The notes under the pieces: generated by a model
The model's database searches: none
Told to the model about the DNA's origin: nothing
The model's input: the letters and a program-made list of their open reading frames with translations, nothing else
Translations under genes and position numbers: made by a program
Shown: positions 1 to 46,003 of the stretch, piece after piece
Layout of the letters: every line of letters begins with the position of its first letter
How positions within the stretch are numbered: the stretch's first letter is position 1
Virus record (IMG/VR): IMGVR_UViG_2562617057_000011
Span: 1-46,003 of that record
Length of the DNA: 46,003 nt
Origin: a virus
Lineage: Duplodnaviria > Heunggongvirae > Uroviricota > Caudoviricetes
Strand: one strand, 5' to 3'

Positions 1-1314
1 CTAACTCACTGATTTTAATAAGCCTCTTGTGTCACTTTGGTGACCATGGGACATCATTGGGACATAATCTGCCAGCTTCTGATTCAGCATTGCGATCTGT
101 TCTGCATTGCTGTCAGTCATCCATGCTCCGTATACATTGAACACCATCTGGGCACTTGCATGCCCCATCTGGCTGGCAATGAAGCTTGGGTTTGCTCCGG
201 CAGATAATGACCAGCACGCATAAGTGTGTCGTGACTGGTATGCTTTCCGGTGCCTGATGCCCGCACGCTTAATGGCTGTTTCCCATGAGTCGCCAATGGA
301 ATCTACCTTGTAGATAAAACCTACCTGTTTGCTTTTTCTAACCACCTGGGGGTTAAATACGAAAGTACATTCATGATTCACTGAACGTCCATATTCACGT
401 AGTTGAACCTTGATGTGGTGCTGCTTACCCAGTCTTGTCATTTCAGCCTGATTTTTCAGGACACTGATAGCGGGCTGGATAAGATGCACAACCCTGTTTG
501 TACTTGCTTCAGTTTTAGGTAGAGTGAACTCACCGAGTTTCGTATAATTGCGCCTGATAGTAATAGTTCCTGCTTTCAGATCGATATCTTCCCAGGCCAG
601 GGAGACCAGTTCACCGTGACGCATTCCTGTGTACACAGCCAATGACCACAGGTTTTTCGTCTGCTGATGTCGGCAAGCATCTATCAGGCGAATAAATTCG
701 TCACGAGTTAGCGGATCTGGCTCTGCCCTGGCTCTTTTAAGAGGCTTAATTCCCTGGAAGGGATTTGCTTCTAAGTAACCGTGATCTGCAGCAAACTGAA
801 ACATTCCAGCGATTGTCGTCATGTAATAATTTACAGTAACGACGCTCCGTCCTTTTGCTGCTGCTTTGTTTTTCGTTGAATTCTGATACCCGGTCAGCAA
901 ATCTTTCCTGATATACAGCAATTCCTCTTTGGTTACCGATGACACCAGTCTGCCGCCTCCAATTTTCGGAACCATCGTTCTTGCAACGGATTCATAGCGA
1001 TTGAATGCATTTGCAGAGATTTCCATTCGTTTCAGATCCAGCCACTTTTCTTCAAGTTCCTTCACCGTAATTTCTTTTTTACTTACCCCAAAAGCCTGAA
1101 GGTTAGGGGAGTCAGGGAACTGTGCAGCATAATCAAAGCTTCCTGTGCGGATGGCAAAACATACCGATGTCCGCAGTTCCCCGGCGATCTTCCTGTTCTT
1201 GGCAGTGTCAGGGACACCAAGATTTTCCCTGACACGTTTACCTTTAAAATTAAACCAGATGCGTAATGTGCCGCCGTGGTTTTCGACGCCTGTTGGATAT
1301 TTGACTTTATCCAT
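1..1314 (-). CDS. int: phage tyrosine integrase (site-specific recombinase), 437 aa
   Basis: Complete minus-strand ORF with stop at 1-3; C-terminal catalytic-type R, H-x-x-R and Y residues; followed by an excisionase gene as in lambdoid int-xis modules. Confidence 0.95.
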   Translation of the reverse strand: MDKVKYPTGVENHGGTLRIWFNFKGKRVRENLGVPDTAKNRKIAGELRTSVCFAIRTGSFDYAAQFPDSPNLQAFGVSKKEITVKELEEKWLDLKRMEISANAFNRYESVARTMVPKIGGGRLVSSVTKEELLYIRKDLLTGYQNSTKNKAAAKGRSVVTVNYYMTTIAGMFQFAADHGYLEANPFQGIKPLKRARAEPDPLTRDEFIRLIDACRHQQTKNLWSLAVYTGMRHGELVSLAWEDIDLKAGTITIRRNYTKLGEFTLPKTEASTNRVVHLIQPAISVLKNQAEMTRLGKQHHIKVQLREYGRSVNHECTFVFNPQVVRKSKQVGFIYKVDSIGDSWETAIKRAGIRHRKAYQSRHTYACWSLSAGANPSFIASQMGHASAQMVFNVYGAWMTDSNAEQIAMLNQKLADYVPMMSHGHQSDTRGLLKSVS

Positions 1315-1369
1315 CGATACCTCCAGACGCCCAAGAGCGATACGAGCTTACATATTTCATGATATTAAA

Positions 1370-1606
1370 TCACCTGGGTTGTTTGTTTTTCATTGAGGCG
1401 ACCCAGGCATCTATTGCTTTTCTGTTATACATACATTCACTGGAAGGCTTTGGATTACCGTCTGGTGATACGTGAATATACTCTCTTCCAACCATCCAGC
1501 ATTCTTTCCGGGCCCGAAGAATTGTGCCTGGTTTGAGCCCGGTAATTGCGATTAGAACGCTTTCACAAACCCATTCATTGGGAGCCAGTTGAATCACATT
1601 GCCCAT
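1370..1606 (-). CDS. xis: excisionase-like small DNA-binding protein, 78 aa
   Basis: Small ORF directly upstream of int on the same strand; sequence resembles enterobacterial prophage excisionases from memory. Confidence 0.75.
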   Translation of the reverse strand: MGNVIQLAPNEWVCESVLIAITGLKPGTILRARKECWMVGREYIHVSPDGNPKPSSECMYNRKAIDAWVASMKNKQPR

Positions 1607-1614
1607 GCATTACC

Positions 1615-1761
1615 TCACACAACACTCAGCCCACGGCAGTGGCACCAGACCTCAAACATTCGTTTCACAATTTCACGACAGTAGAAACCGTCAACATCTC
1701 GCGTCAGGTCGTAGCGGTTGCCGTAACGCTGGTGGACCCATAGCTCAAACGCTTTATTCAT
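1615..1761 (-). CDS. hypothetical small protein, 48 aa (below ORF-track cutoff)
   Basis: ATG at 1761 preceded by AAGGA Shine-Dalgarno; stop 1615-1617 eight nt before the xis start; translated by hand. Confidence 0.35.
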   Translation of the reverse strand: MNKAFELWVHQRYGNRYDLTRDVDGFYCREIVKRMFEVWCHCRGLSVV

Positions 1762-1764
1762 TTT

Positions 1765-2007
1765 TTACTTCCTTTGCATTGCGCGTAATTTCTTCAGGTG
1801 CTTTTCTTGTTCTGTTTCAGCCAGAATCTTGTGATATTCCAGGTGGTCAATATGCTCGAACAGGCTACTGAATTCACCGATGCGTACTCGCCCGGTACGT
1901 CCGTCCATCCTCCGAAAGAACACTGAGTGCTCAGTACTGCGAGTAATTTCTACTGGGTATCCGGCTCTGTCTGTGTATATCTGCCCGCGTTGAATCAAAG
2001 CGAACAT
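1765..2007 (-). CDS. hypothetical protein, 80 aa (ATG start; ORF track extends to a TTG at 2043)
   Basis: ORF-track ORF 1765..2043; internal ATG at 2007 has a GGGGA Shine-Dalgarno 8 nt upstream. Confidence 0.5.
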   Translation of the reverse strand: MFALIQRGQIYTDRAGYPVEITRSTEHSVFFRRMDGRTGRVRIGEFSSLFEHIDHLEYHKILAETEQEKHLKKLRAMQRK

Positions 2008-2011
2008 GTGG

Positions 2012-2095
2012 TTATCCCCATCGACAAATCGAGTACACAACAAACGCTACTGCGAATACCATCCCCAGAGTTACGATTGCATCAGGCCAGCTCAT
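2012..2095 (-). CDS. possible 27-aa hydrophobic peptide (MSWPDAIVTLGMVFAVAFVVYSICRWG)
   Basis: ATG at 2095 preceded by GGAGGTG; single predicted transmembrane stretch; stop lies 4 nt before the next ATG. Confidence 0.3.
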   Translation of the reverse strand: MSWPDAIVTLGMVFAVAFVVYSICRWG

Positions 2096-2130
2096 TGATT
2101 CACCTCCTGCGGCGTCCTGGTATTCGATTT

Positions 2131-2700
2131 TCATTCCGGATGCTCCTGAGCCACGTTGAAATCGCCATGATCACGACAAGGCATCACAACAAATTCAGGA
2201 TTGCCATACATTGAGTTGATGATGGAATCAAACTGAATTCTGACCGCTTGCCCGTCACCGGAGGGACGTAACTGGACGGGAATAAATTTACGCTCACGAC
2301 CAAACATCTTCTCTGGATAACTCAGGTAACCCGCCTGGAGCACCGGGTGAGTACAGCGGTCAAACTTTTTCGGAATGATGCGATCCAAATCCGGAAAACA
2401 ACCGTCCACCAGTTTAATGCCGGTAATGGACAGTCGTCGCTGAAACTGGTCGCGATGAACAGCGATCGGCTCTTTACTAAAAATCAGCTCTGTCGTTTCG
2501 GCTTTGGCCGGGACGCCCCCTTCGAACTGGACAATGATGTTTTTCTTCGTCCGGATGCCGTGAGCCATGCGCAGTGCCACGGAACCATTGGTTGCCTCAA
2601 TATGTTTCGGCGTGATGTGAAGACCGTTCAGGTAATAACGAACGTCGTTTTTAGCAGCGCACACCAGAGCGGCGCGAATAAGTTTTGACTGGATGATCAT
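2131..2700 (-). CDS. truncated DNA polymerase III beta sliding-clamp (DnaN) homolog, 189 aa
   Basis: Motifs DVRYYLNG, ATNG, KLVDGCFPD..RIIPK and C-terminal FVVMP match E. coli DnaN domains II/III as recalled; ATGA start overlap with the upstream gene. Confidence 0.75.
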   Translation of the reverse strand: MIIQSKLIRAALVCAAKNDVRYYLNGLHITPKHIEATNGSVALRMAHGIRTKKNIIVQFEGGVPAKAETTELIFSKEPIAVHRDQFQRRLSITGIKLVDGCFPDLDRIIPKKFDRCTHPVLQAGYLSYPEKMFGRERKFIPVQLRPSGDGQAVRIQFDSIINSMYGNPEFVVMPCRDHGDFNVAQEHPE

Positions 2701-3446
2701 GCTTTATCCTCCCATCCGATCACCTGGAAAAGCCCCATCTTCGGGTGATACCAGCGTGTGCCGCGTGGTTCAGCCTCTGACATCATTTGGTGGAACGCCG
2801 CCATAAATGGCTCAAGCTCGACGATAGCCCTGCGAGACAACAGACCGTCCGGAGTCATGAATTCGTGGGTGTCTGTAGGAATTTGATATGCGTTCACCAG
2901 ATTCCGACACTTGGCGTCACTCATTCCACTTTTGGCTACCACCTGGCGGTAACCGACATATCCGGCGCGCATTGTGCCGCGTTTGATGTTCTCCACAGCT
3001 TTGGTGACCGTTTCGATCTTCTTTTCAACATGACTCAGGCGCTTTTGCTGGCGAACGGCATCGGCGGCCATTGCAGCGATCATCTCCATTTCCGTCAGCG
3101 GCGCGTGAGTTCGGAAATAGCTGTTAACCAGTTCGCGCTGAACCTGCCAGGCCAGATCGTCGGTGAAGGATTTCACCAACATCAAATAACCGGATTCGAC
3201 CAGTACAATTCCTGCTGCTGCAAATTTTGAGAAAGTACCGTCAGGGAGGTGTCGACGAATTTCGTCGGAACCTAATTCGAAGTAGTCTTCCCCTTCAATA
3301 AGACGAGACTTGTTTTCGCGGAAATTGCGTCCCGCTGTTCCGTCCGGGCGTTGGTGCACTTCATCAATCATCGCCAGCGTCACCATGCGCTGACCGCGAT
3401 ATTCGATTACCGGAAACTGTTTGTTGTTGATGGTTACAGTATTCAT
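2697..3446 (-). CDS. KilA-N/ORF6N-domain antirepressor-like protein, 249 aa
   Basis: ATG at 3446 with GGAGA Shine-Dalgarno; N-terminal ORF6N/KilA-N-like region; C-terminal ~130 aa paralogous to the C-terminus of the Rha protein at 9715-10428. Confidence 0.8.
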   Translation of the reverse strand: MNTVTINNKQFPVIEYRGQRMVTLAMIDEVHQRPDGTAGRNFRENKSRLIEGEDYFELGSDEIRRHLPDGTFSKFAAAGIVLVESGYLMLVKSFTDDLAWQVQRELVNSYFRTHAPLTEMEMIAAMAADAVRQQKRLSHVEKKIETVTKAVENIKRGTMRAGYVGYRQVVAKSGMSDAKCRNLVNAYQIPTDTHEFMTPDGLLSRRAIVELEPFMAAFHQMMSEAEPRGTRWYHPKMGLFQVIGWEDKA

Positions 3447-3489
3447 TTTTATCTCCAGACAGCCCGGCGTGTAATACCGGGCATATGTA

Positions 3490-4320
3490 TTACTTAACCT
3501 GAATAAATGGTGTGTTGGCACCGCTGGTCATGTACTGCGGCAGTGTGCCGTTCCATTTATTGATGGCTTCCAGCTCCATAACACCGGGGTTCTGGCGCAG
3601 AGCTTCACCGCGTAAACGAATTGCATCGGCTTCGGCCTGGGCTTTTGTGCGAATCGCATCAGCCTGTCCGGCAGCTTCTGCACGCAGCATGTTGGCTTCT
3701 GCTTCGCGTTGTTTAACTTCCTGCTCGCGTTGCAGTGTTTTCTGGTTTGCCGTGACTTTGGCGTTAATGCTGTCGATAACGGTTGGTGGGTACTCTGGCT
3801 TACCCACATATGAGAGGCTCATTACCTGAATACCGATGGGTGTCATTTCTTCCTGGATGTCTTTTAGAGCGGCATCCAGTAATTCAGATTTACCGCCGTC
3901 AATAAATTTGTCGGTGGTCATTTTGCTGGCCAGCCGATTGAGTGCGTCGGCGATCTTCTGGCGCAGGTCGGTGTTGGTAATGTCATCCACGCCTTTGCGG
4001 TAAGTCTGAAACACCGTGGTAACTTTGGATGGATCAACTTTGTAGGCCACGCCGATGTGATAGCCGATGGTTGTGCCGTCACTCATCTGGAAACTGAACG
4101 GTTCATCGTAGGTCTTCATTTGCTTGAAGGTCGGGAAAATGTAAACTTCAGTATTCCAGCCAGTCCAGTAGCGACCAACACCGACCACTTCACCGACACC
4201 TTTGTCGTCGCCCAGTTTGTTGACTTTGATACCCACATTACCTGGTTCAACGCGATCGCAACCTACAAGTCCGAAGACAGCCAGACTGACCGCGAAAACA
4301 AGCGCAATTGTTTTTTTCAT
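3490..4320 (-). CDS. SPFH/band-7 (prohibitin-family) lipoprotein with coiled-coil C-terminus, 276 aa
   Basis: Signal peptide with lipobox LVGC; SPFH-like core; Ala/Gln/Glu/Arg-rich coiled-coil tail; ATGA overlap with the upstream small membrane ORF. Confidence 0.85.
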   Translation of the reverse strand: MKKTIALVFAVSLAVFGLVGCDRVEPGNVGIKVNKLGDDKGVGEVVGVGRYWTGWNTEVYIFPTFKQMKTYDEPFSFQMSDGTTIGYHIGVAYKVDPSKVTTVFQTYRKGVDDITNTDLRQKIADALNRLASKMTTDKFIDGGKSELLDAALKDIQEEMTPIGIQVMSLSYVGKPEYPPTVIDSINAKVTANQKTLQREQEVKQREAEANMLRAEAAGQADAIRTKAQAEADAIRLRGEALRQNPGVMELEAINKWNGTLPQYMTSGANTPFIQVK

Positions 4321-4505
4321 TTTTCCCTCCCGGGGAAAGAAAGACCCTTATAAATGGCATAAATGCAGGGCGGGGTCAGACACGCCAGAGCAAAGCCAGA
4401 AATCACTGCTACCGTATCCTTCATTGATATGAGGGCCGGAACGATTAATCCGTAAATACATGCGATAATTGCCAGTGATATAACTATTCTGAAATAAATG
4501 TTCAT
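4317..4505 (-). CDS. small two-helix membrane protein, 62 aa (ORF track extends to 4538 inside the IS end)
   Basis: Two hydrophobic segments; ATG at 4505 is exactly at the IS target-site duplication; translationally coupled to the SPFH gene. Confidence 0.5.
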   Translation of the reverse strand: MNIYFRIVISLAIIACIYGLIVPALISMKDTVAVISGFALACLTPPCIYAIYKGLSFPGREK

Positions 4506-4549
4506 GTGAGGTGTACTGGCAATAGCGGACACTACCATTTGTTCTTTTT

Positions 4550-5368
4550 TTAAGCAGCCATCTGATGATATTTTTCCCTGAAGGCTGCCGGGGAGATATT
4601 CCCCAGACGAGAGTGACGACGCTGACGATTGTAGAAAATCTCAATGTATTCCCGTATTACTGAGATGGCTTCATCCCGGTTATTAAAACGATAGTGGCTC
4701 AGGCTCTCATTTTTCAGCGTTCCCCAGAAGCTTTCCATCGGAGCGTTGTCGTAACAGTTACCTTTACGCGACATTGATGTTTTCAGACCAAACTGCTCCT
4801 GTATGACCCGGTAATCGTATGCGCAGTACTGTGAACCTCGATCAGAGTGGTGGATTAGCCCGGCAGGTGGGCGCTGGCTCCTGAGCGCCATAAACAGGGC
4901 TTTACCTGTCAGCTCTTTTGTCATGCGCTCTCCCATGGCGTAGCCGACAATTTCGCACGTATAAACATCTTTGATGCCAGCGAGGTACAACCATCCCTCC
5001 TGTGTGGCAACATACGTCAGGTCCGCCACCCAGACCTGATTTGGTGCTGTAGGAGCGAACGTCTGGTTCAGCAGATTTGGCGCAACTGGCAGATTGTGGT
5101 TCGAGTTCGTAGTCGCTCTGAACTTGCGTTTCTGCTTACAGCGTAGCCTTAGCTCCTTACGAAGACGTGCCAGTCGGTCACGACCAACGATGATGCCATT
5201 CTCTGCCAGCTCCGTCTGGAGCCGCCGGGTTCCATATGTTTCGCGAGTGCGGATATGTGCCACCTTAATCTCCAGTTTTAGCCGCTCATCACTTTGTTTT
5301 CTGTCTGAGGGTTCATGCTGTACCCAGTTGTAATAACCGCTCCTGGATACACCAAATACCTGACACAT
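4550..5368 (-). CDS. IS3-family transposase OrfB (integrase core; made as OrfAB by -1 frameshift)
   Basis: DDE-type integrase-like sequence typical of IS3-family OrfB; overlaps the orfA reading frame. Confidence 0.9.
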   Translation of the reverse strand: MCQVFGVSRSGYYNWVQHEPSDRKQSDERLKLEIKVAHIRTRETYGTRRLQTELAENGIIVGRDRLARLRKELRLRCKQKRKFRATTNSNHNLPVAPNLLNQTFAPTAPNQVWVADLTYVATQEGWLYLAGIKDVYTCEIVGYAMGERMTKELTGKALFMALRSQRPPAGLIHHSDRGSQYCAYDYRVIQEQFGLKTSMSRKGNCYDNAPMESFWGTLKNESLSHYRFNNRDEAISVIREYIEIFYNRQRRHSRLGNISPAAFREKYHQMAA

Positions 5369-5403
5369 CGCTTCAATGGGAAATTGTTGTCGCCATTGTT
5401 CGA

Positions 5404-5706
5404 TTAACGCGTATTTTTCAGCGACTCCTGTGCAAAATACGCTGTTGCTTTTTTTAATATATCTCGCTCAAGGCGAGCTTCATTTAACGCCTTACGCAGT
5501 TGCAGAATTTCAGATTCCAGTTCAGCCACCGTGCGGGAACCAGGAGTACCGAGCCCTTTTCTGGCGGCGGTAACCCATTGTCCTAAAGTGCCTTCAGGAA
5601 GGGATAATCGGGAAGCGCCTTCACTGATCGAAAGTTGATTTTCAAGAACCGTTCTGACAGCTTCGGCTTTGAACTCTTTAGAGTAACGTTGGGTTTTTCT
5701 GCTCAT
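5404..5706 (-). CDS. IS3-family transposase OrfA (HTH and leucine-zipper part)
   Basis: 100-aa ORF with HTH and heptad-Leu region typical of IS3-family OrfA. Confidence 0.9.
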   Translation of the reverse strand: MSRKTQRYSKEFKAEAVRTVLENQLSISEGASRLSLPEGTLGQWVTAARKGLGTPGSRTVAELESEILQLRKALNEARLERDILKKATAYFAQESLKNTR

Positions 5707-5832
5707 TATTAGCTCCTTCTGATGCCATTCTATTTCAGGAAGGAGTGTCCGTTAAACTCAGGCTACCTCAATGGTCCTCTTGATGTATTCGGCTTGCCTT
5801 ATTTAATTGCGTCATGGTTAATTTCGTTTACG

Positions 5833-6225
5833 TCAGAATGGTTTTGTTGCCATCAGTTCGTAATATCCGGCGCTCCATGTGTCATATTTTCTGAACCATT
5901 TTTCTGTATACTGTTTCCTGGCGATGAGTCTGCGCAGTCGTCTGATTGTTCGCTGGTGTGCGCGGGTATACTCTGTGGTTGATTCTCCACGTTTCCATAT
6001 CTCATTCCCGTTGAAGATAAAACGCTTGTCAGGATGGCGTTGTCGGAATCCTGAACGTTCAAAAGCGCGGGTGGTCATAAAGAATGCCAGGTAACGAATT
6101 GCCGTTTTTCGGGTGAGGCATTTTTTTGTTCTTCCGTGGCGTGTTACAAAAAATAACGGGCCGACGGGTGTATCATGTTTCTGTAATGCCTGGTCAATGG
6201 CGCTGGCGGTGCGGTTGTCGATCAT
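5833..6225 (-). CDS. hypothetical basic protein, 130 aa
   Basis: ORF with ATGA overlap to the upstream gene; Arg/Lys-rich; no family recognised. Confidence 0.55.
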   Translation of the reverse strand: MIDNRTASAIDQALQKHDTPVGPLFFVTRHGRTKKCLTRKTAIRYLAFFMTTRAFERSGFRQRHPDKRFIFNGNEIWKRGESTTEYTRAHQRTIRRLRRLIARKQYTEKWFRKYDTWSAGYYELMATKPF

Positions 6226-6440
6226 TTCTTTATTTCCCCCGAATAACGTTCATGACTCATTACTTCCCAGTTCCGGCCGTCGTCTTTCGATAACAGCCGC
6301 CAGCGACGGTTAACCTTCAGACTGAGATATCCGTTGCGCTGTATCCGATGCGGGAATATACATCGGCATCTGTACCGCCGCAGGACCAGCAACGCCTGCT
6401 GGTGGACCCACTCAGGAATTCGTGTTGCTGTTAATGTCAC
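6222..6440 (-). CDS. hypothetical protein, 72 aa (start uncertain)
   Basis: ORF in an operon-like array; its 5' end overlaps the upstream gene by 29 nt, so the true start may differ. Confidence 0.35.
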   Translation of the reverse strand: MTLTATRIPEWVHQQALLVLRRYRCRCIFPHRIQRNGYLSLKVNRRWRLLSKDDGRNWEVMSHERYSGEIKK

Positions 6441-6627
6441 TGGTTTCCTCCTGAGCAGGTGCTGTTATCTGATACCCCGCTCTTTCTGCCAGCCATATGA
6501 ATGTATCCATGCTGGCAATCAGCTCTCCATCGCGGACTTTGCAGACATCTGTTACCTGGCCATTTTCAATTGTCATAACGATCTGCACTTTTTCGTGCAC
6601 AACAGATACAGGGGATAAATTAGCCAT
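6412..6627 (-). CDS. hypothetical protein, 71 aa
   Basis: ATG at 6627 overlaps the upstream stop (TGATG); GGAGG Shine-Dalgarno. Confidence 0.5.
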   Translation of the reverse strand: MANLSPVSVVHEKVQIVMTIENGQVTDVCKVRDGELIASMDTFIWLAERAGYQITAPAQEETSDINSNTNS

Positions 6628-6986
6628 CAGTTAATTCCTCCGCTGATATATTTTTCTTTCGCGTAATCAATAACCTCTTGTAAAAGGTTGTCTATAATTA
6701 ACTTTCCGGTTTCAGCCTGGTATTCAGTATGTTGATTAATCCCGATAGCATTCTGGTATGCAGTTCGGATTTCTGTTTCACCCTCCACTCGACCCAATTC
6801 ACCACGGGTAATACCTTCAAAGCGCAACAGCAACTGGTTTATAAACTGTTCTGTTATTTCTATGGTCGTAATGTTCCCATCCAGAAGGTCAACAATAAGC
6901 AGATCACCACCTGTTTTACGTTTTATTCGATGGAGTGCCGCAACAGCTATACGGCGACGATATGTATTAATGGGTTCATGTGTCAT
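6627..6986 (-). CDS. hypothetical protein, 119 aa
   Basis: ORF in the same array; start immediately after a 37-codon upstream ORF. Confidence 0.55.
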   Translation of the reverse strand: MTHEPINTYRRRIAVAALHRIKRKTGGDLLIVDLLDGNITTIEITEQFINQLLLRFEGITRGELGRVEGETEIRTAYQNAIGINQHTEYQAETGKLIIDNLLQEVIDYAKEKYISGGIN

Positions 6987-6989
6987 TTG

Positions 6990-7103
6990 TTATTTCCCGT
7001 ATGCTTTACGCAGAAATAAGCAGGCAATATGCATGTAATTTTCACCGTATTGTGCAATAAGGCTGGCGGTCTTGTGTGATGCCATATTCTTTATAAAAGT
7101 CAT
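6990..7103 (-). CDS. possible 37-aa small protein (below ORF-track cutoff)
   Basis: ATG at 7103 with AGGAGG Shine-Dalgarno 7 nt upstream; stop 6990-6992 sits 3 nt before the next start. Confidence 0.3.
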   Translation of the reverse strand: MTFIKNMASHKTASLIAQYGENYMHIACLFLRKAYGK

Positions 7104-7318
7104 AATAAAGCCTCCTGTGGATTAAGGTTGTAACAATCCCCGGCGATAAAACCGCAATAAACGTTCAGGGCATATTTGTTGTTATTGCGCTAATTCTTTT
7201 TCAACAGCGGCTTTTGCATATTCACATGCAAAATTCAGAATTTCACTGCCAAGTGTTTTTGTTTCGTTATTACTGGACGTATGTAACACCTGTGTTGCAT
7301 GCAATAAATGATAAACAT

Positions 7319-7531
7319 TTACCGCAAATGAATCAGGCTCCAATCATCTTGCTGTGAGGTTGTTTCTGTCATTGCTCCTGAAGTACATGCGAGCCTGTTT
7401 TTGACAATTCTCTTTCCTCTAATCACTATATCGGCAACATCTATTGCCTTTACAACCTCCGGGAGAAGTTCCTGGTTTGTATAATCAAAGTTATCAACAT
7501 GGAGAACAGTTATGTTTTCGAACTTTTTCAT
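7319..7531 (-). CDS. hypothetical protein, 70 aa
   Basis: ATG at 7531 with GAGGA Shine-Dalgarno; AT-rich surroundings. Confidence 0.5.
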   Translation of the reverse strand: MKKFENITVLHVDNFDYTNQELLPEVVKAIDVADIVIRGKRIVKNRLACTSGAMTETTSQQDDWSLIHLR

Positions 7532-7659
7532 GGCTTCCTCAGCTGACTTATATGTTCTGCTATATAGCGAGTCTCAGAAGTGTTTTCATATTGAGACTGT
7601 TTCCGCAATGATTGATAAAAATGTTCGCATGTACCTTGAGGGGCGAAGCGGCGATTATG

Positions 7660-8163
7660 TCACCATTGGTATTGGTTCTTCCGTAGAAGAGCTTCGCGAG
7701 ATAAGGAGCAAACTTGTTGAGATGCGTTATGGTGTTGCTGCTCCTCACTTTTTGGTTGCACCGGAGGAGTAACCGCGCCAGTTAACAGCCACATCGGATC
7801 GCAGCCAAGAATATTTGCCAGTGGGATAAGCATACTGATAGTTGGTTCATACTCTCCGCTCTCCCACTGGATGATGACTTCTTCATCGAGATCGAGCAGC
7901 CTGGCGAGTTCGGCGGTTGTTAAGCCGCAGGCTTCGCGTTGGGTGCGAAGACGGTTGTTGATTGCAGAATTTTTGTTCTGTAAAAGCATTGCTGACGATA
8001 GCTTTCTGGATATGCTATTTGTCATATCCCATGCCAGTCCTGCGCATGACTCTATATCGCTAGAGAGCGTAGCATCTGGTGTTGCTTTTGCTATTAGTGT
8101 AATGAGGCTGCCGAGGTTTTTCAGTTCTTCGAGACAGTCAAGAGTTGTAGCTTTATTGATCAT
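7660..8163 (-). CDS. XRE-family HTH DNA-binding protein, 167 aa, first gene leftward of the OL-like operators
   Basis: Cro/C1-type HTH motif (LTTAELARLLDLDEEVIIQWESGE...) in the central part; start abuts the operator region. Confidence 0.65.
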   Translation of the reverse strand: MINKATTLDCLEELKNLGSLITLIAKATPDATLSSDIESCAGLAWDMTNSISRKLSSAMLLQNKNSAINNRLRTQREACGLTTAELARLLDLDEEVIIQWESGEYEPTISMLIPLANILGCDPMWLLTGAVTPPVQPKSEEQQHHNASQQVCSLSREALLRKNQYQW

Positions 8164-8205
8164 GAGATGATACCCCAGTTACGAACTTTGTTTCATGGTA
8201 ACTAA

Positions 8206-8242
8206 GGTATCAAAGCATGGCAAGTAGTTTTTGATACTTTGG
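8206..8242. promoter_or_regulatory. OL-like operator region with repeated TTGATACTTTGG motif
   Basis: TTGATACTTTGG at 8231-8242 and an inverted copy GGTATCAAAG at 8206-8215 just downstream of cI; the same motif recurs upstream of cI. Confidence 0.5.
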
Positions 8243-8259
8243 TTTCTTTTTGTATCTGG

Positions 8260-8916
8260 TCAGAAAATATCCCACCTGGCATCAACCACAACACCTACTA
8301 TTTCGCAATCATTGTCCATTTCTATGATGGGATATTGTGGATTAAGGGGCTTTAGAAACGCCTTCCCCATTTCAGAAATATATTTTTTGAATGTTGCTTC
8401 ATTGGTGGATTTTTTTCTGGCGATGACGTAACACCCTGAAAAAACTTCTTTATCTGGATTGACAAGGATCGACATTCCTTCAGGAAATGTTATTCCTATA
8501 GGCGAAGTCATTGAGTCTCCGTGTACTTCCAGCCAGAAGCCCCTCTCACCAGCGTATTTTACAGAATGCCTCCAATTATCCTGATCATACATGTTGTAGT
8601 CATCACCTGCAGTTGCGAATAATCCTGCCTGAACCCAGTTAATTACAGGGTAAGAGTGTGCTGTGTCTCTCTGGGGACAGCTCTTAACATTATTTTCCCA
8701 ATACTTACCTTTTTCATCTCCGTTCTGAAGCCACTGCGGTGAACACTGCAGTGCCGCTGCGACTTTAAAAAGCGTGTCACCGTTGAAACTTTTTGTAAGA
8801 CCTTGCTCGGCTTTACTGATTGCAACTCTGGTGACCCCAGCTTTTTTAGCCAACGCATCTTGCGTTAACCCAGCTTTTTGTCGTGCGTTGATGAGGCGTT
8901 CACCTAAAGATTTCAT
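8260..8916 (-). CDS. cI: CI-type prophage repressor (XRE HTH plus S24 LexA-like peptidase domain), 218 aa
   Basis: N-terminal HTH, C-terminal S24 peptidase-like domain; ATG at 8916 with AAGGAG Shine-Dalgarno; divergent from a cro-like gene. Confidence 0.9.
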   Translation of the reverse strand: MKSLGERLINARQKAGLTQDALAKKAGVTRVAISKAEQGLTKSFNGDTLFKVAAALQCSPQWLQNGDEKGKYWENNVKSCPQRDTAHSYPVINWVQAGLFATAGDDYNMYDQDNWRHSVKYAGERGFWLEVHGDSMTSPIGITFPEGMSILVNPDKEVFSGCYVIARKKSTNEATFKKYISEMGKAFLKPLNPQYPIIEMDNDCEIVGVVVDARWDIF

Positions 8917-8938
8917 TTTTCTTCTCCTTTCATGGCTG

Positions 8939-8975
8939 CTGATACTAAAGTAACAGAATATCTTGATACTTTGGA
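8939..8975. promoter_or_regulatory. OR-like operator region (divergent promoter region between cI and cro)
   Basis: TTGATACTTTGG at 8964-8975 and TGATACTAAAG at 8939-8950 within the 111-bp cI-cro intergenic region. Confidence 0.55.
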
Positions 8976-9027
8976 TTCTCATGTTTAACATTCTTGGATA
9001 ACAGAGTATCCGGTGTGAGGCTAAAGA

Positions 9028-9237
9028 ATGACCCTTTATGAAATATTAAAAACTCAATTTAAAACCAATGCCGCTATTGGCCGCAGGTTCCCAAAGAAAG
9101 GAAAGCCTCGTGGTAGTCAGGGAGTTGGAAAGTGGAAAACGCGGGGCGTTCCGGAGGATGTTGCCATTCTCTGCCATCTGGATCCGAACATTCCATATAC
9201 ACATCCAAGCTTAGCGCACACAGAGGATGAGAAGTGA
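9028..9237 (+). CDS. cro: Cro-like small regulator, 69 aa (tentative)
   Basis: First rightward gene opposite cI; GAGG Shine-Dalgarno; small basic protein; similarity to Cro/YdaS-type proteins is weak. Confidence 0.55.
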   Translation: MTLYEILKTQFKTNAAIGRRFPKKGKPRGSQGVGKWKTRGVPEDVAILCHLDPNIPYTHPSLAHTEDEK

Positions 9238-9307
9238 TGGTGGTGATATGAGCGAAAAAATAACTATTAAATACGATGGGGCAACAATTTCGATTGCCCC
9301 AATCACA

Positions 9308-9601
9308 TTAGAGTTCGCTGAGAAGTTGTTGGTAAGCCTTAAAGGATGCGAACTGCATTCTACCTTCGGCATTGATTCCAATGCCTTCGCTTGTGCACCA
9401 GGCGATGAACTCGGCTGTATCCGCTTCAACTTTAATAACTCGTTGCCCGCTTCTTTCGACACGCTTAATCAATTTTTCAGCGTCGTGTTTCCACTCGGTG
9501 TAACTGTCGGAGAGCACATCAGCATCAGTAAAAATATTTTTGAGCTCATGATACTGAATAGCATCGCGAAACCAGAATAAACCAACGGCCTGAACTTTCA
9601 T
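9308..9601 (-). CDS. hypothetical protein, 97 aa, transcribed against the rightward early operon
   Basis: ATG at 9601 preceded by AAGGAGG; protein-like composition, unlike the overlapping plus-strand ORF 9227..9580. Confidence 0.6.
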   Translation of the reverse strand: MKVQAVGLFWFRDAIQYHELKNIFTDADVLSDSYTEWKHDAEKLIKRVERSGQRVIKVEADTAEFIAWCTSEGIGINAEGRMQFASFKAYQQLLSEL

Positions 9602-9714
9602 GTCGAACCTCCTTTGGTTCTTTTGTTTATAGGGATCAAAAGGATAACTGAAGGATGGTTCGGCACCAACAAGTACGAATGTGCGGAATCTTAAAAGAAT
9701 TTATCCGTAAGGAG

Positions 9715-10428
9715 ATGGCAGTGAACACCGCAATTTTTAACGACAAAGTATCCATGACCAGCGTTGAAATCGCAGAGCTGGTTGGAAGTCAACACGGCAA
9801 TGTCAGAATATCAATAGAGCGTCTGGCAAAACGCGGGGTGATTCAACTTCCTGCAATGCAAAAAGTTGAGAACGAACAATCATTTAGCCAAAACAAATTC
9901 ACAAACGCATATATTTTCGAAGGCGAACAAGGCAAACGCGACAGCATCATTGTCGTCGCACAACTTTGCCCGGAATTCACTGCCCGCCTGGTAGATCGTT
10001 GGCGCGAACTGGAAGAGCAGGTGCGCAAACCAATGAGCGAAATCGAAATGGTTGCCGCGATGGCTCTTGAAGCCGTTCGTCAGCAAAAACGCCTCGACAA
10101 GATGGAAGAAAAAGTCAGTCACGTTACTGAAACTGTCGAACAAATCAAAAGAGGCACCATCCGCGATGGTTATGCAGGCTACCGTCAGCTGGTGGCGAAA
10201 ACGGGTATGTCAGATGCGAAATGCCGCAATCTGGTGAACGCCTATCAAATTCCAACTGATACTCACGAATTTCTTACTCCGGACGGATTGTTGTCACGCC
10301 GCACAATTGTTGCAGTGGAACCGTTTATGGCTGCTTTCCATCGTATGATGAGCGAAGCGGAACCGAGAGGAACTCGTTGGTATCACCCGAAAATGGGGCT
10401 GTTCCAGGCGCTGGGCTGGCAGGGGTGA
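9715..10428 (+). CDS. Rha-family phage regulatory protein with C-terminal domain shared with the KilA-N protein, 237 aa
   Basis: N-terminal pRha-like segment (SVEIAELVGSQHGNVRISIERL); C-terminal ~130 aa paralogous to ORF 2697-3446; ATG at 9715 chosen, SD spacing is short. Confidence 0.75.
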   Translation: MAVNTAIFNDKVSMTSVEIAELVGSQHGNVRISIERLAKRGVIQLPAMQKVENEQSFSQNKFTNAYIFEGEQGKRDSIIVVAQLCPEFTARLVDRWRELEEQVRKPMSEIEMVAAMALEAVRQQKRLDKMEEKVSHVTETVEQIKRGTIRDGYAGYRQLVAKTGMSDAKCRNLVNAYQIPTDTHEFLTPDGLLSRRTIVAVEPFMAAFHRMMSEAEPRGTRWYHPKMGLFQALGWQG

Positions 10429-10645
10429 CGATGTTTACGGGTAATTTATGCAAGTCCTCAATCGCTGGTTCCGTGACGGAAGGGGGCGTCGTGTTCACGT
10501 TATACGCTGGGAGCCTGAAACACAGCGGGTTATTTATCTGCGTGATGGTTATCCATATGAATGTTTCAGCCCGTTGTGGTTGTTCAGGCGTGATTTTGTG
10601 GAGTGTGAAGCGCCGCCGGAATGACGGCACGGTATATACGAAAAA

Positions 10646-11005
10646 TTACGCCGCCTTGCCCAGCGTAAAATCAAAGTGGATGTCGTCATACGGGAATGAC
10701 GTTCCGCGCTCGCTTTTTTCCAGTAAACCGTTGCTGATGAGTGCGGTCACGTCAGTATGCACGCTTTTTACATCACGTCCAACCAGGGCTGCAATTTTTC
10801 GGATGGACATTTCTCCGGCACCAGTCATTGCCATCAGAATGTCCATGCGTTTTGGTGTCAGTACCTTATGCATCATTTGCCAGTCAGGAAATGAAATAAC
10901 GTTTTCTCTGGTTGCTTTTGCTCCGGTAGCTGCTTCCTGGAACGCAGACAGCACATCAGCCGTGAAATTATCCATTGACTCGATTCGGATTGTTACGGTT
11001 CTCAT
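10646..11005 (-). CDS. HTH/winged-helix regulator, putative antitoxin, 119 aa
   Basis: ATG at 11005 lies 1 nt after the upstream stop; C-terminal winged-helix-like segment; family not identified. Confidence 0.65.
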   Translation of the reverse strand: MRTVTIRIESMDNFTADVLSAFQEAATGAKATRENVISFPDWQMMHKVLTPKRMDILMAMTGAGEMSIRKIAALVGRDVKSVHTDVTALISNGLLEKSERGTSFPYDDIHFDFTLGKAA

Positions 11006-11006
11006 G

Positions 11007-11294
11007 TCAGATACCTCTGCGGATGGATTTAACGTCAGCCAGAAAATCAGCGAGCAGTTGTTCAATGGTGACAAAGCTGGTGCTGACTTCCTGACTACCA
11101 ATGTGTTTGTGATCGCCTTTACCCCGTTCGTTGTCGTAACGCATCACACACATGCCATCAACGACATAAGCCATGCTGTATTTGTAGTTGTGCTGGCTAC
11201 CCAATACAGCAGGCTCCACTTCCCATATGCGGATTCGTATGTATTCAGATTCACCGAGATGACGGATGAACTGTTTATACAGTCTGGATGGCAT
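11007..11294 (-). CDS. small protein, putative toxin of a toxin-antitoxin-like pair, 95 aa
   Basis: ATG at 11294 with GAGGA Shine-Dalgarno; tightly coupled to the downstream HTH gene; family not identified. Confidence 0.6.
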   Translation of the reverse strand: MPSRLYKQFIRHLGESEYIRIRIWEVEPAVLGSQHNYKYSMAYVVDGMCVMRYDNERGKGDHKHIGSQEVSTSFVTIEQLLADFLADVKSIRRGI

Positions 11295-11375
11295 TTAAAG
11301 CTTCCTCTGGTTCTTGTTGTAAACAATAACAACAAGGCTTCGCGTTGTCCACAGCTACAACATTTTGATATTGAT

Positions 11376-11648
11376 TCTGCAAGTCCGGGACGTTACACTG
11401 TTCCGGCACCTTATAAAACGGGTGCCGGGATTTGCACCCCGGAATTGATCAAGGCGATATATGACGCGCCAGCGTCTTTTTTATCGTCCACGCTCACGCA
11501 CGCCAGAATTATGGTGGGCTGGGCAGGGGAGCCGAAAGGCTCGCCGGTTTCCTTGATCGCCGGTAGTGCAAACCCTGTTCAGTCCGCCACCAGCGAGATT
11601 TGCACCTCCGGTGGTGGAAGTATTTCACCGATCAAGGAGGCTGCCATT
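11376..11648 (+). repeat. structured RNA leader, unit 1 of 3
   Basis: Hairpin 11403-11428, terminator 11463-11482, GAAA-tetraloop hairpin 11529-11542, helix GTGCAAA 11567-11573 with TTTGCAC 11599-11605, second helix CCACCA 11587-11592 with TGGTGG 11610-11615, SD AAGGAGG 11634-11640. Confidence 0.7.
11463..11482 (+). terminator. intrinsic terminator inside leader unit 1
   Basis: GACGC-GCCA-GCGTC hairpin followed by TTTTTT. Confidence 0.55.
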
Positions 11649-11720
11649 ATGGCTACGATCCCAGTTTCCCCATTCCTCAAAATCGAAGTCGTCAACGGTA
11701 AGGCCGTTACTACATCTCTT
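11649..11720 (+). pseudogene. Rha-family gene remnant (first ~24 codons only)
   Basis: ATG at 11649 with MATIP..KIEVVNGKAVTTSL start matching the Rha copies at 12015 and 12671, then diverges; the frame stays open only by running into the next unit. Confidence 0.4.
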
Positions 11721-11829
11721 TTCGGATATCTCAAACTGTTGCGCCTTGCTGGTGTTCCGGGTTATATTTCTCGCGTTGCTGTAAATCCAGCAACCGGGCT
11801 TCGCATCCCGAAACATCACACAGGGCTGA

Positions 11830-11852
11830 CACGCCATAAGCGTGTTTTTTTG
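11830..11852 (+). terminator. intrinsic terminator inside leader unit 2
   Basis: ACACGC-CATAA-GCGTGT hairpin followed by TTTTTT. Confidence 0.55.
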
Positions 11853-12014
11853 TCTACGCACGTCTATTCAATGGCGGCTCAGATGGGAGCTTCTTCGGAA
11901 GCGCCGGTTTTCCCTTGTGTGTCCGGTAATGCGAATCCTGTCTGGGCTGCCACCAATCATGGTTTCGCATCCGTGGGTGGTAGCTGTAAAGCACACACAC
12001 AAGGGGCTGTCACC
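11853..12014 (+). promoter_or_regulatory. structured RNA leader, unit 2 of 3
   Basis: UUCG-tetraloop hairpin 11890-11903, helix ATGCGAA 11930-11936 with TTCGCAT 11965-11971, second helix GCTGCCACC 11947-11955 with GGTGGTAGC 11977-11985. Confidence 0.65.
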
Positions 12015-12377
12015 ATGACTACCACCACTACTCACCCATTCCTCAAAATCGAAGTCGTCAACGGCAAGGCCGTTATTTTCTCTTTGCATGTGGCCTGCCA
12101 CTTTAAGCGCATGCACCAGAACATCGTCGACAAAATCGAGTATCTGAACTGCTCGCGCGAATTTTTTACCCGCAATTTCATACCGGGTACTTACCACATC
12201 TATGACGACTCTCTGCGTGGTTATTACATCACCCTTGATGGTCTGATGCTGCTTCAGCTTGGGTTAAGTCTGCGCACAATGCGGTACTACGAGAGTTGCA
12301 TTGAAGCGTTCCATGAGGCTGAAACCGTCCAGGTGCATTCCGCTTTCCGTCGTCATCAACGGGAGGTGCACCTATGA
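12015..12377 (+). CDS. Rha-family regulatory protein, short form, 120 aa
   Basis: ATG at 12015 after leader unit 2; N-terminal FLKIEVVNGKAV motif shared with the other copies; Rha-like central segment. Confidence 0.6.
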   Translation: MTTTTTHPFLKIEVVNGKAVIFSLHVACHFKRMHQNIVDKIEYLNCSREFFTRNFIPGTYHIYDDSLRGYYITLDGLMLLQLGLSLRTMRYYESCIEAFHEAETVQVHSAFRRHQREVHL

Positions 12378-12384
12378 TCCGCTA

Positions 12385-12670
12385 CCTGAATATTGATTCT
12401 GCAATTCCGGGACGTTACACTGTCTCTGCACCTTATAAAGCGGGTGTCGGGCGTGAGAACCCGGAATTCACCAAAGCGCACAACCGCGCTCTTGCGGTTT
12501 TTTTGTGTCATGAGCAGCATTACGCCCAAATTATGGTGGGGCGTGCAGGGCCAACTTCGGTTGGGCCGGGTTCTTTGGTGACCGGTTTCTCACCCCTGTA
12601 CGTCTCACCACCTATTGCCGTGAGAAGCTTTGGTGGTGAGTTATTAAAAATCACCAAAGAGGCTGCCATC
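12385..12670 (+). repeat. structured RNA leader, unit 3 of 3
   Basis: Terminator 12483-12505, UUCG hairpin 12551-12564, helix TTCTCAC 12587-12593 with GTGAGAA 12620-12626, second helix CTCACCACC 12604-12612 with GGTGGTGAG 12632-12640, SD 12656-12662. Confidence 0.7.
12483..12505 (+). terminator. intrinsic terminator inside leader unit 3
   Basis: ACCGC-GCTCTT-GCGGT hairpin followed by a T7 run; stem differs from unit 1 by compensatory changes. Confidence 0.55.
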
Positions 12671-13234
12671 ATGGCTACGATCCCAACCCTCACTCAACCT
12701 GAAATTGCCATCGTTGATGGTCAGGCTGTTACTTCATCCCTGGCTGTTGCCAACTTCTTCTCTAAACGTCATGACGATGTTCTGAAAAAGATCCGCATTT
12801 TGGATTGTTCTCCAGAGTTTTGTGCCCGCAATTTTGCGGAGACATCAATTTTGGTACGCCAGCCCAACGGTGGTACTCGCAAACTTCCCTGCTACCAAAT
12901 CACCCGCGACGGCTTCGCCTTCCTTGCTATGGGCTTCACTGGTAAACGTGCCGCCCGGTTCAAAGAGGCATACATCAATGCCTTTAACCAGATGGAGAGG
13001 AGCTTATCAGGAGCTGGTGCGGCTGACATGTCATCTGTCGCACAAAACGCCAGAGGCGTATACCTGCATTTGCGTGAAATCCATCAAATCTGGACAAGCC
13101 AGCTTTACCCAATGCTTAAGGCCGTTGAATCTCCGCTGGCTGGCAAACTGTACGACCGTGTAGGTGATGCTGTTTTTGGCGCTGCACTTGTTGATTCCAG
13201 GCTGAATGGTTCTGACAAGGAGGTTCGCCCATGA
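12671..13234 (+). CDS. Rha-family phage regulatory protein, 187 aa
   Basis: ATG at 12671 with AAAGAGG Shine-Dalgarno; canonical Rha-like segment (ITRDGFAFLAMGFTGKRAARFKEAYINAF). Confidence 0.8.
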   Translation: MATIPTLTQPEIAIVDGQAVTSSLAVANFFSKRHDDVLKKIRILDCSPEFCARNFAETSILVRQPNGGTRKLPCYQITRDGFAFLAMGFTGKRAARFKEAYINAFNQMERSLSGAGAADMSSVAQNARGVYLHLREIHQIWTSQLYPMLKAVESPLAGKLYDRVGDAVFGAALVDSRLNGSDKEVRP

Positions 13235-13425
13235 TTAGTTACGAAATCATCATCTCCACTACGGAATACAGAAACGATGTATCAGTTCGCACGGATGTAT
13301 CTGTCTGGCACCGTCGCTATAAATCCAGAAAAACGGCGGAACTGAAAGCGGCAGAGATGTGTGAAATCATCGCAATGAAAGGCAGTCCGGTTAAATACAT
13401 CACAACGGCGGAGGTGCGTCCATGA
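13231..13425 (+). CDS. hypothetical small protein, 64 aa
   Basis: ATGA overlap with the upstream stop; GGAGG Shine-Dalgarno. Confidence 0.5.
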   Translation: MISYEIIISTTEYRNDVSVRTDVSVWHRRYKSRKTAELKAAEMCEIIAMKGSPVKYITTAEVRP

Positions 13426-13646
13426 TTCGTCGAGTTGTGAATTCTCTGTATCACCGATACAACCGTTGCCCCCGTGTGGGGCAGTGGTTTGCCACCAGCA
13501 ACGGTCATGTTCTGCGGGTTTGCCTGGTCAGTACCGAAAGCCAGAAAGTCGTGTGTGAATTACTGGGGCGTAACTACACCATTAGCTACCCACTGGCGGT
13601 GTTTCAGTCCGGGAAAATGTTTAAACGCTTGGGAGGTGCCGTGTGA
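13422..13646 (+). CDS. hypothetical small protein, 74 aa
   Basis: ATGA overlap; GGAGGTG Shine-Dalgarno. Confidence 0.5.
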   Translation: MIRRVVNSLYHRYNRCPRVGQWFATSNGHVLRVCLVSTESQKVVCELLGRNYTISYPLAVFQSGKMFKRLGGAV

Positions 13647-14554
13647 GTAGCAAAATTCTCGGTAACGTCTGGGATGCATGTGCCGCGTATGGAGTCAAAG
13701 GTGCAAAGCTGATGATCATGGCGCGTCTGGCTGATTATTCGAATGATGACGGGGTGTGCTATCCCGGTGTTGAAACCATATGCCGACAGCTTGGGTTGGG
13801 AGAAAGCACAGTAAGAACAGCAATTTCAGAGCTGGAGGCTGATGGCTGGCTGACGCGTCAGTCACGCCGCAAAGGTAATCGTAATACGTCAAATCTTTAT
13901 CATCTGAATGCTGATCGGCTTGAACAGCTTGCCAGAACGGAGCGGGATAAGATTGCTGAACTGAAACACAAACGCAGACTTTCATCATTATGTGACCCGT
14001 CAGATTCTGAACCTTCAAAATCTGAACCGTCAGAATCTGAATGTTCAGGTGTGTTTGACCCTTCAGATTCTGGCAAAAAAACGGTTTTGACCCTTCAGAA
14101 TCTGGACCCAGATCCACAAGGTTTAAAACATGATCCGCAAGTAAATTCAAAACATGATCCGCAAGATATTGGCGCATCCGCTGACGCGTCTGCACCAGCG
14201 CGCTCTGCCCGACAGGAATATTCACCGGAATTTGAACAGGCCTGGCAGGAATATCCCAAACGTGCTGGTGGTAATTCCAAGTCGGCAGCCTTCAAAGCCT
14301 GGAAAACCCGAATCAGGGAAGGTGTGACACCAGAAACCATGCTCAATGGTGTGAAACGCTATGCCGCCTGGGTACGTGCTACAGGAAATACCGGCACACA
14401 GTTCGTGAAGCAGGCAGCGACGTTCTTTGGCCCCGATCGGCATTTTGACGAATCCTGGCAACAGCCAGCAGCTCCCGGAGGTGGGCGGGGCAAAAGCCTC
14501 CCGATCTCGGGATTCAGTGAGCAGGACTACGGCTCAACGAACTTTAACTGGTGA
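13643..14554 (+). CDS. replication initiator / replisome organiser (O-like), 303 aa
   Basis: N-terminal winged-helix region, acidic Ser/Asp/Pro-rich linker, conserved C-terminal domain; iteron repeats inside the coding sequence; followed by loader and helicase genes. Confidence 0.75.
   Translation: MSSKILGNVWDACAAYGVKGAKLMIMARLADYSNDDGVCYPGVETICRQLGLGESTVRTAISELEADGWLTRQSRRKGNRNTSNLYHLNADRLEQLARTERDKIAELKHKRRLSSLCDPSDSEPSKSEPSESECSGVFDPSDSGKKTVLTLQNLDPDPQGLKHDPQVNSKHDPQDIGASADASAPARSARQEYSPEFEQAWQEYPKRAGGNSKSAAFKAWKTRIREGVTPETMLNGVKRYAAWVRATGNTGTQFVKQAATFFGPDRHFDESWQQPAAPGGGRGKSLPISGFSEQDYGSTNFNW
13994..14165. repeat. iteron array, putative replication origin inside the initiator gene
   Basis: Four copies of GACCC(G/T)TCAGA(A/T)TCTG-like repeats at about 13994, 14027, 14056 and 14089, then a direct repeat AAAACATGATCCGCAAG at 14125 and 14149. 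Confidence 0.6.
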
Positions 14555-14571
14555 TTTTGTGGGGTGTGAAA

Positions 14572-15459
14572 ATGACTAATTTCCTGAACAAACAACACAT
14601 GCAACACGACAAAGCGCAGTTACTCAACCGCAGGGCTGACCTGGAAGAGGAACTGGCATTTGTCCGTGGCGGAAAGCGTCCGTGGCGCTGTGAGCATTGG
14701 GTGCAAAGTGCTGAGACGGTGTCCTGCGGGAAACACGGAAAATATACACGCTATGTGCTGACGGGCCCGGATGTCAGGGGGAAAGCTGTCAAACGGGTAT
14801 CCGGTTGCCTGTCCTGCCTCAGTGACGAGCTGGACCGCGTGTATGACGAATTACGCGACCTGAAGGTTTGTGAATTACTCGATCAGGCCGGTATTGCCCG
14901 CCGGTTTCAGGACTGTGAGTTTGAGAATTATCTGGCGGTGAATACTGACGCACAGAAAAACCTTGAAGCCTGTCAGCGCTATGCCGCTTCCTGGAAGAAA
15001 TGTCTCGCTGCAGGCACCAGCATGGTCATGATTGGCAATTGTGGTACCGGGAAAAATCACCTGGCTGTATCAATGGCAAAAAATATTATTCGCCACCACC
15101 AGGCAACCATAGAAATCACGGATGTGATGCGGCTTACCCGTGCGGTGAAAAATACCTGGCGCCACAACTCTGAGCGCACTGACGATGAAGTGATTAATCA
15201 TTTTGCATCACTGGATCTGCTTATCATCGATGAGGTTGGTGTGCAGTTCGGTACGCCTGCGGAGATAACCATCCTGCAGGAAATCATAAATGCACGTTAC
15301 GAAAGCGTTTTACCGACAATTTTGATCAGCAACCTGACGTTTGAACAGCTTAAAGAATCCATTGGTGAACGGATTGTGGATCGCGTTACTGATGGTGGGC
15401 GTAACTACCTGGCGTTTGGTTGGGAAAGCTACCGTGCGCATATCAGAGGTGTGGCATGA
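14572..15459 (+). CDS. DnaC-like helicase loader (IstB-type AAA+ ATPase), 295 aa
   Basis: Walker A GNCGTGKNHLA and Walker B LLIIDEVG motifs; Cys-rich N-terminal region; ORF track begins at a GTG at 14551. Confidence 0.85.
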   Translation: MTNFLNKQHMQHDKAQLLNRRADLEEELAFVRGGKRPWRCEHWVQSAETVSCGKHGKYTRYVLTGPDVRGKAVKRVSGCLSCLSDELDRVYDELRDLKVCELLDQAGIARRFQDCEFENYLAVNTDAQKNLEACQRYAASWKKCLAAGTSMVMIGNCGTGKNHLAVSMAKNIIRHHQATIEITDVMRLTRAVKNTWRHNSERTDDEVINHFASLDLLIIDEVGVQFGTPAEITILQEIINARYESVLPTILISNLTFEQLKESIGERIVDRVTDGGRNYLAFGWESYRAHIRGVA

Positions 15460-16856
15460 CAAACCCGACAAATCCGGCGTGGCGTAATGATGACCTGGAA
15501 GGTGCAGTGATTGGCGCGTTTTTTCTGCGTGGGGCTGATCCGGAAGTGATGGATATTCTGGCCACGCTTCCGGCGGATGTATTTTTTGTACGCCAGTACC
15601 GGGATATTTACGCAGGGATTTGTAGACAGGCCCGTGTATCCGGTGTGATTGACCCCGTACTGCTGTGCAATGAGATGCCGGAACTAGCCCCGGTGATTAC
15701 CGACACCGGACGTAAAACCTGGGTGAAGTCTTCACTGGAGCACTATGTTGCAGCGTTACGGCGCAATGCTGCATTGCGTGATGCAGAAAAAACACTGAAT
15801 GAGGCGCTGCAGAAATTACGTGATGCGCATACCTGTGAAGCAGCTGAAGATGCCCTGAAGGATGCGCACAATATGATGGCCTCATTGTCGACGGAAAAGG
15901 GCGTCATTCAGCCGGTACATATTGATGATGTGCTTCCGGAAGTGGTTGAGCGTGTTGAATGCCGGAATCAGGGGCTGGAGAAATCCAGGACGTTGATGAC
16001 CGGTATTGATGAACTGGACGCAAAAACAGGCGGTATGGAGCCCGGAGACCTGGTATTCATTGCCGCCCGTCCTTCGATGGGGAAAACCGAACTTGCGCTG
16101 GACATCATCGACAAGGTGACTGAGCAGGGGCATGGTGTGCTTCTGTTCACCATGGAGATGGCGAACATCCAGATTGGTGAACGTATGGTGTCTGCGGCTG
16201 GAGGGATGCCAGTATCACGCCTGAAATCTGTGGCTCACTTTGAAGATGAAGACTGGGCGCGTTTCTCACAAGGGGTGGGGCGGATGACCGGGCGCAATAT
16301 CTGGATGGTGGACCAGGCGAACCTGACCATTGATGAGATATGCGCAACAACGAAACACCATCTGATTAAACATCCGGAAACGGCGCTGGTGGTGGTTGAT
16401 TATCTCGGGCTGATAAAAACCCGAACCACGGGGCGTCATGACCTTGCCGTGGGTGAAATCTCAAAGGGGCTTAAAGGCCTGGCAAAATCCGGTGGTTTTC
16501 CGTTGATTGCGCTGAGCCAGCTCTCCCGCGGTGTGGAGTCCAGACCCAATAAACGTCCCATGAACTCAGACCTGAAAAATTCCGGAGAAATAGAGGCGGA
16601 TGCAGACATCATTCTGATGCTTTACAGGGATGAAGTGTACAACCCGGATACGCAGGCCAGGGGCATCGCAGAAATCAATATCACGAAACAACGTAACGGT
16701 TCTCTGGGAACGATTTACCGGCGTTTTTATAACGGACATTTTCTGCCTGTGGACCAGGAAAGTGCACGGGTGCTTTCCACTCCCATGAAGCCCGGCAATC
16801 CGCGCAGATACAGTAATAAACGAACTGACAGCAGTAAGATGGAGCGTTTCTTTTGA
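15456..16856 (+). CDS. DnaB-family replicative DNA helicase, 466 aa
   Basis: RecA-like helicase core (ARPSMGKTELAL, DYLGLI motifs); ATG at 15456 overlaps the upstream stop; GAGGTG Shine-Dalgarno. Confidence 0.9.
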   Translation: MTNPTNPAWRNDDLEGAVIGAFFLRGADPEVMDILATLPADVFFVRQYRDIYAGICRQARVSGVIDPVLLCNEMPELAPVITDTGRKTWVKSSLEHYVAALRRNAALRDAEKTLNEALQKLRDAHTCEAAEDALKDAHNMMASLSTEKGVIQPVHIDDVLPEVVERVECRNQGLEKSRTLMTGIDELDAKTGGMEPGDLVFIAARPSMGKTELALDIIDKVTEQGHGVLLFTMEMANIQIGERMVSAAGGMPVSRLKSVAHFEDEDWARFSQGVGRMTGRNIWMVDQANLTIDEICATTKHHLIKHPETALVVVDYLGLIKTRTTGRHDLAVGEISKGLKGLAKSGGFPLIALSQLSRGVESRPNKRPMNSDLKNSGEIEADADIILMLYRDEVYNPDTQARGIAEINITKQRNGSLGTIYRRFYNGHFLPVDQESARVLSTPMKPGNPRRYSNKRTDSSKMERFF

Positions 16857-17110
16857 ACAACCAGACAATGACTTTTACCCCTGAACAATTGCGTAAACAC
16901 GCGCAGGAAATGCTGCGTCATGCTGAACAACTCGAAAAAACGGGCATAACAAAAGACGCTATCCGTAAAGATATGGTACCCGCGCTTCGGGAACTGATGC
17001 AGGCGAAGCATCGCGCACAGAAAGCAGTAGATGAGCTGGTGGACTGTGTGGCAGAGCTGGAAACCAGAGTCGGAAAGTTTGAAAAACTGGTGCAGGAGGT
17101 GCTGCGCTGA
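16853..17110 (+). CDS. hypothetical coiled-coil protein, 85 aa (non-ATG start uncertain)
   Basis: ORF between helicase and Q; predicted helical; ORF track start is TTG, next ATG at 16868. Confidence 0.45.
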   Translation: MNNQTMTFTPEQLRKHAQEMLRHAEQLEKTGITKDAIRKDMVPALRELMQAKHRAQKAVDELVDCVAELETRVGKFEKLVQEVLR

Positions 17111-17481
17111 TGCGTGATATTCAAATGGTTCTTGAACGTTGGGGGGCATGGGTGGCAAATAATCACGAGGATGTGGAATGGTCATCTGTTGCTGCAGGTT
17201 TTAAGGGATTAATCCCTTCGAAAGTAAAATCCCGCCCGCAATGTAGCGATGACGATGGCCTGATCATTAGCTCTGCGATGACAGTTCTTAAGAAAAAGGA
17301 ACCGTATCAATACGAATTACTGGAAATGTATTATGTGTATGGGGTTACATTACGGGCGTTGGGGGTAAAACTGGGGATATCACTTAATCAGGTTGTTATC
17401 AGACTGCAGAAAGCTGAAGGGTTTATTGACGGTTGTCTGGCAATGTTGGGGGTATCTTTAGAAATTGATTGTTACATATAG
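17110..17481 (+). CDS. Q: late-gene antitermination protein Q-like, 123 aa
   Basis: Sequence recalled as matching prophage Q-family antiterminators (MRDIQMVLERWGAW...); GGAGGTG Shine-Dalgarno; sits before the late/lysis region. Confidence 0.75.
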   Translation: MRDIQMVLERWGAWVANNHEDVEWSSVAAGFKGLIPSKVKSRPQCSDDDGLIISSAMTVLKKKEPYQYELLEMYYVYGVTLRALGVKLGISLNQVVIRLQKAEGFIDGCLAMLGVSLEIDCYI

Positions 17482-17520
17482 TAATAAATTCAATCAAAGT
17501 AAATAATCATATTTTATTAT

Positions 17521-17553
17521 AACCTCCTGATGATACCTGTTCATCGGGAGGTT
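17521..17553 (+). promoter_or_regulatory. 13-bp-stem hairpin that sequesters the ribosome-binding site of the next gene; possible tR-prime-like element
   Basis: AACCTCCTGATGA-TACCTGT-TCATCGGGAGGTT; the 3' arm contains GGGAGG, 3 nt upstream of ATG 17557; AT-rich promoter-like sequence precedes. Confidence 0.5.
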
Positions 17554-17556
17554 ATT

Positions 17557-17913
17557 ATGGATAAAAATGTAGAGCATGTATTAGTTGATGCAATTGAAAA
17601 TAAGCAATCTTTAACAGTCGTTTACTTGGGAGGGAGCCAGCCCGGAACATTAAGGAATATTTCTCCGATTAGTATAAATGGGGATAAATTGCGGGCAAGA
17701 TGCCATAGTTCTGGAGCAGTAAAGGTTTTCAATCTTGGGAAAATACAGTTACCCAGTGACTCCTGCGCGGTATCTATGCACTATGGAGATTTAGAAGTTA
17801 AAGCTTATGAGACGATGCAGAGCGTAAATGACAACTTTCATGCCCTTTATCCTGAAGGTCGATGGGGTGTTGATTTTAATGAGCATCGCTTTGCTTTATT
17901 TGATTTTTTTTAA
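17557..17913 (+). CDS. hypothetical protein, 118 aa (possible WYL/SH3-like fold, speculative)
   Basis: ATG with GGGAGG Shine-Dalgarno; AT-rich island downstream of Q; no confident family. Confidence 0.5.
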   Translation: MDKNVEHVLVDAIENKQSLTVVYLGGSQPGTLRNISPISINGDKLRARCHSSGAVKVFNLGKIQLPSDSCAVSMHYGDLEVKAYETMQSVNDNFHALYPEGRWGVDFNEHRFALFDFF

Positions 17914-17940
17914 AACGGGAAACGAAAAAAAACGGCATTT

Positions 17941-18174
17941 ATGGCAATTGAGTTCAGGGAAAGAGATGAAGAGAAAATAATAACAGGTGTAACAATTGAT
18001 ATTGGTATATCTGGAACAGTGATTTCTGAGAAGTCCCGAATCCCAAAAAGACGACCATGGGTAGTGGTTGGTCCCGAACACGGAGAATACAGTACTTATT
18101 CAACTTTGGACAAGGCTGCTACAGCGTTTTTTGAGAGGCTTTCGTTGATAGCATCCGGCCTGGAAGATAATTGA
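17941..18174 (+). CDS. hypothetical protein, 77 aa
   Basis: ORF follows the 118-aa gene in the same AT-rich island; weak ribosome-binding site. Confidence 0.35.
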   Translation: MAIEFRERDEEKIITGVTIDIGISGTVISEKSRIPKRRPWVVVGPEHGEYSTYSTLDKAATAFFERLSLIASGLEDN

Positions 18175-18303
18175 TTTTATGTTTGGTATTCAGAGTTCGC
18201 CGTGCTTAAGAAAGTCAAGATTCTAAAAATACTGAATGAGCTACTTGTGTTATAACAAAAATGCTATTAGTGTGTTAAGAGTGGTTACTTCGCCACACAA
18301 CTT

Positions 18304-18329
18304 AAACCCGCCACTGAGCGGGTTTTTTG
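18304..18329 (+). terminator. intrinsic terminator
   Basis: AACCCGC-CACTGA-GCGGGTT hairpin followed by TTTTTT. Confidence 0.65.
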
Positions 18330-18450
18330 TACCTGTAAACCTGGTGCAGTACAGTAAACACGCTGGTGGTCGTGAATACTGACTTTTTATCTTGCTGGCT
18401 TTTTAGACAAGAGTTATTGGTATGTCATGTTAACCAGAAGGGAAAAAGAC

Positions 18451-18654
18451 ATGCTAAAACAGCAAGATATGACAGAAACCGCCGCCGCAGTCCTTCATTT
18501 CTTACCTGCTGACAAGTGGGTAACGCCACGCATGATGACGAGAACTACCGGAGTAAGCGAAGCCCGGTGCCAGTTAATACTGACTCAGTTAGTTCTGGCG
18601 GGTCTGGCGAAGGATAACGGCGGGTACGGGAATAAATTCAGACGCTGCCAGTAA
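18451..18654 (+). CDS. small putative winged-helix DNA-binding protein, 67 aa
   Basis: ORF upstream of the methyltransferase gene; second ATG preferred because of a purine-rich SD-like sequence. Confidence 0.4.
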   Translation: MLKQQDMTETAAAVLHFLPADKWVTPRMMTRTTGVSEARCQLILTQLVLAGLAKDNGGYGNKFRRCQ

Positions 18655-18804
18655 TGGCGGTTTCCTGCTGTGAAAATGGGCGGCTGGTGGGTGTTGGTAG
18701 CACCTGCCAGCCATTCGCTCATGCTTACTGGTCACAAGCGAACCACGGCCCACTGCTTTAGCGCAAAAGCAGAGTGAGCCTACCAGAGTTACGCTTACTG
18801 ATCC

Positions 18805-19863
18805 ATGAAAAATACTGTATAAATAAACAGTATTGATTTAATCAACGCTGATTGCCTGCATTTTATTCAGTCCCTGCCTGATGATTCCATTGACCTGATT
18901 GTTACAGATCCGCCGTACTTCAAGGTGAAACCCAACGACTGGGACAATCAGTGGAAAGAGGACGAAGATTACCTTAAGTGGCTGGACCACTGTCTGGCCC
19001 AGTTCTGGCGGGTGTTGAAACCTTCCGGAAGTCTTTACCTGTTCTGTGGTCATCGCCTGGCATCTGATATCGAAATCATGATGCGTGAACGCTTTAATGT
19101 GCTGAACCACATTATCTGGGCGAAGCCGTCCGGGCGCTGGAACGGGTGCAACAAGGAAAGCCTGCGGGCGTATTTCCCCGCCACAGAGCGCATTCTGTTC
19201 GCGGAACATTATCAGGGGCCGTATCGTCCAAAAGATGATGGCTATGAGGCGAAGGGCAGGGCACTGAAACAGCATGTGATGGCTCCGCTGATTTCTTACT
19301 TTCGTGATGCGCGTGCGGCTCTGGGGATAACGGCAAAACAGATTGCTGATGTCTCAGGAAAGAAAAACATGGTGTCGCACTGGTTCAGTGCCAGCCAGTG
19401 GCAGTTACCGAACGAGGATGATTACAGAAAACTTCAGGTGCTGTTTGCCCGGGTGGCAGAAGAGAAACATCAGCGGGGTGAACTGGAAAAGCCACATCAC
19501 CAACTGGTCAGCACATACAGTGAGCTGAACCGGCAGTATGCCAGCCTGCTGGAAGAGTACAAATCCCTGCGGCGTTATTTTTCCGTATCGGCAGCCGTTC
19601 CTTATACGGATGTCTGGACGCACAAGCCTGTGCAGTATTATCCGGGCAAACATCCCTGTGAAAAACCGGCAGATATGTTGCGGCAAATGATTACCGCCAG
19701 CAGTCGTCCGGGTGACCTGGTTGCAGATTTCTTCATGGGGTCCGGTTCGACAGTCAAAGCAGCGATGGCGCTGGGGCGTCGTGCAATTGGTGTCGAGCTG
19801 GAGGCTGAACGTTTTGAGCAGACCGCAAGAGATGTACAGAATTCAATCAGAAAGAGAGAGTGA
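18805..19863 (+). CDS. beta-class DNA amino-methyltransferase (N6-adenine or N4-cytosine), reading frame interrupted by TAA at codon 6; possibly a pseudogene
   Basis: DPPY motif near the N-terminus and FMGSGST SAM-binding motif near the C-terminus; ATG 18805 then MKNTV, TAA at 18820-18822, frame continues INSIDLINADCL..DPPY; ORF track starts at GTG 18925, after DPPY. Confidence 0.7.
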
Positions 19864-19903
19864 TATTGCTGAATTTATTCTGTAACGTTATCATTATGTT
19901 ATC

Positions 19904-19979
19904 GGCCCTTTAGCTCAGTGGTGAGAGCGAGCGACTCATAATCGCCAGGTCGCTGGTTCAAGTCCAGCAAGGGCCACCA
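19904..19979 (+). tRNA. tRNA with anticodon CAT (Ile2-like, lysidine-type; Met not excluded), CCA encoded
   Basis: 76-nt cloverleaf folded by hand; very similar to E. coli ileX as recalled; anticodon loop CTCATAA. Confidence 0.85.
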
Positions 19980-19980
19980 A

Positions 19981-20054
19981 CCACCACTAGCTCATCCGGA
20001 TAGAGCATCAACCTTCTAAGTTGACGGTGCGAGGTTCGAGTCCTCGGTGGTGGG
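19981..20054 (+). tRNA. tRNA-Arg, anticodon TCT
   Basis: Cloverleaf with acceptor CCACCAC/GTGGTGG, anticodon loop CTTCTAA, T-loop TTCGAGT; no encoded CCA. Confidence 0.8.
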
Positions 20055-20059
20055 CCAGC

Positions 20060-20135
<76 letters not shown>

Positions 20136-20138
20136 TAT

Positions 20139-20213
<75 letters not shown>

Positions 20214-20827
20214 GCGAGATTTGAGACGAAGGTTGTTATTTGCACTGACACAATATTGTGTGGGAATGTCTGACTCCTTACCATCTCCTGTTCTGTGATG
20301 TTGTTTTGTTGCAGTTCCAGTGCTCTTTTTTCAGCACCAGAATGGTGCATTGTCGGTCAGGTTACGTAGTGAACCTCTGGCAGGGGACTGATGATTCATC
20401 ATTCTGGTGTTGTAAATATCTCTTCGGACAACTTACAAAATATTCTAAGCAAACCCCGGGAACACACTCTTAACTGCCTTGGCTGGCGGTTTTTTGTACA
20501 GCGCTCGGTATGTGTGAGCTGGAAATCAGATTTTGCATGGACTGGAATCATGCTGTTATTTAGGGGCGAAGAACTGGCTTTTTCTTCCGCCTTCTCACCA
20601 GTAACGATTAGAAAAATAATGAAATGCCCCCCTCCGGGGAGGAGGACCGTAGAAAAAAGGACCCGCCAGCAAAAACATTGGGGATGAACAGCTTTCGCTA
20701 CTCAGATTGCTGGCGGGTAAAGTTCCTCATGAATTAAGAATGCTACGCGATCTTTTTTAATGGAAATGAAAATTATTGTCAATTAGTCGTGCGTGTTTTT
20801 TCATACAATATTGGTAAAGGTGATTCA

Positions 20828-20860
20828 GGCCATCAGAGTTTTGCTGATGGCCTTTTTTCT
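20828..20860 (+). terminator. intrinsic terminator upstream of the lysis genes (tR-prime-like)
   Basis: GGCCATCAG-AGTTTTG-CTGATGGCC hairpin followed by TTTTTT, about 35 nt before the holin start. Confidence 0.65.
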
Positions 20861-20894
20861 TTCCGATAGCACAGGTCTGTCGGGGGGGCGGGAT

Positions 20895-21110
20895 ATGTAT
20901 CAGATGGAAAAAATATCAACAGGCATTGCCTACGGCACCTCCGCCGGCAGTGCCGGCTACTGGTTTTTGCAGTGGTTGGATCAGGTCAGTCCATCACAGT
21001 GGGCTGCGATTGGTGTGCTGGGAAGTCTGCTTCTGGGGCTTCTGACTTATCTGACGAATCTGTATTTCAAAATAAGAGAAGACAAGCGTAAGGCTGCGCG
21101 GGGAGAGTAA
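20895..21110 (+). CDS. S: class II holin (phage 21 S-type pinholin), 71 aa
   Basis: Sequence matches the recalled phage 21 S protein ([39 protein letters not shown]...); dual-Met start MYQM. Confidence 0.9.
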
Positions 21111-21114
21111 TTCA

Positions 21115-21645
21115 ATGACACAAAACTATGAACTGATTGTGAAAGGGATCCGCAATTTTGAGAATAAAGTTGCGGTAACTTTAGCGTTACGGGACAAAAA
21201 ACGCTTTGACGGTGAAATTTTTGACCTGGACATCTCGCTGGACCGTGTTGAAGGTGCCGCGCTGGAGTTTTATGAGGCAGCGGCCAGAATGAGAATCAGA
21301 CAGGTATTCCTGGATGTTGCTGCCGGGTTATGTGAAGGGGATGAGCAGTCGCCGGAAAAGCGCCCCATAATTTTAGAGGCGCAGAATGTGTGGATAACCT
21401 ACAAAGGAAAGCTACCGGGAAGAATTACTGGTTCTCTGAAGACGCCACCGACGGCATTGCGGTCAGAAAAAGATGATATTGAATCGCCCATTGAAAAACT
21501 GGAGAAAAAATTGTCGGTGCTGATTCCTTCTGAAGATGAAAAAAAACGCCGCGATGAGCAGTTTGCGGCGTTTTACGATTATTGCATTGAAGTTACTCGC
21601 AGGAATTTTGTGAAGATTTTTGAGGAGGGTAAATCTCTTCAGTAA
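21115..21645 (+). CDS. hypothetical protein inserted between holin and endolysin, 176 aa
   Basis: ORF with GGGGAGAG Shine-Dalgarno starting 5 nt after the holin stop; no family recognised. Confidence 0.55.
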   Translation: MTQNYELIVKGIRNFENKVAVTLALRDKKRFDGEIFDLDISLDRVEGAALEFYEAAARMRIRQVFLDVAAGLCEGDEQSPEKRPIILEAQNVWITYKGKLPGRITGSLKTPPTALRSEKDDIESPIEKLEKKLSVLIPSEDEKKRRDEQFAAFYDYCIEVTRRNFVKIFEEGKSLQ

Positions 21646-21859
21646 GCTTAATGGCGGACGCTGCAATTAATTCAGGAAGGTCCGCAAGGTCATCTGTCAG
21701 TGGATATGATGAAAAATCGGCGGCAGTTCTGTTAAGAAGCGCTTTAACTAATTCCTTTTCCTTCTCCGGCAACAAGTTGATTAGAGCTACGACTGCTTGC
21801 CTGAGTGCGATTAAATCAGCAAAAGTTTGTTTTGGTAGATTTGTGTAATCCGTAGTCAC
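21593..21859 (-). CDS. possible acidic small protein, 88 aa, GTG start, convergent with the 176-aa gene
   Basis: Protein-like acidic helical sequence, but GTG start and a 53-bp 3' overlap with the convergent gene. Confidence 0.3.
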   Translation of the reverse strand: MTTDYTNLPKQTFADLIALRQAVVALINLLPEKEKELVKALLNRTAADFSSYPLTDDLADLPELIAASAIKLTEEIYPPQKSSQNSCE

Positions 21860-21966
21860 CTCTGTGTTTATCAGATTGACATCCTCCTCCCGCCAGTGCC
21901 CATCACTGGCGAGGTAAGATTTAACATATCCGGGGATTTGAAGCCGATAAATCCTGATAAATATCC

Positions 21967-22500
21967 ATGAACGTAAAAATCAGATATGGCCTGTCGGCTG
22001 CCGTTCTGGCACTGATTGCTATCGGTGCGCCTGCGCCTGATATTCTCGACCAGTTTCTGGATGAAAAAGAAGGTAACCACACTACGGCATACCGCGATGG
22101 TTCCGGCATCTGGACCATCTGTCGGGGTGCCACGATGGTGGATGGTAAACCCGTTTTTCCCGGTATGAAACTGTCGAAGGAAAAATGCGACCAGGTTAAC
22201 GCCATTGAACGTGATAAGGCGCTGGCATGGGTGGAGCGCAATATTAAAGTACCACTGACCGAACCACAAAAAGCGGGTATAGCGTCATTTTGCCCCTATA
22301 ACATTGGCCCCGGTAAGTGTTTCCCGTCGACGTTTTATAAGCGGCTGAATGCCGGTGATCGTAAGGGCGCATGCGAGGCGATTCGCTGGTGGATAAAAGA
22401 TGTTGGGCGCGATTGCCGCATACGTTCAAATAACTGCTATGGACAGGTTATTCGTCGTGACCAGGAAAGCGCATTAGCCTGTTGGGGGATAGATCAATGA
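21967..22500 (+). CDS. R: SAR endolysin (T4-lysozyme-like muramidase with N-terminal signal-anchor-release domain), 177 aa
   Basis: Hydrophobic Gly/Ala-rich N-terminus; catalytic E-D-T arrangement ([20 protein letters not shown]); follows a pinholin. Confidence 0.9.
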
Positions 22501-22964
22501 GCAGAGTCACCGCGATTATCTCCGCTCTGGTTATCTGCATCATCGTCTGCCTGTCATGGGCTGTTAATCATTACCGTGATAACGCCATTACCTACAAAGA
22601 GCAGCGCGACAAAAACGCAAGAGAACTGAAGCTGGCGAACGCAACCATTACTGACATGCAGCAGCGCCAGCGTTCTGTTGATGCACTCGATGCTAAATAC
22701 ACGAAGGAGTTAGCTGATGCGAAAGCTGAAAATGATGCTCTTCGGCGCAAGCTTGATAATGGTGGTCGGGTGCTCGTCAAAGGAAAATGCCCTGTGCCAG
22801 CCTCAGCCAAAACCTCCAGCGCCTCCGGCATGGGCAATGATGCCACCGTCGAACTCTCTTCAGTTGCTGGACGAAACGTTCTCGGTATCCGGGACGGAAT
22901 TATCCGCGACCAAACAGCACTGAGAACGCTTCAGGAATACATCAATACGCAATGCCTGAATTAA
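22497..22964 (+). CDS. Rz: spanin inner-membrane subunit Rz (i-spanin), 155 aa
   Basis: N-terminal transmembrane helix, coiled-coil periplasmic part; ATGA overlap with the endolysin stop. Confidence 0.85.
22717..22923 (+). CDS. Rz1: spanin outer-membrane lipoprotein Rz1 (o-spanin), embedded in Rz in another frame, 68 aa
   Basis: Lipobox VVGC, proline-rich mature part, AAGGAG Shine-Dalgarno; fully nested within Rz. Confidence 0.8.
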
Positions 22965-23005
22965 TCCCTCTGTATCAAAAACGAACTCAATTTGTTGGAT
23001 AGTGA

Positions 23006-23317
23006 ATGAAAATTTATATTGCCGGGCCAATGACGGGATATGAGAACTTTAATCGTGACGCCTTTAATAAAGAGGCAGATCGTTTGTCACGACATGGTCA
23101 CTCTGTCTTGAATCCAGCCACTTTGCCTAATGGTCTGACACAACGTGAATACATGGATATTTGCTTTGCAATGCTTCGTTGTGCGGATGCTATTTTGATG
23201 CTTCCTGGCTGGAAAGCGTCTGCTGGAGCAACTGCTGAGTATCATTACGCATACAAGATGGAGATGCCGGTATTCACTACGCTGAATTACCCGCCAGCTT
23301 GTTCCTCTGCAGTATAA
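23006..23317 (+). CDS. nucleoside 2-deoxyribosyltransferase-like (DUF4406-type) protein, 103 aa
   Basis: N-terminal MKIYIAGPMTG motif and conserved C-terminal LPGW..S.GA..E motif. Confidence 0.6.
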   Translation: MKIYIAGPMTGYENFNRDAFNKEADRLSRHGHSVLNPATLPNGLTQREYMDICFAMLRCADAILMLPGWKASAGATAEYHYAYKMEMPVFTTLNYPPACSSAV

Positions 23318-23669
23318 AAATCTCTTTGTTTCTCGTGTGCGATCGTGGTCGCTCGCTAAATTCCGCGCTGCATCGTCGCCGTATTTCCGCATTAACTATG
23401 ACCGTAGCCCGACGGGGAACTCCTTCTGCGCGAGTGTGCGGGAATAATCAAAAACGATGCACACCGGGTTTTTACCGCGTTTATGGTTCGCGGGTTTGTC
23501 CCTCATGCTCGCCAGTCCTGTGCGGGGGTGGAAGAAACAGGACACTTACACTGATTCTTGTGGGTACGATGCTATTCCTTTCTGGATTATCCCGATGTCA
23601 TTCATGCAGGGCGCTGTATCAGACGTTCGTCATGGCTGTCAGGCTGACGGGTCCTCCCGGTGGGGTGGC

Positions 23670-23830
23670 CTGCCACGGGGCGGGAGCGGCGCAGAATTTC
23701 ACTATTTATGAAAATTTTTCGGAAACCATGTCCGGTTTCTCTGAAGGTTAACCATTTGAAAAATATAGAAATGCGCTTTCTGTGAACCGGACATGCGCAA
23801 AAATTGAACACTCAAACCGGACATATATGC
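23670..23830. promoter_or_regulatory. cos packaging site (cosN nick region plus cosB-like terminase-binding repeats)
   Basis: ACGGGGCGGGAGCGGCGCAGAATTTCACTATTTATGAAAATTTTTCGG resembles the recalled lambda cos sequence; three ACCGGACAT-type repeats at about 23724-23739 (inverted), 23783-23797 and 23814-23829; immediately upstream of Nu1. Confidence 0.75.
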
Positions 23831-23902
23831 CGCGTTTCATAAAGTTGTTCGCAAGATGCATGTTTAAAACGCATGAGGGGAGATTTTTTGGCGAGGTGAA
23901 CA

Positions 23903-24412
23903 GTGGCTACTCAGACTGAAGTTGCCAGGCATTTGAGTCTGACCGATCGCCAGCTTCGCAGATTACAGAAACTGCCGGGTGCCCCGGTTTCGAACAAGCG
24001 AGGACAACTGGATCTGGATGCCTGGCGTGATTTTTACATATCGTATCTGAGAAGAAGTAAAAACGATGTGCCTGATGGTGATCCGGAAGAGGATTATGAA
24101 GAGAAACTACTCATTGCGAGATGGGAACTGACCGCAGAACAGGCTGTCGCACAGCAGTTAAAAAATCAGGTGTCAAAAGGAAATCTTATTGATAGCGGAT
24201 TTTGTATTTTTGCCCTTAGTAAGCTGGCGATGGCTTTATCCAGTACGCTTGACTCCATTCCTTTGTCCATGCAACGACAGTTCCCGGATTTAACGCCGCG
24301 TCATATTGATCATCTGAAAATCCTTATTGCTAAGGGAGCGAATCAGTGCGCGCGTGCGGGGGATAAATTACCGGATTTACTCGATGAATATATCAGAACA
24401 ACAACTGAGTAA
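23903..24412 (+). CDS. nu1: terminase small subunit (Nu1-like), 169 aa, GTG start
   Basis: C-terminal half matches recalled lambda Nu1 (FCIFALSKLA...LPDLLDEYI); GAGGTG Shine-Dalgarno. Confidence 0.9.
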   Translation: MATQTEVARHLSLTDRQLRRLQKLPGAPVSNKRGQLDLDAWRDFYISYLRRSKNDVPDGDPEEDYEEKLLIARWELTAEQAVAQQLKNQVSKGNLIDSGFCIFALSKLAMALSSTLDSIPLSMQRQFPDLTPRHIDHLKILIAKGANQCARAGDKLPDLLDEYIRTTTE

Positions 24413-26312
24413 TATGATGGTGGCAGTCACTATCGCACTGCAGCCACTGGTCAGGGTATTGCCGGTGACGGCTGTAGAATGGGCCGATCAAAATTATTAC
24501 CTGCCTAAAGAATCGTCATACGGTGAGGGGGAATGGAAAACGCTGCCGTTTCAGGTCGCCATCATGAACTGCATGGGCAATGACGAGATTCGTACAGTTA
24601 ACCTGATTAAATCTGCCCGTGTTGGTTATACAAAAATGGTGCTTGGTGTGATCGGGTATTTTATTGAGCACAAATCCCGCAACACTCTTCTTTTTCAGCC
24701 GACGGACTCAGCTGCTGAAGATTTTATGAAGTCTCACGTGGAAGCAACAATTCGTGATGTTCCTTGCCTGAAAAAACTTTCTCCCTGGCTGGGCCGGAAA
24801 CACCGGGATAATACGCTCACACTGAAGCGTTTTTCCTCTGGTGTGGGGTTCTGGTGTTTGGGTGGTGCTGCTGCCAAAAACTACCGTGAAAAATCTGTCG
24901 ATGTGGTCTGCTATGACGAACTCTCCTCGTTTGAACCGGATGTGGAAAAAGAAGGTTCGCCAACACTGCTTGGCGATAAACGTATTGAAGGTTCGGTATG
25001 GCCAAAATCCATACGCGGTTCAACGCCAAAAATCAAAGGCTCCTGCCAGATTGAAAAAGCCGCGAATGAATCTGCACATTTCATGCGGTTTTATGTCCCT
25101 TGCCCTCATTGCGGGGAGGAGCAGTATCTGAAGTTTGGCGATGATGCGACGTCGTTTGGCCTGAAATGGGAGAAGGGTAAACCGGAAACGGTGTATTACC
25201 TGTGTGAACATAATGGCTGCGTGATCCGTCAGTCTGAACTTGATCAGACCGGGGGGCGCTGGATTTGTGACAATACCGGGATGTGGACGCGTGACGGTCT
25301 GACGTTTTTCAGTGCTTCGGGTAATGAAATTCCGCCGCCGCGCTCCATCACTTTCCATATATGGACGGCGTACAGTCCGTTCACCACCTGGGTACAGATA
25401 GTCTGTGACTGGCTGGATGCACTGAAAGATCCCAACGGCGTGAAAACTTTTGTGAACACCACGCTGGGCGAGACCTGGGAAGAGGCCGTGGGCGAAAAAC
25501 TCGATCACCAGGTACTGATGGATAAGGTTGTGCCTTACACGGCAACGGTGCCTGTCCGGGTGGTTTATCTGACGGCGGGCATTGACTCGCAGCGAAACCG
25601 TTTTGAGATGTATGTCTGGGGGTGGGCTCCGGGAGAGGAAGCCTTTCTGGTGGATAAAATCATCATCATGGGACGTCCTGATGAGGAAGAGACGCTGTTA
25701 CGTGTGGATGCGGCGATCAATAAAAAATACCGCCATGCAGACGGTACCGAAATGACCATTTCCCGTGTCTGCTGGGATATCGGGGGGATCGATGGCGAAA
25801 TCGTGTATCAGAGGTCAAAAAAACACGGTGTTTTCCGGGTACTGCCGGTAAAAGGTGCCTCTGTCTATGGCAAGCCGGTGATCACCATGCCGAAAACCCG
25901 CAATCAGCGGGGTGTGTATCTGTGTGAGGTGGGGACGGATACCGCAAAAGAAATTCTCTATGCCCGAATGAAGGCCGATCCCACCCCTGTGAATGAGGCC
26001 ACATCGTATGCCATCCGCTTTCCTGATAATCCGGAGATTTTTTCGCAGACAGAGGCACAACAACTGGTGGCGGAGGAACTGGTGGAAAAGTGGGAAAAAG
26101 GAAAGATGCGTCTGTTGTGGGATAACAAAAAGCGGCGTAACGAAGCGCTGGACTGCCTGGTGTATGCCTATGCGGCATTACGTGTGTCCGTGCAACGCTG
26201 GCAACTTGATCTGGCTGTGCTGGCGGCATCCCGCAAGGATGCAACTGCACAACCGACCCTTGAAGAACTGGCAGCGAAGCTGTCCGGAGGAGTGAATGGT
26301 TACAGTCGCTGA
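24384..26312 (+). CDS. A: terminase large subunit (gpA-like), 642 aa
   Basis: Extensive similarity to recalled lambda gpA (TAVEWAD.NYYLPKES, FMRF.V.CPHCGEEQYLKFGD, YLTAGIDSQ); start overlaps the end of Nu1. Confidence 0.95.
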   Translation: MNISEQQLSNMMVAVTIALQPLVRVLPVTAVEWADQNYYLPKESSYGEGEWKTLPFQVAIMNCMGNDEIRTVNLIKSARVGYTKMVLGVIGYFIEHKSRNTLLFQPTDSAAEDFMKSHVEATIRDVPCLKKLSPWLGRKHRDNTLTLKRFSSGVGFWCLGGAAAKNYREKSVDVVCYDELSSFEPDVEKEGSPTLLGDKRIEGSVWPKSIRGSTPKIKGSCQIEKAANESAHFMRFYVPCPHCGEEQYLKFGDDATSFGLKWEKGKPETVYYLCEHNGCVIRQSELDQTGGRWICDNTGMWTRDGLTFFSASGNEIPPPRSITFHIWTAYSPFTTWVQIVCDWLDALKDPNGVKTFVNTTLGETWEEAVGEKLDHQVLMDKVVPYTATVPVRVVYLTAGIDSQRNRFEMYVWGWAPGEEAFLVDKIIIMGRPDEEETLLRVDAAINKKYRHADGTEMTISRVCWDIGGIDGEIVYQRSKKHGVFRVLPVKGASVYGKPVITMPKTRNQRGVYLCEVGTDTAKEILYARMKADPTPVNEATSYAIRFPDNPEIFSQTEAQQLVAEELVEKWEKGKMRLLWDNKKRRNEALDCLVYAYAALRVSVQRWQLDLAVLAASRKDATAQPTLEELAAKLSGGVNGYSR

Positions 26313-26499
26313 ACTGCAGGCGCTGCGTCAGGCGCGCCTTGATTTATTAACCGGTAAACGGGTTGTGTCGGTACAGAAAGACGGTCGCAGGATCGAATAT
26401 ACGGCAGCGTCCCTGAATGAGCTTAACCGTGCGATCAACGATGCGGAGTCGGTTCTGGGTACGACCCGACGCCGCCGACCGCTGGGAGTGAGGTTATGA
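26296..26499 (+). CDS. W: head-tail joining protein gpW-like, 67 aa
   Basis: Matches recalled lambda gpW (LMTGKRV.TVQKDGRR.EFTA). Confidence 0.9.
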   Translation: MVTVAELQALRQARLDLLTGKRVVSVQKDGRRIEYTAASLNELNRAINDAESVLGTTRRRRPLGVRL

Positions 26500-28088
26500 A
26501 ACGAACGCCTGTCCTGATTGATGTGAACGGCGTTCCGCTTCGTGAGAGTCTCAGCTACAACGGAGGCGGCGCAGGATTTGGCGGGCAAATGGCAGAGTGG
26601 TTACCACCGGCGCAGAGTGCCGATGCGGCCCTGTTGCCTGCATTGCGTCTGGGGAATGCCCGGGCAGATGATCTGGTGCGCAATAACGGTATCGCGGCTA
26701 ATGCGGTGGCCCTGCATAAGGATCATATCGTCGGGCACATGTTTCTTATCAGCTACCGTCTGAACTGGCGTTGGCTGGGGATGCGGGAGACCACGGCAAA
26801 AAGTTTTGTCGGGGAGGTGGAAGCAGCCTGGTCGGAATACGCAGAAGGAATGTTTGGCGAGATCGACGTGGAAGGGAAACGCACGTTTACGGAATTTATC
26901 CGTGAAGGGGTGGGCGTGCATGCCTTTAACGGCGAAATCTTTGTGCAGCCGGTCTGGGATACGGAAACCACGCAGTTATTCCGTACGCGTTTTAAAGCCG
27001 TGAGTCCGAAACGGGTGGACACGCCAGGACACGGTATGGGGAACCACTTTCTGCGGGCCGGGGTTGAGGTCGATCGGTATGGGCGGGCGATTGCGTACCA
27101 TATCTGTGAGGATGATTTTCCGTTCTCTGGTGCCGGACGCTGGGAGCGGATCCCGCGTGAGCTTCCCACCGGGCGTCCGGCCATGCTGCATATTTTTGAG
27201 CCGGTGGAGGACGGGCAGACCCGTGGGGCTAATCAGTTTTACAGCGTAATGGAGCGGATGAAGATGCTGGATTCCCTGCAGGCCACGCAGCTTCAGTCGG
27301 CCATTGTGAAGGCGATGTATGCAGCCACAATCGAAAGCGAACTCGATACCGAAAAGGCCTTTGAATATATCGCCGGTGCGCCGCAGGGTCAGCAGGATAA
27401 TCCGCTTAACAATATGCTGCAGAAGTTCATCCGCTGGTATGACACGAATAACGTGACGCTGGGCGGTGTCAAAATTCCGCACCTTTTCCCGGGTGATGCG
27501 CTGAACCTGCAGACAGCGCAGGATTCAGACAATGGATTTTCGGCGCTTGAACAGGCGCTGCTGCGGTATATCGCCGCTGGTCTGGGGGTTTCCTACGAAC
27601 AGTTGTCCCGTGATTACTCGAAGGTCAGTTACTCAAGTGCCCGCGCCTCCGCCAATGAGTCGTGGCGCTATTTTATGGGGCGACGAAAATTTATCGCGGC
27701 CCGGCTGGCCACGCAGATGTTTTCCTGCTGGCTGGAAGAGGCACTTCTCCGGGGGATTATTCGTCCGCCACGGGCGCGTTTTGATTTTTATCAGGCGCGT
27801 TCAGCCTGGTCACGGGCAGAGTGGGTTGGTGCCGGAAGGATGGCCATTGACGGGCTCAAGGAGGTCCAGGAATCGGTGATGCGCATTGAGGCCGGACTGA
27901 GCACGTATGAGAAAGAGCTGGCGCTGATGGGTGAGGATTATCAGGACATTTTCCGCCAGCAGGTCAGGGAATCCGCAGAGCGGGAAAAAGCCGGACTCTC
28001 ACGTCCGGTGTGGATAGCGCAGGCGTATCAGCAGCAGATAGCGGAGAGCCGCAGGCCGGAAGAGGAGACAACACCACGTGAGACGTAA
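26496..28088 (+). CDS. B: portal protein (gpB-like), 530 aa
   Basis: Position and size as lambda B; ATGA overlap with W. Confidence 0.9.
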   Translation: MKRTPVLIDVNGVPLRESLSYNGGGAGFGGQMAEWLPPAQSADAALLPALRLGNARADDLVRNNGIAANAVALHKDHIVGHMFLISYRLNWRWLGMRETTAKSFVGEVEAAWSEYAEGMFGEIDVEGKRTFTEFIREGVGVHAFNGEIFVQPVWDTETTQLFRTRFKAVSPKRVDTPGHGMGNHFLRAGVEVDRYGRAIAYHICEDDFPFSGAGRWERIPRELPTGRPAMLHIFEPVEDGQTRGANQFYSVMERMKMLDSLQATQLQSAIVKAMYAATIESELDTEKAFEYIAGAPQGQQDNPLNNMLQKFIRWYDTNNVTLGGVKIPHLFPGDALNLQTAQDSDNGFSALEQALLRYIAAGLGVSYEQLSRDYSKVSYSSARASANESWRYFMGRRKFIAARLATQMFSCWLEEALLRGIIRPPRARFDFYQARSAWSRAEWVGAGRMAIDGLKEVQESVMRIEAGLSTYEKELALMGEDYQDIFRQQVRESAEREKAGLSRPVWIAQAYQQQIAESRRPEEETTPRET

Positions 28089-29583
28089 TCTTTCACACAT
28101 TATTGCCGCAGCATTCAATGAACCGCTGCTTCTGGAGCCCGCCTATGCGCGGGTTTTCTTTTGCGCGCTCGGGCGCGAGATGGGAGCAGCAAGTCTTTCG
28201 GTACCACAGCAGCAGGTACAGCTTGATGCTCCCGGAATGCTGGCTGAAACGGACGAGTACATGGCCGGAGGAAAACGACCGGCCCGTGTTTACCGGGTGG
28301 TGAACGGTATTGCTGTACTGCCGGTGACCGGCACGCTGGTGCACCGGCTGGGTGGTATGCGGCCATTTTCCGGAATGACAGGCTATGACGGCATTGTCGC
28401 CTGTCTTCAGCAGGCAATGGCGGATAGCCAGGTGCGGGGCGTACTGCTGGACATTGACAGTCCGGGCGGGCAGGCTGCCGGCGCGTTTGACTGCGCTGAC
28501 ATGATTTACCGCCTCCGTCAGCAGAAGCCGGTCTGGGCACTGTGCAATGACACGGCCTGTTCTGCAGCCATGCTGCTGGCGTCGGCCTGCTCCCGACGGC
28601 TGGTTACCCAGACATCCCGTATCGGCTCCATTGGCGTGATGATGAGCCATGTCAGCTATGCAGATCATCTGGCGCAGGCCGGTGTGGATATCACGCTGAT
28701 TTACGCCGGATCGCACAAGGTGGATGGCAATCACTTTGAAGCGTTGCCTGCAGAGGTGCGCCAGGACATGCAGCAGCGGATTGATGCGGCGCGCCGGATG
28801 TTTGCCGAAAAAGTGGCGATGTATACCGGTTTAACTGTGGATGCGGTTATGGGGACAGAGGCCGCCGTTTTTGAAGGTCAGACCGGTATTGAGGCCGGGC
28901 TGGCGGATGAATTAATCAATGCGTCGGATGCCATCAGCGTGATGGCCACGGCGCTGAACACACACGATACAGGAGGCACTATGCCGCAATTAACTGCAAC
29001 GGAGGCTGCCGCGCAGGAGAACCAGCGAGTGATGGGGATCCTGACGTGTCAGGAAGCGAAAGGACGTGAACAACTGGCCACGATGCTGGCAGGGCAACAG
29101 GGTATGAGCGTTGAGCAGGCCCGGGCGATTCTGGCCGTGGCGGCACCGCAACAATCTGGTGTATCTGCGCAGAGTGAAGCCGATCGCATTATGGCATGTG
29201 AAGAGGCGAAAGGACGTGAACAACTGGCGGCAACGCTGGCGGCGATGCCGGAGATGACGGTGGAAAAAGCCCGTCCGATTCTGGCTGCTTCACCGCAGGC
29301 GAATGCCGGACCCTCACTTCGTGATCAGATTATGGCCCTGGATGAGGCAAAAGGGGCAGAGGCGCAGGCTGAAAAACTGGCGGCCTGTCCGGGGATGACC
29401 GTGGAGAATGCCCGGGCTGTACTGGCGGCAGCCTCAGGCAGGGCAGAACCGGTTTCTGCATCCACAACCGCCATGTTTGAACATTTCATGGCGAACCATT
29501 CACCGGCAGCGGTACAGGGTGGCGTGCCACAGACGTCAGCAGACGGTGATGCGGACGTGAAAATGCTCATGGCCATGCCATGA
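28078..29583 (+). CDS. C: head maturation protease (S49/ClpP-like, gpC-like) with C-terminal scaffold-like repeats, 501 aa, GTG start
   Basis: S49 peptidase-like core; three tandem ~45-aa repeats (EAKGREQLA...) in the C-terminal third, resembling a fused C/Nu3 arrangement. Confidence 0.85.
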   Translation: MRRNLSHIIAAAFNEPLLLEPAYARVFFCALGREMGAASLSVPQQQVQLDAPGMLAETDEYMAGGKRPARVYRVVNGIAVLPVTGTLVHRLGGMRPFSGMTGYDGIVACLQQAMADSQVRGVLLDIDSPGGQAAGAFDCADMIYRLRQQKPVWALCNDTACSAAMLLASACSRRLVTQTSRIGSIGVMMSHVSYADHLAQAGVDITLIYAGSHKVDGNHFEALPAEVRQDMQQRIDAARRMFAEKVAMYTGLTVDAVMGTEAAVFEGQTGIEAGLADELINASDAISVMATALNTHDTGGTMPQLTATEAAAQENQRVMGILTCQEAKGREQLATMLAGQQGMSVEQARAILAVAAPQQSGVSAQSEADRIMACEEAKGREQLAATLAAMPEMTVEKARPILAASPQANAGPSLRDQIMALDEAKGAEAQAEKLAACPGMTVENARAVLAAASGRAEPVSASTTAMFEHFMANHSPAAVQGGVPQTSADGDADVKMLMAMP

Positions 29584-29619
29584 AGTCAGTGCTGACCATC
29601 AATATGAGGTTTTTACAAT

Positions 29620-29967
29620 ATGGTAACGAAAACCATCACTGAACAGCGTGCGGAAGTACGTATTTTTGCCGGTAATGATCCGGCCCATACCGCTACAGGC
29701 AGCAGCGGGATTTCCTCGGCAACACCGGCTCTGACGCCCCTGATGCTGGATGAGGATACCGGGAAACTGGTGGTCTGGGACGGACAGAAGGCAGGCCATG
29801 CGGTTGGCATACTGGTACTGCCGCTTGAAGGTACAGAGACGGTGCTGACGTATTACAAGTCGGGGACCTTTGCGACGGAGGCCATCCACTGGCCTGAGAG
29901 AGTGGATACACACAAAAAGGCGAATGCCTTTGCCGGCAGCGCCCTGAGTCACGCGGCGCTGCCGTAA
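29620..29967 (+). CDS. D: head decoration protein (gpD-like), 115 aa
   Basis: Matches recalled lambda gpD (DPAHTAT, TPLMLD, KLV.WDG, YKSGTF, AFAG). Confidence 0.9.
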   Translation: MVTKTITEQRAEVRIFAGNDPAHTATGSSGISSATPALTPLMLDEDTGKLVVWDGQKAGHAVGILVLPLEGTETVLTYYKSGTFATEAIHWPERVDTHKKANAFAGSALSHAALP

Positions 29968-30024
29968 CACGTTATCAGGTCACTGCGGTGGCCTGACTGA
30001 TTTCTGAATGAAAGGAACTGATTT

Positions 30025-31053
30025 ATGGGATTGTTTACGACCCGCCAGTTACTCGGTTATACCGAACAAAAAGTTAAATTTCGTGCGCTGTTTCTGGAGC
30101 TGTTTTTCCGCCGTACGGTGAATTTCCATACCGAAGAGGTAATGCTGGACAAAATTACCGGAAAAACGCCGGTGGCGGCCTATGTCTCCCCGGTTGTTGA
30201 AGGAAAGGTGTTGCGTCACCGTGGCGGTGAAACTCGTGTACTGCGCCCGGGCTACGTTAAGCCGAAACACGAATTTAATTACCAGCAGGCGGTGGAGCGT
30301 CTTCCCGGTGAAGATCCGGCCCAGCTGAACGACCCGGCTTACCGTCGCCTGCGTATCATCACCGATAACCTCAAACAGGAAGAGCACGCCATTGTCCAGG
30401 TGGAAGAGATGCAGGCGGTGAATGCCGTGCTGTATGGCAAATACACCATGGAAGGAGAGCAGTTTGAAACTGTTGAGGTCGATTTTGGCCGGTCGGTGGA
30501 AAATAACATTACGCAGGCAGGAGGGACGGAGTGGAGCGCTCAGGACCGCGATACCTTTGATCCGACGCATGATCTGGATGCGTACTGTGATTTTGCTTCC
30601 GGCACCATCAATATTGCCATTATGGATGGTAAGGTCTGGCGTCTGCTGAATGGCTTTAAGCTGTTCCGCGAAAAACTGGATACCCGTCGTGGCTCAAATT
30701 CACAGCTGGAAACGGCAGTGAAAGACCTGGGGGCGGTGGTGTCCTTCAAAGGGTATTATGGTGATCTGGCAATCGTGGTGGCAAAAACGTCCTATGTGGC
30801 AGAGGACGGTACCGAAAAACGTTATCTGCCGGACGGCACACTGGTACTGGGAAATACGGCCGCAGAGGGTATTCGTTGCTACGGTGCCATTCAGGATGCG
30901 CAGGCATTGTCTGAAGGCGTGGTGGCGTCTTCCCGTTATCCGAAACACTGGCTGACCGTGGGTGATCCGGCGCGTGAATTCACCATGACGCAGTCCGCGC
31001 CGCTGATGGTGCTGCCGGATCCGGATGAGTTTGTGGTGGTGCAGGTGAAATAA
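30025..31053 (+). CDS. E: major capsid protein (gpE-like), 342 aa
   Basis: Strong similarity to recalled lambda gpE across the length (GYVKPKHE, DPAYRR.RII, TRRGSNS.LETAVKDLG, DPAREFTM.QSAPLM). Confidence 0.95.
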   Translation: MGLFTTRQLLGYTEQKVKFRALFLELFFRRTVNFHTEEVMLDKITGKTPVAAYVSPVVEGKVLRHRGGETRVLRPGYVKPKHEFNYQQAVERLPGEDPAQLNDPAYRRLRIITDNLKQEEHAIVQVEEMQAVNAVLYGKYTMEGEQFETVEVDFGRSVENNITQAGGTEWSAQDRDTFDPTHDLDAYCDFASGTINIAIMDGKVWRLLNGFKLFREKLDTRRGSNSQLETAVKDLGAVVSFKGYYGDLAIVVAKTSYVAEDGTEKRYLPDGTLVLGNTAAEGIRCYGAIQDAQALSEGVVASSRYPKHWLTVGDPAREFTMTQSAPLMVLPDPDEFVVVQVK

Positions 31054-31104
31054 TCCGTGAGCGGGAGCTAAATGCTCCCGTTTTTCATTCAATCAGGAGC
31101 GGGT

Positions 31105-31491
31105 ATGGCTACGAAAGAAGAAAACCTGAAACGTCTTTGTGAGCTGGCTGAGAGGCTGGGGCGTGAACCGGATGTCTCCGGTAGTGCGGCAGATATTGCG
31201 CAGCGAGTGGCGGAACTGGAGGAAGAGCTTGGAGATGCGGGGGAGGTCGCAGAGCCGGATACGTACTCACCATCGAAAGATGATCCGACCGCGCATAAAG
31301 GCGAGTCAGTTCCTGAACAGCCAGGCATTGTTACCGGAGACGAAACGGGGCAGGTTACGGTGGTGGCACTGGCGACACTGCATACAAAATGTAATGGTTC
31401 AGTGATATTTGTTTCACCGGGAACGTCGTTTCGTGTTTCTGCTGAGGTGGCGGCCAGCATGGCGGCAGGTGGTCTGGCAAAAAGGCAGTAA
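31105..31491 (+). CDS. FI: DNA-packaging protein FI-like, 128 aa
   Basis: Matches recalled lambda FI (VTVVALA.LHT, PGT.FRVSA.VAA.MA..GLA). Confidence 0.85.
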   Translation: MATKEENLKRLCELAERLGREPDVSGSAADIAQRVAELEEELGDAGEVAEPDTYSPSKDDPTAHKGESVPEQPGIVTGDETGQVTVVALATLHTKCNGSVIFVSPGTSFRVSAEVAASMAAGGLAKRQ

Positions 31492-31502
31492 CAGGAGATG
31501 TC

Positions 31503-31880
31503 GTGGACGGTTTCGATAATCTGTTTGATGCTGCGCTTGCCGGTGTCAATGAAGTCATTCTCCGTGATATGGGGATCAGCGCCGTCATTACGTCCGGAGA
31601 ACTTGAGGGGACACACCTGACAGGGGTTTTTGATGATCCCGAAAGTATTTCTTTTGTTGCCGGGGGGATCCGGCTTGAGGATTCCTCACCGTGCCTGTTT
31701 GTGAAAACGGCAGATATATCGCAGTTACGCCGTCAGGATACGTTAACTATCGGGGATGATTCTTTCTTTGTGGATCGTATTACTCCGGATGACGGGGGAT
31801 GCTGTTATATCCGGTTAAGGCGGGGCAGTCCTGCCCCACAGAATAATGCCAGAATGAGGCGATATGATGAAGGGACTTGA
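31503..31880 (+). CDS. FII: head-tail connector protein FII-like, 125 aa, GTG start
   Basis: Matches recalled lambda FII (FDNLFDAA, GVFDDPE.IS, QLRR.DTLTIG, DR..PDDGG). Confidence 0.9.
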   Translation: MDGFDNLFDAALAGVNEVILRDMGISAVITSGELEGTHLTGVFDDPESISFVAGGIRLEDSSPCLFVKTADISQLRRQDTLTIGDDSFFVDRITPDDGGCCYIRLRRGSPAPQNNARMRRYDEGT

Positions 31881-32451
31881 GAATGCCATCCGCAATCTGA
31901 ACAGCCTCGATACCCGCATGGTGCCACAGGCCAGCGCATGGGCGGTAAACCGTGTGGCGGCAAAGATTATTTCTGTCGCCACACGGCAGGTTGCGCAGAA
32001 TACCGTTGCCGGGGATAACCAGGTGAAAGGTATTCCCCTGAAAACGGTCAGGGAGCGTGTCAGGCTGCTTAAAGCCAGCCCCTCAGGAAAAATGTATGCC
32101 CGCATGCGTGTTAACCGGGGTAACCTGCCCGCCATTAAGCTGGGTACCGCACAGGTCAGACTGGCCCGCTCCCGGCATGGCAGCAACTCACGTCATCGTG
32201 GCAGCGTACTGAAAGTGGGGAAATACCTTTTCCGGGATGCGTTTATTCAGCAACTGGCGAATGGTCGCTGGCATGTGATGCGGCGTATTGACGGCAAAAA
32301 TCGTTACCCCATTGATGTGGTGAAAATCCCGATGTCCGGACCGCTGACACAGGCATTTGAAGATGCCCGCGACCGCATCATTGCTGCGGAAATGCCGAAA
32401 CAGCTGGAGTATGCCCTGAAACAACAACTGAGGTTATGGCTGACCCGATGA
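31864..32451 (+). CDS. Z: tail completion protein gpZ-like, 195 aa
   Basis: Matches recalled lambda Z (QASAWAVNRVA, SVATRQVA..TVAGDN.VKGIPL, LANGRWHVM.R, RYPIDV.KIP). Confidence 0.9.
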   Translation: MMKGLENAIRNLNSLDTRMVPQASAWAVNRVAAKIISVATRQVAQNTVAGDNQVKGIPLKTVRERVRLLKASPSGKMYARMRVNRGNLPAIKLGTAQVRLARSRHGSNSRHRGSVLKVGKYLFRDAFIQQLANGRWHVMRRIDGKNRYPIDVVKIPMSGPLTQAFEDARDRIIAAEMPKQLEYALKQQLRLWLTR

Positions 32452-32849
32452 ACCGACATACACAGATCCGCCAGGTCGTACTGGCACGCCTTCGGGAACA
32501 GTGTGGAGACAGCGCCACGTTTTTTGACGGGCTTCCGGCATTTATTGATGCGCAGGAACTGCCTGCCGTGGCGGTGTGGCTGAGTGATGCTCAGTACACC
32601 GGAAAAATGACGGATGAAGATGACTGGCAGGCTGTTCTGCATATTGCCGTCTTCATCCGGGCACAGGCACCGGATTCAGAGCTGGATATGTGGATGGAGA
32701 GCACCATTTTCCCGGCCCTGAATGATGTACCTGCATTTTCCGGACTCATCGACACCCTGATCCCACTCGGTTTTAACTATCAACGTGATAATGAGATGGC
32801 CACCTGGGCGATGGCGGAAATCACGTACCAGATCACGTACACGAATTAA
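32436..32849 (+). CDS. U: tail terminator protein gpU-like, 137 aa
   Basis: Matches recalled lambda U (ATFFDG.PA, FPAVAV.L, PDSELD.WMES.I.P). Confidence 0.9.
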   Translation: MADPMNRHTQIRQVVLARLREQCGDSATFFDGLPAFIDAQELPAVAVWLSDAQYTGKMTDEDDWQAVLHIAVFIRAQAPDSELDMWMESTIFPALNDVPAFSGLIDTLIPLGFNYQRDNEMATWAMAEITYQITYTN

Positions 32850-32859
32850 GGAGGTGGCA

Positions 32860-33600
32860 ATGACCACACCAAATCCACTGGCAAAAACGAAAGGTGCGGG
32901 AACGACGTTCTGGATGTACACCGGCAAGGGCGATGCGTTTGCGAACCCTTTGTCGGACACTGACTGGCTGCGTCTTGCGATGGTGAAGGATCTGCAACCT
33001 GGCGAAATGACCGCTGATGCAGAAGATGACACTTATCTCGATGATGAAGATGCAGACTGGAAAACGACAACCCAGGGGCAGAAATCCGTTGGTGATACTT
33101 CGGCGACGCTGGCCTGGCGTCCGGGTGACAGCGGGCAGAAAAAACTGGTTCAGTTGTTCGACTCCGGTGAAGTCTGCGCGTTTCGTATCAAATATCCCAA
33201 CGGCACTGTTGATGTTTTCCGCGGCTGGCTGAGCTCACTGGGTAAAACCATTGCCTCAAAAGACGTGATGACCCGCACTGTGAAAATCAGCGGTGTGGGG
33301 CGTCCGTATCTGGCAGAGGAGGGCGCTGAAACCGTGGGCGTTACCGGGCTGACGGTGGCACCGGCATCTGCCAGTGTCAAAGCGGGAGCAACCACCACGC
33401 TGACCTTTACAGTAAAACCTGACGGGGCCAGTGACAAAGCGATCAGTGTGCATTCGTCAGATCCTCAGACTGCTTCGGTGACCCTGAGCGGGCTTGTGGC
33501 CACGGTGAAAGGCGTGAAGCAGGGCAGTGTCAGCATCGTGGGCATGACCTCTGACGGAGAGTTTGTGGCAGTGGCTGCGGTGACCGTCAGCGCACCATAA
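32860..33600 (+). CDS. V: major tail protein gpV-like with C-terminal Ig-like domain, 246 aa
   Basis: Matches recalled lambda V (KGAGTT.W.Y.G.GD..ANPLSD.DW, YLDDEDADW, NGTVDVFRGW.SS.GK); AAGGAGGTG Shine-Dalgarno. Confidence 0.95.
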   Translation: MTTPNPLAKTKGAGTTFWMYTGKGDAFANPLSDTDWLRLAMVKDLQPGEMTADAEDDTYLDDEDADWKTTTQGQKSVGDTSATLAWRPGDSGQKKLVQLFDSGEVCAFRIKYPNGTVDVFRGWLSSLGKTIASKDVMTRTVKISGVGRPYLAEEGAETVGVTGLTVAPASASVKAGATTTLTFTVKPDGASDKAISVHSSDPQTASVTLSGLVATVKGVKQGSVSIVGMTSDGEFVAVAAVTVSAP

Positions 33601-33620
33601 CAGGACGATACTCATCATTG

Positions 33621-33643
33621 CCCCGGTTATCCGGGGCTTTTTG
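33621..33643 (+). terminator. intrinsic terminator / attenuator between V and G
   Basis: CCCCGG-TTAT-CCGGGG hairpin followed by CTTTTTG. Confidence 0.55.
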
Positions 33644-33655
33644 CATCCGGAGAAC

Positions 33656-34045
33656 ATGATGTTTCTGAAACAGGATACGTTTAATTATGAAAAACAGTCC
33701 GTGGTGCTCAGTGAGCTGTCCGGGCTGCAGAGAATTGAATATCTGACGTTTGTTCAGCAGCGAACGGCAAAGTTTGATGCACAGGAGGGAGAACTGCCGG
33801 AGGCTGAACGACAGATTGCTTTTCTGCGTATGGGAATGGATATCAATGCCTGGCTGGTTTCCCGCTCACTGTGGAATGCTGAGCAGTCTCAGGATGTTGA
33901 GACGCTTTGCGCATCCATTATGACAACATGGTCGTATGATGCGCTGGGCGCGGGGGCGGAGAGGGTTCTGTCGCTGAGCGGTATGGGGACCATTGAGAAT
34001 GCCGGGGATGATGATCATGAGGCGCTGACGCCGGAAAAGTCCTGA
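33656..34045 (+). CDS. G: tail assembly chaperone gpG-like, 129 aa
   Basis: Position and similarity to recalled lambda G (LSEL..LQRIE.L); followed by an overlapping T-like frame. Confidence 0.85.
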   Translation: MMFLKQDTFNYEKQSVVLSELSGLQRIEYLTFVQQRTAKFDAQEGELPEAERQIAFLRMGMDINAWLVSRSLWNAEQSQDVETLCASIMTTWSYDALGAGAERVLSLSGMGTIENAGDDDHEALTPEKS

Positions 34046-34053
34046 CGCGGGAA

Positions 34054-34383
34054 ATGCAGTTTGTCATGCGGCTTGCCCGGGAGTTCCGGCGGGCAGACTG
34101 GCGGCGGATGCTGTCGGAAATGTCGGCCACTGAGCTTGGTGAGTGGGGCGATTATTTCCGGATGCAGAGCTTCAGTGATGTGTGGATGGATGCGCAGTTT
34201 GCCTCGCTGAAGGCATTGATCGTGAGAATGGTGTCCGGCAGCAGCGATGCTGCGGTGGCTGATTTCAGCCTTTTACCGGAAGAGAACGGGATACCGGAGC
34301 GAACGGACGAAGAACTGATGCATCTTGGGGAAGGTATTTCCGGAGGTGTGCGTTATGGACCAGATAGCCAACCTGGTCATTGA
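34054..34383 (+). CDS. T: tail assembly protein T-like frame, probably made as a G-T fusion by -1 frameshift
   Basis: ORF in the -1 frame relative to G, open upstream through the G stop region; lambda-like organisation. Confidence 0.75.
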   Translation: MQFVMRLAREFRRADWRRMLSEMSATELGEWGDYFRMQSFSDVWMDAQFASLKALIVRMVSGSSDAAVADFSLLPEENGIPERTDEELMHLGEGISGGVRYGPDSQPGH

Positions 34384-37300
34384 TTTGGGGATTGATGCGG
34401 CAGAGTTTAAAAATGAAATTCCCCGTATCAAAAACCTTCTGAATGGTGCAGCCAGCGATGCAGAACGGTCTTCTGCCCGTATGCAGCGTTTTATGGAGCG
34501 TCAGACTCAGGCGGCCCGGCAGACAATGCAGGCGGCTTCTTCGGCTGCAACAGCAGCATCAGCCCATGCGCAGACGGTGGAAAAGAACGCACGGGCTCAT
34601 GAACGCATGGCCCGTGAGGTGGAACAAACCCGTCTGCGCGTGGATGCCCTGAATCAGAAAATGCTCGAGGAACAGGCGCAGGCCAGGGCACTGGCGGAGG
34701 CGCAGGATAAAGCGGCTGCCGCCTTTTATCGCCAGATTGACAGTGTGAAACAGGCCGGTGCGGGGCTTCAGGAATTACAGCGTATTCAGCAGCAGATCCG
34801 ACAGGCCAGAAACAGTGGCGGGGTTGGTCAGCAGGATTATCTGGCGCTGATTTCGGAGATCACGGCGAAAACCCGTGCCCTGACGCAGGCAGAGGAACAG
34901 GCCACCCGGCAGAAAGCGGCGTTTATCCGCCAGCTTAAAGAGCAGGCAACCCGCCAGAATCTGTCGTCTTCTGAGTTGCTTCGCGCCAGGGCGGCTCAGC
35001 TGGGGGTAAGCAGTGCTGCAGAAGTGTATATCCGCAAAATGGAGCGGGCAGGAAAAGCCACACATTCGCTGGGGCTGAAAAGTGCGGCAGCCCGGCGGGA
35101 GCTGGGGGTGTTAATCAGTCAGATGGCGCGCGGCAATTTTGGTGCGCTGAGGGGATCCGGGATAACGCTGGCTAACCGTGCCGGATGGACAGGCGCACTG
35201 ATGTCGCCGAAAGGCATGATGACTGGCGGCGTTATTGGCGGACTTGTCGCGGCGGTCCTGGGTCTGGGTAAAGCCTGGCATGACGGCCGGAAGGAGGGCG
35301 AGGAATTTAACCGTCAGCTGGCGCTGACGGGACATTATGCCGGTGTCACTGTCGGGCAGTTGTGGAAACTCAGCCGGGCCATATCCGGGAATGGTATCAC
35401 GCAACATGCGGCAGCCGGTGCGCTGGCACAGGTGGTGGGCAGTGGGGCATTTCATGGAAACGATATTGGTATGGTGGCGAAAGCTGCCGCACAGATGGAG
35501 CGATCGGTTGGCCAGTCGGTCAGCGATACCATAAATCAGTTTAAGCGGCTGAAGGATGATCCTGTAAATGCCGCGAAGGCGCTGGACAATGCGCTGCATT
35601 TTTTGACTGCCACTCAGCTTGAGCAGATACGCGTCCTTGGGGAGCAGGGGCGGTCCAGTGATGCGGCCCGGATCGCCATGTCTGCGCTGGCAGAGGAAAC
35701 CGGTAAACGCACATCTGATATTGATAATAATCTCAATGCGCTGGGTAGTACGCTGCAAACCTTGTCTGACTGGTGGAAGCAGTTCTGGGATGCGGCCATG
35801 AATATTGGTCGTGAAGACTCGCTGGATGCGCAGATTGATGCGTTACAGGAAAAAATTCAGCGCGCGAAAAAATATCCGTGGACAAACGCCTCCACACAGG
35901 TGGAGTACGATCAGCAGCGTCTTAACGATCTTCAGGAGAAAAAACGCCGGAAGGATTTGCAGGATGCAAAAGCGCAGGCAGAACGGAATTACCAGGAGCA
36001 ACAGAAACGCCGGAATGCTGAAAATGCCGCGCTGAACCGGATGAATGAAACGGAAGCTGCACGACATCAGCGGGAAATTGCGCGTATTAATGCCATGCAG
36101 TACGCCGACCAGGCTGTCAGGGATGCGGCGATACAGCGTGAAAATGAACGTTACGAAAAAGCCATTAAGAAAAATACACGGGCAACCCGTAATGATGAGG
36201 CCACCCGGTTATTGCTGCAGTACAGTCAGCAGCAGGCACAGGTGGAAGGGCAGATTGCTGCTGCCAGACAGTCAGCAGGCATTGCCACTGAAAGGATGAC
36301 TGAAGCGCATAAACAGCTTCTGGCCCTGCAGCAGCGCATCAGCGACCTGGACGGGAAAAAGCTGACGGCAGATGAAAAGAGTGTGCTGGCCCGTAAGAAT
36401 GAGCTGATTCAGGCGCTGACGCTGCTGGATGTGAAACAGCAGGAGCTGCAGAAACAGACAGCGCTTAACGACCTGAGAAAAAAAACGGTTCAGCTGACCA
36501 GCCAGCTGGCAGACAAAGAACGTGCACTGCGTGAGCAGCACAATCTGGATATTGCCACTGCAGGTATGGGGGATAAGCAGCGGCAGCGCTACCAGGCACA
36601 GTTGCGCATCCGGCAGGAATACCGGCAACAGTTGCAACAGCTTGAGAATGACAGTCGCCAGAAAGGCACTTACGGGACGGAGGACTACCGGAGGGCTGAG
36701 GAGGTGCTGAAGGGGAGCCTGAAGCGACAACTGAATGAAAACAAACGCTACTGGCAGGAACTGGAAGTGGCGCAGGGCGACTGGAAAAACGGTGCCATGC
36801 GGGCGTTTCAGAATTTTACGGCGGATGCGGATAATGCGGCGGGAACGGCAGAACAGATGTTTACAGTGGCATTCAGCAGTGCCGGTAATGCACTGGCGAC
36901 ATTCTGTACCACCGGTAAGCTGAATTTTAAATCCTTCACCTCTTCCCTGTTGTCAGATATGGCCAGAATTATGGCACAGATGGCCATGATGCAGGCGGTA
37001 AAGGGCGTCGGTTCTTTATTCGGCTTCACGACTAATGCTGATGGCGGTGTTTACCAGTCTGCTGATTTGAGTCGCTACAGTGGCACGGTGGTTAACCGTC
37101 CGACGTTTTTTGCTTTTGCAAAAGGCGCGGGTGTGATGGGGGAAGCGGGACCTGAAGCCATTCTGCCACTGCGTCGCGGTGCTGATGGTAAGCTGGGGGT
37201 TGTGGCGGATACTGGTGGTTCAGGCATGGTGATGTTTGCCCCGCAGTACAACATTGAGATCAATAACGATGGCACGAACGGGCAGATAGGTCCGGCTGCC

Positions 37301-37396
37301 CTGAAGGTGGTTTATGACCTCGGGAAAAAAGCGGCCGCGGACTTTATGCAACAGCAGGCCCGTGATGGTGGCCGGTTAAGTGGAGCATACCGGTAA
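34355..37396 (+). CDS. H: tail tape-measure protein (gpH-like), 1013 aa
   Basis: Long Ala/Gln/Arg-rich coiled-coil protein at the lambda H position; GGAGGTG Shine-Dalgarno. Confidence 0.95.
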   Translation: MDQIANLVIDLGIDAAEFKNEIPRIKNLLNGAASDAERSSARMQRFMERQTQAARQTMQAASSAATAASAHAQTVEKNARAHERMAREVEQTRLRVDALNQKMLEEQAQARALAEAQDKAAAAFYRQIDSVKQAGAGLQELQRIQQQIRQARNSGGVGQQDYLALISEITAKTRALTQAEEQATRQKAAFIRQLKEQATRQNLSSSELLRARAAQLGVSSAAEVYIRKMERAGKATHSLGLKSAAARRELGVLISQMARGNFGALRGSGITLANRAGWTGALMSPKGMMTGGVIGGLVAAVLGLGKAWHDGRKEGEEFNRQLALTGHYAGVTVGQLWKLSRAISGNGITQHAAAGALAQVVGSGAFHGNDIGMVAKAAAQMERSVGQSVSDTINQFKRLKDDPVNAAKALDNALHFLTATQLEQIRVLGEQGRSSDAARIAMSALAEETGKRTSDIDNNLNALGSTLQTLSDWWKQFWDAAMNIGREDSLDAQIDALQEKIQRAKKYPWTNASTQVEYDQQRLNDLQEKKRRKDLQDAKAQAERNYQEQQKRRNAENAALNRMNETEAARHQREIARINAMQYADQAVRDAAIQRENERYEKAIKKNTRATRNDEATRLLLQYSQQQAQVEGQIAAARQSAGIATERMTEAHKQLLALQQRISDLDGKKLTADEKSVLARKNELIQALTLLDVKQQELQKQTALNDLRKKTVQLTSQLADKERALREQHNLDIATAGMGDKQRQRYQAQLRIRQEYRQQLQQLENDSRQKGTYGTEDYRRAEEVLKGSLKRQLNENKRYWQELEVAQGDWKNGAMRAFQNFTADADNAAGTAEQMFTVAFSSAGNALATFCTTGKLNFKSFTSSLLSDMARIMAQMAMMQAVKGVGSLFGFTTNADGGVYQSADLSRYSGTVVNRPTFFAFAKGAGVMGEAGPEAILPLRRGADGKLGVVADTGGSGMVMFAPQYNIEINNDGTNGQIGPAALKVVYDLGKKAAADFMQQQARDGGRLSGAYR

Positions 37397-37725
37397 TGGA
37401 GACGTTTCACTGGAAAGTGCGCCCGGATATGAATGTGGTATCAGAGCCGAAAGTGGTGACAGTGAAGCTGGGCGATGGTTATGAACAGCGTCGTGCGGCG
37501 GGACTGAATAACCAGTTGTCGACTTACAGCGTGACGATACGTGTTCGTAAAGGTGAACACCCACCTTTAAAAGCCTTTCTGGAACGGCACGGTGGCGTCC
37601 GCGCATTTCAGTGGACGCCACCTTATGACTGGAAGCCGATCAGGGTGGTTTGTCGTAAATGGTCGGCAAGCGTGGGGGCGTTGTGGGTAACCATAACGGC
37701 AGATTTTGAACAGGTCGTGGCATAG
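37396..37725 (+). CDS. M: minor tail protein gpM-like, 109 aa
   Basis: Size and position as lambda M; TAATG overlap with the H stop. Confidence 0.9.
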   Translation: METFHWKVRPDMNVVSEPKVVTVKLGDGYEQRRAAGLNNQLSTYSVTIRVRKGEHPPLKAFLERHGGVRAFQWTPPYDWKPIRVVCRKWSASVGALWVTITADFEQVVA

Positions 37726-37734
37726 GAGTCTCTG

Positions 37735-38433
37735 ATGCAGGATATTCCACAGGAAACACATCATGAGACGACACGCCTCACTCAGTCAGCCCAGGTGGTG
37801 CTCTGGGAAATCGATCTGACAGTGGTCGGTGGAGAACGTTATTTTTTCTGTAATGAGCAGAACGAAAAAGGTGAGCCGGTCACCTGGCAGGGGCGGCAGT
37901 ATCAGGCATACCCCATTCAGGGGTCGGGGTTTGAACTGAACGGCAGGGGCTGTGCTGCCCGTCCGACACTGACGGTCTCTAACCTGCACGGCATGGTCAC
38001 CGGTATGGCGGAAGATCTGCAGAGTCTGGTCGGCGGAACGGTGGTCCGGCGTAAGGTTTACGCCCGTTTTCTGGATGCGGTGAACTTCGTCAACGGAAAC
38101 AGCGACGCCGATCCGGAACAGGAGGTGATCAGCCGCTGGCGCATCGAGCAGTGCAGCGAACTGAGCGCGGTCAGTGCCTCTTTTGTGCTGGCCACACCAA
38201 CGGAGACGGATGGCGCGGTTTTCCCGGGGCGTATCATGCTGGCGAATACCTGTATGTGGACTTACCGTTCTGATGAGTGTGGTTACACGGGCAGGGCAGT
38301 GGCTGACGAGTTCGACAAACCAACGACGGATATCCGGAAGGACAAATGCAGCAAGTGTATGCGCGGGTGTGAGTTGCGCAACAATACCGGTAATTTCGGC
38401 GGTTTCCTTTCCATCAATAAACTTTCTCAGTAA
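37735..38433 (+). CDS. L: minor tail protein gpL-like, 232 aa
   Basis: Size and position as lambda L; conserved Cys cluster near the C-terminus. Confidence 0.9.
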   Translation: MQDIPQETHHETTRLTQSAQVVLWEIDLTVVGGERYFFCNEQNEKGEPVTWQGRQYQAYPIQGSGFELNGRGCAARPTLTVSNLHGMVTGMAEDLQSLVGGTVVRRKVYARFLDAVNFVNGNSDADPEQEVISRWRIEQCSELSAVSASFVLATPTETDGAVFPGRIMLANTCMWTYRSDECGYTGRAVADEFDKPTTDIRKDKCSKCMRGCELRNNTGNFGGFLSINKLSQ

Positions 38434-38437
38434 ATCC

Positions 38438-39181
38438 ATGACACAGACAGAATCAGCGATTCTGGCGCACGCCCGGCGATGTGCGCCAGCGGAGTTGTGC
38501 GGCTTCGTGGTGAGAACGCCGGAGGGGGAAAGATATTTTCCCTGCGTGAATATCTCCGGTGAGCCGGAGGCGTATTTCCGGATGTCGCCGGAGGACTGGC
38601 TGCGGGCAGAGATGCAGGGTGAGATTGTGGCGCTGGTCCACAGCCACCCCGGTGGTCTGCCCTGGCTGAGTGAGGCTGACAGGCGGCTGCAGGTGCAGAG
38701 CGATTTGCCGTGGTGGCTGGTCTGCCGGGGTGAGATTCATAAATTCCGCTGTGTGCCGCATCTTACCGGGCGGCGCTTTGAGCACGGGGTGACGGACTGT
38801 TACACGCTGTTCCGGGATGCTTATCATCTGGCGGGGATTGAGATGCCGGATTTTCATCGCGGGGATGACTGGTGGCGTCACGGTCAGAATCTCTATCTTG
38901 ACAATATGGAGGTGACGGGTTTTTACCGTGTCGCACTGACAGAGGCACAGCCGGGCGATGTGCTGCTGTGCTGTTTTGGTTCATCGGTGCCGAATCATGC
39001 CGCCATTTACTGCGGTGACGGCGGGCTGCTGCACCATATTCCTGAACAACTGAGCAAACGAGAGAGGTACACCGACAAATGGCAGCGACGCACACACTCC
39101 CTCTGGCGTCACCGGGCATGGCGCGCATCTGCCTTTACGGGGATTTACAACGATTTGGTCGCCGCATCGACCTTCGTGTGA
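38438..39181 (+). CDS. K: tail assembly protein gpK-like (MPN/JAMM plus NlpC/P60-like domains), 247 aa
   Basis: HSHP-containing MPN-like motif and Cys/His hydrolase-like C-terminal domain; position as lambda K. Confidence 0.9.
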   Translation: MTQTESAILAHARRCAPAELCGFVVRTPEGERYFPCVNISGEPEAYFRMSPEDWLRAEMQGEIVALVHSHPGGLPWLSEADRRLQVQSDLPWWLVCRGEIHKFRCVPHLTGRRFEHGVTDCYTLFRDAYHLAGIEMPDFHRGDDWWRHGQNLYLDNMEVTGFYRVALTEAQPGDVLLCCFGSSVPNHAAIYCGDGGLLHHIPEQLSKRERYTDKWQRRTHSLWRHRAWRASAFTGIYNDLVAASTFV

Positions 39182-39720
39182 AAACGGGGGCTGAAGCCAT
39201 CCGGGCACTGGCCACACAGCTCCCGGCGTTTCGTCAGAAACTGAGTGACGGCTGGTATCAGGTGCGCATTGCCGGGCGTGATGCAGGTGAAACCGAATTG
39301 TCTGCCCGTCTTAATGAGCCGCTGGCAAATGGTGCAGTGATCCACATAGTACCGCGTCTGGTGGGAGCTAAAAGTGGCGGTGTGTTTCAGGCGGTGCTGG
39401 GGGCGGCTGTTATGGCGGTTGCTATATGGATGCCGGGGGTAGGAATTATGGCGAGTAATCTGCTGTTTTCTCTCGGTGCCAGTATGACGCTTGGCGGTGT
39501 TGCACAGATGCTGGCACCGAAAGCCAGAACTCCCCGTACACAGACAACGGATAACGGTAAGCAGAACACGTATTTCTCGTCACTGGATAACATGGTTGCC
39601 CAGGGCAATGTTCTGCCCGTTCTGTACGGTGAAATGCGCGTGGGGTCACGTGTGGTTTCTCAGGAGATCAGCACGGCAGACGAAGGGGATGGTGGTCAGG
39701 TTGTGGTGATTGGTCGCTGA
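39079..39720 (+). CDS. I: tail assembly protein gpI-like, 213 aa
   Basis: Overlaps the 3' end of K in another frame as in lambda; hydrophobic central segment. Confidence 0.85.
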   Translation: MAATHTLPLASPGMARICLYGDLQRFGRRIDLRVKTGAEAIRALATQLPAFRQKLSDGWYQVRIAGRDAGETELSARLNEPLANGAVIHIVPRLVGAKSGGVFQAVLGAAVMAVAIWMPGVGIMASNLLFSLGASMTLGGVAQMLAPKARTPRTQTTDNGKQNTYFSSLDNMVAQGNVLPVLYGEMRVGSRVVSQEISTADEGDGGQVVVIGR

Positions 39721-39780
39721 TGCAAAATGTTTTATGTGAAACCGCCTGCGGGCGGTTTTGTCGTTTATGGAGCGTGAGGA

Positions 39781-42700
39781 ATGGGTAAAGGCAGCAGTAA
39801 GGGGCATACCCCGCGCGAAGCGAAGGACAACCTGAAATCCACGCAGTTGCTGAGTGTGATTGATGCCATCAGCGAAGGGCCGGTTGAAGGTCCGGTGGAT
39901 GGATTAAAAAGCGTGCTGCTGAACGGTACGCCGGTCCTGGACAGCGAGGGGAAGACAAACTTTTCCGGTGTTACGGTGGTGTTCCGCGCCGGCGAGCAGG
40001 AGCAGACACCGCCGGAGGGGTTTGAATCTTCCGGCTCAGAGACTGTGCTGGGTACGGAAGTGAAATACGACACGCCGATCACCCGGACCATCACGTCGGC
40101 AAACATCGACCGTCTGCGCCTGACCTTCGGTGTGCAGGCACTGGTGGAAACCACCTCAAAGGGTGACCGGAATCCGTCGGAAGTCCGCCTGCTGGTTCAG
40201 ATACAGCGTAACGGTGGCTGGGTGACGGAAAAAGACATCACCATTAAGGGCAAAACCACTTCGCAGTATCTGGCCTCGGTGGTGGTGGGTAACCTGCCGC
40301 CGCGCCCGTTTAATATCCGGATGCGCAGGATGACACCGGACAGCACCACAGACCAGCTGCAGAACAAAACGCTCTGGTCGTCGTACACCGAAATCATCGA
40401 TGTGAAACAGTGCTACCCGAACACGGCGCTGGTCGGCGTGCAGGTGGATTCAGAGCAGTTCGGTAACCAGCAGGTGAGTCGCAATTATCATCTTCGCGGG
40501 CGCATTCTGCAGGTGCCGTCGAACTATAACCCGCAGACGCGGCAATACAGCGGTATCTGGGACGGAACGCTTAAGCCAGCATACAGCAACAACATGGCCT
40601 GGTGTCTGTGGGACATGCTCACTCATCCGCGCTACGGCATGGGGAAACGTCTTGGTGCGGCAGATGTGGACAAATGGGCGCTGTATGTCATCGGCCAGTA
40701 CTGCGACCAGTCAGTGCCGGACGGATTTGGCGGCACGGAGCCGCGCATCACCTGTAACGCTTACCTGACCACACAGCGTAAGGCGTGGGATGTTCTCAGT
40801 GATTTCTGCTCGGCGATGCGCTGTATGCCGGTATGGAACGGGCAGACGCTGACGTTCGTGCAGGACCGACCGTCGGATAAGGTGTGGACCTATAACCGCA
40901 GTAATGTGGTGATGCCGGATGATGGCGCGCCGTTCCGTTACAGCTTCAGCGCCCTGAAGGACCGCCATAATGCCGTTGAGGTGAACTGGATTGATCCGGA
41001 CAACGGTCATGAGACGGCGACAGAGCTTGTGGAGGACACGCAGGCCATTCTCCGTTACGGTCGTAACGTCACGAAGATGGATGCCTTTGGCTGTACCAGC
41101 CGGGGACAGGCGCACCGCGCCGGGCTGTGGCTGATTAAAACGGAACTGCTGGAAACGCAGACCGTGGACTTCAGCGTCGGCGCAGAAGGGCTTCGCCATG
41201 TACCGGGTGATGTCATTGAAATCTGCGATGATGATTATGCCGGTATCAGCACCGGTGGTCGCGTACTGGCGGTGAACAGCCAGACCCGGACGCTGACGCT
41301 CGACCGTGAAATCACGCTGCCGTCCTCCGGTACCACGCTGATAAGCCTGGTTGACGGAAATGGCAATCCGGTCAGCGTGGAGGTTCAGTCCGTCACCGAC
41401 GGCGTGAAGGTGAAAGTGAGCCGTGTTCCTGACGGCGTTGCCGGATACAGCGTGTGGGGGCTGAAGCTGCCGACGCTGCGCCAGCGCCTGTTCCGCTGTG
41501 TGAGTATCCGTGAGAACGACGACGGCACGTATGCCATCACCGCCGTGCAGCATGTGCCGGAAAAAGAGGCCATTGTGGATAACGGGGCACACTTTGACAG
41601 TGACCGGCGCGGCACGGTGAATGGTGTCACGCCGCCAGCAGTGCAGCACCTGACCGCAGAAGTCATCGCAGGCAGCGGGGAATATCAGGTGCTGGCGCGC
41701 TGGGACACGCCGAAGGTGGTGAAGGGGGTGAGCTTCCTGCTTCGCCTGACCGTGGCAGCGGATGACGGCAGTGAGCGGCTGGTCAGCACAGCCCGGACGA
41801 CGGAAACCACATATCGTTTCACGCAGCTTGCGTTGGGGCGTTATACGCTGACAGTCCGGGCGGTAAATGCCCGGGGGCAGCAGGGCGATCCGGTGTCGGT
41901 ATCGTTCCGGATTGCGGCACCGGCAGCGCCTGTCACTATTGAACTGATACCGGGGTATTTTCAGATAACGGCGGTCCCGAAACTGGCTGTATATGACCCG
42001 ACGGTGCAGTTTGAGTTCTGGTTTTCGGAAAAGCGGATTGCGGATATCAGGCAGGTTGAAACCACAGCCCGCTATCTTGGCACGGCGCTGTACTGGATAG
42101 CCGCCAGTATCAATATCAAACCGGGCCATGATTATTATTTTTACGTTCGCAGTGTGAACACCGTTGGCAAATCGGCATTTGTGGAGGCCGTCGGTCGGGC
42201 GAGCGATGATGCGGAAGGTTATCTGAGTTTTTATAAAGGGTTGATCAATAAAACGCATCTCGGCAAGGAGTTGTGGACGCAGATTGATAACGGTCAGCTT
42301 GCGCCGGACCTGACTGAAATCAGGACGTCCATTACGAATGTCAGCAATGAAATCACGCAAACCGTCAATAAAAAACTGGAAAATCAGAGTGCTGCAATCC
42401 AGCAGATACAGAAAGTTCAGGTTGATACAAATAATAACCTGAACAGCATGTGGGCTGTGAAGCTGCAACAGATGAAGGACGGACGCCTTTATATTGCGGG
42501 TATCGGTGCCGGTATTGAGAATACGCCAGCAGGAATGCAGAGTCAGGTGCTGCTGGCGGCAGACAGGATTGCGATGATTAATCCTGCGAATGGCAACACA
42601 AAGCCGATGTTTGTTGGTCAGGGCGATCAGATATTCATGAACGACGTGTTCCTGAAACGCCTGACGGCTCCCACCATTACCAGCGGTGGCAGTCCTCCGG

Positions 42701-43278
42701 CATTTTCCCTGACACCTGGCGGACGGCTGACGGCGAAAAATGCCGATATCAGTGGTAGTGTGAATGCGAACTCAGGAACGCTCAACAATGTCACGATTAA
42801 CCAGAACTGTACGATTAAGGGCATGCTGGAGGCGACCCAGGTCAGAGGGGATTTCGTTAAAGCTGTATCAAAAGCCTTCCCGAAAAAAGTCGGTACGTGG
42901 GGTAACACGGAAACACCAAACGGTACGGTTACAGTCACCATCAGCGATGATCATAACTTTGACCGCCAGATTATTATTCCGCCCATTATCTTTAACGGAA
43001 TAGCGTATAGCGATCCGGGAAGTGGTAATAACCCCAGAGGCACGAGATACACAGGTTATGGTTTTGAAGTTCGCAAAAACGGCGTATTAATCGCATCCAG
43101 AGAAACTAAAGGGGCCATTCCCGGTAGTTACAGTGCGGTTATTGATATGCCGAGTGGCAGAGGAAGCGTCACTCTGGAGTTTAAGATTTTCCAGAAAGGC
43201 AATCAGGGGGCAGGTAATATCACCGACTGTACGGTGATTGTGACCAAAAAAGCGGCTTCCGGCATCAGTATTCGTTGA
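39781..43278 (+). CDS. J: host-specificity / central tail fibre protein gpJ-like, 1165 aa
   Basis: Size, position and N-terminal similarity to recalled lambda J; fibronectin-like repeats. Confidence 0.95.
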
Positions 43279-43298
43279 AATTGTTATAACCCATATAA

Positions 43299-43324
43299 GG
43301 GCACCAGAAATGGTGCCTTTTTTA
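43299..43324 (+). terminator. intrinsic terminator after J
   Basis: GGGCACCA-GAAA-TGGTGCC hairpin with GAAA tetraloop followed by TTTTTTT. Confidence 0.7.
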
Positions 43325-43347
43325 TTGCAGAAAAGCGAGAGGTAATT

Positions 43348-43947
43348 ATGCGTAAACTTTATGCCGCCATTTTGTCCGCAGCCATTTGTCTGGCCGTATC
43401 CGGTGCGCCTGCATGGGCATCTGAACATCAGTCCACGCTGAGCGCGGGGTATCTTCATGCCTCGACGAACGTTCCCGGCAGCGATGATCTTAACGGGATT
43501 AACGTGAAATACCGTTATGAGTTTACGGACACACTGGGGCTGGTGACGTCATTCAGCTATGCAGGAGACAAGAATCGCCAGCTTACCCGTTACAGCGATA
43601 CCCGCTGGCATGAAGATTCCGTGCGTAACCGCTGGTTCAGCGTGATGGTGGGGCCGTCTGTGCGCGTGAATGAATGGTTCAGCGCGTATGCGATGGCGGG
43701 TATGGCTTACAGCCGTGTGTCGACTTTCTCCGGGGATTATCTCCGCGTAACTGACAACAAGGGGAAAACGCACGACGTGCTGACCGGAAGTGATGACGGT
43801 CGCCACAGCAACACGTCTCTGGCGTGGGGAGCTGGCGTGCAGTTTAACCCGACCGAATCCGTGGCCATTGACCTTGCTTATGAAGGTTCCGGCAGTGGCG
43901 ACTGGCGCACTGACGGTTTCATCGTGGGTGTCGGTTATAAGTTCTGA
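43348..43947 (+). CDS. lom: Lom-like outer-membrane beta-barrel protein (Ail/OmpX family), 199 aa
   Basis: Signal peptide, alternating beta-strand pattern, C-terminal aromatic residue; position after J as in lambda. Confidence 0.9.
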
Positions 43948-44010
43948 TTAGCCAGGTAACACAGTGTTATGACAGCCCGCTGGTTCAGGCGGGCTTTTTG
44001 TGGGGTGAAT

Positions 44011-45426
44011 ATGGCAGTAAAGATTTCAGGTGTACTGAAAGATGGGGCGGGTAAACCTGTCGTAAATTGTGCGATTGAACTGCGGGCCAGAAGAACCAGT
44101 CCGACCGTTGTGGCACACGTTGTTGCCACTTGCGTGACGGACAATAACGGTGCTTATGTGATTGAGGCTGAGCCGGGGTATTACGAGGTTGCGCTTCACT
44201 GTAACGGCTGGCAGCCAACCCGTGTCGGGGATATTGATGTGGCACCGACTGATGCACCGGGGACACTGAACGCGTTTCTGAATGCACCAAAGGATGGTGA
44301 TTTACGTCCGGAGGTGATGAAGCGCTTTGAGGAAATGGTGGCGCAGGCGCAGCAGAGTGCCGGGAGCGCAGCCGGAAACGCACAGCAGACGGCGCAGGAT
44401 GTGGCGGCAGCCGCAACGGCCCGTGATGATGCACAACGTTTTGCGGAGAAAGCCCGACAGGATGCAACCGTCACAGCTGAGGACAGAAAGGCCACTGCGG
44501 AAGATGTGACAAGCACAGGAGCAAATGCAGCCGCAGCCGGACAGAGTGCACAGGATGCCGCAGGTTATGCCCGCGCAGCAGAACAGGCCAAAAATGACAT
44601 TGATGCTGCGCTGACCGGCACTCTGAAAACGGCTAACCATCTGTCTGAAATCGCAGCAGCAGGCGAAAAGGCACAACAGAAGTCCCGGGATAGTCTGGGG
44701 CTGAAAAGTGCAGCCACGATGGAAGCACAGAGCGACATTTACGACCGGACAAAAGGCCGTCTGGCGATACCCGGCGCATTCGGCTTTGGGCGTGCTTTTC
44801 TGTCTGAAGATGTTATCCGTTTTGACACTAAGAGTGATTTCCTGGCCTGGGTAAGGAATGCGCTGCCAGGTGAATATTCCGTTGCTGGCCCCTACGACAT
44901 CATCATACCCGACACACGGTTTGAAGGGGTGCTCAGCATCCGGTGGACTGATGCACGCCCTGAGACAACAGAACCGAGGTACAGAGCCAAATCCCTTACT
45001 TTTTACGGCATTAACGGCCCCATTTATCACACCCGCTACTGCTACTGGCCCATATCCAGACTGACTGGCTGGGTGAAAATAAATATAACCACAGAAGATA
45101 TTATTTACAGAATCGTGGCGAGCTCTGTCCGCAACAGATGGGGAGACCCTGACATTGGCGGGCTGATTATTGCTGCGTACCAGGGAGAAGCTGACGGTGA
45201 TAAAGTCATCAGACTTGTCAGGGGGCAGTCATACAGAGGCTCACGACTGGGACCGGTGGGGATTTCAGTGCCCTGTACTCCCACCGGAACGTATATAGCA
45301 TCCCCACAATTTTTCATTACGGGATGTTCAGAGCATTCATTACCGGGGTCATATTGCGCCCTGTCCGGGGTGCCGGATGCACATGTCTCTGGCGCAATGC
45401 CCGGGCTTTTTATTCGCACATCGTGA
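44011..45426 (+). CDS. stf: side tail fibre protein (Stf-like) with lambda-type N-terminus and divergent C-terminal domain, 471 aa
   Basis: N-terminus MAVKISGVLKDGAGKPV matches recalled lambda Stf; Ala/Gln-rich shaft; C-terminal ~200 aa differ. Confidence 0.85.
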   Translation: MAVKISGVLKDGAGKPVVNCAIELRARRTSPTVVAHVVATCVTDNNGAYVIEAEPGYYEVALHCNGWQPTRVGDIDVAPTDAPGTLNAFLNAPKDGDLRPEVMKRFEEMVAQAQQSAGSAAGNAQQTAQDVAAAATARDDAQRFAEKARQDATVTAEDRKATAEDVTSTGANAAAAGQSAQDAAGYARAAEQAKNDIDAALTGTLKTANHLSEIAAAGEKAQQKSRDSLGLKSAATMEAQSDIYDRTKGRLAIPGAFGFGRAFLSEDVIRFDTKSDFLAWVRNALPGEYSVAGPYDIIIPDTRFEGVLSIRWTDARPETTEPRYRAKSLTFYGINGPIYHTRYCYWPISRLTGWVKINITTEDIIYRIVASSVRNRWGDPDIGGLIIAAYQGEADGDKVIRLVRGQSYRGSRLGPVGISVPCTPTGTYIASPQFFITGCSEHSLPGSYCALSGVPDAHVSGAMPGLFIRTS

Positions 45427-45436
45427 GGAATGCACC

Positions 45437-46003
45437 GTGGAAATTAAAAAAATCATTAATCCCCGTTATACCGAAAGTGGCGCAGTAGACTGTGACGTTT
45501 TTTTTGACGACAGGGACCAGGCAGTCCCCTACACAGCCACCGCTGATGATGTCGCACCGACGGGTCAGCAAATCTGGCAGGAACTGCAAAGTGGCAAATG
45601 GGGTGAGATAGCCCCATTCACTGTGACACCAGAAATGCTGGAAGCGGCCAGAGAGGCCAGACGTCAGGAAATTGAAGCATGGCGCACAGAACAGGAGGCG
45701 AAGCCGTTCACGTTTGAATGGAACGGTCGTATCTGGAATGCTGGCCCCGACTCACTGGGCCGCCTGTCCCCGGTAGTCATGCTGGCAAAATCTGTCACAG
45801 CACAAACGCATATGGCGTGGGGTGATGCCGATAATCAGCAGGTGAAACTGTCGATGCCGGAACTGGAAGAACTGGCGGCAGCAATGGTGCAGGCGCAGGT
45901 CGATCGCAATGACGAGATTTATCAACGTCAGCGGGAGATGAAGGAAGAACTGAATAACCTGGAGGATTTGGGTTCAATCCGAGCGTTTGGTATTGGCCAA
46001 TAA
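45437..46003 (+). CDS. tfa: tail fibre assembly protein (Tfa-like), 188 aa, GTG start
   Basis: Position directly after stf; GAGGAA Shine-Dalgarno before GTG 45437; stop at 46001-46003 at the window edge. Confidence 0.7.
   Translation: MEIKKIINPRYTESGAVDCDVFFDDRDQAVPYTATADDVAPTGQQIWQELQSGKWGEIAPFTVTPEMLEAAREARRQEIEAWRTEQEAKPFTFEWNGRIWNAGPDSLGRLSPVVMLAKSVTAQTHMAWGDADNQQVKLSMPELEELAAAMVQAQVDRNDEIYQRQREMKEELNNLEDLGSIRAFGIGQ

Follow-up and report, generated by a model that had tools for sequence, protein, structure and literature searches.

A short phage relative of the beta sliding clamp retains the peptide pocket in about one and a half clamp domains

In bacteria, replication and repair converge on the beta sliding clamp, a hub that all of its partners engage through one and the same pocket. 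A review lists 18 residues for this clamp-binding-motif (CBM) pocket, with R152, L155, T172, G174, H175, R176, L177, P242, R246, V247, V360, and M362 in subsite I and H175, N320, Y323, V344, M362, P363, M364, and R365 in subsite II (PMC11139829). Mutation of Ile272 and Leu273 makes beta monomeric, and delta docks its Leu73 and Phe74 into subsite I of the I272A/L273A monomer (PMC11139829). Some phage products with an action on the host clamp or its gene are known: the lambda sRNA LPR1/PreS raises translation of dnaN (bioRxiv 10.1101/2024.10.31.621285), and MuC of phage Mu binds and recruits the host clamp (PMC12867686). In the literature on phage-encoded or truncated clamps, we found no functional study of the short beta-clamp family described here. 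The family is not covered by a survey of the ParB fold, and a paper on the RDF of a serine integrase mentions clamps just in passing.

The window, a 46,003-nucleotide stretch of DNA from a virus of the Caudoviricetes (IMG/VR record IMGVR_UViG_2562617057_000011, positions 1 to 46,003), encodes a short beta-clamp homolog. The gene is on the minus strand (positions 2131-2700), starts with ATG, and has a product of 189 aa that is 100% identical to RefSeq WP_000586688.1. That protein carries the RefSeq/PGAP name "beta clamp domain-containing protein", so clamp homology as such was already known to annotation pipelines. An earlier note, made from the letters of the DNA, had described the gene as a truncated DnaN homolog, about half as long as DnaN, with signature segments of the clamp in their proper order. 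We found all of these segments: DVRYYLNG (residues 19-26), ATNG (36-39), KLVDGCFPD followed by RIIPK (96-111), and FVVMP (170-174).

The stop codon of the upstream gene and the start codon of the clamp gene overlap as ATGA at 2697-2700 (tcat on the plus strand), the coupling to a KilA-N/antirepressor-like gene that the note had pointed out. The upstream gene (2697-3521, minus strand; 2697-3446 with the RefSeq start) encodes an antirepressor-like protein with an ORF6N domain, which is related to KilA-N (Pfam ORF6N, 3.5e-14; anti-repressor in PHROG). A second ATGA, at 2131-2134, joins the stop codon of the clamp gene to the start codon of a 40-aa membrane ORF with a hydrophobic segment (2012-2134, minus strand). 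This small ORF is 3' of the clamp gene and adjoins it in only the closest 20 of the related prophage loci.

The clamp gene is in what appears to be the early-left operon of a lambdoid prophage, as had been proposed. A near-identical E. coli chromosome aligned to positions 1300-4400 of the window at 99.9% identity. Its gene order is int, xis, a small ORF, DUF4222, the 40-aa ORF, the clamp-like gene, ORF6N, SPFH, a small ORF, IS600, further early genes, and a LexA-family repressor gene, all co-oriented on a single strand from int to the repressor in a complete lambdoid prophage. Besides lambda-like head and tail genes and four tRNAs, the same prophage carries genes for its own DnaB-type helicase with a loader, a Q antiterminator, and a DNA methyltransferase. 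Because the clamp gene is on the strand of the integrase and excisionase genes and downstream from a same-strand gene for the LexA-family (cI-like) repressor, its position fits an early-left operon. IS600 (IS3 family; 4550-5706, minus strand) is context outside the module, inserted in this operon upstream of the SPFH-ORF6N-clamp block. The single promoter-like match on the minus strand between 1300 and 6400 is inside IS600. With the element upstream in the operon and the sole match within it, expression of the window copy may be reduced.

The protein is a real clamp-fold homolog of about half the length of DnaN. The evidence from the single sequence was consistent but weak. Every significant match in a PDB search was to a beta clamp (E. 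coli residues 136-256, E about 1e-3), TIGR00663 gave 21.2 bits, below its curated equivalog cutoff of 137.65, and the only Pfam match, PF02767, gave 17 bits versus a cutoff of 27. The sequence shares only about 20% identity with E. coli beta, and none of 46 family members matched PF00712 or PF02768. The evidence became decisive once family profiles and a structural model were added. A 46-member family profile matched E. coli beta at E 7e-22, and a 156-member profile gave 89 bits. The AlphaFold2 model (29 homologs) was compact, with a mean pLDDT of 90.7 and a pTM of 0.86, and has the beta-alpha-beta-beta-beta repeats of the clamp fold. The best 50 Foldseek matches in the PDB were all beta clamps, in chains of 356-468 aa, and no chain of the length of the short family was among those 50. 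The homology to DnaN that the note had read from the letters thus held in the profile and structure searches, the very searches that it had named as able to overturn it.

The protein is not DnaN in the curated sense; it has the fold and the pocket, but differs in domain number, curated score, and dimer interface. DnaN consists of three tandem clamp-fold domains in about 366 aa, and the trimeric clamps (PCNA, T4 gp45) have two complete domains per subunit in about 230-260 aa. The 189-aa protein corresponds to neither.

The polypeptide is equivalent to residues of about 129-252 of E. coli beta fused to residues of about 312-366, that is, to about 1.5 clamp domains. Residues 1-111 (positions 2368-2700, minus strand) are domain II of beta (about 129-250 in E. 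coli) plus the II-III connector, as determined from HMM alignments to beta 136-252 and from the secondary structure (DSSP) of the model. The second helix of domain II has no predicted counterpart; residues 60-68 of the model are coil. Residues 112-176 (2173-2367, minus strand) are a single beta-alpha-beta-beta-beta half-domain, identified by a segment profile and Foldseek as III-b (about 312-365). This half-domain includes Q122 and Y125 (N320 and Y323 in beta) and FVVMPCR at residues 170-176 (Y359-R365), and the retained motifs FN..Y and VVMPMR are likewise second-half motifs of domain III in beta. A profile built from the C-terminal segment gave 29.7 bits on III-b (306-366) versus 6.0 bits on III-a (245-308). 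Foldseek alignments to full-length clamps spanned about 255-265 columns for the 189-aa query, a span expected if about 60 target residues, those of half-domain III-a, were skipped. Past the canonical MPxR end, the window protein has a 13-residue C-terminal extension, DHGDFNVAQEHPE (2134-2172, minus strand), found only in the enterobacterial prophage clade; most members in the family alignments stop at MPMR[LIVD]. The extension region is modeled with low confidence (pLDDT of 77 and then 53 in the last two 10-residue blocks).

A canonical head-to-tail beta2 ring is impossible for a protein with this architecture. The interface of that dimer is formed by domain I with domain III and includes Ile272 and Leu273. 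In the profile alignments, domain I and half-domain III-a are absent, the latter with the positions of Ile272 and Leu273, so that both sides of the interface are missing.

The gene is one of a large family with a characteristic length. When 1.84 billion cluster representatives were searched exhaustively with a profile, 2,820 matched at E<=1e-10; of the 150 best matches, nearly all were 170-214 aa. Close homologs (185-191 aa) were present in prophages of Escherichia, Salmonella, Klebsiella, Citrobacter, Cronobacter, Serratia, Providencia, Photorhabdus, and others, and relatives with about 30% identity were present in 217 GenBank phage records, including skateviruses, Dhillonvirus, Serratia phage Eta, and vibriophages. 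PHROG 3007 matched the window protein at E 5.9e-65 (residues 1-179 on profile positions 3-188 of 190). In a library of phage structures (BFVD), many models of 163-209 aa superposed on the window model at a TM of 0.7-0.8, and clamp-like proteins fell into a length series of about 180, 240-265, and 340-400 aa. The window protein has the length of the family (about 170-215 aa), its domain II/III-b layout, and all of its invariant motifs (RYYL.G, T.GH, FPD, Y, and MP.R) except for the His, which is Ser40. Compared to prophage homologs that are about 80% identical, dN/dS was 0.05-0.09. Based on these sequence comparisons, we conclude that the gene is an intact member of a length-conserved family of phages and prophages that is under strong purifying selection. 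The word "truncated" in the earlier note is apt for the architecture, from which domain I and III-a are missing, but not in the sense of a broken gene, given the conserved length and the low dN/dS.

The segments that were retained are those that together build the CBM pocket in beta. We mapped the pocket residues on the 156-member family alignment and used the 136 other aligned positions as the comparison set. The E. coli beta reference agrees with the HMMER alignments (136-301 and 312-366) and with the residue numbers in the review. Mean family identity to E. coli beta was 69% at pocket positions versus 22% elsewhere (Mann-Whitney p 2.5e-7). Nineteen columns were at least 80% conserved; ten of these are pocket residues, and most of the others flank the pocket. 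Eleven of the 18 pocket positions are the same in the window protein as in E. coli beta, and two others have conservative changes (V247I and N320Q). Judging from this pattern, selection appears to have preserved the CBM pocket and just enough scaffold around it. Since pocket residues are the best conserved ones in canonical DnaN as well, some of the signal could reflect inherited structural constraint and not retention of ligand binding.

One pocket position in the window protein departs from the family. DVRYYLNG (positions 2623-2646, minus strand; D150-G157 in beta) holds pocket residues R152 and L155, which are conserved in 98% and 96% of the 156 members, and KLVDGCFPDLDRIIPK (residues 96-111, positions 2368-2415, minus strand; K235-K250) holds P242, R246, and V247. 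ATNGS (residues 36-40, positions 2581-2595, minus strand; A171-H175) retains T172 and G174 and has Ser40 at the position of His175, a residue that 92% of family members share. In E. coli prophage alleles with an identity of at least 95%, site 40 is Phe, Ser, or Cys. With Ser at this position and Phe or Cys in the closest alleles, the clade of the window protein may have a changed or retuned pocket.

We believe that the protein is best understood as a soluble pocket module, a decoy or adaptor for CBM-bearing proteins, and we give this reading a probability of about one half. Because the pocket was kept and the ring-closing parts were lost, the protein is probably a clamp mimic. The pocket would bind QL[SD]LF- or QxxLxF-type motifs of a host or phage protein, and the host candidates include the alpha, epsilon, and delta subunits of Pol III, Hda, Pol II/IV/V, and MutS/MutL. 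As a decoy, the protein would draw selected partners off the host clamp; as an adaptor, it would carry one partner to phage DNA or to a phage protein. Its role would be that of an accessory factor of the early, replication-associated phase rather than that of an essential processivity factor, and in the window prophage it would be co-translated with the ORF6N antirepressor-like DNA-binding protein.

Several considerations count against this reading, including the caveat on inherited constraint, the Ser at the His175 position, and the IS600 upstream in the operon. A lambdoid phage needs host Pol III for itself, and a general sink for CBM-bearing proteins would catch that polymerase as well. The basic charge of the protein could instead indicate direct binding to nucleic acid. 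The pI is 9.2 (family median 8.4), in contrast to 5.25 for E. coli beta. This charge is compatible with contact to DNA or to acidic flanks of CBMs and does not discriminate between the models. The clamp mimic or competitor suggested in the note fits the strongest of our results, the family-wide conservation of the CBM pocket, from which its mechanism may be surmised; the window copy has Ser at the key His175 position. The suggestion that the protein interferes with replication of competing phages found no support in our analysis.

The homolog in a Skatevirus can be deleted without loss of plaque formation, indicating that it is an accessory factor there. Skatevirus seszw was put through CRISPR-driven genome reduction (PMC9825161), and we inferred dispensability from the deposited mutant genomes. 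The coat gene (at least 99% identity) is in 72 seszw records and the clamp gene in 47, so about 25 of the 72 sequenced mutants, all of them viable with reduced genomes, are without the clamp gene. Clone seszw_170L (MZ375327.1), a large-plaque isolate by the nomenclature of PMC9825161, is without genes 16 and 17, and gene 16 is the clamp homolog. Under laboratory conditions at least, these deletions speak against a processivity factor that the phage cannot do without.

Neighboring genes were similar within the enterobacterial prophage clade and varied outside it. In that clade the clamp gene is 1-3.7 kb from int. The ORF directly upstream fell into one similarity cluster with the ORF6N/Ant-like gene of the window in 72 of 80 related prophage loci, and had the ATGA arrangement, ending 3 nt past the first base of the clamp gene, in 65 of those 72. 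A C-terminal motif, W-x-HP-x-x-G-x-F, was common to 65 of the 80 upstream proteins, whatever the N-terminal domain. Across 66 more distant loci (22 lineages), there was no universal neighbor. Replication-module genes are the commonest recognizable theme: in 20 of the 66 the clamp gene is inside a lambda-type replication module, between cII and the gene for an O-like initiator that is followed by DnaB or P, and among the neighbors elsewhere are SSB, ResIII helicases, primase, and ParB-HTH proteins (SSB or helicase in single loci). Phage and contig loci that we inspected individually also included Dam methylases, and the neighbor in Dhillonvirus is Nmad5. The pocket is conserved while the phage neighbors change, which suggests that the ligand comes from the host or is a generic motif.

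We looked for candidate ligands among the products of neighboring genes. There were no canonical CBMs in the ORF6N, SPFH, DUF4222, and 40-aa proteins or in the neighbors of the clamp genes of Eta, EP23, and Pu29, and the only terminal CBM matches within the window were in two tail-gene products, probably by chance. Of the 20 CII proteins with genes directly upstream of that for a short clamp, seven terminate in Q-[IV]-x-[MI]-x-F. We rejected CII as a general explanation, since the other 13 do not have this ending and no recognizable cII was found in the window prophage.

A different possibility, which we consider unlikely, is that the protein is a DNA-encircling clamp of non-canonical stoichiometry that tethers a phage or host enzyme to DNA. 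A clamp ring has 12 beta-alpha-beta-beta-beta half-domains and the subunit has three, or one quarter, and from the clamp fold one would expect the lone half-domain to expose a core surface, which would favor self-association. Two III-b halves would then pair across a twofold axis, and four subunits of 1.5 domains would supply the six domains that close a D2 ring. The variation in size of clamp-like subunits among phages, a basic pI that fits contact with DNA, and neighbors that are often replication or DNA-modification genes are all in keeping with a ring. However, the model is without a helix at the position of one of the channel-lining helices of beta, no clamp-loader gene was seen adjoining the clamp gene in the loci inspected, and the gene is dispensable in a lytic phage. 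In addition, the symmetry argument is one of textbook clamp geometry. The specific assembly, a closed D2 ring of four 1.5-domain subunits and 12 half-domains with peptide pockets on both faces, seems to us distinctly improbable. If it did form, its stoichiometry would be new for a sliding clamp and would add a fourth architecture to beta2, the PCNA and gp45 trimers, and the herpesvirus C-clamps, and the protein would be a living example of the half-domain ancestor that has been proposed for clamp evolution.

We are also doubtful that the protein is a dedicated partner subunit of the co-translated ORF6N/Ant-like protein, with a role in antirepression, superinfection exclusion, or defense and not at the host replisome. 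The pocket or the exposed face of the half-domain would bind the Ant-like protein, for example through its W-x-HP-x-x-G-x-F tail. The ATGA overlap of the two genes, the same-cluster gene directly upstream in most of the related prophage loci, a tail motif that is kept while the N-terminal domain varies, and the position in an accessory region beside int and xis all speak for such a partnership. But outside the enterobacterial clade the neighbors are cII and O, ParB-HTH, Nmad5, Dam, or helicases, and yet the pocket is conserved throughout the family; moreover, the tail does not fit the CBM consensus. Neither protein matched any defense model of PADLOC-DB v2 at E<=1. An association between the type of Ant-like tail and pocket sites 40 and 150 was set aside as confounded by shared ancestry.

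We rejected the view that the gene is a decaying, functionless remnant of a captured host dnaN, which is very improbable. Half the length of DnaN, single-sequence scores under the curated cutoffs, and an IS insertion in the prophage could suggest decay, but the conservation data contradict it: the length is conserved over thousands of clusters, dN/dS is low, the model is confident and compact, only about 20% of residues match E. coli beta, and the missing parts have precise, conserved boundaries. We likewise rejected, and give practically no credence to, a RusA-like Holliday junction resolvase, a reading that comes from the label of PHROG 3007 and the several RefSeq phage annotations derived from it and from nothing else; there was no match to Pfam RusA (PF05866) at E<=1, and fold and profiles match beta clamps only, so the label is wrong.

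What is new here is the 1.5-domain, pocket-only architecture and the role proposed for it; the clamp fold, the pocket, and the homology were already known. Labels of family members in GenBank phage records vary and include "DNA polymerase III beta subunit", "putative beta-clamp protein", "DNA polymerase", and "RusA-like Holliday junction resolvase". Many phage genomes carry a wrong label: all of these but the second overstate or misstate what the family is capable of. The pocket has been kept across thousands of clusters while the ring parts were lost, and if it is functional, the soluble pocket module that we favor would be a natural tool to rewire or jam a hub of replication and repair. Its ligands would reveal which clamp interactions phages must block or borrow, and the protein itself would provide a minimal, probably monomeric scaffold for studies of pocket-peptide recognition and for inhibitor screening.

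Compared to known systems, the phage protein is most readily set beside beta itself. E. coli beta (PDB 1MMI/2POL) has 366 aa and three domains and is acidic, whereas the phage protein has 189 aa, is without domain I and III-a, and is basic. In the delta-beta complex (PDB 1JQL), monomeric beta I272A/L273A likewise does not close a ring and still presents the pocket, and by analogy it is the nearest experimental precedent for what may be a free pocket module. That monomer is a laboratory mutant with all three domains, whereas the phage protein is non-ring by deletion and belongs to a natural, conserved family.

Gp10 of Serratia phage Eta, p08 of Shigella phage EP23, and gene 16 of Salmonella phages Skate and seszw belong to the same family, with matching lengths and motifs and about 30% identity to the window protein over about 90% of the length. 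Their genes are in small cassettes or replication modules of lytic siphoviruses; in contrast, the window copy is close to int, in the early-left region of a temperate lambdoid prophage, and differs from them by the 13-residue C-terminal extension and by Ser at the His175 position. The herpesvirus proteins UL42, UL44, PF-8, and BMRF1 have two full domains, are unrelated in sequence, and are essential polymerase subunits, whereas a phage homolog is dispensable. Gp168 of Twort-like phages and MuC of Mu are likewise means by which phages manipulate beta-clamp function. However, those proteins have unrelated folds and bind the clamp itself, whereas the phage of the window encodes a piece of the clamp.

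The binding pocket of the short clamp, the half-size homolog of the beta sliding clamp (DnaN) encoded at 2131-2700 on the minus strand, varied mainly at two sites. At codon 40 (window 2581-2583, minus strand), which is equivalent to His175 of Escherichia coli beta, the position that bridges the two subsites of the clamp-binding-motif pocket, the residue in the window clamp is Ser. This site was F, S or C in E. coli prophage alleles that were at least 95% identical, and H, F, S, R, C or Y across the wider clade of 80 related prophage loci. Site 150, the equivalent of V344, varied more than any other within the clade, and the remaining pocket sites were nearly invariant. The variation could reflect tuning of specificity or else loss of function.

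The clamp extends past the canonical MPxR end (window 2134-2172, minus strand). In the enterobacterial prophage clade this extension is 10-13 residues long, with a recurring pattern, [DN]-x-x-F-[KN]-V (DHGDFNV, DNAFKV and DDYFKV). Model confidence was low over the extension, which could fold back onto the pocket.

The name given to the short-clamp family in PHROGs (PHROG 3007), 'RusA-like Holliday junction resolvase', has passed into RefSeq phage annotations, including NC_054639, NC_054642 and NC_031918. We found no RusA profile match for the short clamp, and the protein has a clamp fold. We therefore reject a RusA-like resolvase identity for the family and conclude that the label is a mis-annotation.

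The antirepressor-like proteins encoded directly upstream of the clamp, in the window and in 65 of the 80 related loci, had a common C-terminal motif, W-x-HP-x-x-G-x-F. In the window ORF6N protein (2697-3521, minus strand) it reads RWYHPKMGLFQVIGWEDKA. The motif was kept in the related loci despite differing N-terminal domains, as in an 84-aa zinc-ribbon-like protein that ends in FEHPAVGRFQIIKQEADA, and no Pfam family covered this C-terminal module. Immediately upstream of the ORF6N-clamp pair in the window prophage is an SPFH/Band-7 lipoprotein gene (3490-4320, minus strand; Pfam 6e-31; PHROG 200), which accompanied the pair in some 20 of those 80 loci.

The early-left operon is interrupted by IS600, an IS3-family element with a programmed frameshift (window 4550-5706, minus strand), that separates the upstream early genes from the h73-SPFH-ORF6N-clamp-xis-int block. 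The sole sigma-70-like minus-strand match in 1300-6400 lies inside IS600, and the insertion may have a polar effect on the clamp gene and xis/int.

Further genes at about 5800-9300 and 10500-11400 were placed using a RefSeq E. coli chromosome record (L001, L093) that is 99.9% identical over window 1300-4400. Within its early-left operon the prophage has a ParE-family toxin-like gene, and close to the Rha/ash genes it has a TumE-family toxin-antitoxin pair. Two DUF4222 genes are also present, and a DNA methyltransferase gene is followed downstream by four tRNA genes (Gly, Thr, Arg and Ile). Based on correspondence with NZ_CM177021.1 (2824060-2825811), the end of the window (about 45700-46003) holds ipaH, the gene for a type III secretion effector that is an E3 ubiquitin ligase, directly next to the tail-fibre end of the prophage. 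This suggests either that the host background resembles EIEC or Shigella, or that the prophage has effector cargo at its edge.

Short clamps were also found in other phage contexts. In Dhillonvirus, as in Shigella phage EP23 (5080-6438, minus strand), the short clamp and an Nmad5 gene (PF18757, E 2e-58) form a two-gene, opposite-strand island within the head-gene region. A K-to-E mutation in a Dhillonvirus nmad5 gene allows escape from the Tmn defence system, in a paper that does not mention the adjoining clamp gene (PMC11846954). In 20 metagenomic lambdoid loci from IMG/VR, the short clamp lies between cII and an O-like initiator gene. Seven of the 20 CII proteins, encoded directly upstream of the clamp, have the C-terminal sequence Q-[IV]-x-[MI]-x-F, a formal match to the hexameric clamp-binding motif; a C-terminal motif of this type was absent from the other 13. 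The CII protein of lambda itself ends in EQIQMEF, within the tail known as an FtsH degradation signal.

Follow-up and report, generated by a model that had tools for sequence, protein, structure and literature searches.

Two overlapping genes, encoding a 62-aa membrane protein and a 276-aa lipoprotein, lie on the minus strand of the window (the whole 46,003-nucleotide stretch of IMG/VR record IMGVR_UViG_2562617057_000011), within a leftward early operon of tightly packed genes between a cI-like gene and xis/int. The features assigned to the pair and to the insertion sequence that adjoins it are given below, with the basis of each assignment in brackets.

4317-4505, minus strand: small partner gene, 62 aa (ORF with ATG at 4505; PHROG 1130; dN/dS)
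3490-4320, minus strand: SPFH (Band 7) lipoprotein gene, 276 aa (Pfam PF01145, PHROG 200, AlphaFold, Foldseek)
4317-4320, minus strand: ATGA stop/start overlap, translational coupling (sequence)
4325-4331, minus strand: Shine-Dalgarno GGGAGGG of the lipoprotein gene, within the end of the small ORF (sequence)
4258-4320, minus strand: predicted signal peptide and lipobox L-V-G-C21, with Asp at +2 (sequence; Cys invariant in alignments)
3694-4254, minus strand: SPFH/Band_7 domain, residues 23-209 (Pfam envelope; beta/alpha core in AlphaFold model)
3592-3786, minus strand: long single helix, residues 179-243, approximately 65 residues (AlphaFold; aligned with HflK/prohibitin coiled-coil regions)
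3538-3558, minus strand: C-terminal signature KWNGtLP (invariant columns in the 75-sequence alignment A1 and in alignment A4)
4507-5770, minus strand: IS600, IS3 family, 1264 bp, ends TG...CA (RefSeq 'IS3-like element IS600 family transposase'; allele comparison; end sequences)
5776-5781, minus strand: native ribosome-binding site of the small gene, moved away by IS600 (AAGAGG in the window; the uninterrupted allele has AGGAGG)

The TGA of the small ORF (4319-4317) shares bases with the lipoprotein ATG (4320-4318), giving ATGA. The initial annotation had described a 62-aa two-helix membrane protein coupled through ATGA to a 276-aa lipoprotein, and the two ORFs and their overlap were recovered as it gave them. 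The corresponding pairs in relatives overlap by 4, 8 or 20 nt (P88, N4, RCS47), and ORF listing combined with an HMM search placed the stop of the P1-type partner 20 nt inside the lipoprotein gene. Homologs of the small ORF share the same start Met (PHROG 1130 alignment and RefSeq CDS), and both genes are under purifying selection, dN/dS being approximately 0.05 in the lipoprotein gene and 0.12-0.30 in the small ORF. Both members of the overlapping pair are real genes and not chance ORFs.

Promoters and terminators around the pair were sought on the coding strand of both the uninterrupted allele and the window, and none was detected except the promoter of the insertion sequence itself; the promoter scan was a crude consensus search, which a weak internal promoter active in lysogens may escape. 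Classification as an autonomous prophage moron was rejected, since no promoter or terminator of its own was detected flanking the cassette. In P88 (P2-like) the module is located inside the Pe early operon, and in temperate phages it is embedded in early lytic operons. The position had earlier been likened to the site of exclusion genes in lambdoid phages, which holds only loosely: its place is in a PL-type operon near xis/int, but this is not the immunity region.

IS600 sits one base upstream of the ATG of the small ORF and is flanked by a 3-bp target duplication, CAT, at 4504-4506 and 5771-5773; breakpoints were set against E. coli FDAARGOS_944, in which the allele is uninterrupted. The native ribosome-binding site is now 1264 bp from the small gene's ATG. 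Because the insertion severs the small gene from this site and from the upstream operon, the module in the window is probably poorly or abnormally expressed. The insertion sequence was absent from the initial annotation.

Sequence, predicted fold and known relatives of the two products

The lipoprotein begins with MKKTIALVFAVSLAVFGLVG-C21, in agreement with the lipobox pattern [LVI][ASTVI][GAS]C, and Cys21 is invariant in homolog alignment A4 and in 19 fusion proteins (see below). Under the Lol-avoidance rule of E. coli, a lipoprotein with Asp at +2 is kept in the inner membrane, and inner-membrane retention is predicted for the product of the window on this analogy. Tyr rather than Asp occupies +2 in its N4 counterpart gp20, so retention is not uniformly predicted across homologs by this simple rule.

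Pfam Band_7 (PF01145) matched residues 23-209 at 108.2 bits against a gathering cut-off of 23.6 (E = 6.3e-31), and PHROG 200 was matched at E = 1e-114; the SPFH core and coiled-coil tail that had been claimed for the lipoprotein were confirmed, the latter as the helix of residues 179-243. The AlphaFold model of the monomer (pLDDT 92.3) contains the full-length SPFH architecture, with an N-terminal anchor, SPFH core, long coiled-coil helix and C-terminal cap segment. The long helix of the model corresponds to the coiled coil from which cage-forming SPFH proteins build their walls. Within KWNGtLP, Trp256 and Gly258 are invariant and Pro261 is nearly so. Foldseek returned full-length matches of probability 1.00 to prohibitin (the top match), HflK/C, erlin, stomatin and flotillin, and a full-length match to QmcA as well, and profile-to-PDB searches ranked PHB1 (6.5e-10) above HflK (8e-7), HflC (6e-6) and QmcA (1e-3). 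The larger of the two products thus combines a lipoprotein signal with an SPFH protein of the prohibitin/HflK kind. Old database labels for its gene, 'serine protease' and 'transposase', are unsupported.

The partner consists of two hydrophobic, putatively transmembrane (TM) helices with a short conserved turn between them (YG..xPxLISxxDT), in which Pro23 and Ser27 are invariant; Gly37 is nearly so, as judged from an alignment of 21 diverse partners (A2). It matches PHROG 1130, 'membrane protein', at E = 1.2e-23. No Pfam family was found at E <= 0.01, and matches at E <= 1 across the 21 members were noise only, including holin families at E = 0.04-0.06 in 1/21 members. NfeD, which had been put forward for checking, was rejected as the identity of the partner, there being no NfeD/OB-fold Pfam match and 62 aa being too short for an OB domain. 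Partner identity falls to 16-21% where that of the mature SPFH protein is approximately 92%, with Pro23, Ser27 and Gly37 still kept, and a word-indexed search with the partner alignment returned enterobacterial relatives only. The partner is best described as a previously unnamed family with an invariant Pro and Ser.

Among characterised systems, HflK/HflC-FtsH of E. coli (PDB 7vhp, 7wi3, 9cz2) shares with the lipoprotein a periplasm-facing SPFH domain, an N-terminal inner-membrane anchor and a long wall-forming helix, and provides both a full-length fold match and the best bacterial sequence match, at 16-18% identity. Membership of HflK/HflC was rejected, as scores for the NCBIfam equivalogs (TIGR01933, TIGR01932) are far under the cut-offs (22.8 bits vs 159.4 and 25.5 bits vs 134.4), and a K/C hetero-pair was likewise rejected, as there is a single SPFH gene with a lipobox and the upstream gene encodes a 62-aa non-SPFH protein. 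The module further differs from HflK/HflC in its lipid anchor in place of a transmembrane helix and in its dedicated 2-TM partner, and any binding of it to FtsH would be hypothetical. Prohibitin PHB1/PHB2 (PDB 8rrh, 9o9z) is of similar size and gave the best profile match, nearly full length; its cage stands on the non-cytoplasmic side of an energy-transducing membrane, as is proposed for the lipoprotein, but it is a eukaryotic mitochondrial hetero-oligomer without a lipoprotein anchor or 2-TM mini-partner. SPFH-NfeD operons (E. coli QmcA-YbbJ, PDB 8z5g) also combine an SPFH protein with a small membrane partner, the helices of which are expected at the membrane footprint of the cage; in contrast to the exported lipoprotein, QmcA faces the cytoplasm, and it is the weakest of the SPFH profile matches, while the module partner lacks the NfeD/OB fold.

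These likenesses bear on a role as an HflK/C- or prohibitin-like modulator of host FtsH or HtpX, in which a phage cage would capture the protease or compete with HflK/C and thereby alter the turnover of lysis-lysogeny regulators, LpxC or membrane proteins, whether of phage or host. HflK/C, prohibitins and erlins, the SPFH cages of known structure on the non-cytoplasmic side, all cooperate with proteolysis machinery, and the lipoprotein has prohibitin and HflK/HflC as its best sequence and profile matches together with an HflK/C-like, N-terminally anchored and periplasm-facing topology. Its place in a PL-type operon parallels that of lambda cIII, an FtsH inhibitor, and one phage record annotates a homolog as 'putative FtsH membrane protease modulator'. 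Against this, the low identity to HflK/C lies far below the family cut-offs, a single gene replaces the hetero-pair, and a lipid anchor replaces the FtsH-contacting transmembrane helix. In the early region of the window prophage, which is of the Rha/Ash type, no cII is recognised, and virulent phages, among which the module is common, take no decision on lysogeny. We consider protease modulation unlikely.

Linkage, natural fusions and distribution

A search of 164 related loci with the partner HMM found the partner with the lipoprotein gene in 150 (143 adjacent, 7 nearby), with both parts in a single fused ORF at one further locus; the linkage of the pair is thus conserved. The partner gene almost always directly precedes the lipoprotein gene, and in most cases overlaps it. 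At least 19 natural single-ORF fusions were identified; three helices are predicted ahead of their SPFH domain, and the Cys of the lipobox stays invariant among them. The model of the fusion protein was read for secondary structure only. Given the conserved adjacency, the translational overlap and the natural fusions, the two products almost certainly work together, in line with the earlier expectation that SPFH proteins act with a small membrane partner, and a two-component membrane-acting SPFH module is supported.

The lipoprotein is 62% identical over its full length to gp20 of the virulent coliphage N4. N4 gp19 resembles the partner in its 2-TM architecture and Pro/Ser turn motif, and the N4 genes occur in identical order and also overlap; N4 differs from the window phage in being strictly virulent and in the +2 residue of gp20. 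Both parts of the N4-type module are present in the window, namely a KWNGxLP lipoprotein preceded by a 2-TM protein with a PxLxS turn. As judged from sequence and layout, the pair is an ortholog of N4 gp19/gp20 and a member of a widespread two-gene membrane module of that family. No published function for N4 gp19 or gp20 was found in the literature searched.

The lipoprotein has relatives in 488 phage records, and many of these phages are virulent; strictly virulent carriers of the module include N4, N4-like Erwinia phages and Vequintavirinae. Module hosts comprise virulent phages, temperate phages, phage-plasmids and some bacterial chromosomes, the virulent phages including those of environmental bacteria, and the family motifs are kept across phages of very different hosts. 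The contig scan used a 12-sequence alignment and two patterns derived from it, so that the sample is skewed, among others in favour of Dyella, a soil genus in which the pair occupies a conserved, non-phage chromosomal neighbourhood. In E. coli the pair is patchy (571/5426 genomes). The N4 relative G7C is without gp18-23, and hence without the module, and has a T4 Imm-like gene instead; in N4, the neighbouring gp18 is annotated 'superinfection exclusion, similar to P22 gp17'.

Other phage SPFH proteins of PHROG 200 are encoded by T5.080 and, in T4-like phages, by 44RRORF098c and Aeh1ORF064c. These are located in early or tRNA regions, and their products have a single transmembrane anchor, no lipobox and no detectable partner. 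T5.080, 'Not Fit' in a CRISPRi-ART screen, is dispensable there (PMC11879866 supplement), a result that transfers weakly to the module because T5.080 is only a distant relative of the lipoprotein (BLASTP E = 0.045). Of the phage SPFH genes considered, T5.080 is the only one that the CRISPRi-ART data cover. SUSP1 has no PHROG 200 member in the annotation of PMC11879866, and the close relatives obtained for the Seunavirus gene did not include SUSP1. From the patchy distribution, the absence from G7C and the dispensability of T5.080, we infer that the module serves an accessory function.

Candidate functions of the module

Our preferred interpretation, held with moderate confidence and built largely by analogy, is that the N4 gp19/gp20-type module is an accessory factor in early lytic growth. 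Its lipoprotein would assemble, in the manner of prohibitin and HflK, into a cage or ring at the periplasmic side of the inner membrane, and the 2-TM partner would be obligatory. The lipoprotein would first be exported, lipidated at Cys21 and held on the periplasmic inner-membrane face by virtue of Asp+2. Its long helix would then mediate oligomerisation, and the resulting ring or dome would enclose a patch of inner membrane; to our knowledge, every structurally solved full-length SPFH protein oligomerises through this helix into a ring or dome, and it is by analogy with these that such assembly is proposed. The partner, in a 1:1 ratio, would be placed in the patch or at its rim with the Pro/Ser turn towards the periplasm, and would supply the transmembrane element missing from a lipid-anchored SPFH protein. 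Oligomerisation, lipidation, inner-membrane location and partner contact are thus all predicted from better-characterised systems. As a dispensable accessory of the early lytic programme, the assembly would condition or stabilise the host inner membrane or sequester an inner-membrane client; the membrane-conditioning role is generic, and names no client.

Structural biologists are at present much occupied with SPFH scaffolds such as prohibitin, HflK/C, stomatin and flotillin. The reason many phages carry SPFH proteins 'remains unclear' (PMC13239085). What is new here is the link between a prophage pair and N4 gp19/gp20, and a partner family, hitherto unnamed, with invariant residues and natural fusions. 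The module offers a simple and genetically tractable system (N4, P1-like plasmids, and lambdoid prophages in E. coli K-12 backgrounds) in which to address the role of a periplasm-facing SPFH cage in bacteria, be it exclusion, protease control or membrane protection by phages.

Superinfection exclusion, or protection from lysis from without, would assign the module a more specific task, in which the periplasmic SPFH cage and its 2-TM partner, produced soon after infection or induction, act at the inner membrane to block or sense the ejection of DNA from secondary phages. T4 imm and sp and P22 sieA are known exclusion genes, and T4 Imm and Sp and T5 Llp are made early in lytic growth; all are small phage membrane proteins or lipoproteins acting at the envelope. 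Early expression and a predicted periplasm-facing location at the inner membrane fit such proteins, as do the accessory nature and patchy distribution of the module, but no sequence or fold relationship of the module to Imm, Sp, SieA or Llp was detected, nor any homology to known exclusion or defence proteins. Strong purifying selection on the lipoprotein, conservation of family motifs across phages of very different hosts and the non-phage setting in Dyella make the module unlike typical fast-evolving, target-specific exclusion genes. In favour of exclusion, the N4 pair stands beside gp18, with its exclusion annotation, and G7C carries a T4 Imm-like gene in place of gp18-23. N4 shows superinfection-triggered lysis inhibition, which G7C reportedly lacks, although the preprint describing it did not implicate or mention gp19/gp20 (10.1101/2025.11.12.688109), and the N4/G7C contrast is a single comparison. 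An exclusion role is accordingly possible but, in our estimation, rather unlikely.

A bolder extension of the preferred interpretation would make the module an SPFH system of a new kind, in which a periplasmic cage is anchored by lipid and served by a 2-TM adaptor of its own that is not NfeD. The fused versions might then be polyproteins cut by signal peptidase II at the retained lipobox. Phages would deploy the system early to seal or monitor the periplasmic inner-membrane face against secondary DNA ejection. Such a system could be the superinfection barrier or sensor behind N4 lysis inhibition, a proposal made because N4 has the module and G7C, reported to be without lysis inhibition, does not. 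This extension we regard as improbable.

The initial annotation had put the pair forward as a candidate exclusion or defence module. Its description of a two-component, membrane-acting module stands; the defence part of the claim is weakened by the lack of a matching PADLOC model, the lack of a promoter or terminator belonging to the cassette, the occurrence in virulent phages and the Dyella neighbourhood. The PADLOC search (PADLOC-DB v2.0.0, a library dating from 2023) covered both proteins and the two genes downstream of them, and gave no model match at E <= 0.01. Searches of the literature on phage SPFH proteins, exclusion, N4 and prohibitin found no functional study of the N4 gp19/gp20-type family and no phage-resistance or exclusion phenotype. 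In view of the PADLOC result, the early-operon position, the virulent carriers and Dyella, prophage-expressed defence is unlikely as the core function, and we infer that the module is not a stand-alone prophage defence system; position alone is insufficient for labelling such pairs 'defence'.

One form of defence towards which the initial reasoning pointed was a prophage abortive-infection or toxin module, in which the SPFH lipoprotein would restrain the 2-TM protein, a pore-former or holin-like effector, until infection frees it. Pore-formers are frequent among small 2-TM phage proteins, and the gene order, with the effector ahead of the regulator, would be compatible with this arrangement. 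To the evidence just given against defence are added the natural fusions, which make an antagonist pair unlikely, and the holin matches, which are mere noise; we judge abortive infection very unlikely.

Finally, the lipoprotein might serve lysogenic conversion or virulence: expressed from the prophage and exposed through outer-membrane vesicles, it would affect the animal host as a TLR1/2 agonist, in the manner of prophage-encoded HflK/C-like PM0222 of Pasteurella multocida. The prophage family of the window includes Stx-converting phages of pathogenic E. coli. On the other hand, any triacylated lipoprotein stimulates TLR2, and many carriers of the module are soil Dyella or virulent phages that infect environmental bacteria. 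We hold a virulence role to be highly improbable. PM0222, a possibly related prophage SPFH protein of 25-35 kDa, was reported in cells and vesicles, and its deletion attenuates virulence (PMC9872710); its detection in lysogen cells also counts against the early lytic role that we prefer. For the lipoprotein of the window, the Asp+2 signal predicts the inner membrane and not the surface.

Gene architecture and type of SPFH protein

The pair comprises two overlapping reverse-strand genes:

4317-4505, (-): small partner gene, 62 aa, MNIYFRIVISLAIIACIYGLIVPALISMKDTVAVISGFALACLTPPCIYAIYKGLSFPGREK; two hydrophobic helices with a short polar turn between them
3490-4320, (-): SPFH lipoprotein gene, 276 aa; signal peptide and lipobox LVG-C21, with Asp at +2

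The TGA of the small ORF overlaps the ATG of the lipoprotein gene (ATGA), and the Shine-Dalgarno sequence of the lipoprotein gene (GGGAGGG) sits within the end of the small ORF. Pfam Band_7/SPFH was matched at lipoprotein residues 23-209 (E = 6.3e-31), as the initial annotation had anticipated, and the AlphaFold model of the lipoprotein (pLDDT 92.3) contains a single unbroken helix spanning residues 179-243; the earlier description of a 62-aa two-helix protein coupled through ATGA to a 276-aa SPFH lipoprotein with a long coiled-coil tail was correct in every particular. Purifying selection acts on the two genes alike, with a dN/dS of ~0.05 in the lipoprotein gene and of 0.12-0.30 in the small ORF.

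Using Foldseek, the whole lipoprotein model was aligned with full-length cage-forming members, including prohibitin (E = 3.5e-14), HflK, HflC, erlin, stomatin, flotillin and QmcA. A 75-member family profile searched against PDB sequences ranked prohibitin-1 (6.5e-10) ahead of HflK (8e-7), HflC (6e-6) and QmcA (1e-3). Orthology to HflK/HflC was ruled out by NCBIfam scores of 23-26 bits against cut-offs of 134-159. Modulation of FtsH or some other membrane protease in the manner of HflK/C is possible, though less probable than the favoured reading given below. An NfeD operon, for which a check had been proposed, was also ruled out, the partner carrying neither an NfeD domain nor any other Pfam family. 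The family-specific signature is a C-terminal KWNGxLP, in which Trp256 and Gly258 are invariant across the 75 sequences. Labels found on lipoprotein homologs in public records (e.g. AJ298298, LC567830, KU682439, OY979426), namely 'serine protease', 'transposase', 'RIIB lysis inhibitor' and 'Dda-like helicase', were unsupported by domain and fold searches. A prophage-encoded HflK/C-like protein of Pasteurella multocida is a reported virulence factor present in vesicles (PMC9872710); its kinship to the present family is putative, and a virulence lipoprotein is a highly improbable reading of the window's gene.

Conservation of the partner and natural fusions

The lipoprotein was assigned to PHROG 200 (E = 1e-114) and the small protein to PHROG 1130 (E = 1.2e-23). 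The mature lipoprotein of P88 and P1-like phages is ~92% identical to that of the window, while the upstream gene and signal peptide are a different allele; the P88/P1-type small protein has 16-21% identity to the window's, with equal length and with both helices and the turn motif kept. At the DNA level, homology of window 3523-4269 to P88 and to the P1-like Escherichia phage RCS47 covers the mature lipoprotein only (~87-91% identity), whereas partner, signal peptide and final 11 codons differ in allele, so that the locus is a mosaic. The allele difference in partner and signal peptide indicates that these two elements travel as one cassette.

A partner profile was built from an alignment of 21 partners from unrelated phages and the N-termini of fused proteins, in which Pro23 and Ser27 are invariant and Gly37 nearly so (consensus YGxxxPxLxSAxxT). 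With this profile, 143 of the 164 retrieved loci were found to have a same-strand partner directly upstream of the SPFH gene, 7 to have it within 1 kb (<=1 kb) and 1 to have it fused; it went undetected in the remaining 13 of the 164, which are the most divergent loci. Exhaustive HMMER searching of 1.84 billion representatives returned 225 family-level relatives at E <= 1e-30. Among the best-scoring matches listed, 19 proteins (322-392 aa) are single-ORF fusions of a two-helix partner followed by the lipoprotein, and the lipobox Cys, after a third hydrophobic helix, is invariant in all 19 (fusion alignment A3, including members P0152, P0158 and P0160). The model of one fusion shows three N-terminal helices and then the SPFH domain. 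Such natural fusions are evidence, of the Rosetta-stone kind, for joint action of both products in one membrane, and they predict a topology in which the N-terminus is inside, the turn outside, the chain back inside, the signal-anchor outward and the SPFH domain periplasmic. The retained lipobox suggests that the fused precursors, which would be polytopic, are still cut into two components by signal peptidase II. The pair is a conserved module and not a chance juxtaposition; conserved adjacency and fusions bear out the initial proposal of a membrane-acting, two-part module.

The module is already in databases (PHROGs, N4 gp19/gp20); what appears to be previously undescribed is the partner family, along with its fusions and the fact that it is not NfeD. 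In RCS47 an unannotated 78-aa ORF (L005 4775-5011, (-)) is the partner and overlaps the start of the P1-type SPFH gene by 20 nt; its protein cluster, P0309, is present on at least 1000 contigs, yet is unnamed or absent in annotations. The phiP27 partner (L003 3307-3492) is likewise unannotated.

Distribution, operon setting and proposed function

Close relatives of the pair were found in phiP27, many Stx2 phages, HK97-like Fraca, P2-like P88, and P1-like and SSU5-like phage-plasmids. The module is carried by 571 of 5426 complete E. coli genomes (~1 in ten), at 418 chromosomal and 241 plasmid places, and tblastn placed the lipoprotein in 488 phage records. Enterobacterial copies in bacterial genomes are either chromosomal or carried by contigs some 58-109 kb long. 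In N4, a strictly virulent phage, gp19 encodes a 68-aa membrane protein with the same motif and precedes and overlaps gp20, the gene of the lipoprotein (62% identity). The module is also carried by N4-like Erwinia phages and by Vequintavirinae, in which a small gene separates partner from lipoprotein. This inserted gene (L089 2341-2505, L091 1784-1957 and L092 1841-2005 in virulent phages of this type) encodes a 54-57-aa soluble protein (MLLNLKASTWEKLQ...) that is ribbon-helix-helix-like by eye. An Aeromonas phage has lipoprotein and partner, the lipoprotein is also found in Pseudomonas and Burkholderia phages, and more distant lipoprotein relatives occur in phiCbK, crAss-like and Lak phages.

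In Dyella and related Rhodanobacteraceae (loci L109-L158, e.g. L127 4432-5813), the neighbourhood of the pair is conserved in >20 species. Its flanking genes, which encode an S9 peptidase, a BlaR1-type M56 peptidase, two hemerythrins and a ribonucleotide reductase (nrdA), indicate that this locus is not phage DNA, and the conserved neighbourhood suggests a cellular housekeeping role for the module there.

The prophage that makes up the window is inserted next to yecE/yecN in E. coli, and its integrase and excisionase DNA is ~93% identical to that of the Stx2e phage phiP27. The pair lies inside a long leftward operon (-) that extends from the LexA/cI-like repressor gene at 8260-8991 as far as xis and int (1-1606). 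In both the window and Fraca it is part of the leftward early operon, with the immunity region on one side of it and xis/int on the other; in P88 it is in the Pe early operon between cox and replication gene A. In the temperate phages examined the pair is never a stand-alone cassette, and no promoter-like or terminator-like sites were found flanking it. Neither protein matched PADLOC models. The virulent carriers, the Dyella locus, the operon position and the lack of a PADLOC match argue against a defence that the prophage would express to benefit the lysogen, so that the defence module first suggested is unlikely on balance; an Abi toxin pair is very unlikely. Distribution, operon and PADLOC results fit an early-lytic membrane function that some bacteria also use themselves.

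A superinfection role at the inner membrane, by exclusion or by sensing, is possible though less probable than the favoured reading. The N4 pair follows gp18, annotated as similar to the superinfection exclusion protein P22 gp17. In the N4 relative G7C, three small ORFs replace gp18-gp23, and both module proteins were absent from bases 1-70,000 of the 72,917-bp genome by profile search with N4 as positive control; this module-less phage has instead gp27.1, a gene resembling T4 Imm ('immunity to superinfection'). The three ORFs and gp27.1 are covered by G7C coordinates 9129-9826 and 13358-13618. A 2025-26 preprint (10.1101/2025.11.12.688109) reports that superinfection triggers lysis inhibition in N4 through a sensor it describes as unknown, and that G7C is without lysis inhibition. 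N4 versus G7C is a single contrast, and gp19/gp20 are not implicated by the preprint. No functional study of the gp19/gp20-type family was found in the literature, and a paper on an N4-like phage states that why a phage should have an SPFH lipoprotein 'remains unclear' (PMC13239085).

For the package as a whole, an accessory early-lytic role is tentatively favoured as probable, in which the module would condition or protect the inner membrane of the host, or corral a client there. The lipoprotein would carry its lipid at Cys21 and stay in the inner membrane, where the partner and the fusions also place it; in E. coli, Asp at +2 signals Lol avoidance. Like all solved full-length SPFH proteins known to us, it may oligomerise, here through its long helix and as a ring or dome at the periplasmic side. 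The two-helix partner, presumably made in equal amounts, would occupy or line the enclosed membrane patch and supply the transmembrane element missing from the lipoprotein; HflK, prohibitin and QmcA carry their own. T5.080, a distant PHROG 200 member (BLASTP E = 0.045), was 'Not Fit' in a CRISPRi-ART screen (PMC11879866 supplement), a result consistent with dispensability and weakly transferable to the gp19/gp20-type family.

IS600 insertion and neighbouring genes

The window copy of the module is compromised by an insertion sequence missed in the initial annotation:

4507-5770: IS600, 1264 bp, ends TG...CA; 3-bp duplication CAT at 4504-4506 and 5771-5773

IS600 was identified from RefSeq annotation of identical loci, its end sequences, and breakpoints relative to the uninterrupted, 99.7%-identical allele of FDAARGOS_944. 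It lies one base upstream of the small gene's ATG, exactly between ribosome-binding site and ATG. In the intact allele AGGAGGACC precedes this ATG; in the window the displaced ribosome-binding site (now AAGAGG) is at 5776-5781, and the ATG follows IS-end sequence without a ribosome-binding site. The small protein is probably under-produced from this copy. The lipoprotein gene has kept its own ribosome-binding site, and its expression would depend on read-through from IS600, whose own transposase promoter was the only coding-strand promoter-like match within 3300-6300. Of 6 listed E. coli genomes with a >=99%-identical allele, 5 carry the insertion; FDAARGOS_944 lacks it. Speculatively, termination-reinitiation at an in-frame ATG (4538), which is within the IS end and 11 nt past the transposase stop, would lengthen the small protein by 11 residues.

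Directly downstream of the pair is an ORF6N/KilA-C anti-repressor-like gene (2697-3521, (-)), which also follows the pair in Fraca and FDAARGOS_944. Its 274-aa GTG-start ORF, overlapping the 3' end of the lipoprotein gene, is probably too long, since the RefSeq start is an internal ATG (750 nt). The 189-aa product of 2131-2700 (-), 'beta clamp domain-containing' in RefSeq with a weak Pfam DNA_pol3_beta_2 match (E = 0.007), may be a phage sliding-clamp-like protein of the early-left operon; the PHROGs label of its family, 'RusA-like Holliday junction resolvase', looks mislabelled. Upstream in the leftward operon, a 72-aa ORF overlapping its neighbours (6222-6440, (-); RefSeq 'ParE family toxin-like protein') may be a toxin-antitoxin remnant.

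Follow-up and report, generated by a model that had tools for sequence, protein, structure and literature searches.

An IS600 copy separates the Shine-Dalgarno sequence of a small membrane-protein gene from its start codon in a lambdoid prophage

The prophage module and the inserted element

The window (the whole stretch of DNA that was analysed, 46,003 nt in length) is a lambdoid prophage that begins at its integrase end beside yecE. The gene for a LexA-family repressor is located at 8260..8991, and the genes of the early-left operon include a ParE-like gene, a small-membrane/SPFH module, ORF6N anti-repressor-like and beta-clamp-like genes, and several uncharacterised genes; replication and morphogenesis genes were also found in the prophage. 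The ParE-like toxin domain gene (PF24732; 6222..6440, minus strand) overlaps the upstream gene for a 71-aa protein (phrog_340; 6412..6627, minus strand) in the same operon, and the two may be a toxin-antitoxin pair situated just upstream of the IS-prone interval described below. Three tandem copies of the Hfq-binding sRNA isrK and, behind them, a C4 antisense RNA were detected at 11406..12615 (plus strand; Rfam RF01394 and RF01695, all above the gathering score): a repeated RNA module of the immunity/anti-repressor-control type. In addition, four phage-borne tRNA genes are present at 19904..20213 (plus strand): Met(CAT), Arg(TCT), Thr(TGT), and Gly(TCC).

The module that was the focus of this study consists of two genes on the minus strand. 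The first (4317..4505) encodes a 62-aa protein that is hydrophobic throughout and was assigned to phrog_1130 ("membrane protein"); its start codon is intact, and no Shine-Dalgarno sequence now precedes it. The second (3490..4320) encodes a 276-aa SPFH/Band 7 lipoprotein (PF01145, E value of 6e-31; lipobox LVGC), the start of which overlaps the stop codon of the small gene (ATGA). An NfeD domain, as carried by the upstream partner in SPFH/NfeD operons, was sought in the 62-aa protein; there was no Pfam match at E values up to 0.01, and phrog_1130 was the sole match. RefSeq calls the identical 62-aa protein (WP_001028875.1) at both filled and empty sites. In searches with the PADLOC defence models, the two module proteins and most of their neighbours had no match, and the single match at E values up to 0.01 was a weak one (0.008, REase_II) for a neighbouring 119-aa protein; a role of the module as a defence system was rejected, since neither of its proteins had a PADLOC match. 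A literature search on SPFH proteins and prophages yielded nothing bearing on this module.

A complete insertion sequence of 1264 bp occupies 4507..5770 (minus strand), with its transposase co-directional with the early-left operon of the prophage. Members of the IS3 family are approximately 1.2-1.55 kb in length, and IS600, which belongs to the IS3 group of this family and was originally found in Shigella sonnei, is 1264 bp in length. In a megablast search of 5,426 complete E. coli genomes, the element was 100% identical over its full length of 1264 bases to copies annotated as "IS3-like element IS600 family transposase", and is therefore IS600 itself, of which the window holds one copy only. 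The earlier note on this DNA had described a complete 1264-bp IS3-family element with TGAGGT-type ends, and this description can now be narrowed to IS600. The ends, TGAGGTGTACTGGCAATAGCGGACACT (from 4507) and TGAGGTAGCCTGAGTTTAACGGACACT (read inward from 5770), are imperfect inverted repeats matching at 19 of 27 positions (six of six at the tips); both start with TGAGGT, in keeping with the TG...CA terminal rule of the IS3 family. The left repeat (IRL; 5744..5770, minus strand) lies upstream of orfA, and the right repeat (IRR; 4507..4533, minus strand) adjoins the membrane-protein gene and includes a -35-like TTGCCA at 4522..4517. The two-ORF plan of the IS3 family is also present: orfA (5404..5706, minus strand) encodes 100 aa with an HTH_Tnp_1 domain (PF01527, E value of 1.5e-20), and orfB (4550..5368, minus strand), in the -1 frame relative to orfA, encodes the DDE integrase core (rve; PF00665, E value of 3e-26) and related domains. 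A -1 shift at a slippery A7G motif (5448..5455, minus strand) would give a 385-aa OrfAB fusion, and the RefSeq product, annotated with "programmed frameshift", is also 385 aa. IS3-family elements transpose through a circular intermediate with a promoter at its junction (-35 of IRR and -10 of IRL); when such a junction was modelled for IS600, the resulting site was TTGCCA-18-TAGCCT, the -10 of which matches at three of six positions.

Target duplication, native junction, and distribution

On the plus strand, ATG lies directly outside both ends of the IS, at 4504..4506 (gene-proximal copy) and 5771..5773 (distal copy). A 3-bp repeat alone has a probability of 1/64 by chance. It was regarded as a real target-site duplication because the element is 100% identical to IS600, because a 3-nt target sequence has been reported for IS600, a member of the IS3 family (PMC9397093), and because empty sites in related prophages hold exactly one copy of the triplet. 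The length of 3 bp is that expected for IS600 and the IS3 family, and was also found for other mapped IS600 copies (AAC, TAC, CAG, and CAT). The earlier note placed the element exactly at the start codon, with ATG as the direct repeat; the duplication stands, but on the gene strand it reads CAT and overlaps the start codon by two bases only. The start codon is located at 4505..4503 (minus strand), with its A and T from the gene-proximal repeat and its G from the next base; it is intact and abuts the IS, and the insertion point lies between the Shine-Dalgarno sequence and the ATG.

After the removal of the IS and one copy of the repeat, the gene strand reads ...CAAGAGGACCATGAACATT. A 1200-nt query prepared in this manner was covered by at least 80% in 83 complete E. 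coli genomes, and the matches listed (the best 25 of the 83) were all single unbroken pieces, including four at 99.8%. By alignment, the uninterrupted junction is ...GAATACATCAGGAGGACC|ATGAACATT, or in short form ...CAGGAGGACC|ATGAACATT. Comparison with IS-free relatives, as proposed in the earlier note, thus returned the same junction and start codon as had been reconstructed there. The full uninterrupted junction region had no copy in the phage database, in which the module half alone matched and similarity to the query set in 3-4 nt upstream of the small-gene ATG. In phiP27 and Fraca, the ATG is found at the aligned position in spite of unrelated upstream sequences, which further supports the proposed start codon. 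The uninterrupted module of these and other phages (the phiP27 L05 region, Stx2 phages, P88, and Fraca) has the same two genes, the same overlapping stop and start, and an aligned ATG of the small gene; however, the small gene there has a Shine-Dalgarno sequence or is translationally coupled to an upstream gene, with no IS in between, and the window differs in this respect.

The identical filled junction was found in CFSAN029787 (L002), RMDEC332, RMDEC364, VL46, and the NCBI assemblies of L010 and L012. CFSAN029787 is an enteroinvasive E. coli (EIEC) O96:H19 strain (PMC7283534); its filled site is in a prophage adjoining yecE, and an empty site is present in the same genome in a prophage adjoining mlrA. 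The unmasked parts of L010 (GCA_009738325.1, CP024694.1) match the window with 100% identity, and this genome, too, carries an empty paralogue (L009). Outside the IS, the window differs from the loci of RMDEC332 and CFSAN029787 by 0.4-0.6%. The IS of CFSAN029787, inserted at the same site and labelled in RefSeq only as "IS3 family transposase", has 20 substitutions relative to the IS600 of the window, clustered in orfA (window 5505..5678); this was probably caused by gene conversion by a related IS after insertion.

The filled sites also carry a variant of the Shine-Dalgarno sequence. Window position 5780 (T on the plus strand and A on the gene strand) is a G-to-A substitution relative to AGGAGGA. 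Filled sites with a readable Shine-Dalgarno flank (the window, L002, and L012) read CAAGAGGACC, the left flank of L010 being N-masked, whereas the uninterrupted or otherwise-interrupted copies examined, including L009, all read CAGGAGGACC; therefore, the substitution is specific to the IS-bearing lineage. When the AAGAGG variant was sought in an empty allele, none of 106 full-length uninterrupted junctions from complete E. coli genomes matched exactly, and the best had one mismatch.

Translation and transcription across the insertion

In the earlier note, both the small gene and the coupled SPFH gene were considered to be cut off from their ribosome-binding site. We predicted the energy of the duplex between the 3' end of 16S rRNA and the 20 nt preceding each start. 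For the native ATG of the small gene, the values were -10.3 kcal/mol in uninterrupted relatives (AGGAGG), -5.8 kcal/mol in the restored allele of the window (AAGAGG), and +0.7 kcal/mol at present (...ACACCTCAC). The displaced native Shine-Dalgarno sequence, AAGAGGA (5775..5781, minus strand), is now 1267 bp upstream of this ATG. The small gene is therefore without its ribosome-binding site, as had been claimed. On the other hand, the claim did not hold for the SPFH gene, which has kept a Shine-Dalgarno sequence of its own, GGGAGGG (4325..4331, minus strand), four bases (AAAA) before its ATG; with a predicted energy of -10.8 kcal/mol, this gene is independent of the lost site.

At the right end of IS600 (window 4536..4552, minus strand), an ATG is found 11 nt after the stop codon of orfB, and its frame is open outwards, so that in-frame insertions can yield N-terminally extended ORFs. 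In the window, this ATG, at 4538, adds an in-frame extension of 11 codons (MVVSAIASTPH; 4506..4538, minus strand) to give an ORF of 73 aa (4317..4538), consistent with the earlier observation that the first 11 codons are derived from the IS end. No Shine-Dalgarno sequence precedes this ATG, and the predicted pairing is -0.9 kcal/mol.

Promoters and terminators were searched for on the gene strand by a consensus scan between 3400 and 6300. The insertion had also been proposed to sever both genes from upstream leftward transcription. This proposal was not supported: IS600 is co-oriented with the early-left operon, and no terminator-like site was found by the scan on the minus strand of 3400..6300, an intrinsic terminator within the IS being rejected on the same result. 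The sole promoter-like site on this strand in the interval was that of IS600 itself, TTAACG-17-TAGAAT (5727..5755, minus strand), located in and beside IRL, namely, at the end of the IS distal to the gene. A hybrid outward promoter at the gene-proximal end was considered and rejected: TTGCCA is present, but the -10 candidates, CATTTA, ATTTAT, and TTTATT (16-18 nt), all failed the scan, and a transcript from such a promoter would begin within the small ORF. Rho-dependent polarity over the poorly translated orfB, to which such a scan is blind, could still lower the transcription of both downstream genes.

The identity, boundaries, and orientation of the IS, the duplication, the native junction, and the loss of Shine-Dalgarno pairing were shown from the sequence, and the following account is the best explanation that we can offer for them. 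A functional-looking IS600 appears to have moved into a lambdoid prophage at yecE, within its early-left operon, in a host that is probably of the enteroinvasive E. coli/Shigella type. The duplicated CAT spans the last base before the start codon of the 62-aa gene and its first two bases, leaving the coding sequence and the ATG untouched and moving the Shine-Dalgarno sequence upstream. The effects on expression, as judged from sequence features, are most likely confined to translation. Since the Shine-Dalgarno sequence is now 1267 bp away, translation initiation of the small gene is probably strongly reduced. The SPFH gene retains its own strong site, and both genes can in principle be reached by transcripts from upstream and from the weak transposase promoter of IS600. 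The insertion would then have been passed down in a small clade of prophages. Taken as a whole, we consider it likely that the insertion is an inherited translational knock-down of the 62-aa protein alone. Some of the protein could still be made through a leaderless-like or otherwise Shine-Dalgarno-independent start at the native ATG, or by ribosomes that reinitiate at the IS-borne one. The weaker Shine-Dalgarno allele of the window (AAGAGG), which may have arisen before or after the insertion, also counts against this account.

Recurrent insertions, alternative explanations, and significance

Insertions in related prophages were mapped on an empty locus (L001), in which the small gene starts with its ATG at 4602 and positions 4202-4603 correspond approximately to window 4504..6172 with the IS removed. 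Forward copies of IS600 were located at 4202-4204 in VL7S7 (L007; duplication TAC), at 4516-4518 in VL40 (L006; AAC), and at 4601-4603 in the window and its relatives (CAT); that of L017 has a rearranged left flank and a right flank starting from 4374. A forward IS1 with a 9-bp duplication (GGCAAGCCG) is present at 4576-4584 in L014, 18 nt before the ATG. Besides the site of the window, there were thus at least four independent insertions (three IS600 and one IS1), all co-directional, within 400 bp upstream. Reverse copies of IS600 were located at 3501-3503 (CAT; L011) and 3789-3791 (CAG; L016), an IS629-type element (GAAG; L016) and IS911 (VL7S7, L007) lie within the SPFH gene, and further IS copies are present farther downstream in related loci. 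The upstream gene for a 130-aa protein (phrog_1886; 5833..6225, minus strand), which is intact in the window, was hit by IS600 in three related prophages. In L017 (GCA_002949935.1, 1..3272), IS600 is located within this gene and the other side of the element has tail genes matching window 36568..38585, indicating an IS600-mediated inversion or deletion in that prophage. In O26 and other STEC genomes, IS600 ends adjoin kil of other lambdoid prophages, which is another case of an early-left operon. The duplications (CAT, AAC, TAC, CAG, and CAT) and their flanks were inspected for a target consensus of IS600, and no evident motif was found; the local G+C content around the mapped insertions (0.37-0.48) was unremarkable. 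A 9-nt match between the small gene and IRR (ACTGGCAAT), seen by eye, was dismissed: its chance was roughly estimated at 3%, and it is not beside the insertion point.

IS-rich Shigella/EIEC genomes accumulate prophage insertions anyway, and we give an even chance to neutral decay, in which many IS hits, this one among them, collect in dispensable prophage DNA with no selected consequence; the module may simply be heading for loss. Consistent with this explanation, the same 5-kb region in related prophages has IS600 in both orientations, IS1, an IS629-type element, and IS911, the SPFH gene is disrupted by IS in L016 and L007 and truncated in L004 (with no IS identified there), and none of the loci listed in the group with 92-94% identity, from non-invasive strains, is interrupted. 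However, the insertions are clustered: five of approximately 12 IS events fall in 402 of approximately 5,060 bp (binomial P of 0.0016, or approximately 0.02 after a crude post hoc correction for the interval), and all five point into the module (P = 0.06). The 62-aa sequence is also identical in every filled locus, which argues against decay but perhaps reflects recency only. The sample is small, and the look-up behind these events favoured varied contexts. This clustering suggests local preference or selection, and is a lead rather than a result.

A stronger version of this idea is that insertions into the interval of approximately 400 bp are favoured in Shigella/EIEC prophages, whether by selection for silencing of early-left genes (that for the 130-aa protein or that for the small membrane protein), by selection for IS-driven transcription of the SPFH module (constitutive in lysogens), or by a local target preference of IS600; we consider this to be improbable. 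It is likewise unlikely that the co-directional IS, by its transposase promoter or by a hybrid promoter with the -35 of IRR, drives constitutive transcription of the SPFH module in the lysogen in spite of repression of the early-left promoter. In favour of this, the five insertions within 400 bp upstream of the module (four IS600 and one IS1) all point into it, no terminator was predicted from the IS promoter to the module, and TTGCCA is available in IRR; however, the best -10 (TTTATT at 18 nt) is poor, lacking the A expected at position 2, and did not pass the scan, the start of a hybrid-promoter transcript would fall within the small ORF, and five of five in orientation gives a P of 0.06 only. 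The transposase promoters of the IS3 family are, moreover, generally weak. That the gene is now expressed, by termination-reinitiation after orfB, in a 73-aa form extended at its N-terminus by IS-encoded residues is very improbable: the ATG at 4538 is in frame, close behind the orfB stop codon, and its frame stays open beyond the IS end, but it has no Shine-Dalgarno sequence, few ribosomes terminate at orfB because it is translated only via the frameshift, and the 62-aa form is the one annotated by RefSeq.

The preferred explanation, a translational knock-down of the small gene, concerns an ordinary insertion of a known element, such as is typically seen in Shigella-like E. coli, and an event of a textbook kind that is already annotated in several RefSeq genomes. 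The element itself does not differ from IS600 (100% identical nucleotide sequence over 1264 bp, TG...CA imperfect repeats, orfA and orfB with a -1 frameshift, and 3-bp duplication), and the insertion site alone is particular. Classical operon insertions (IS1, IS2, IS3, and IS5 in gal, bgl, ampC, etc.) are polar or activating, and an IS before a gene can uncouple native signals or provide read-out transcription or an end-borne -35. In contrast, the window gave no evidence of a usable hybrid promoter, and the predicted effect is on the translation initiation of one small gene. In STEC O121:H19, an IS600 insertion in lacZ alters expression and is clonally inherited, and several IS600 copies have accumulated, unexplained, in one gene, iee (PMC9397093). 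The insertion in lacZ involves the same element and is clonally inherited, as is that of the window, but is located within the coding sequence near its 3' end and is opposite to lac, whereas that of the window is in the gap between the Shine-Dalgarno sequence and the ATG and is co-directional.

The recurrent co-directional insertions could point, if weakly, to selection on the SPFH module of prophages. The locus itself is a clean natural case in which an IS separates a Shine-Dalgarno sequence from an intact start codon, and some strains, in which the filled site coexists with an empty paralogue, provide an internal control for effects on translation and read-through.

Follow-up and report, generated by a model that had tools for sequence, protein, structure and literature searches.

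The window, that is, the whole stretch of 46,003 nucleotides that was analysed, contains three successive structured units on one strand. They lie within the early-right operon of a lambdoid prophage, with the cI/Rha region on one side and the replication genes on the other. The order of elements is the same in each unit: a weak promoter-like site, an IsrK/seqA leader of about 77 nt with an intrinsic terminator, a tRNA-like C4/CI RNA of about 88 nt, and a target region that runs to a ribosome-binding site and an ATG, which in unit 1 opens a Rha-like stub. The features, all on the plus strand, are as follows.

11371-11399 (+): unit 1 promoter-like site TTGATT-17 nt-TACACT, read from the sequence, with a putative promoter function
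11406-11482 (+): IsrK-1, two hairpins, equivalent of P4 seqA and P1 a1/b1 (RF01394, 65.2 bits)
11428-11437 and 11447-11454 (+): decoy copies of the C4 target sites in IsrK-1, GGATTTGCAC and GATCAAGG, from complementarity to C4-1
11463-11482 (+): intrinsic terminator of IsrK-1, stem GACGC/GCGTC at 11463/11472 (consensus scan)
11507-11594 (+): C4-1, with a 17-bp closing stem, GAAA tetraloop hairpin (11529), hairpin 2 and CCACC tail (11587) (RF01695, 83.5 bits)
11548-11559 (+): C4-1 loop L, TTTCCTTGATCG
11564-11572 (+): C4-1 junction J, TAGTGCAAA, containing GTGCAAA at 11566
11599-11651 (+): unit 1 target region (inverted repeats, one 100% complementary; covariation of L, J and K)
11599-11611 (+): J target TTTGCAC(CTCCGG), with a second TTTGCAC at 11431 in IsrK-1
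11610-11618 (+): K element GGTGGTGGA, GGTGG at 11610, pairing with the C4-1 3' strand at 11583-11591
11629-11638 (+): L target CGATCAAGGA, overlapping the Shine-Dalgarno sequence; ATG at 11649
11649-11736 (+): Rha-like gene stub (direct repeat, alignment, ORF list)
11739-11768 (+): unit 2 promoter-like site TTGCGC-18 nt-TATATT, aligned with the sites of units 1 and 3, putative function
11775-11850 (+): IsrK-2 (RF01394, 62.2 bits; inverted repeat)
11797-11806 and 11817-11825 (+): IsrK-2 decoy sites GGCTTCGCAT and CACACAGGG, the latter pairing with a 1-nt bulge
11828-11850 (+): IsrK-2 terminator, stem ACACGC/GCGTGT at 11829/11840 (consensus scan)
11867-11957 (+): C4-2, tetraloop hairpin at 11889, CCACC at 11950 (RF01695, 74.2 bits)
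11908-11922 (+): C4-2 loop L, TTTTCCCTTGTGTGT
11927-11936 (+): C4-2 junction J, TAATGCGAAT, with ATGCGAA at 11929
11961-12017 (+): unit 2 target region (inverted repeats, one 100% complementary; covariation)
11961-11970 (+): J target GGTTTCGCAT, TTCGCAT at 11964 and also at 11800 in IsrK-2
11976-11984 (+): K element GGTGGTAGC, GGTGG at 11976
11995-12005 (+): L target ACACACAAGGG, overlapping the Shine-Dalgarno sequence; ATG at 12015
12015-12377 (+): small Rha-like ORF, 120 aa (Pfam Phage_pRha, 29.3 bits)
12374-13234 (+): full-length 'Ash-Rha' ORF, 286 aa, containing unit 3; equivalent of P4 eta (ORF list)
12393-12421 (+): unit 3 promoter-like site TTGATT-17 nt-TACACT, homologous to that of unit 1, putative function
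12428-12504 (+): IsrK-3 (RF01394, 61.3 bits; inverted repeat 87% complementary over 15 nt)
12450-12464 and 12468-12476 (+): IsrK-3 decoy sites GGCGTGAGAACCCGG and TCACCAAAG
12482-12504 (+): IsrK-3 terminator, stem ACCGC/GCGGT at 12483/12494 (consensus scan)
12529-12615 (+): C4-3, tetraloop hairpin at 12551, CCACC at 12608 (RF01695, 83.4 bits)
12570-12581 (+): C4-3 loop L, GTTCTTTGGTGA
12586-12593 (+): C4-3 junction J, TTTCTCAC, with TTCTCAC at 12587, the J core being identical to that of P4 CI RNA
12620-12673 (+): unit 3 target region (inverted repeat 100% complementary; pair lists verified base by base; covariation)
12620-12626 (+): J target GTGAGAA, second copy at 12453 in IsrK-3
12632-12640 (+): K element GGTGGTGAG, GGTGG at 12632, pairing with 12604-12612
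12651-12660 (+): L target TCACCAAAGA, overlapping the Shine-Dalgarno sequence; ATG at 12671
13231-16856 (+): downstream genes (ORF list, Pfam)

The genes that follow the three units differ in completeness. The unit 1 stub comprises about 24 first codons homologous to the start of the unit 2 gene, after which the reading frame stays open and leads into unit 2; the same arrangement recurs in Escherichia coli N96 (locus L001). The first-pass annotation of this DNA had each unit end at the start codon of a Rha-family gene, but unit 1 does not lead into a complete one; since unit 1 would control only the stub, it could be a remnant. The 120-aa ORF of unit 2 scores just below the Phage_pRha cut-off (29.3 against 29.9 bits, E = 1.3e-6), and its stop codon shares the ATGA at 12374 with the start that follows. 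This is the start of the 286-aa ORF, which combines the overlap with a good Shine-Dalgarno sequence (GGGAGGTG at 12361-12368), matches Pfam Phage_ASH over residues 15-98, and has a homologue in L001 that PGAP (NCBI) annotates likewise; its internal start at 12671, the equivalent of the P4 kil start, yields a 187-aa Rha protein (Phage_pRha, 94.6 bits). The subsequent genes are joined through 4-nt stop/start overlaps at 13231, 13422, 13643, 14551, and 15456. They comprise two small ORFs and the genes of an HTH_36 replication-initiator-like protein, of a DnaC/IstB-like ATPase, and of a DnaB helicase, and together they are probably the cargo that the putative upstream control would reach by polarity. 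The same prophage also carries a LexA-type cI repressor (Pfam). A search for icd/ant genes downstream of the C4 units found none, the downstream ORFs matching only Phage_pRha and, weakly, P22_AR_C; thus, the locus is a C4 module rather than a P1-type immI operon.

The identity of the RNA elements could be established with the Rfam covariance models. The C4 antisense RNA family (RF01695) matches three times, with 83.5, 74.2, and 83.4 bits in units 1, 2, and 3, against a gathering score of 45 bits, each match covering the full length of the model (positions 1-87), and isrK (RF01394) likewise matches three times, with 65.2, 62.2, and 61.3 bits, against a gathering score of 50; the E-values range from 5e-15 to 9e-13 for C4 and from 8e-12 to 8e-11 for isrK. 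In each unit, the isrK match precedes the C4 match by 16-24 nt, in the expected order and on the expected strand, and the C4 core pattern occurs three times in the window but not once in 100 shuffles. With the covariance model R1, made in the present analysis, C4-2 scores 87.7 bits. The first-pass annotation had likened the units to antisense control of antirepressor genes, had considered them not assignable to a known family, and had proposed an Rfam search that included C4; that search recovered all six matches, so the units do belong to described families. Its likeness to P1 c4 and P4 CI holds (the same Rfam families and, for P4, the same layout), whereas P22 sar, for which there is no match at the gathering level in the window and whose kinship is further contradicted by the transcription of the present RNAs in the same direction as their targets, is not a relative. 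We conclude, with a probability of roughly 85%, that the three "leader" units represent tandem copies of the IsrK-C4 phage immunity module known from P1, P7, P4, and Gifsy-1.

Comparison with the described systems shows what is shared and what is not. IsrK and C4 are homologues of P4 seqA and CI, respectively, and are present in lambdoid prophages, too (PMC3632133). The P4 immunity region (seqA - CI RNA - seqC within the nested eta/kil ORFs) is likewise matched by both Rfam models, isrK before C4, and shares with the window the L, J, and K complementarities with the L target on the Shine-Dalgarno sequence, the start context GAGGCTGCCATCATGGCTAC, an open frame through seqA and CI that is in phase with the downstream start, and a J core, TTCTCAC/GTGAGAA, identical to that of unit 3; the P4 promoter lies inside a long ORF, and translational coupling from upstream leads to read-through that is insensitive to immunity (PMC10111431). 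P4, however, has one such module, followed by Kil and then by the epsilon/alpha operon of the satellite, whereas the window has three in series, followed by Rha-family genes and then by the HTH initiator, DnaC-like, and DnaB genes. The immI region of P1/P7 (a1 b1 - c4 - a2 b2 - icd - ant) contains an RNA of the same family, RF01695, with two recognition elements, each of which has an upstream and a downstream target copy, one downstream target occluding the ribosome-binding site, and the heteroimmunity of these phages stems from a few loop nucleotides that, together with co-varying targets, set the specificity (PMC5320573, PMC7313666). The a'/b' loops of C4 and its processing by RNase P have been described as well (PMC5320573). 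P1 differs from the window in its icd/ant genes, its plasmid prophage state, and its single module, against Rha-family genes, a chromosomal lambdoid prophage, and three modules.

Another described system is the Gifsy-1 isrK - STnc1160/orf45 - anrP locus of Salmonella, which, judging from its published description, shares the lambdoid context with the window. Gifsy-1 IsrK is transcribed from a promoter of its own, its terminator is leaky, and the read-through RNA contains a C4-like segment across which an ORF is translated (PMC4825925). The start of this ORF, orf45, at nt 107 matches the conserved AUG of the AUUAUGG motif at the C4 5' end, IsrK shows complementarity to the L/J region of C4, and an antirepressor-like gene comes next (PMC4825925). 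Again, there is a single module instead of three, and orf45 stops where anrP starts, in an AUGA overlap, whereas in the window, the frame continues in phase into the Rha ORF. A megablast search of the phage collection with a Gifsy-like unit (L118) gave no match. The modules themselves are, accordingly, already known, and the basic picture drawn from P1, P4, and Gifsy-1 is unchanged; what is slightly out of the ordinary is the occurrence of three copies in series with differing pairing specificities in one lambdoid prophage, a modest variant. Within the literature searchable here, we found no paper describing tandem C4/IsrK arrays.

All the motifs quoted in the first-pass annotation (terminator stems, tetraloop hairpins, 7-mers, CCACC, and GGTGG) are present where it had placed them, and the terminators of all three units were recovered by the consensus scan, but several of the structural elements have to be redrawn. 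The sequences of C4-1 and C4-3 alone fold as predicted, into a long closing stem around two hairpins, and the C4 RNAs have AU|GG at the 5' end and a CCA-like tail, the sequence prerequisites for RNase P processing. The recognition elements are the loop of hairpin 2 (L) and a single-stranded junction (J), each complementary to one site just downstream and to one decoy copy inside IsrK. A hairpin carrying CCACC in its loop, as originally drawn, was rejected on the strength of the Rfam model and the fold, because CCACC belongs to the 17-bp closing stem, as its 3' strand and tail; what had been taken for a 7-bp helix is the contact between the C4 junction and its target, although the proposed CCACC/GGTGG contact does covary, as the alternative pairing K. 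The earlier drawing also lacked the closing stem, hairpin 2, and the contact that the loop of hairpin 2 makes with the Shine-Dalgarno region. The second, upstream copy of the helix strand that it reported does exist and corresponds to the decoy target inside IsrK (as in P1 a1/b1 and P4 seqA), and the terminated small RNA that it envisaged as a carrier of the competing strand is most readily identified, from the RF01394 matches and the terminators, with IsrK.

An alignment of 57 distinct units, drawn from further phages and genomes, supports these pairings: compensatory changes are found in it, and the proposed check by homologue covariation gave a strong signal. For all helices together, pairing stands at 89%, both sides change in 44 of the 60 pairs, and the covariation score is 0.42; shuffles score 0.18 and slid partners no more than 0.13. 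The C4 closing stem (both sides changing in 12 of 17 pairs) and hairpin 1 (5 of 5) are paired in 95-97% of the cells; for the IsrK decoy contacts, pairing amounts to 84% and the score to 0.62, while shuffles give 0.19; and the K helix, formed by the C4 3' strand with K, is 87% paired, with changes on both sides in 7 of 9 pairs.

Complementarity is accompanied by specificity. In all three units, L is perfectly complementary to the Shine-Dalgarno region over 10-11 nt, and the L target covers the Shine-Dalgarno sequence; the complementarity of J to its targets extends over 7-13 nt. The cognate L-target duplexes have energies between -15.0 and -19.9 kcal/mol, compared to -3.1 to -12.2 kcal/mol for the non-cognate combinations of the three units, and among 59 distinct units, the longest perfect L-target run averages 8.7 nt for cognate and 4.5 nt for non-cognate pairs. 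For J, the duplex energies of the short segments from the three units do not cleanly separate cognate from non-cognate partners, unlike the run-length and covariation tests in the larger family, which did. A search of the whole window for extra L or J targets returned only the cognate sites and short matches at the chance level. Across the family, 32 L variants and 24 J variants combine in 41 ways, indicating a modular specificity code.

How might such an array function? How the RNAs would be transcribed, processed by RNase P, and act in trans, and what termination and biological outcome would follow, is extrapolated here from P1, P4, and Gifsy-1. The promoter-like sites are correctly placed with respect to the starts of the isrK matches but are weak (8 of 12 matches), and a sigma-70 consensus scan reported none, the unit 1 site, with its 8/12, falling below the threshold of that scan. 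In unit 1, the -10 hexamer ends 7 nt before the isrK match; unit 3 retains the site 1022 nt further on, within a direct repeat of 77% identity over 115 nt. Their candidate role as promoters follows two precedents, the promoter of isrK in Gifsy-1 (PMC4825925) and the one that lies inside eta in P4 (PMC10111431). C4 RNA would be made from transcripts that read through the IsrK terminator; in the lysogen, it would block initiation at the Rha start codons at 11649, 12015, and 12671, and the untranslated RNA would then be terminated, so that the translationally coupled replication genes would stay off. The short IsrK RNA, or the IsrK segment in cis, could compete for C4 and thus reverse the block, a competition that has been demonstrated experimentally for Gifsy-1 (PMC4825925). 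Ribosomes arriving from upstream, for example, via the ATGA overlap at 12374, might melt the structures and read through, as the frame through IsrK and C4 that is kept open would permit, by a route insensitive to immunity such as that described for P4 eta (PMC10111431). Because the L and J elements differ and each is fitted to its own targets, the three units should act as separate specificities. The most likely function of the array is, then, antisense control of the translation and, by polarity, the transcription of Rha and the coupled replication genes. The regulation may be mainly C4 repression, in the style of P1 and P4, or IsrK-mediated activation, in the style of Gifsy-1, and the physiological output may differ from that in the known systems because the downstream genes are of the Rha family rather than P1 icd/ant or the P4 alpha operon.

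The same pairings could, in principle, serve a purely cis-acting leader switch, in which the unprocessed mRNA leader toggles between alternative structures without the need for a free, trans-acting C4. The states of such a switch, namely, IsrK with C4 L/J, the C4 fold, C4 L/J with the downstream sites, and the C4 3' strand with K, would set ribosome access and termination. The minimum free energy and centroid folds of whole read-through transcripts do use such mutually exclusive pairings: in unit 1, C4 L/J is bound to its downstream targets, and in the centroid of unit 3, to IsrK; the K helix covaries even though the C4 3' strand is buried in the mature C4 fold, which points to a structure of the precursor; and the alternative structures A and B have been shown experimentally for Gifsy-1 (PMC4825925). 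Nevertheless, we consider an exclusively cis-acting switch unlikely, given that the homologous RNA of P1/P7 and P4 is a processed, stable immunity factor acting in trans (PMC5320573, PMC10111431, PMC3632133), that the short IsrK of Gifsy-1 also acts in trans (PMC4825925), and that the 41 L/J combinations fit phage self/non-self discrimination, for which a purely cis-acting switch has no obvious need. The cis and trans modes are not mutually exclusive.

Turning from the single module to the array, one has to ask whether all three units matter, or whether the array is the decaying debris of tandem duplication and recombination in which function persists in unit 3 alone, the one followed by a complete Rha gene. 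Of 5426 complete E. coli genomes, 1141 contain similar DNA. Loci with tandem arrays are in the minority: about 5 were counted among some 50 viral contigs with C4, and about 4 among some 60 genome loci (the first collection pattern was loose, and about half of the 120 viral loci it gathered had no C4 by the covariance model); this scarcity, together with the 24-codon stub of unit 1 and the sub-threshold Rha-like ORF of unit 2, is what degeneration would look like. Yet, all three units retain full-score C4 and isrK matches, perfect L-target complementarity, and an open frame, and E. coli N96 keeps the three-unit layout, stub included, at only 83% identity, with different L/J specificities in units 1 and 3, each matched to its own targets, unlike what neutral decay would produce. 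We therefore regard the debris scenario as improbable.

A further facet of the modules is that they can be read as protein. The leader frame is open and in phase with the downstream start in all three units, the ORF at 10377-12377 crossing units 1 and 2 and that at 12374-13234 crossing unit 3; the first-pass annotation had this right for units 1 and 3 but missed unit 2. Of 60 units in the family, 44 have no stop over about 250 nt in the +1 frame, counted from the C4 start, compared to 4 for each of the two remaining frames; in 33 of 57 distinct units, the leader frame is fused in phase to a Rha ORF. The three leader translations match Pfam Phage_ASH (PF10554) with 47.4, 34.2, and 24.5 bits, and homologous E. 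coli regions are annotated by PGAP as 'ash family protein'. Nevertheless, protein-type, codon-periodic conservation, by which PF10554 would qualify as a real domain, was tested for and not found: variability by codon position is flat in the leader (0.77/0.81/0.77), with no third-position excess, in contrast to the clear excess in the adjacent Rha coding sequence (0.46/0.38/0.98), in agreement with the earlier suggestion of RNA-level selection. In P4, the Ash match falls on an obsolete 'cI protein' ORF overlapping the CI RNA, and the epsilon derepression protein matches PF25738, not Ash. The authors of the Gifsy-1 study found that orf45 is translated and that its nucleotides are conserved while its amino acids vary (PMC4825925). 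Thus, although the open frames, the Ash matches, the well-formed start at 12374, and the translation of orf45 would all suit a mainly protein-coding unit, an N-terminal 'Ash' domain of Rha-family regulators with the RNA structure secondary, this is very improbable in view of the flat codon profile, substitutions that compensate across base pairs, a covariance-model E of about 1e-15, the P4 ORF lying over CI RNA, and the variable amino acids of orf45. These observations support selection on the leader of the IsrK-C4 module at the level of RNA rather than protein; it is likely that the passage of ribosomes through the frame matters, and the peptide sequence does not, and the conservation behind the PF10554 family appears to be at the RNA level.

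On top of the identification of the IsrK-C4 array, a broader scenario can be sketched, if only tentatively, in which the array is a multi-specificity cassette directed against other phages and P4-like satellites, the 'Ash' frame and the ATGA overlap form a ribosome relay, and the 'Ash' family is a translated RNA family. Under the first component, several C4 RNAs would silence incoming or co-resident phages and satellites that share any of the specificities; the J core of unit 3 is that of P4. Under the second, translation entering the first unit from upstream would bypass all the locks together and, as a corollary, the 'Ash' family of Pfam and PGAP would be stop-free only for the passage of ribosomes.

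The findings bear on annotation as well as on prophage biology. RNAs of this kind are hidden beneath CDS calls of 'ash family protein' or 'Rha family protein', and a survey of P4-like satellites took the Ash Pfam model as a marker of epsilon (PMC8628076), a choice that is at odds with the match of P4 epsilon to PF25738. A combinatorial RNA code for self/non-self discrimination among enterobacterial prophages and satellites is suggested by the arrays, together with the 41 combinations of L and J, and this putative code is situated directly upstream of the replication genes.

The three tandem units at about 11371-12673 represent no new class of RNA but three pairs of C4 and isrK family members laid out like the immunity region of phage P4. 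The first-pass annotation could not assign its three tandem structured leaders to a known family and proposed a covariance search with the C4 family included; when the entire window was scanned with Rfam at gathering thresholds, each unit yielded one member of each family:

11406-11482, plus strand: IsrK-1, Rfam RF01394, 65.2 bits, above the gathering threshold
11507-11594, plus strand: C4-1, Rfam RF01695, 83.5 bits, above the gathering threshold
11775-11850, plus strand: IsrK-2, RF01394, 62.2 bits, above threshold
11867-11957, plus strand: C4-2, RF01695, 74.2 bits, above threshold
12428-12504, plus strand: IsrK-3, RF01394, 61.3 bits, above threshold
12529-12615, plus strand: C4-3, RF01695, 83.4 bits, above threshold

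The isrK match lies 16-24 nt upstream of the C4 match in all three units. The tandem units stand, by motif search as well as by these matches, and reading the sequence at 10800-13800 located every element previously listed at its given position. With three matches to the C4 core pattern in the window and none in 100 shuffles, the finding is beyond chance, yet within two curated RNA families. The layouts of P1/P7, a1 b1 - c4(a' b') - a2 b2, and of P4, seqA - CI(seqB) - seqC, are the same (PMC5320573, PMC7313666, PMC3632133, PMC10111431), and P4 itself has both Rfam matches, an identical start context and all three complementarities, here denoted L, J and K.

Rfam alignments and folds revise the structure described earlier. 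The tetraloop hairpin is indeed hairpin 1 of C4, but the 17-bp closing stem, the 3' strand of which is the "CCACC-type strand", and hairpin 2 had been overlooked. The pairing of the "7-bp helix" holds, with its 5' strand actually located in J, the single-stranded junction that connects hairpin 2 to the closing stem (cores GTGCAAA, ATGCGAA and TTCTCAC in units 1-3). As claimed, this strand has two alternative partners, one just downstream of C4 and the other within hairpin 2 of IsrK, which correspond to the inverted repeats I5/I18, I21/I20 and I2. Also missed was L, the loop of C4 hairpin 2, which can pair along 10-11 nt with the Shine-Dalgarno region that precedes the next ATG and has counterpart copies within IsrK at 11447, about 11817 and 12468:

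11550-59 with 11629-38: L contact of unit 1, 100% complementary
11912-22 with 11995-12005: L contact of unit 2, 100% complementary
12572-81 with 12651-60: L contact of unit 3, 100% complementary
11610-11618, 11976-11984 and 12632-12640: K elements, the third covarying contact

The units of the window differ from one another in both L and J, and the predicted L duplexes are more stable for cognate (-15.0 to -19.9 kcal/mol) than for off-diagonal combinations (-3.1 to -12.2 kcal/mol).

The compensatory changes noted within the window extend to the whole family. C4-bearing loci were gathered from IMG/VR, together with E. coli N96, and confirmed with a covariance model made from six C4 sequences, giving an alignment of 57 distinct whole units. 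Across the IsrK and C4 helices and the downstream L and J contacts, 89% of the cells are paired, 44 of 60 pairs have changed on both sides, and covariation is 0.42, compared to 0.18 for shuffled and at most 0.13 for slid partners. The upstream decoy contacts of IsrK with L and J are paired in 84% of the cells (covariation 0.62 vs 0.19 shuffled). Without any alignment, too, L matches its own target over longer stretches: the mean length of the longest perfect run is 8.7 nt in cognate combinations, compared with 4.5 nt in non-cognate ones. The 32 variants of L and 24 of J occur in 41 combinations, so the two elements vary independently of each other, in the manner of a specificity code with two parts. 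The J core of the P4 CI RNA (TTCTCAC/GTGAGAA) is that of unit 3 (12586-12593), whereas the L loops differ; judging from this shared half-site, partial cross-talk between the window prophage and P4-like satellites could occur.

The CCACC/GGTGG contact of the first-pass annotation is the K helix, in which the final 9 nt of C4, CC tail included, pair with an element of the GGTGGTGAG type that lies about 17 nt further downstream. It, too, covaries, with 87% of the cells paired, 7 of 9 pairs changed on both sides, and covariation of 0.27 (0.15 shuffled, at most 0.10 slid). Compensatory change is visible by eye in the variants GCTATCGCC/GGCGATAGC, in P4 and locus L049, and CCATCACC/GGTGATGG, in locus L072. 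The K helix and the outer portion of the C4 closing stem are competing structures, and formation of the former would expose the conserved AUG at the C4 5' end. The first AUG of Gifsy-1 orf45 (nt 107) matches this AUG, which lies within an AUUAUGG motif; the second, 12 nt after it, is present in a Salmonella-like unit (L118).

In none of the three units does a stop codon interrupt the frame that crosses IsrK and C4, and this frame is in phase with the ATG that follows. Of 60 related units, 44 keep it open for about 250 nt, compared with 4 for each of the other two frames; in 33 of the 57 distinct units it continues without a stop into the gene downstream, in the same phase. Translated, the leaders match Pfam Phage_ASH (PF10554), and PGAP labels homologous DNA "ash family protein". 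Nevertheless, the selection at the RNA level previously proposed is supported: variability by codon position is flat in the leader (0.77/0.81/0.77), in contrast to the usual third-position excess in the adjacent Rha coding region (0.46/0.38/0.98). The best-fitting reading is that translation through the leader matters and the peptide sequence does not, a logic established for P4 eta/kil (PMC10111431) and Gifsy-1 orf45 (PMC4825925).

The three-unit layout, with a stub of 24 codons behind unit 1, recurs in E. coli N96, where identity is 83%; units 1 and 3 there carry different L/J sets, each matching its own targets, which argues against neutral decay. Arrays make up about 7-10% of C4-bearing loci, as estimated from two small samples, viral loci and representative genomes:

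L059: three units, 656 nt apart
L006, L029, L032: two units each
L136 (Pectobacterium), L167 (Pseudomonas), L214, L173 (Buttiauxella): arrays in representative genomes
L173 (Buttiauxella MAG), 4203-4624, minus strand: three C4 matches within 420 nt

Throughout the arrays examined, every unit is contained in a separate Ash-Rha-type ORF, whose phase is the same each time and which overlaps the next. The Buttiauxella array is of a different kind from that of the window; its C4 matches at 4447-4535 and 4536-4624 sit back to back, as in a tRNA array, with no genes between. The literature that could be searched yielded no account of tandem C4/IsrK arrays.

The window is a lambdoid prophage:

1-1314, minus strand: integrase
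4550-5368, minus strand: IS-type transposase (rve integrase core and HTH_21), in the left arm
8260-8991, minus strand: LexA-type cI repressor
9655-10428: first Rha gene
10377-12377, plus strand: 666-codon open frame, antisense to the TumE/HTH pair and continuing through units 1 and 2
10646-11101, minus strand: HVO_A0114-type HTH gene (PF25212)
11007-11294, minus strand: TumE toxin gene (PF20126), overlapping the HTH gene
12060-12074: terminator-like hairpin AACGGCAAGGCCGTT, with a T-rich run after it, 45 nt into the unit-2 Rha-like ORF
12374, 13231, 13422, 13643, 14551, 15456: six stop/start overlaps in succession, each of 4 nt (ATGA or GTGA)
19904-20210: four clustered tRNA genes, downstream of the replication region

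Separating the first Rha gene from the array, the TumE and HTH genes form a convergent, toxin-antitoxin-like pair; its place is taken by a DUF4222 gene in E. coli N96. We found no convincing start codon for the full-length frame entering unit 1, the upstream part of which is probably an accidental antisense ORF. The hairpin at 12060-12074, with a homologous sequence in the unit-1 stub (11694-11708), could be an attenuator or just a by-product of coding for the conserved VVNGKAV.

The overlaps join the unit-2 ORF, the unit-3 Ash-Rha ORF, two small ORFs, an HTH initiator-like gene, a DnaC-like ATPase and DnaB, so that a translational block at a Rha start could propagate to the replication genes. 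We infer that, in the lysogen, weak internal promoters (candidates are TTGATT-17-TACACT in units 1 and 3, and TTGCGC-18-TATATT in unit 2) would give terminated IsrK and read-through precursors, to be processed into C4. C4 would then mask the site of ribosome binding at each Rha start, and the untranslated RNA would be terminated, keeping the coupled replication genes silent, while IsrK would compete for C4 in cis or in trans, and ribosomes that come into the long frame from its upstream side would override the block. In predicted folds of whole read-through transcripts, it is precisely these competing pairings that form.

Three points are modestly new: an array whose units have three different specificities, the covarying K helix, and evidence that what underlies the "Ash" protein family is translated RNA from which stop codons are kept out. 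In P4, the Ash match falls on the obsolete "cI protein" ORF (8168-8584, minus strand), which overlaps the CI RNA, and epsilon matches another family, PF25738. A published survey of P4-like satellites that lists PF10554 as an epsilon marker (PMC8628076) may, in fact, have detected the CI/seqA immunity region instead.

Follow-up and report, generated by a model that had tools for sequence, protein, structure and literature searches.

A predicted hairpin over the ribosome-binding site of a WYL-domain gene located between Q and its late promoter in a lambdoid prophage

We found that a long hairpin, located after the antiterminator gene Q of a lambdoid prophage, covers the ribosome-binding site of the next gene, which encodes a WYL-domain protein. 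The hairpin lies in the 75-nt leader of the WYL gene, between Q and the late promoter of Q, and RNA modeling together with the comparison of two alleles leads us to consider it somewhat probable that the hairpin is a cis-acting translational repressor. The mechanism itself is ordinary, because ribosome-site-sequestering leader hairpins have long been known in T4 and in RNA phages. Three points are new, namely the location of the hairpin between a Q gene and the late promoter of Q, how strong the gate is, and its strict association with a single Q lineage. The locus offers a clean and testable case in which a very strong hairpin occludes a ribosome site elsewhere than in T4 and the RNA phages, from which gates of this kind are best known.

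The window, that is, the whole stretch of 46,003 nt that was analyzed, is a lambdoid Escherichia coli prophage. It showed 96-99.6% identity to the RMDEC332 prophage over most of its length and differed from it in the replication region. The window was not base-for-base collinear with the RefSeq annotation record, and the gene-start controls described below were recomputed on the RefSeq record itself. The gene order on the + strand was a DnaC-like gene, the DnaB helicase gene, an 85-aa ORF, Q, the hairpin, a gene in two pieces, a small ORF, a DNA methyltransferase gene, four tRNA genes, and the holin and lysis genes (Table 1). Q, the hairpin, and the WYL gene were co-oriented, and no canonical terminator was found between Q and the WYL gene. 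The Q protein belongs to the Q21 family, as indicated by its match to the crystal and cryo-EM chains 6P18/6JNX (E = 2.7e-10), and the 3' half of the gene gave weak, sub-threshold Sigma70_r4 matches at residues 67-102. The segment from the middle of Q to the late promoter pR' was low in G+C (33-43% vs 50-55% in the flanks).

Table 1 Positions of the features around the hairpin and of the downstream terminators. The d scores were obtained by d'Aubenton-Carafa-type rescoring with our own script.
Feature	Position	Strand	Details
Q antiterminator gene	17110-17481	+	123 aa; PF06530, E = 4.5e-48
AT-rich spacer, Q stop to hairpin	17482-17518	+	Best candidate ATCAAA-16-TATTAT (8/12), second hexamer at 17515-17520
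Core hairpin	17519-17555	+	5' arm 17519-17533, 7-nt loop 17534-17540, 3' arm 17541-17555
Hairpin, stem trimmed to G+C-rich part			Tail UUAUUAUG; d = -6.8; U-tract score 2.79
WYL gene, first part	17557-17913	+	118 codons; phrog_8498 positions 1-118 of 205
WYL gene, in-frame remainder	17941-18174	+	77 codons; phrog_8498 positions 129-205
Late promoter pR'	18245-18273	+	-35 TTGTGT (18245-18250), 17-nt spacer, -10 TAGTGT (18268-18273)
Initial transcribed block and terminator	18274-18328	+	Begins GTTAAGAGTGGTTAC; stem 18307-18311/18318-18322, then T6; first terminator after pR'
Canonical terminator	18307		d = +14.8; U-tract score 4.59
Canonical terminator	20474		d = +6.6; U-tract score 4.5
Canonical terminator	20828		d = +32.7; U-tract score 5.02

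The stem of the hairpin consisted of 15 uninterrupted base pairs with one U-G pair. The initial annotation had proposed an inverted repeat at this place, and the repeat was indeed found there, with arms of 18 nt (17516-17533 and 17541-17558) that were 89% complementary and 7 nt apart. The 13-bp stem described in it, AACCTCCTGATGA/TCATCGGGAGGTT, corresponds to 17521-17533/17541-17553 and includes the one U-G pair, but the real stem is longer, as given above. The Shine-Dalgarno sequence GGGAGG was located at 17546-17551, wholly within the 3' arm as had been reported; however, its gap to the ATG at 17557 is 5 nt (TTATT) and not 3 nt, and it is the end of the 13-bp arm that sits 3 nt upstream of this ATG. 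Likewise, the hairpin does not follow Q immediately, because the Q stop codon is at 17479-17481 and the stem starts 37 nt downstream of Q. The stretch in between, which had been called AT-rich and promoter-like, was AT-rich (approximately 11% G+C) but contained no + strand sigma-70 match of at least 9/12. The sole nearby + strand match at this level, ATGATA-17-TATTAT (17530-17558), lies within the hairpin, and its second hexamer overlaps the ATG.

Subsequently, the stability of the structure was evaluated. The RNA fold of 17482-17580 (99 nt) had an energy of -26.2 kcal/mol with a z score of -4.84, and none of 200 dinucleotide shuffles was as stable; the isolated hairpin gave -22.8 to -23.3 kcal/mol. 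Below the core stem, a lower helix, separated from it by a single U-U mismatch, joins 17513-17517 to 17557-17561, so that the AUG start codon (17557-17559) is also paired. The 5' arm contains ACCUCCU, the letters of which are identical to the anti-Shine-Dalgarno end of 16S rRNA. The 15-bp stem was the longest on the + strand of the window when G-U pairs were allowed. Since a stem of at least 15 bp was observed somewhere in the 46 kb in 6 of 40 Markov shuffles, the length of the stem alone is not decisive; it is the position exactly over the ribosome-binding site, together with retention in a diverged allele, that lifts the hairpin above chance. None of the Rfam covariance models reached the gathering threshold in 17380-18420, and the best score on the hairpin (29 bits vs 53) belonged to an unrelated plastid family. 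An RNA thermometer of the ROSE or fourU type, in which a weak stem with mismatches covers the Shine-Dalgarno sequence and melts at 37-42 °C, was excluded, because the present stem has 15 unbroken pairs and, at -22.8 kcal/mol (37 °C), is far too stable.

The predicted effect of the hairpin on ribosome access was large. Opening of 17546-17559 cost 15.6-20.6 kcal/mol when the 5' end of the transcript was placed at 17400-17520, and the mean probability that the GGGAGG is unpaired was 0.001 in transcripts containing the 5' arm. When the 5' end was placed at 17527, 17530, 17534, or 17541, the cost was only 2.1-4.1 kcal/mol, the value at 17527 being 4.1. In the closely related prophage L073, the start of the WYL gene required 20.2 kcal/mol, which was the highest value among 60 annotated gene starts (median 6.0). 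The next-highest genes in L073 cost 18.4 and 15.0 kcal/mol; hence, the gate is extreme but not unique. The start of the gene at 18.4 kcal/mol overlaps the stop codon of the preceding gene by 4 nt, and upstream ribosomes could open it. Among 32 distant homologues of the WYL protein, the median cost was 4.6 kcal/mol and the maximum was 11.9 kcal/mol. All five leader variants of E. coli keep the gate, with 17.9-21.5 kcal/mol for allele A and 12.2-14.9 kcal/mol for allele B. Because the gate is present in all the E. coli variants and absent from the 32 distant homologues, it is a property of the E. coli lineage linked to this Q, not one of the protein family. The site is thus paired in the predicted dominant structure at an opening cost far above that of ordinary genes. 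The suggestion that the hairpin serves as a translational gate was supported by these predictions: the ribosome-binding site and the AUG are both paired, the opening cost ranks first of 60, and the pairing is retained in both alleles.

Other means of opening the site were also considered. Translational coupling or an upstream ORF was rejected, because no leader ORF runs through the 5' arm and the Q reading frame ends 37 nt before the stem in allele A and 28 nt before it in allele B. The sole ATG in the leader (17530) lacks a ribosome-binding site, and in allele B it is not in frame. When the entire window was scanned for duplexes with the 5' arm in search of a trans-acting opener, self-matches and one unannotated - strand site were the only results. 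This best non-self complement, at 18849-18893 on the - strand (-23.2 kcal/mol), is not a known transcript. The rpoS leader and other anti-Shine-Dalgarno leaders, which are opened by small RNAs (DsrA, RprA, ArcZ, and StxS), resemble the present one in that the 5' arm occludes the site and must be displaced, but differ from it in that the window scan found no partner RNA for the hairpin.

The two ORFs that follow the hairpin are one gene, which encodes a stand-alone WYL-domain protein of 205 aa. A nonsense codon (TAA, 17911-17913) interrupts the gene in the window, and the remainder stays in frame; the codon is AAA in intact copies. The intact gene (WP_000360285.1) is present in S88, E47, and others with an identical ATG, and the RefSeq annotation also places the start at the ATG equivalent to 17557. 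The Pfam match to WYL was weak and the PADLOC defence models gave weak WYL hits only, and the protein model had a WYL fold. No helix-turn-helix family appeared among the Pfam matches, and an operator for the gene's own product was rejected on this ground and on that of the modeled fold. Rho polarity as the purpose of the arrangement was rejected as well, since the gene region is G-rich and not C-rich (GC skew +0.16 to +0.39) and is therefore a poor Rho-loading region. Among the papers listed in a literature search, none joined the term WYL domain with lambdoid, antiterminator, or prophage.

We then examined the conservation of the locus. A probe comprising the 3' end of Q, the hairpin, and the start of the WYL gene had any match in 75 of 5426 complete E. 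coli genomes. The match covered at least 80% of the probe in 74 of them, and the remaining one was a weak 63-nt match within Q. The Q lineage was accordingly not found without the hairpin and the gene. Two alleles were distinguished by identity to the probe, namely allele A (at least 95%, 52 genomes) and allele B (approximately 77-78%, 22 genomes). No third allele was found in GTDB species genomes, IMG/VR, or JGI metagenomes; P0006 and P0003 were damaged or noisy copies of alleles B and A, respectively. The species-representative genomes contained only relatives of 30-52% identity (Leucothrix, Vreelandella, Nitrincola, and uncultured bacteria), and environmental homologues at 27-37% identity lacked the hairpin. 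Between alleles A and B, the identity was 79% in the Q coding region, 53% with indels in the spacer from the Q stop codon to the hairpin, 82% in the hairpin, 77% in the WYL gene, 30% in the stretch before pR', and 76% from pR' to the terminator.

When five distinct variants were aligned on a 20-pair structure, 97% of the cells were paired, compared with at most 57% when the partner was slid. Of these pairs, 13 were invariant, five had one-sided changes that still paired, one had a two-sided change, and one was broken (A-U to A-G in allele B). By hand count, seven of nine substitutions keep or create pairs, and a rough binomial estimate at 40% expected retention gave approximately 0.03, which is suggestive only. 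Covariation was not significant among the five distinct sequences, as 198 of 500 shuffles reached the observed score. Two polymorphisms, T17518A (variant A2; 12 loci) and ATG to GTG (allele B2), lengthen the stem over the start codon, and the stem of variant A2 reaches 21 bp. Allele B has an internal mismatch and a bulge in the stem and a weaker gate. The wobble positions pair as U-G or G-U in RNA of the + strand, and RNA of the - strand would have A-C mismatches there; this favours a + strand RNA over a DNA palindrome.

The initial annotation also regarded the hairpin as the terminator modified by Q (tR'-like), and this assignment could not be maintained. In the known Q cassette, the order is the Q gene, pR', a pause element, a terminator, and the late genes (10.1101/651190). 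The sole late promoter of the Q21/933W type in the window was that at 18245-18273, the spacer of which holds the palindromic word TGTTATAACA followed by AAAAA, presumably the Q-binding element. The promoter word TTGTGTTATAACAAAAA has one exact copy in the window (18245-18261), which is identical in allele B, and a near-copy with two mismatches at 26115-26131; the initial transcribed block also has one exact copy (18274-18288). Near-copies of the word or the block with two to three mismatches occurred elsewhere in the window and none between the Q stop codon and the hairpin. The block with its terminator (GTTAAGAGTGGTTACTTCGCCACACAACTTAAACCCGCCACTGAGCGGGTTTTTT) recurs in 202 phage records. The matching block is annotated in VT2-Sakai as the late promoter, qut, and a "possible rho-independent terminator" directly after Q, and in phage Ayreon as a "terminator". 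Furthermore, in an eight-way alignment, which also took in PhiR40_1, 3W, Stx2_14040, cdtI, 569R4, and allele B, TTGTGT-17-TAGTGT of the window was in register with TTTACG-17-TATCAT of Sakai. In Stx2_14040 and Sakai the promoter is at most approximately 45 nt after Q, and in Sakai, as annotated, it overlaps the 3' end of Q; in the remaining small-Q phages, Q and the block are separated by inserted genes that differ and are often in reverse orientation. Since a Q-sensitive terminator must follow pR' (10.1101/651190) and the hairpin is approximately 725-750 nt upstream of pR', the hairpin is not tR'. Indeed, pR' and its first terminator occupy 18245-18328, and the hairpin is upstream of the Q-modified unit; its sequence was found only together with the WYL gene and was not conserved with the promoter-proximal region of the Q family. 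In Sakai, the principal 3' terminus of the pR' transcript was mapped by Term-seq to the second terminator, 258 nt downstream (PMC7547250), and therefore the working tR' here could be 18307-18328, 20474-20495, or 20828-20858. These results correct the map of the late switch: the gene after Q is assigned to the early transcript that carries Q, and the unit of pR' with its terminators begins at 18245.

As a translational repressor, the hairpin would work as follows. RNA polymerase that comes from the early operon through Q would transcribe both arms, the hairpin would form once the 3' arm emerges, and 30S subunits would be blocked. The WYL gene would thus be transcribed with Q but translated very little. 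Translation would need the 5' arm to be removed or displaced, either through a transcript 5' end at approximately 17527 or later, provided by a weak promoter or by processing, or through a nuclease cut. RNase E processing in the AU-rich spacer is a candidate for such an alternative opener.

Among other explanations, the early transcript might end after Q at the hairpin, which would then be an intrinsic terminator or attenuator and would cover the ribosome site incidentally or as a secondary economy. At its base the stem has G+C-rich pairs (CCUCC/GGAGG), and the tail UUAUUAUG behind it contains 5 U in 8 nt; the trimmed G+C-rich part has -17.8 kcal/mol, which is adequate for an intrinsic terminator; and the related small-Q phages 569R4, cdtI, and 3W have strong terminators straight after Q. 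Those terminators, however, belong to the reverse-strand inserts and are bidirectional, whereas the next gene here is co-oriented and would be silenced. The d score of the hairpin was also below threshold owing to the interrupted U-tract, lying at -6.8 against +6.6 to +32.7 for the three downstream terminators, with a U-tract score of 2.79 against 4.5-5.0. The U-rich tail is paired along its whole length in 12 loci, where the stem reaches 21 bp, and the anti-Shine-Dalgarno arm serves no need of a terminator. A stem-extending terminator scan was silent at the hairpin, but it also missed 18307-18328, so that its silence is no evidence against termination. We regard a terminator as unlikely, and the hairpin may add weak termination or pausing after Q as a secondary role. 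The pR'-tR' cassettes (lambda 6S RNA; Q21, 10.1101/651190; StxS, PMC7547250) have in common with the present locus a stable hairpin with a U-rich run after a Q21-family Q, but the hairpin here is upstream of pR', is outside the 202-record block, and has a sub-threshold terminator score.

Inhibitory leader hairpins are known for T4 e (lysozyme), soc, 49, and I-TevI (McPheeters et al. 1986; reviewed in PMC3014915), and in these genes, as presumed here, a stem-loop pairs the Shine-Dalgarno sequence and/or the AUG on read-in transcripts, so that the gene is transcribed and its translation is blocked. The hairpin could in principle be a transcript-specific gate of this T4 type: the Q read-through RNA would be closed, whereas a weak promoter with its -10 hexamer at 17515-17520 would start an open RNA at approximately 17527, and the protein would be made from its own promoter, for example in the lysogen, and not during early transcription of the phage. 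The most tangible lead to an opener is a promoter-like match that occupies the equivalent register in the two alleles; it reads ATCAAA-16-TATTAT in allele A (TATAAT in A2) and TGAACA-16-TACAGT in allele B, with both -10 hexamers ending on the T of TAA(C/T)CUCC. A 5' end at 17527 lowers the opening energy from approximately 20 to 4.1 kcal/mol, T4 e and I-TevI provide the precedent (PMC3014915), and the low G+C (33-42%) is in keeping with an acquired gene that carries expression signals of its own. These matches are nevertheless just 8/12 with poor -35 hexamers and without a TG extension; such matches are common in AT-rich DNA, there being three within 130 nt, and the three conserved -10 positions (T, A, and T) could be chance at the given divergence. 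In T4 a mapped late promoter in the DNA of the 5' arm gives the open transcripts, as opposed to an 8/12 promoter-like match here, and the present stem, in a lambdoid prophage, is longer and more stable (15-21 bp). We consequently judge the T4-type gate with its own promoter to be quite unlikely.

By analogy with sib retroregulation or N-leader processing in lambda, the stem might instead be a site for RNase III, cleavage of which would free or destroy the ribosome-binding site and expose the 3' end of the Q mRNA to decay. In lambda, sib is placed after int, and the position of the hairpin just 3' of Q, a regulatory gene, in a read-through transcript is similar. The duplex is also long and nearly perfect, with 15 bp in the window and 21 bp, or approximately two helical turns, in A2. 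The stem is nevertheless at the short end of the substrate range and shorter than that of sib, it covers the start of the next gene as well, allele B has the internal mismatch and the bulge, and no sequence feature is specific for RNase III; such a role is thus very unlikely. An element acting at the DNA level, either a palindromic operator to which a protein dimer binds or, as with lambda paQ, a promoter on the - strand that makes RNA antisense to Q, appears scarcely credible. The arms do form an 18-nt imperfect palindrome, and TGAACA-16-TATAAT on the - strand (17543..17516; 10/12) is the best promoter-like site in 16800-19000. These - strand hexamers, however, decay to TGAACG and TACTGT in allele B, the number of promoter-like matches equals the shuffle expectation (4 vs 4.3), and the mismatches of the palindrome are of the G-T type, which a + strand RNA tolerates and which are asymmetric for a protein.

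If the hairpin is a translational repressor as we favour, near-complete silencing would be odd, unless there is an opener, since most examined copies of the gene are intact. The arrangement thereby raises the question of how a seemingly translationally silent gene stays intact. A decidedly speculative reading is a two-transcript switch, in which the RNA starting at approximately 17527 from a weak promoter at the stem foot would give the WYL sensor in the lysogen, the Q read-through RNA would be locked in lytic growth, and the gene would persist through linkage of Q to its promoter. If this were true, the phage would shut off a WYL-based function, possibly a defensive one, when its own replication would trigger it, and the gene would persist through its placement between an inseparable Q half and promoter word.

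The structure of Q itself is consistent with such linkage. Sliding identity to PhiR40_1 and allele B placed a mosaic joint in Q at approximately 17250-17260. Upstream of the joint (17110-17259), Q was at least 83% identical to that of PhiR40_1, whose promoter word differs (TTTACAATCGTAAA). Downstream of it (17260-17481), the identity was 55-60% to PhiR40_1 Q and 85-92% to allele B, and this half is lineage-specific. The word TTGTGTTATAACAAAAA at pR' is common to alleles A and B. From these sequences, we infer that the sigma region 4-like half of Q, presumed to bind DNA, and TTGTGTTATAACAAAAA form a specificity pair. The hairpin and the WYL gene would then ride between the lineage-specific half of Q and the matching promoter word as one conserved module and would travel with both, because a recombination event that parted Q from its site would disable the late switch. 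The arrangement suggests a way for accessory genes to persist, namely by lying between two specificity determinants that are co-adapted.

The Q gene was found to be mosaic, with a joint at positions 17250-17260. Its 5' half shows at least 83% identity to the Q gene of the small-Q phage PhiR40_1, whereas the sigma region 4-like 3' half is 85-92% identical to allele B, the other E. coli version of the Q-hairpin-WYL locus, and only 55-60% identical to the PhiR40_1 gene. The promoter word TTGTGTTATAACAAAAA (18245-18261) of the late promoter pR' travels together with this 3' half. In the small-Q phages, the pR' spacer contains a short palindrome followed by AAAAA (in the window, within the region 18245-18328), and the palindrome varies with the Q subtype. 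These palindromes, listed in the table, look like subtype-specific Q-binding elements. A near-copy of the pR' word with two mismatches, TTGTGGGATAACAAAAA, was also observed on the plus strand in the head and packaging region (26115-26131), and is probably due to chance.

Features of the pR' spacer, the downstream region and the early operon (window positions)
Feature	Position	Strand	Location or description
pR' spacer palindrome, window			TGTTATAACA
pR' spacer palindrome, 933W/Sakai			TTTACGATCGTAAA
pR' spacer palindrome, cdtI and Stx2_14040			GCGGTCCGC
14-bp hairpin	18682-18712	+	G-U-rich, without U-tract; between small ORF 18452-18655 and methyltransferase gene
Four tRNA genes	19904-20210	+	between methyltransferase and holin genes
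Canonical terminator	20474-20495	+	3' of tRNA genes; intrinsic terminator score d = +6.6
Canonical terminator	20828-20858	+	3' of tRNA genes; d = +32.7
isrK-like Hfq-binding RNA, three tandem copies	11406-12615	+	C4 antisense RNA after each copy (Rfam)

Both terminators located after the tRNA genes would need to be read through by the Q-modified polymerase.

Two minus-strand features relate to the hairpin between Q and the WYL-domain gene. A leftward promoter-like match, TGAACA-16-TATAAT (10/12), lies within it on the minus strand (17543..17516), antisense to Q; the allele B version is weaker (TGAACG, TACTGT). When the whole window was searched for complements of the 5' arm, the top non-self site was 18849-18893 on the minus strand (-23.2 kcal/mol; across the 18,386 windows scanned, the mean is weaker by approximately 5.6 sd). 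This site lies opposite the beginning of the DNA methyltransferase gene, in antisense orientation, and has no known transcript.

The 205-aa WYL-domain gene itself is broken in the window: a nonsense substitution has turned the AAA codon at 17911-17913 into TAA, changing T7A5 to T8A4. Since frameshifted allele B copies also exist (L074), the gene decays in some lineages.

In the related annotated prophage L073, the second-ranked occlusion of a ribosome-binding site was that of the LvrA C-terminal domain-related gene (31425-32417), with a predicted opening energy of 18.4 kcal/mol. The start of this gene shares 4 nt with the stop of the upstream gene; accordingly, translational coupling probably opens the site.

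In the early operon, all the isrK-like and C4 RNA copies scored 61-84 bits in Rfam, above threshold. The region is putatively a P1/Gifsy-type control region for RNA-based immunity or an antirepressor, present in triplicate.

Follow-up and report, generated by a model that had tools for sequence, protein, structure and literature searches.

A single nonsense mutation splits a prophage WYL-domain gene that is inherited together with the end of a Q21-family antiterminator gene

WYL domains are mainly known as the ssDNA-sensing switches of DNA-damage and anti-phage transcription factors (DriD, PafBC, CapW and BrxR). DriD from Caulobacter crescentus is a transcription activator with an N-terminal HTH ahead of its WYL–WCX C-terminal region (PDB entries 7tzv and 7u02), and its ligand pocket also draws on residues of the linker and the WCX. 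In the crystal structures of DriD bound to ssDNA, Tyr168, Ser172 and Arg178 hydrogen-bond the backbone phosphates of the ligand (PMC9186387). CapW and BrxR, the CBASS and BREX repressors, combine a wHTH with a WCX. The phage-borne protein that we describe here departs from these regulators in several respects: it starts at the WYL helix, where DriD has its HTH in front; it offers no proven counterparts of the linker and WCX residues of the DriD pocket; and, compared with CapW and BrxR, it has neither a wHTH nor a detectable WCX, while its gene stands alone, with no adjoining defence operon to regulate. In its position the gene recalls the morons of lambdoid phages, such as stx or the gene of a 141-aa lipoprotein in Stx2c phages and Ayreon, which are likewise variable cargo, atypical in base composition, in the interval from Q to the late genes. 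Unlike them, it has no promoter of its own that we could identify, it is followed by a terminator that belongs to the phage backbone and it is linked to one specific Q allele.

The window, i.e. the whole stretch of viral DNA that was analysed, comprises 46,003 nucleotides; the Q and WYL genes and the signals around them lie on its plus strand. The initial annotation had placed two ORFs of 118 and 77 aa between Q and the methyltransferase gene. Both ORFs exist (ORF1 at 17557–17913 and ORF2 at 17941–18174), but they are the two halves of one gene of 205 codons, separated by one nonsense mutation, as seen from the same-frame read-through translation of 17557–18174. They share a reading frame and lie 27 nt apart, with one TAA and then nine sense codons between them. 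ORF1 encodes the WYL barrel (residues 1–64) and the linker and extends into the C-terminal domain far enough to include its initial helix and the two strands after it; ORF2 corresponds to residues 129–205 of the intact protein, the remainder of this C-terminal α/β domain. Searched against PHROG 8498, a profile of 205 positions, ORF1 matches positions 1–118 (E = 7e-70) and ORF2 positions 129–205 (E = 3e-41). The premature TAA (17911–17913) results from an A-to-T change at 17911, where intact alleles have an AAA codon for Lys119. At least 90% of 46 diverse family members share this lysine, within the motif F-K-N-G-K, and K119* truncates the protein inside its C-terminal domain.

An intact allele is found in Escherichia coli S88, which has AAA at codon 119 and a single 205-aa CDS (WP_000360285.1, ‘WYL domain-containing protein’). 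Over the 819 bp from 17482 to 18300 the window differs from S88 by only four bases: one in the hairpin upstream of the gene, two that are synonymous and the A-to-T change at 17911, so that the protein of the window copy is identical to WP_000360285.1 except for K119*. Of 5,426 complete E. coli genomes, 53 contain this same 819-bp segment (≥ 99% identity), in the chromosome every time. With a 96-bp probe, the exact TAA allele was found in four of 52 complete genomes (CFSAN029787, RMDEC332, RMDEC364 and VL46), for which PGAP calls two CDS; the other 48 show one mismatch to the probe and carry the AAA allele, with a single CDS among the matches listed. Moreover, comparison of S88 with a homolog of 72% identity gives a dN/dS ratio of 0.23 for the gene as a whole (0.21 in codons 1–118 and 0.32 in codons 129–205), which indicates that both parts evolved as coding sequence of a single ORF. 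PHROG 8498 and WP_000360285.1 thus represent the same family as the window copy, at 99–100% identity, the difference being that the window copy is split by K119*.

Could the two ORFs be separate genes after all, making up a two-component cargo island such as a toxin–antitoxin or a sensor–effector defence pair? The two CDS listed by PGAP in the genomes with the same allele would fit, yet we regard this as highly improbable, given the shared frame with a single stop between the ORFs, the single ORF found in every diverged homolog, the lack of a ribosome-binding site in front of the second ORF and the replacement by the stop of a nearly invariant lysine in the middle of a predicted domain. Indeed, the sequence upstream of ORF2 (aaacgaaaaaaaacggcattt), read directly, contains no recognizable Shine–Dalgarno motif, which makes translation of ORF2 on its own improbable. 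A toxin–antitoxin or defence pair was also rejected on the grounds that there is no conserved pair of genes, each translated in its own right, the 48 of 52 E. coli genomes and all diverged homologs having a single ORF. Even less credible is a sequencing or assembly error in a gene that is intact in the organism: the stop does sit at a homopolymer junction (T7A5/T8A4), but the change is a substitution that leaves the length unaltered, and four independent complete assemblies share exactly this allele. Both possibilities are effectively excluded. Read-through or programmed recoding of the TAA was considered too and set aside, the change being a plain substitution seen in a single lineage, and slippage on the T8 run being unable to restore the frame. 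Annotation pipelines therefore make two gene calls where one broken gene exists.

The window copy is most likely a recent pseudogene, that is, a recently inactivated allele, and it is probably non-functional, although the 118 aa that remain include a complete barrel and might still be partly active. It is not the only copy to have been lost. K119* is absent from the 52 IMG/VR loci that we compared, but several of them are disrupted in other ways, in one locus each by K122*, by a stop at codon 132, by a truncation of the 5′ end and by an IS1 in the loop of the upstream hairpin (locus L045). Two database proteins (P0003 and P0006) are frameshifted in appearance. Inactivation of this gene has therefore occurred repeatedly, and such repeated independent events show that the gene is dispensable.

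The segment at 17557–18330 had been described as an AT-rich island, and its GC content is indeed 0.393, compared with 0.514 for the whole window. The low GC content begins further upstream, however, inside Q at about 17272 instead of at 17557. The region 17272–18256 (985 bp) has a GC content of 0.382, a value as low as this being found in just 0.2% of equal-sized windows of the 46 kb; the lowest-GC stretch of 985 bp starts at about 17281, and GC3 in the WYL reading frame is 0.33. The Q gene itself (17110–17481) encodes a 123-aa antiterminator of the Q21 family (PF06530, E = 4.5e-48 over the full profile; Q21 chains of PDB entries 6jnx and 6p18, E = 2.7e-10). Q alleles of other E. coli and phages match the window over 17110–17271 only, the first ~160 bp of the gene, and the 3′ two-thirds of Q (17272–17481) are found exclusively together with the WYL gene. 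Composition and co-inheritance together define a linked module at 17272–18256, which consists of the C-terminal coding part of Q, the intergenic region, the WYL-family gene and its 3′ flank. This AT-rich module, which thus carries the WYL gene along with the DNA-binding end of a Q21-family antiterminator, is always inherited as a whole in the 52–53 complete E. coli genomes, and no INPHARED phage was found to have it, distant search mode included.

In a diverged lineage (72–73% protein identity), Q, the WYL gene, the terminator, an ORF and the methylase gene follow in the same order, and collinearity, at ~78% nucleotide identity, opens with Q and extends past the methylase gene; the arrangement is therefore old and does not stem from a recent insertion. 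The position between Q and the methyltransferase gene was correctly recognized by the initial annotation, and a conserved 75-aa ORF (18427–18654) lies there as well. The idea of a hotspot for acquired cargo holds in so far as the slot after Q varies among phages, with the 141-aa lipoprotein gene in Stx2c phages and Ayreon and a reverse-strand gene in mEp460_4F5 and PhiR40_1, but not in the sense of a recent acquisition. In the manner of a moron, the WYL gene shares its slot with other cargo and has an atypical composition (GC 0.38–0.40 compared with 0.51); on the other hand, no consensus promoter lies upstream, and the downstream terminator is backbone DNA that is also present in phages without the gene. 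The homologs are neither core late genes nor genes for structural or lysis functions, in keeping with cargo.

The terminator in question (18304–18329) was previously described as strong, and as the end of the island. Its fold bears out the first part: an 8-bp stem and a 6-nt loop (18304–18325) are followed by a T run (six T, three of them able to pair with AAA), with a ΔG of −13.8 kcal/mol and a z score of −2.4, only two of 200 shuffled sequences folding as well. A consensus terminator scan does not list it, probably because the A–U extension of the stem uses the T run. It is not the island's own, as it is conserved in Stx2c phages, mEp460, Ayreon, cdtI and PhiR40_1, including phages without the island, and in the diverged lineage (locus L070) the stem is maintained by compensatory changes. 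We consider it to be conserved backbone and, from its fold and conservation, probably the tR′ of this Q type.

Just upstream, at 18245–18303, conservation points to a candidate late promoter and leader. This region contains TTGTGTTATAAC, with an extended −10-like TGtTATAAC (18248–18256), a second −10-like element, TGTTAAGAG (18273–18281), and a small hairpin, GTGGTTACTTCGCCAC (18281–18296). In the 78%-identity lineage TTGTGTTATAACAAAAA is 100% conserved, the remaining 3′ flank being shortened there. Homology to phages resumes at 18256/18257 in mEp460_4F5, PhiR40_1, PhiR55_1 and 569R4, and at 18305, the terminator itself, in Stx2c phages, mEp460 and Ayreon. The former group has a PF06530 Q and Stx2c phages have a PF03589 Q; Ayreon has the large (about 250-aa) type of Q as in Stx2c. 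The elements at 18245–18329 thus co-occur with a PF06530 Q in four phage lineages and are missing upstream of the terminator in phages with a PF03589 Q. From 18257 onward the leader has counterparts in PF06530-Q phages alone, and these 48 bp therefore appear to go with the Q type. Consensus scanning of the plus strand returned no promoter for the WYL gene and none at 18245–18303, and no Q-binding repeat (QBE) was identified in the candidate late-promoter region. An Rfam scan of 16500–21000 (E ≤ 1) gave four tRNAs only, without a match to the hairpin or leader, and a literal search of the literature for the leader motif returned nothing relevant. As for a PR′ directly after Q, a search by hand of 17440–17525 gave no acceptable −35/−10 pair, and the conserved element at 18245–18303 was preferred.

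In the Q21 system, the element bound by Q is situated in the interval from −40 to −1 relative to PR′, with a pause element just downstream (bioRxiv 10.1101/651190). By analogy, the late promoter, pause element and tR′ of the present Q type would be located at about 18245–18329. The end of Q that binds DNA would then have to be passed on together with its cognate promoter, with the WYL gene trapped between them, and such trapping would explain both the strict linkage to Q and the boundaries of the module. The 3′ end of Q, the accessory gene and the candidate late promoter would form one inherited unit, which accounts for a piece of cargo being tied to one Q allele. In mEp460_4F5 and PhiR40_1, intrinsic terminators are found 5–75 bp after Q, with the cargo on the reverse strand before the shared leader, an arrangement that fits a late promoter located beyond the cargo. 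The proposed likeness to the stx position is consequently not borne out: stx lies downstream of PR′ and tR′, whereas the WYL gene probably lies upstream of the late promoter.

The initial annotation had also made out, with low confidence, a pattern reminiscent of a WYL/SH3-like barrel in the 118-aa ORF, and this guess is supported. The Pfam WYL family (PF13280) matches residues 8–64 at 18.1 bits (E = 0.0027), below its gathering cutoff of 21.8, but 18 of 57 family members match at E ≤ 0.01, and a longer relative (P0182) reaches 29.7 bits. Two AlphaFold models, with a pLDDT of 73.5 (from five sequences) and 85.7 (from 57 sequences), have an identical layout. A helix (residues 3–14) is followed by an Sm/SH3-like five-stranded barrel, with strands at residues 19–23, 31–41, 44–49 and 55–59, which is the arrangement of a WYL domain. 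[quoted passage not shown] The comparison figures, for a quantity that carries no label, were 10.0–11.4 for BrxR, 10.5–11.2 for the C-terminal region of DriD, 10.3–11.1 for CapW, 9.2–10.2 for PafBC and about 7 for Hfq.

A profile built from 46 sequences of the family aligns residues 8–40 with DriD (E = 5e-4). In this alignment the family motif Y23-x-G-G-S27-Q-P-G-x-x-R33-x-I-x-P falls on DriD Y168-E-G-G-S172-T-P-G-R-T-R178-E-V-T-P (YEGGSTPGRTREVTP), so that the DriD ligand-contact positions Tyr168, Ser172 and Arg178 (strand 2 and the 2–3 loop) correspond to Tyr23, Ser27 and Arg33, which are invariant in the family. Indeed, the residues invariant in all 57 members are Tyr23, Gly26, Ser27, Gln28, Pro29, Gly30, Arg33 and Phe58, with Lys56 nearly so. 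DriD Arg176 is not conserved, the position being occupied here by Thr31. Lys56 and Phe58 are probably the counterparts of DriD Arg204 and Trp206 (K-x-F for R-x-W), an equivalence taken from the order of the strands and lying outside aligned residues 8–40.

The rest of the protein is less familiar. Pfam detects no HTH in the protein or in its 57 relatives, the protein beginning only two residues before the WYL helix. By sequence, neither a Pfam family nor a solved chain corresponds to the C-terminal domain, and a profile of this domain searched against the PDB returns no chain of a WYL regulator even at E = 10. Its predicted order of elements is α-β-β-β-loop-β-β-α, compared with β-α-β-β-α-β-α for the WCX of DriD, and it is therefore not a recognizable WCX. 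There is likewise no family match in NCBIfam and no convincing match in the BFVD library of viral folds. Prediction of defence systems, which had been suggested for the island, led nowhere: PADLOC-DB 2.0 gives no system match, only weak Cas-associated WYL models (E = 5e-4 to 6e-3). The intact protein is thus an N-terminal WYL domain joined to an uncharacterized C-terminal α/β domain, without an HTH.

An exhaustive profile search returned 957 cluster representatives at E ≤ 1e-3, 192 of them at E ≤ 1e-30, and nearly all are 187–210 aa long. Homologs at 31–35% identity are single proteins of full length, and motifs are conserved in their N-terminal as well as their C-terminal half. Their genomic contexts, including seven loci retrieved with a five-sequence alignment as the query, show an accessory gene of mobile elements (prophages, ICEs and islands) which, in temperate phages, tends to be placed in the lysogeny module. 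In a marine type of prophage (loci L010/L011 and L077) the gene starts 15–17 bp after the gene of a CI-like repressor, itself divergent from a cro-like gene; a position directly after CI is that of rexAB in λ. A P2-like prophage of Serratia has a version with an N-terminal fusion to BRCT, a domain of DNA-damage and repair proteins, between the C repressor and integrase genes, and Pseudoalteromonas phage PY3 has a 369-aa version between the genes of the integrase and a LexA-family repressor. Further members were seen close to the pRha gene of a phage, in ICEs and in islands of small unassigned genes. One member in the defence island of an ICE has as neighbours an RNase_T–BRCT protein, a UvrD-like helicase, TerB, a BrxC/D-like ATPase and a RES–Xre pair. 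No partner gene or effector conserved across the family contexts viewed was found. The E. coli gene follows Q, away from the repressor, and the lysogeny-module context is that of distant relatives (about 30–35% identity). Existing labels are automatic (‘unknown function’ for PHROG 8498, ‘WYL domain-containing protein’ in RefSeq), a literature search with the protein accessions returned no mention of the protein, and a search for phage-encoded or stand-alone WYL proteins turned up host regulators alone. The fold of the sensor domain is already known; its combination with an unfamiliar C-terminal domain, without an HTH and in the lysogeny modules of prophages, is an uncharacterized architecture.

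What might the intact protein do? The explanation that we favour, and consider reasonably probable, is that of one broken gene whose intact WYL product acts as an HTH-less nucleic-acid sensor on the side of the lysogen. To judge from the sequence, its WYL pocket would bind short ssDNA or a related nucleic-acid ligand, because residues that contact ssDNA in DriD are kept (Tyr23, Ser27 and Arg33, and probably Lys56 and Phe58). With no HTH, the signal would be passed on through protein–protein contacts of the C-terminal domain. The protein would then be an accessory of the lysogen that senses DNA damage or infection, a role indicated by the relatives that adjoin prophage repressor and integrase genes. 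If ssDNA is the ligand, mobile elements would be using the same sensor for their own ends by a different output route.

The place of some relatives next to the repressor gene also invites a more specific reading, in which the protein is a prophage exclusion or defence factor in a Rex-like position that senses the replication intermediates of a superinfecting phage and blocks it through the C-terminal domain. The 15–17 bp spacing after the CI-like gene in L010 and L077, the location in the C–int operon of the P2-like prophage and the defence-island member beside TerB, BrxC/D-like, UvrD and RES–Xre genes are all consistent with it; but no effector domain can be recognized, the family is absent among the known systems of PADLOC apart from the weak WYL matches and the repeated loss of the gene marks it as dispensable, and we think such a function unlikely. 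Alternatively, the ssDNA-bound form might target the repressor or Q-dependent late expression and so couple DNA damage to the lysis–lysogeny switch. Adjacency to repressor genes in three types of temperate phage, strict linkage to one Q allele in enterobacterial prophages and the relative fused to BRCT would be expected of such a coupling, but the linkage to Q is more simply explained by a gene trapped between Q and its cognate promoter, and conservation is good elsewhere in the prophage that carries the broken allele, so that we give this proposal little credence. Equally doubtful is an anti-defence decoy, which would titrate the ssDNA signal or draw host regulators (BrxR or CapW) into inactive heterodimers and thereby block BREX- or CBASS-type defences. 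A sensor fold and ligand motif as in the wHTH–WYL–WCX regulators, the absence of the DNA-binding domain and the carriage of the gene by phages and ICEs are what a decoy should show. Yet the C-terminal domain has no sequence similarity or clear fold similarity to the WCX dimerization domain, which leaves heterodimerization unsupported; positions next to repressor and integrase genes suggest expression in the lysogen and not early in lytic growth; and the BFVD and literature searches gave nothing similar.

Extending the favoured reading, that of a lysogen-side sensor, to the whole family is speculative, and we would hold the extension to be improbable, if somewhat less so than the exclusion function. 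Under this extension, the proteins that combine an HTH-less WYL domain with the novel C-terminal domain (~950 clusters) would be nucleic-acid sensors of mobile elements that act through protein–protein contact, and the copies of temperate phages, expressed with the repressor or integrase, would link ssDNA, arising from DNA damage or a superinfecting genome, to RecA-independent control of lysis and lysogeny or to the exclusion of competitors. Such a class would represent a new output mode for the WYL sensor.

Finally, the region between Q and the WYL gene contains a hairpin of 15 bp with a 7-nt loop (17519–17555), which ends 2 nt before the ATG. It folds with a ΔG of −25.8 kcal/mol (z = −6.6), a value reached by none of 200 shuffled sequences, and its 3′ arm contains the Shine–Dalgarno motif of the WYL gene, GGGAGG (17546–17551). 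This hairpin may end the Q transcript or may hold the translation of the WYL gene low. Its pairing is kept in S88, where a G–C pair becomes G–U, and 12 of 13 core pairs are retained in the 73% lineage.

The DNA methyltransferase gene (18805-19863), the second gene after the WYL gene, has a nonsense mutation of its own at codon 6 (18820-18822, AAA to TAA). Position 18820 is a T in the window and an A in CFSAN029787 and RMDEC332, two of the four complete E. coli genomes that share the TAA allele of the WYL gene; together with the substitution at 18832 that gives V10I in the window, this is the only difference from these genomes (two in 1,570 bp). Because the first in-frame start after the stop, a GTG at 18925, lies 3' of the DPPY motif, the enzyme is probably dead, like the WYL protein. 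Judging from the sequence, the same type of mutation (AAA to TAA) has probably inactivated two neighbouring accessory genes. A cluster of four tRNA genes (19904-20213) directly follows the methylase gene; Stx phages have tRNA genes at the corresponding place, upstream of stx. ARAGORN assigns them as Met(CAT), Arg(TCT), Thr(TGT) and Gly(TCC), whereas the first is annotated by RefSeq as tRNA-Ile in near-identical genomes and would, given that label, be a lysidine-type Ile tRNA.

Upstream of the WYL gene, the Shine-Dalgarno sequence is sequestered in a predicted, very stable hairpin (17519-17555; -25.8 kcal/mol, z -6.6), which ends 2 nt 5' of the ATG and is kept in diverged relatives, with changes that preserve the pairing. 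The hairpin may be a terminator after Q, the antiterminator gene, or else a translational block of the WYL gene. In one IMG/VR prophage (L045), an IS1 is inserted into it. The Q gene itself (17110-17481) is a mosaic: over approximately its first 160 bp it shares 83-93% identity with many other Q alleles of E. coli genomes and phages, and the remainder, including the part encoding the sigma-region-4-like DNA-binding region, occurs only in about 52 genomes, which have the WYL gene as well.

On the other side of the WYL gene, the segment 18245-18303 contains tandem -10-like elements, TGtTATAAC (18248-18256) and TGtTAAGAG (18273-18281). A small hairpin comes next, ahead of the intrinsic terminator (18304-18329). 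The TGtTAAGAG element and the small hairpin are common only to phages with a PF06530-type Q. This region is a candidate for the late promoter PR', a sigma-dependent pause element and tR', in which case the leader RNA would be short, about 40-65 nt. A conserved 75-aa ORF (18427-18654; PHROG 331, unknown function) is found 3' of the terminator in all related phages compared, and shows weak matches to MarR/TrmB-like winged helix-turn-helix domains (E 0.06-0.17).

In three unrelated types of temperate phage, distant members of the WYL family directly adjoin a repressor or integrase gene of the prophage (L013, 7001-7921; L027, 2006-3115; and the marine prophage type, L010, 8001-8570, and L077, 4004-4579). 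One of the four has a BRCT domain fused at its N-terminus, and another has an extra C-terminal part of about 170 aa, for which Pfam returned no significant match, just a sub-threshold UDPGT and a weak WYL hit.

Finally, GC content is also low at about 6000-8900, a second such stretch, which is among the lowest-GC 985-bp segments of the window. It spans small minus-strand ORFs in the left part of the prophage, presumably the early or immunity region.
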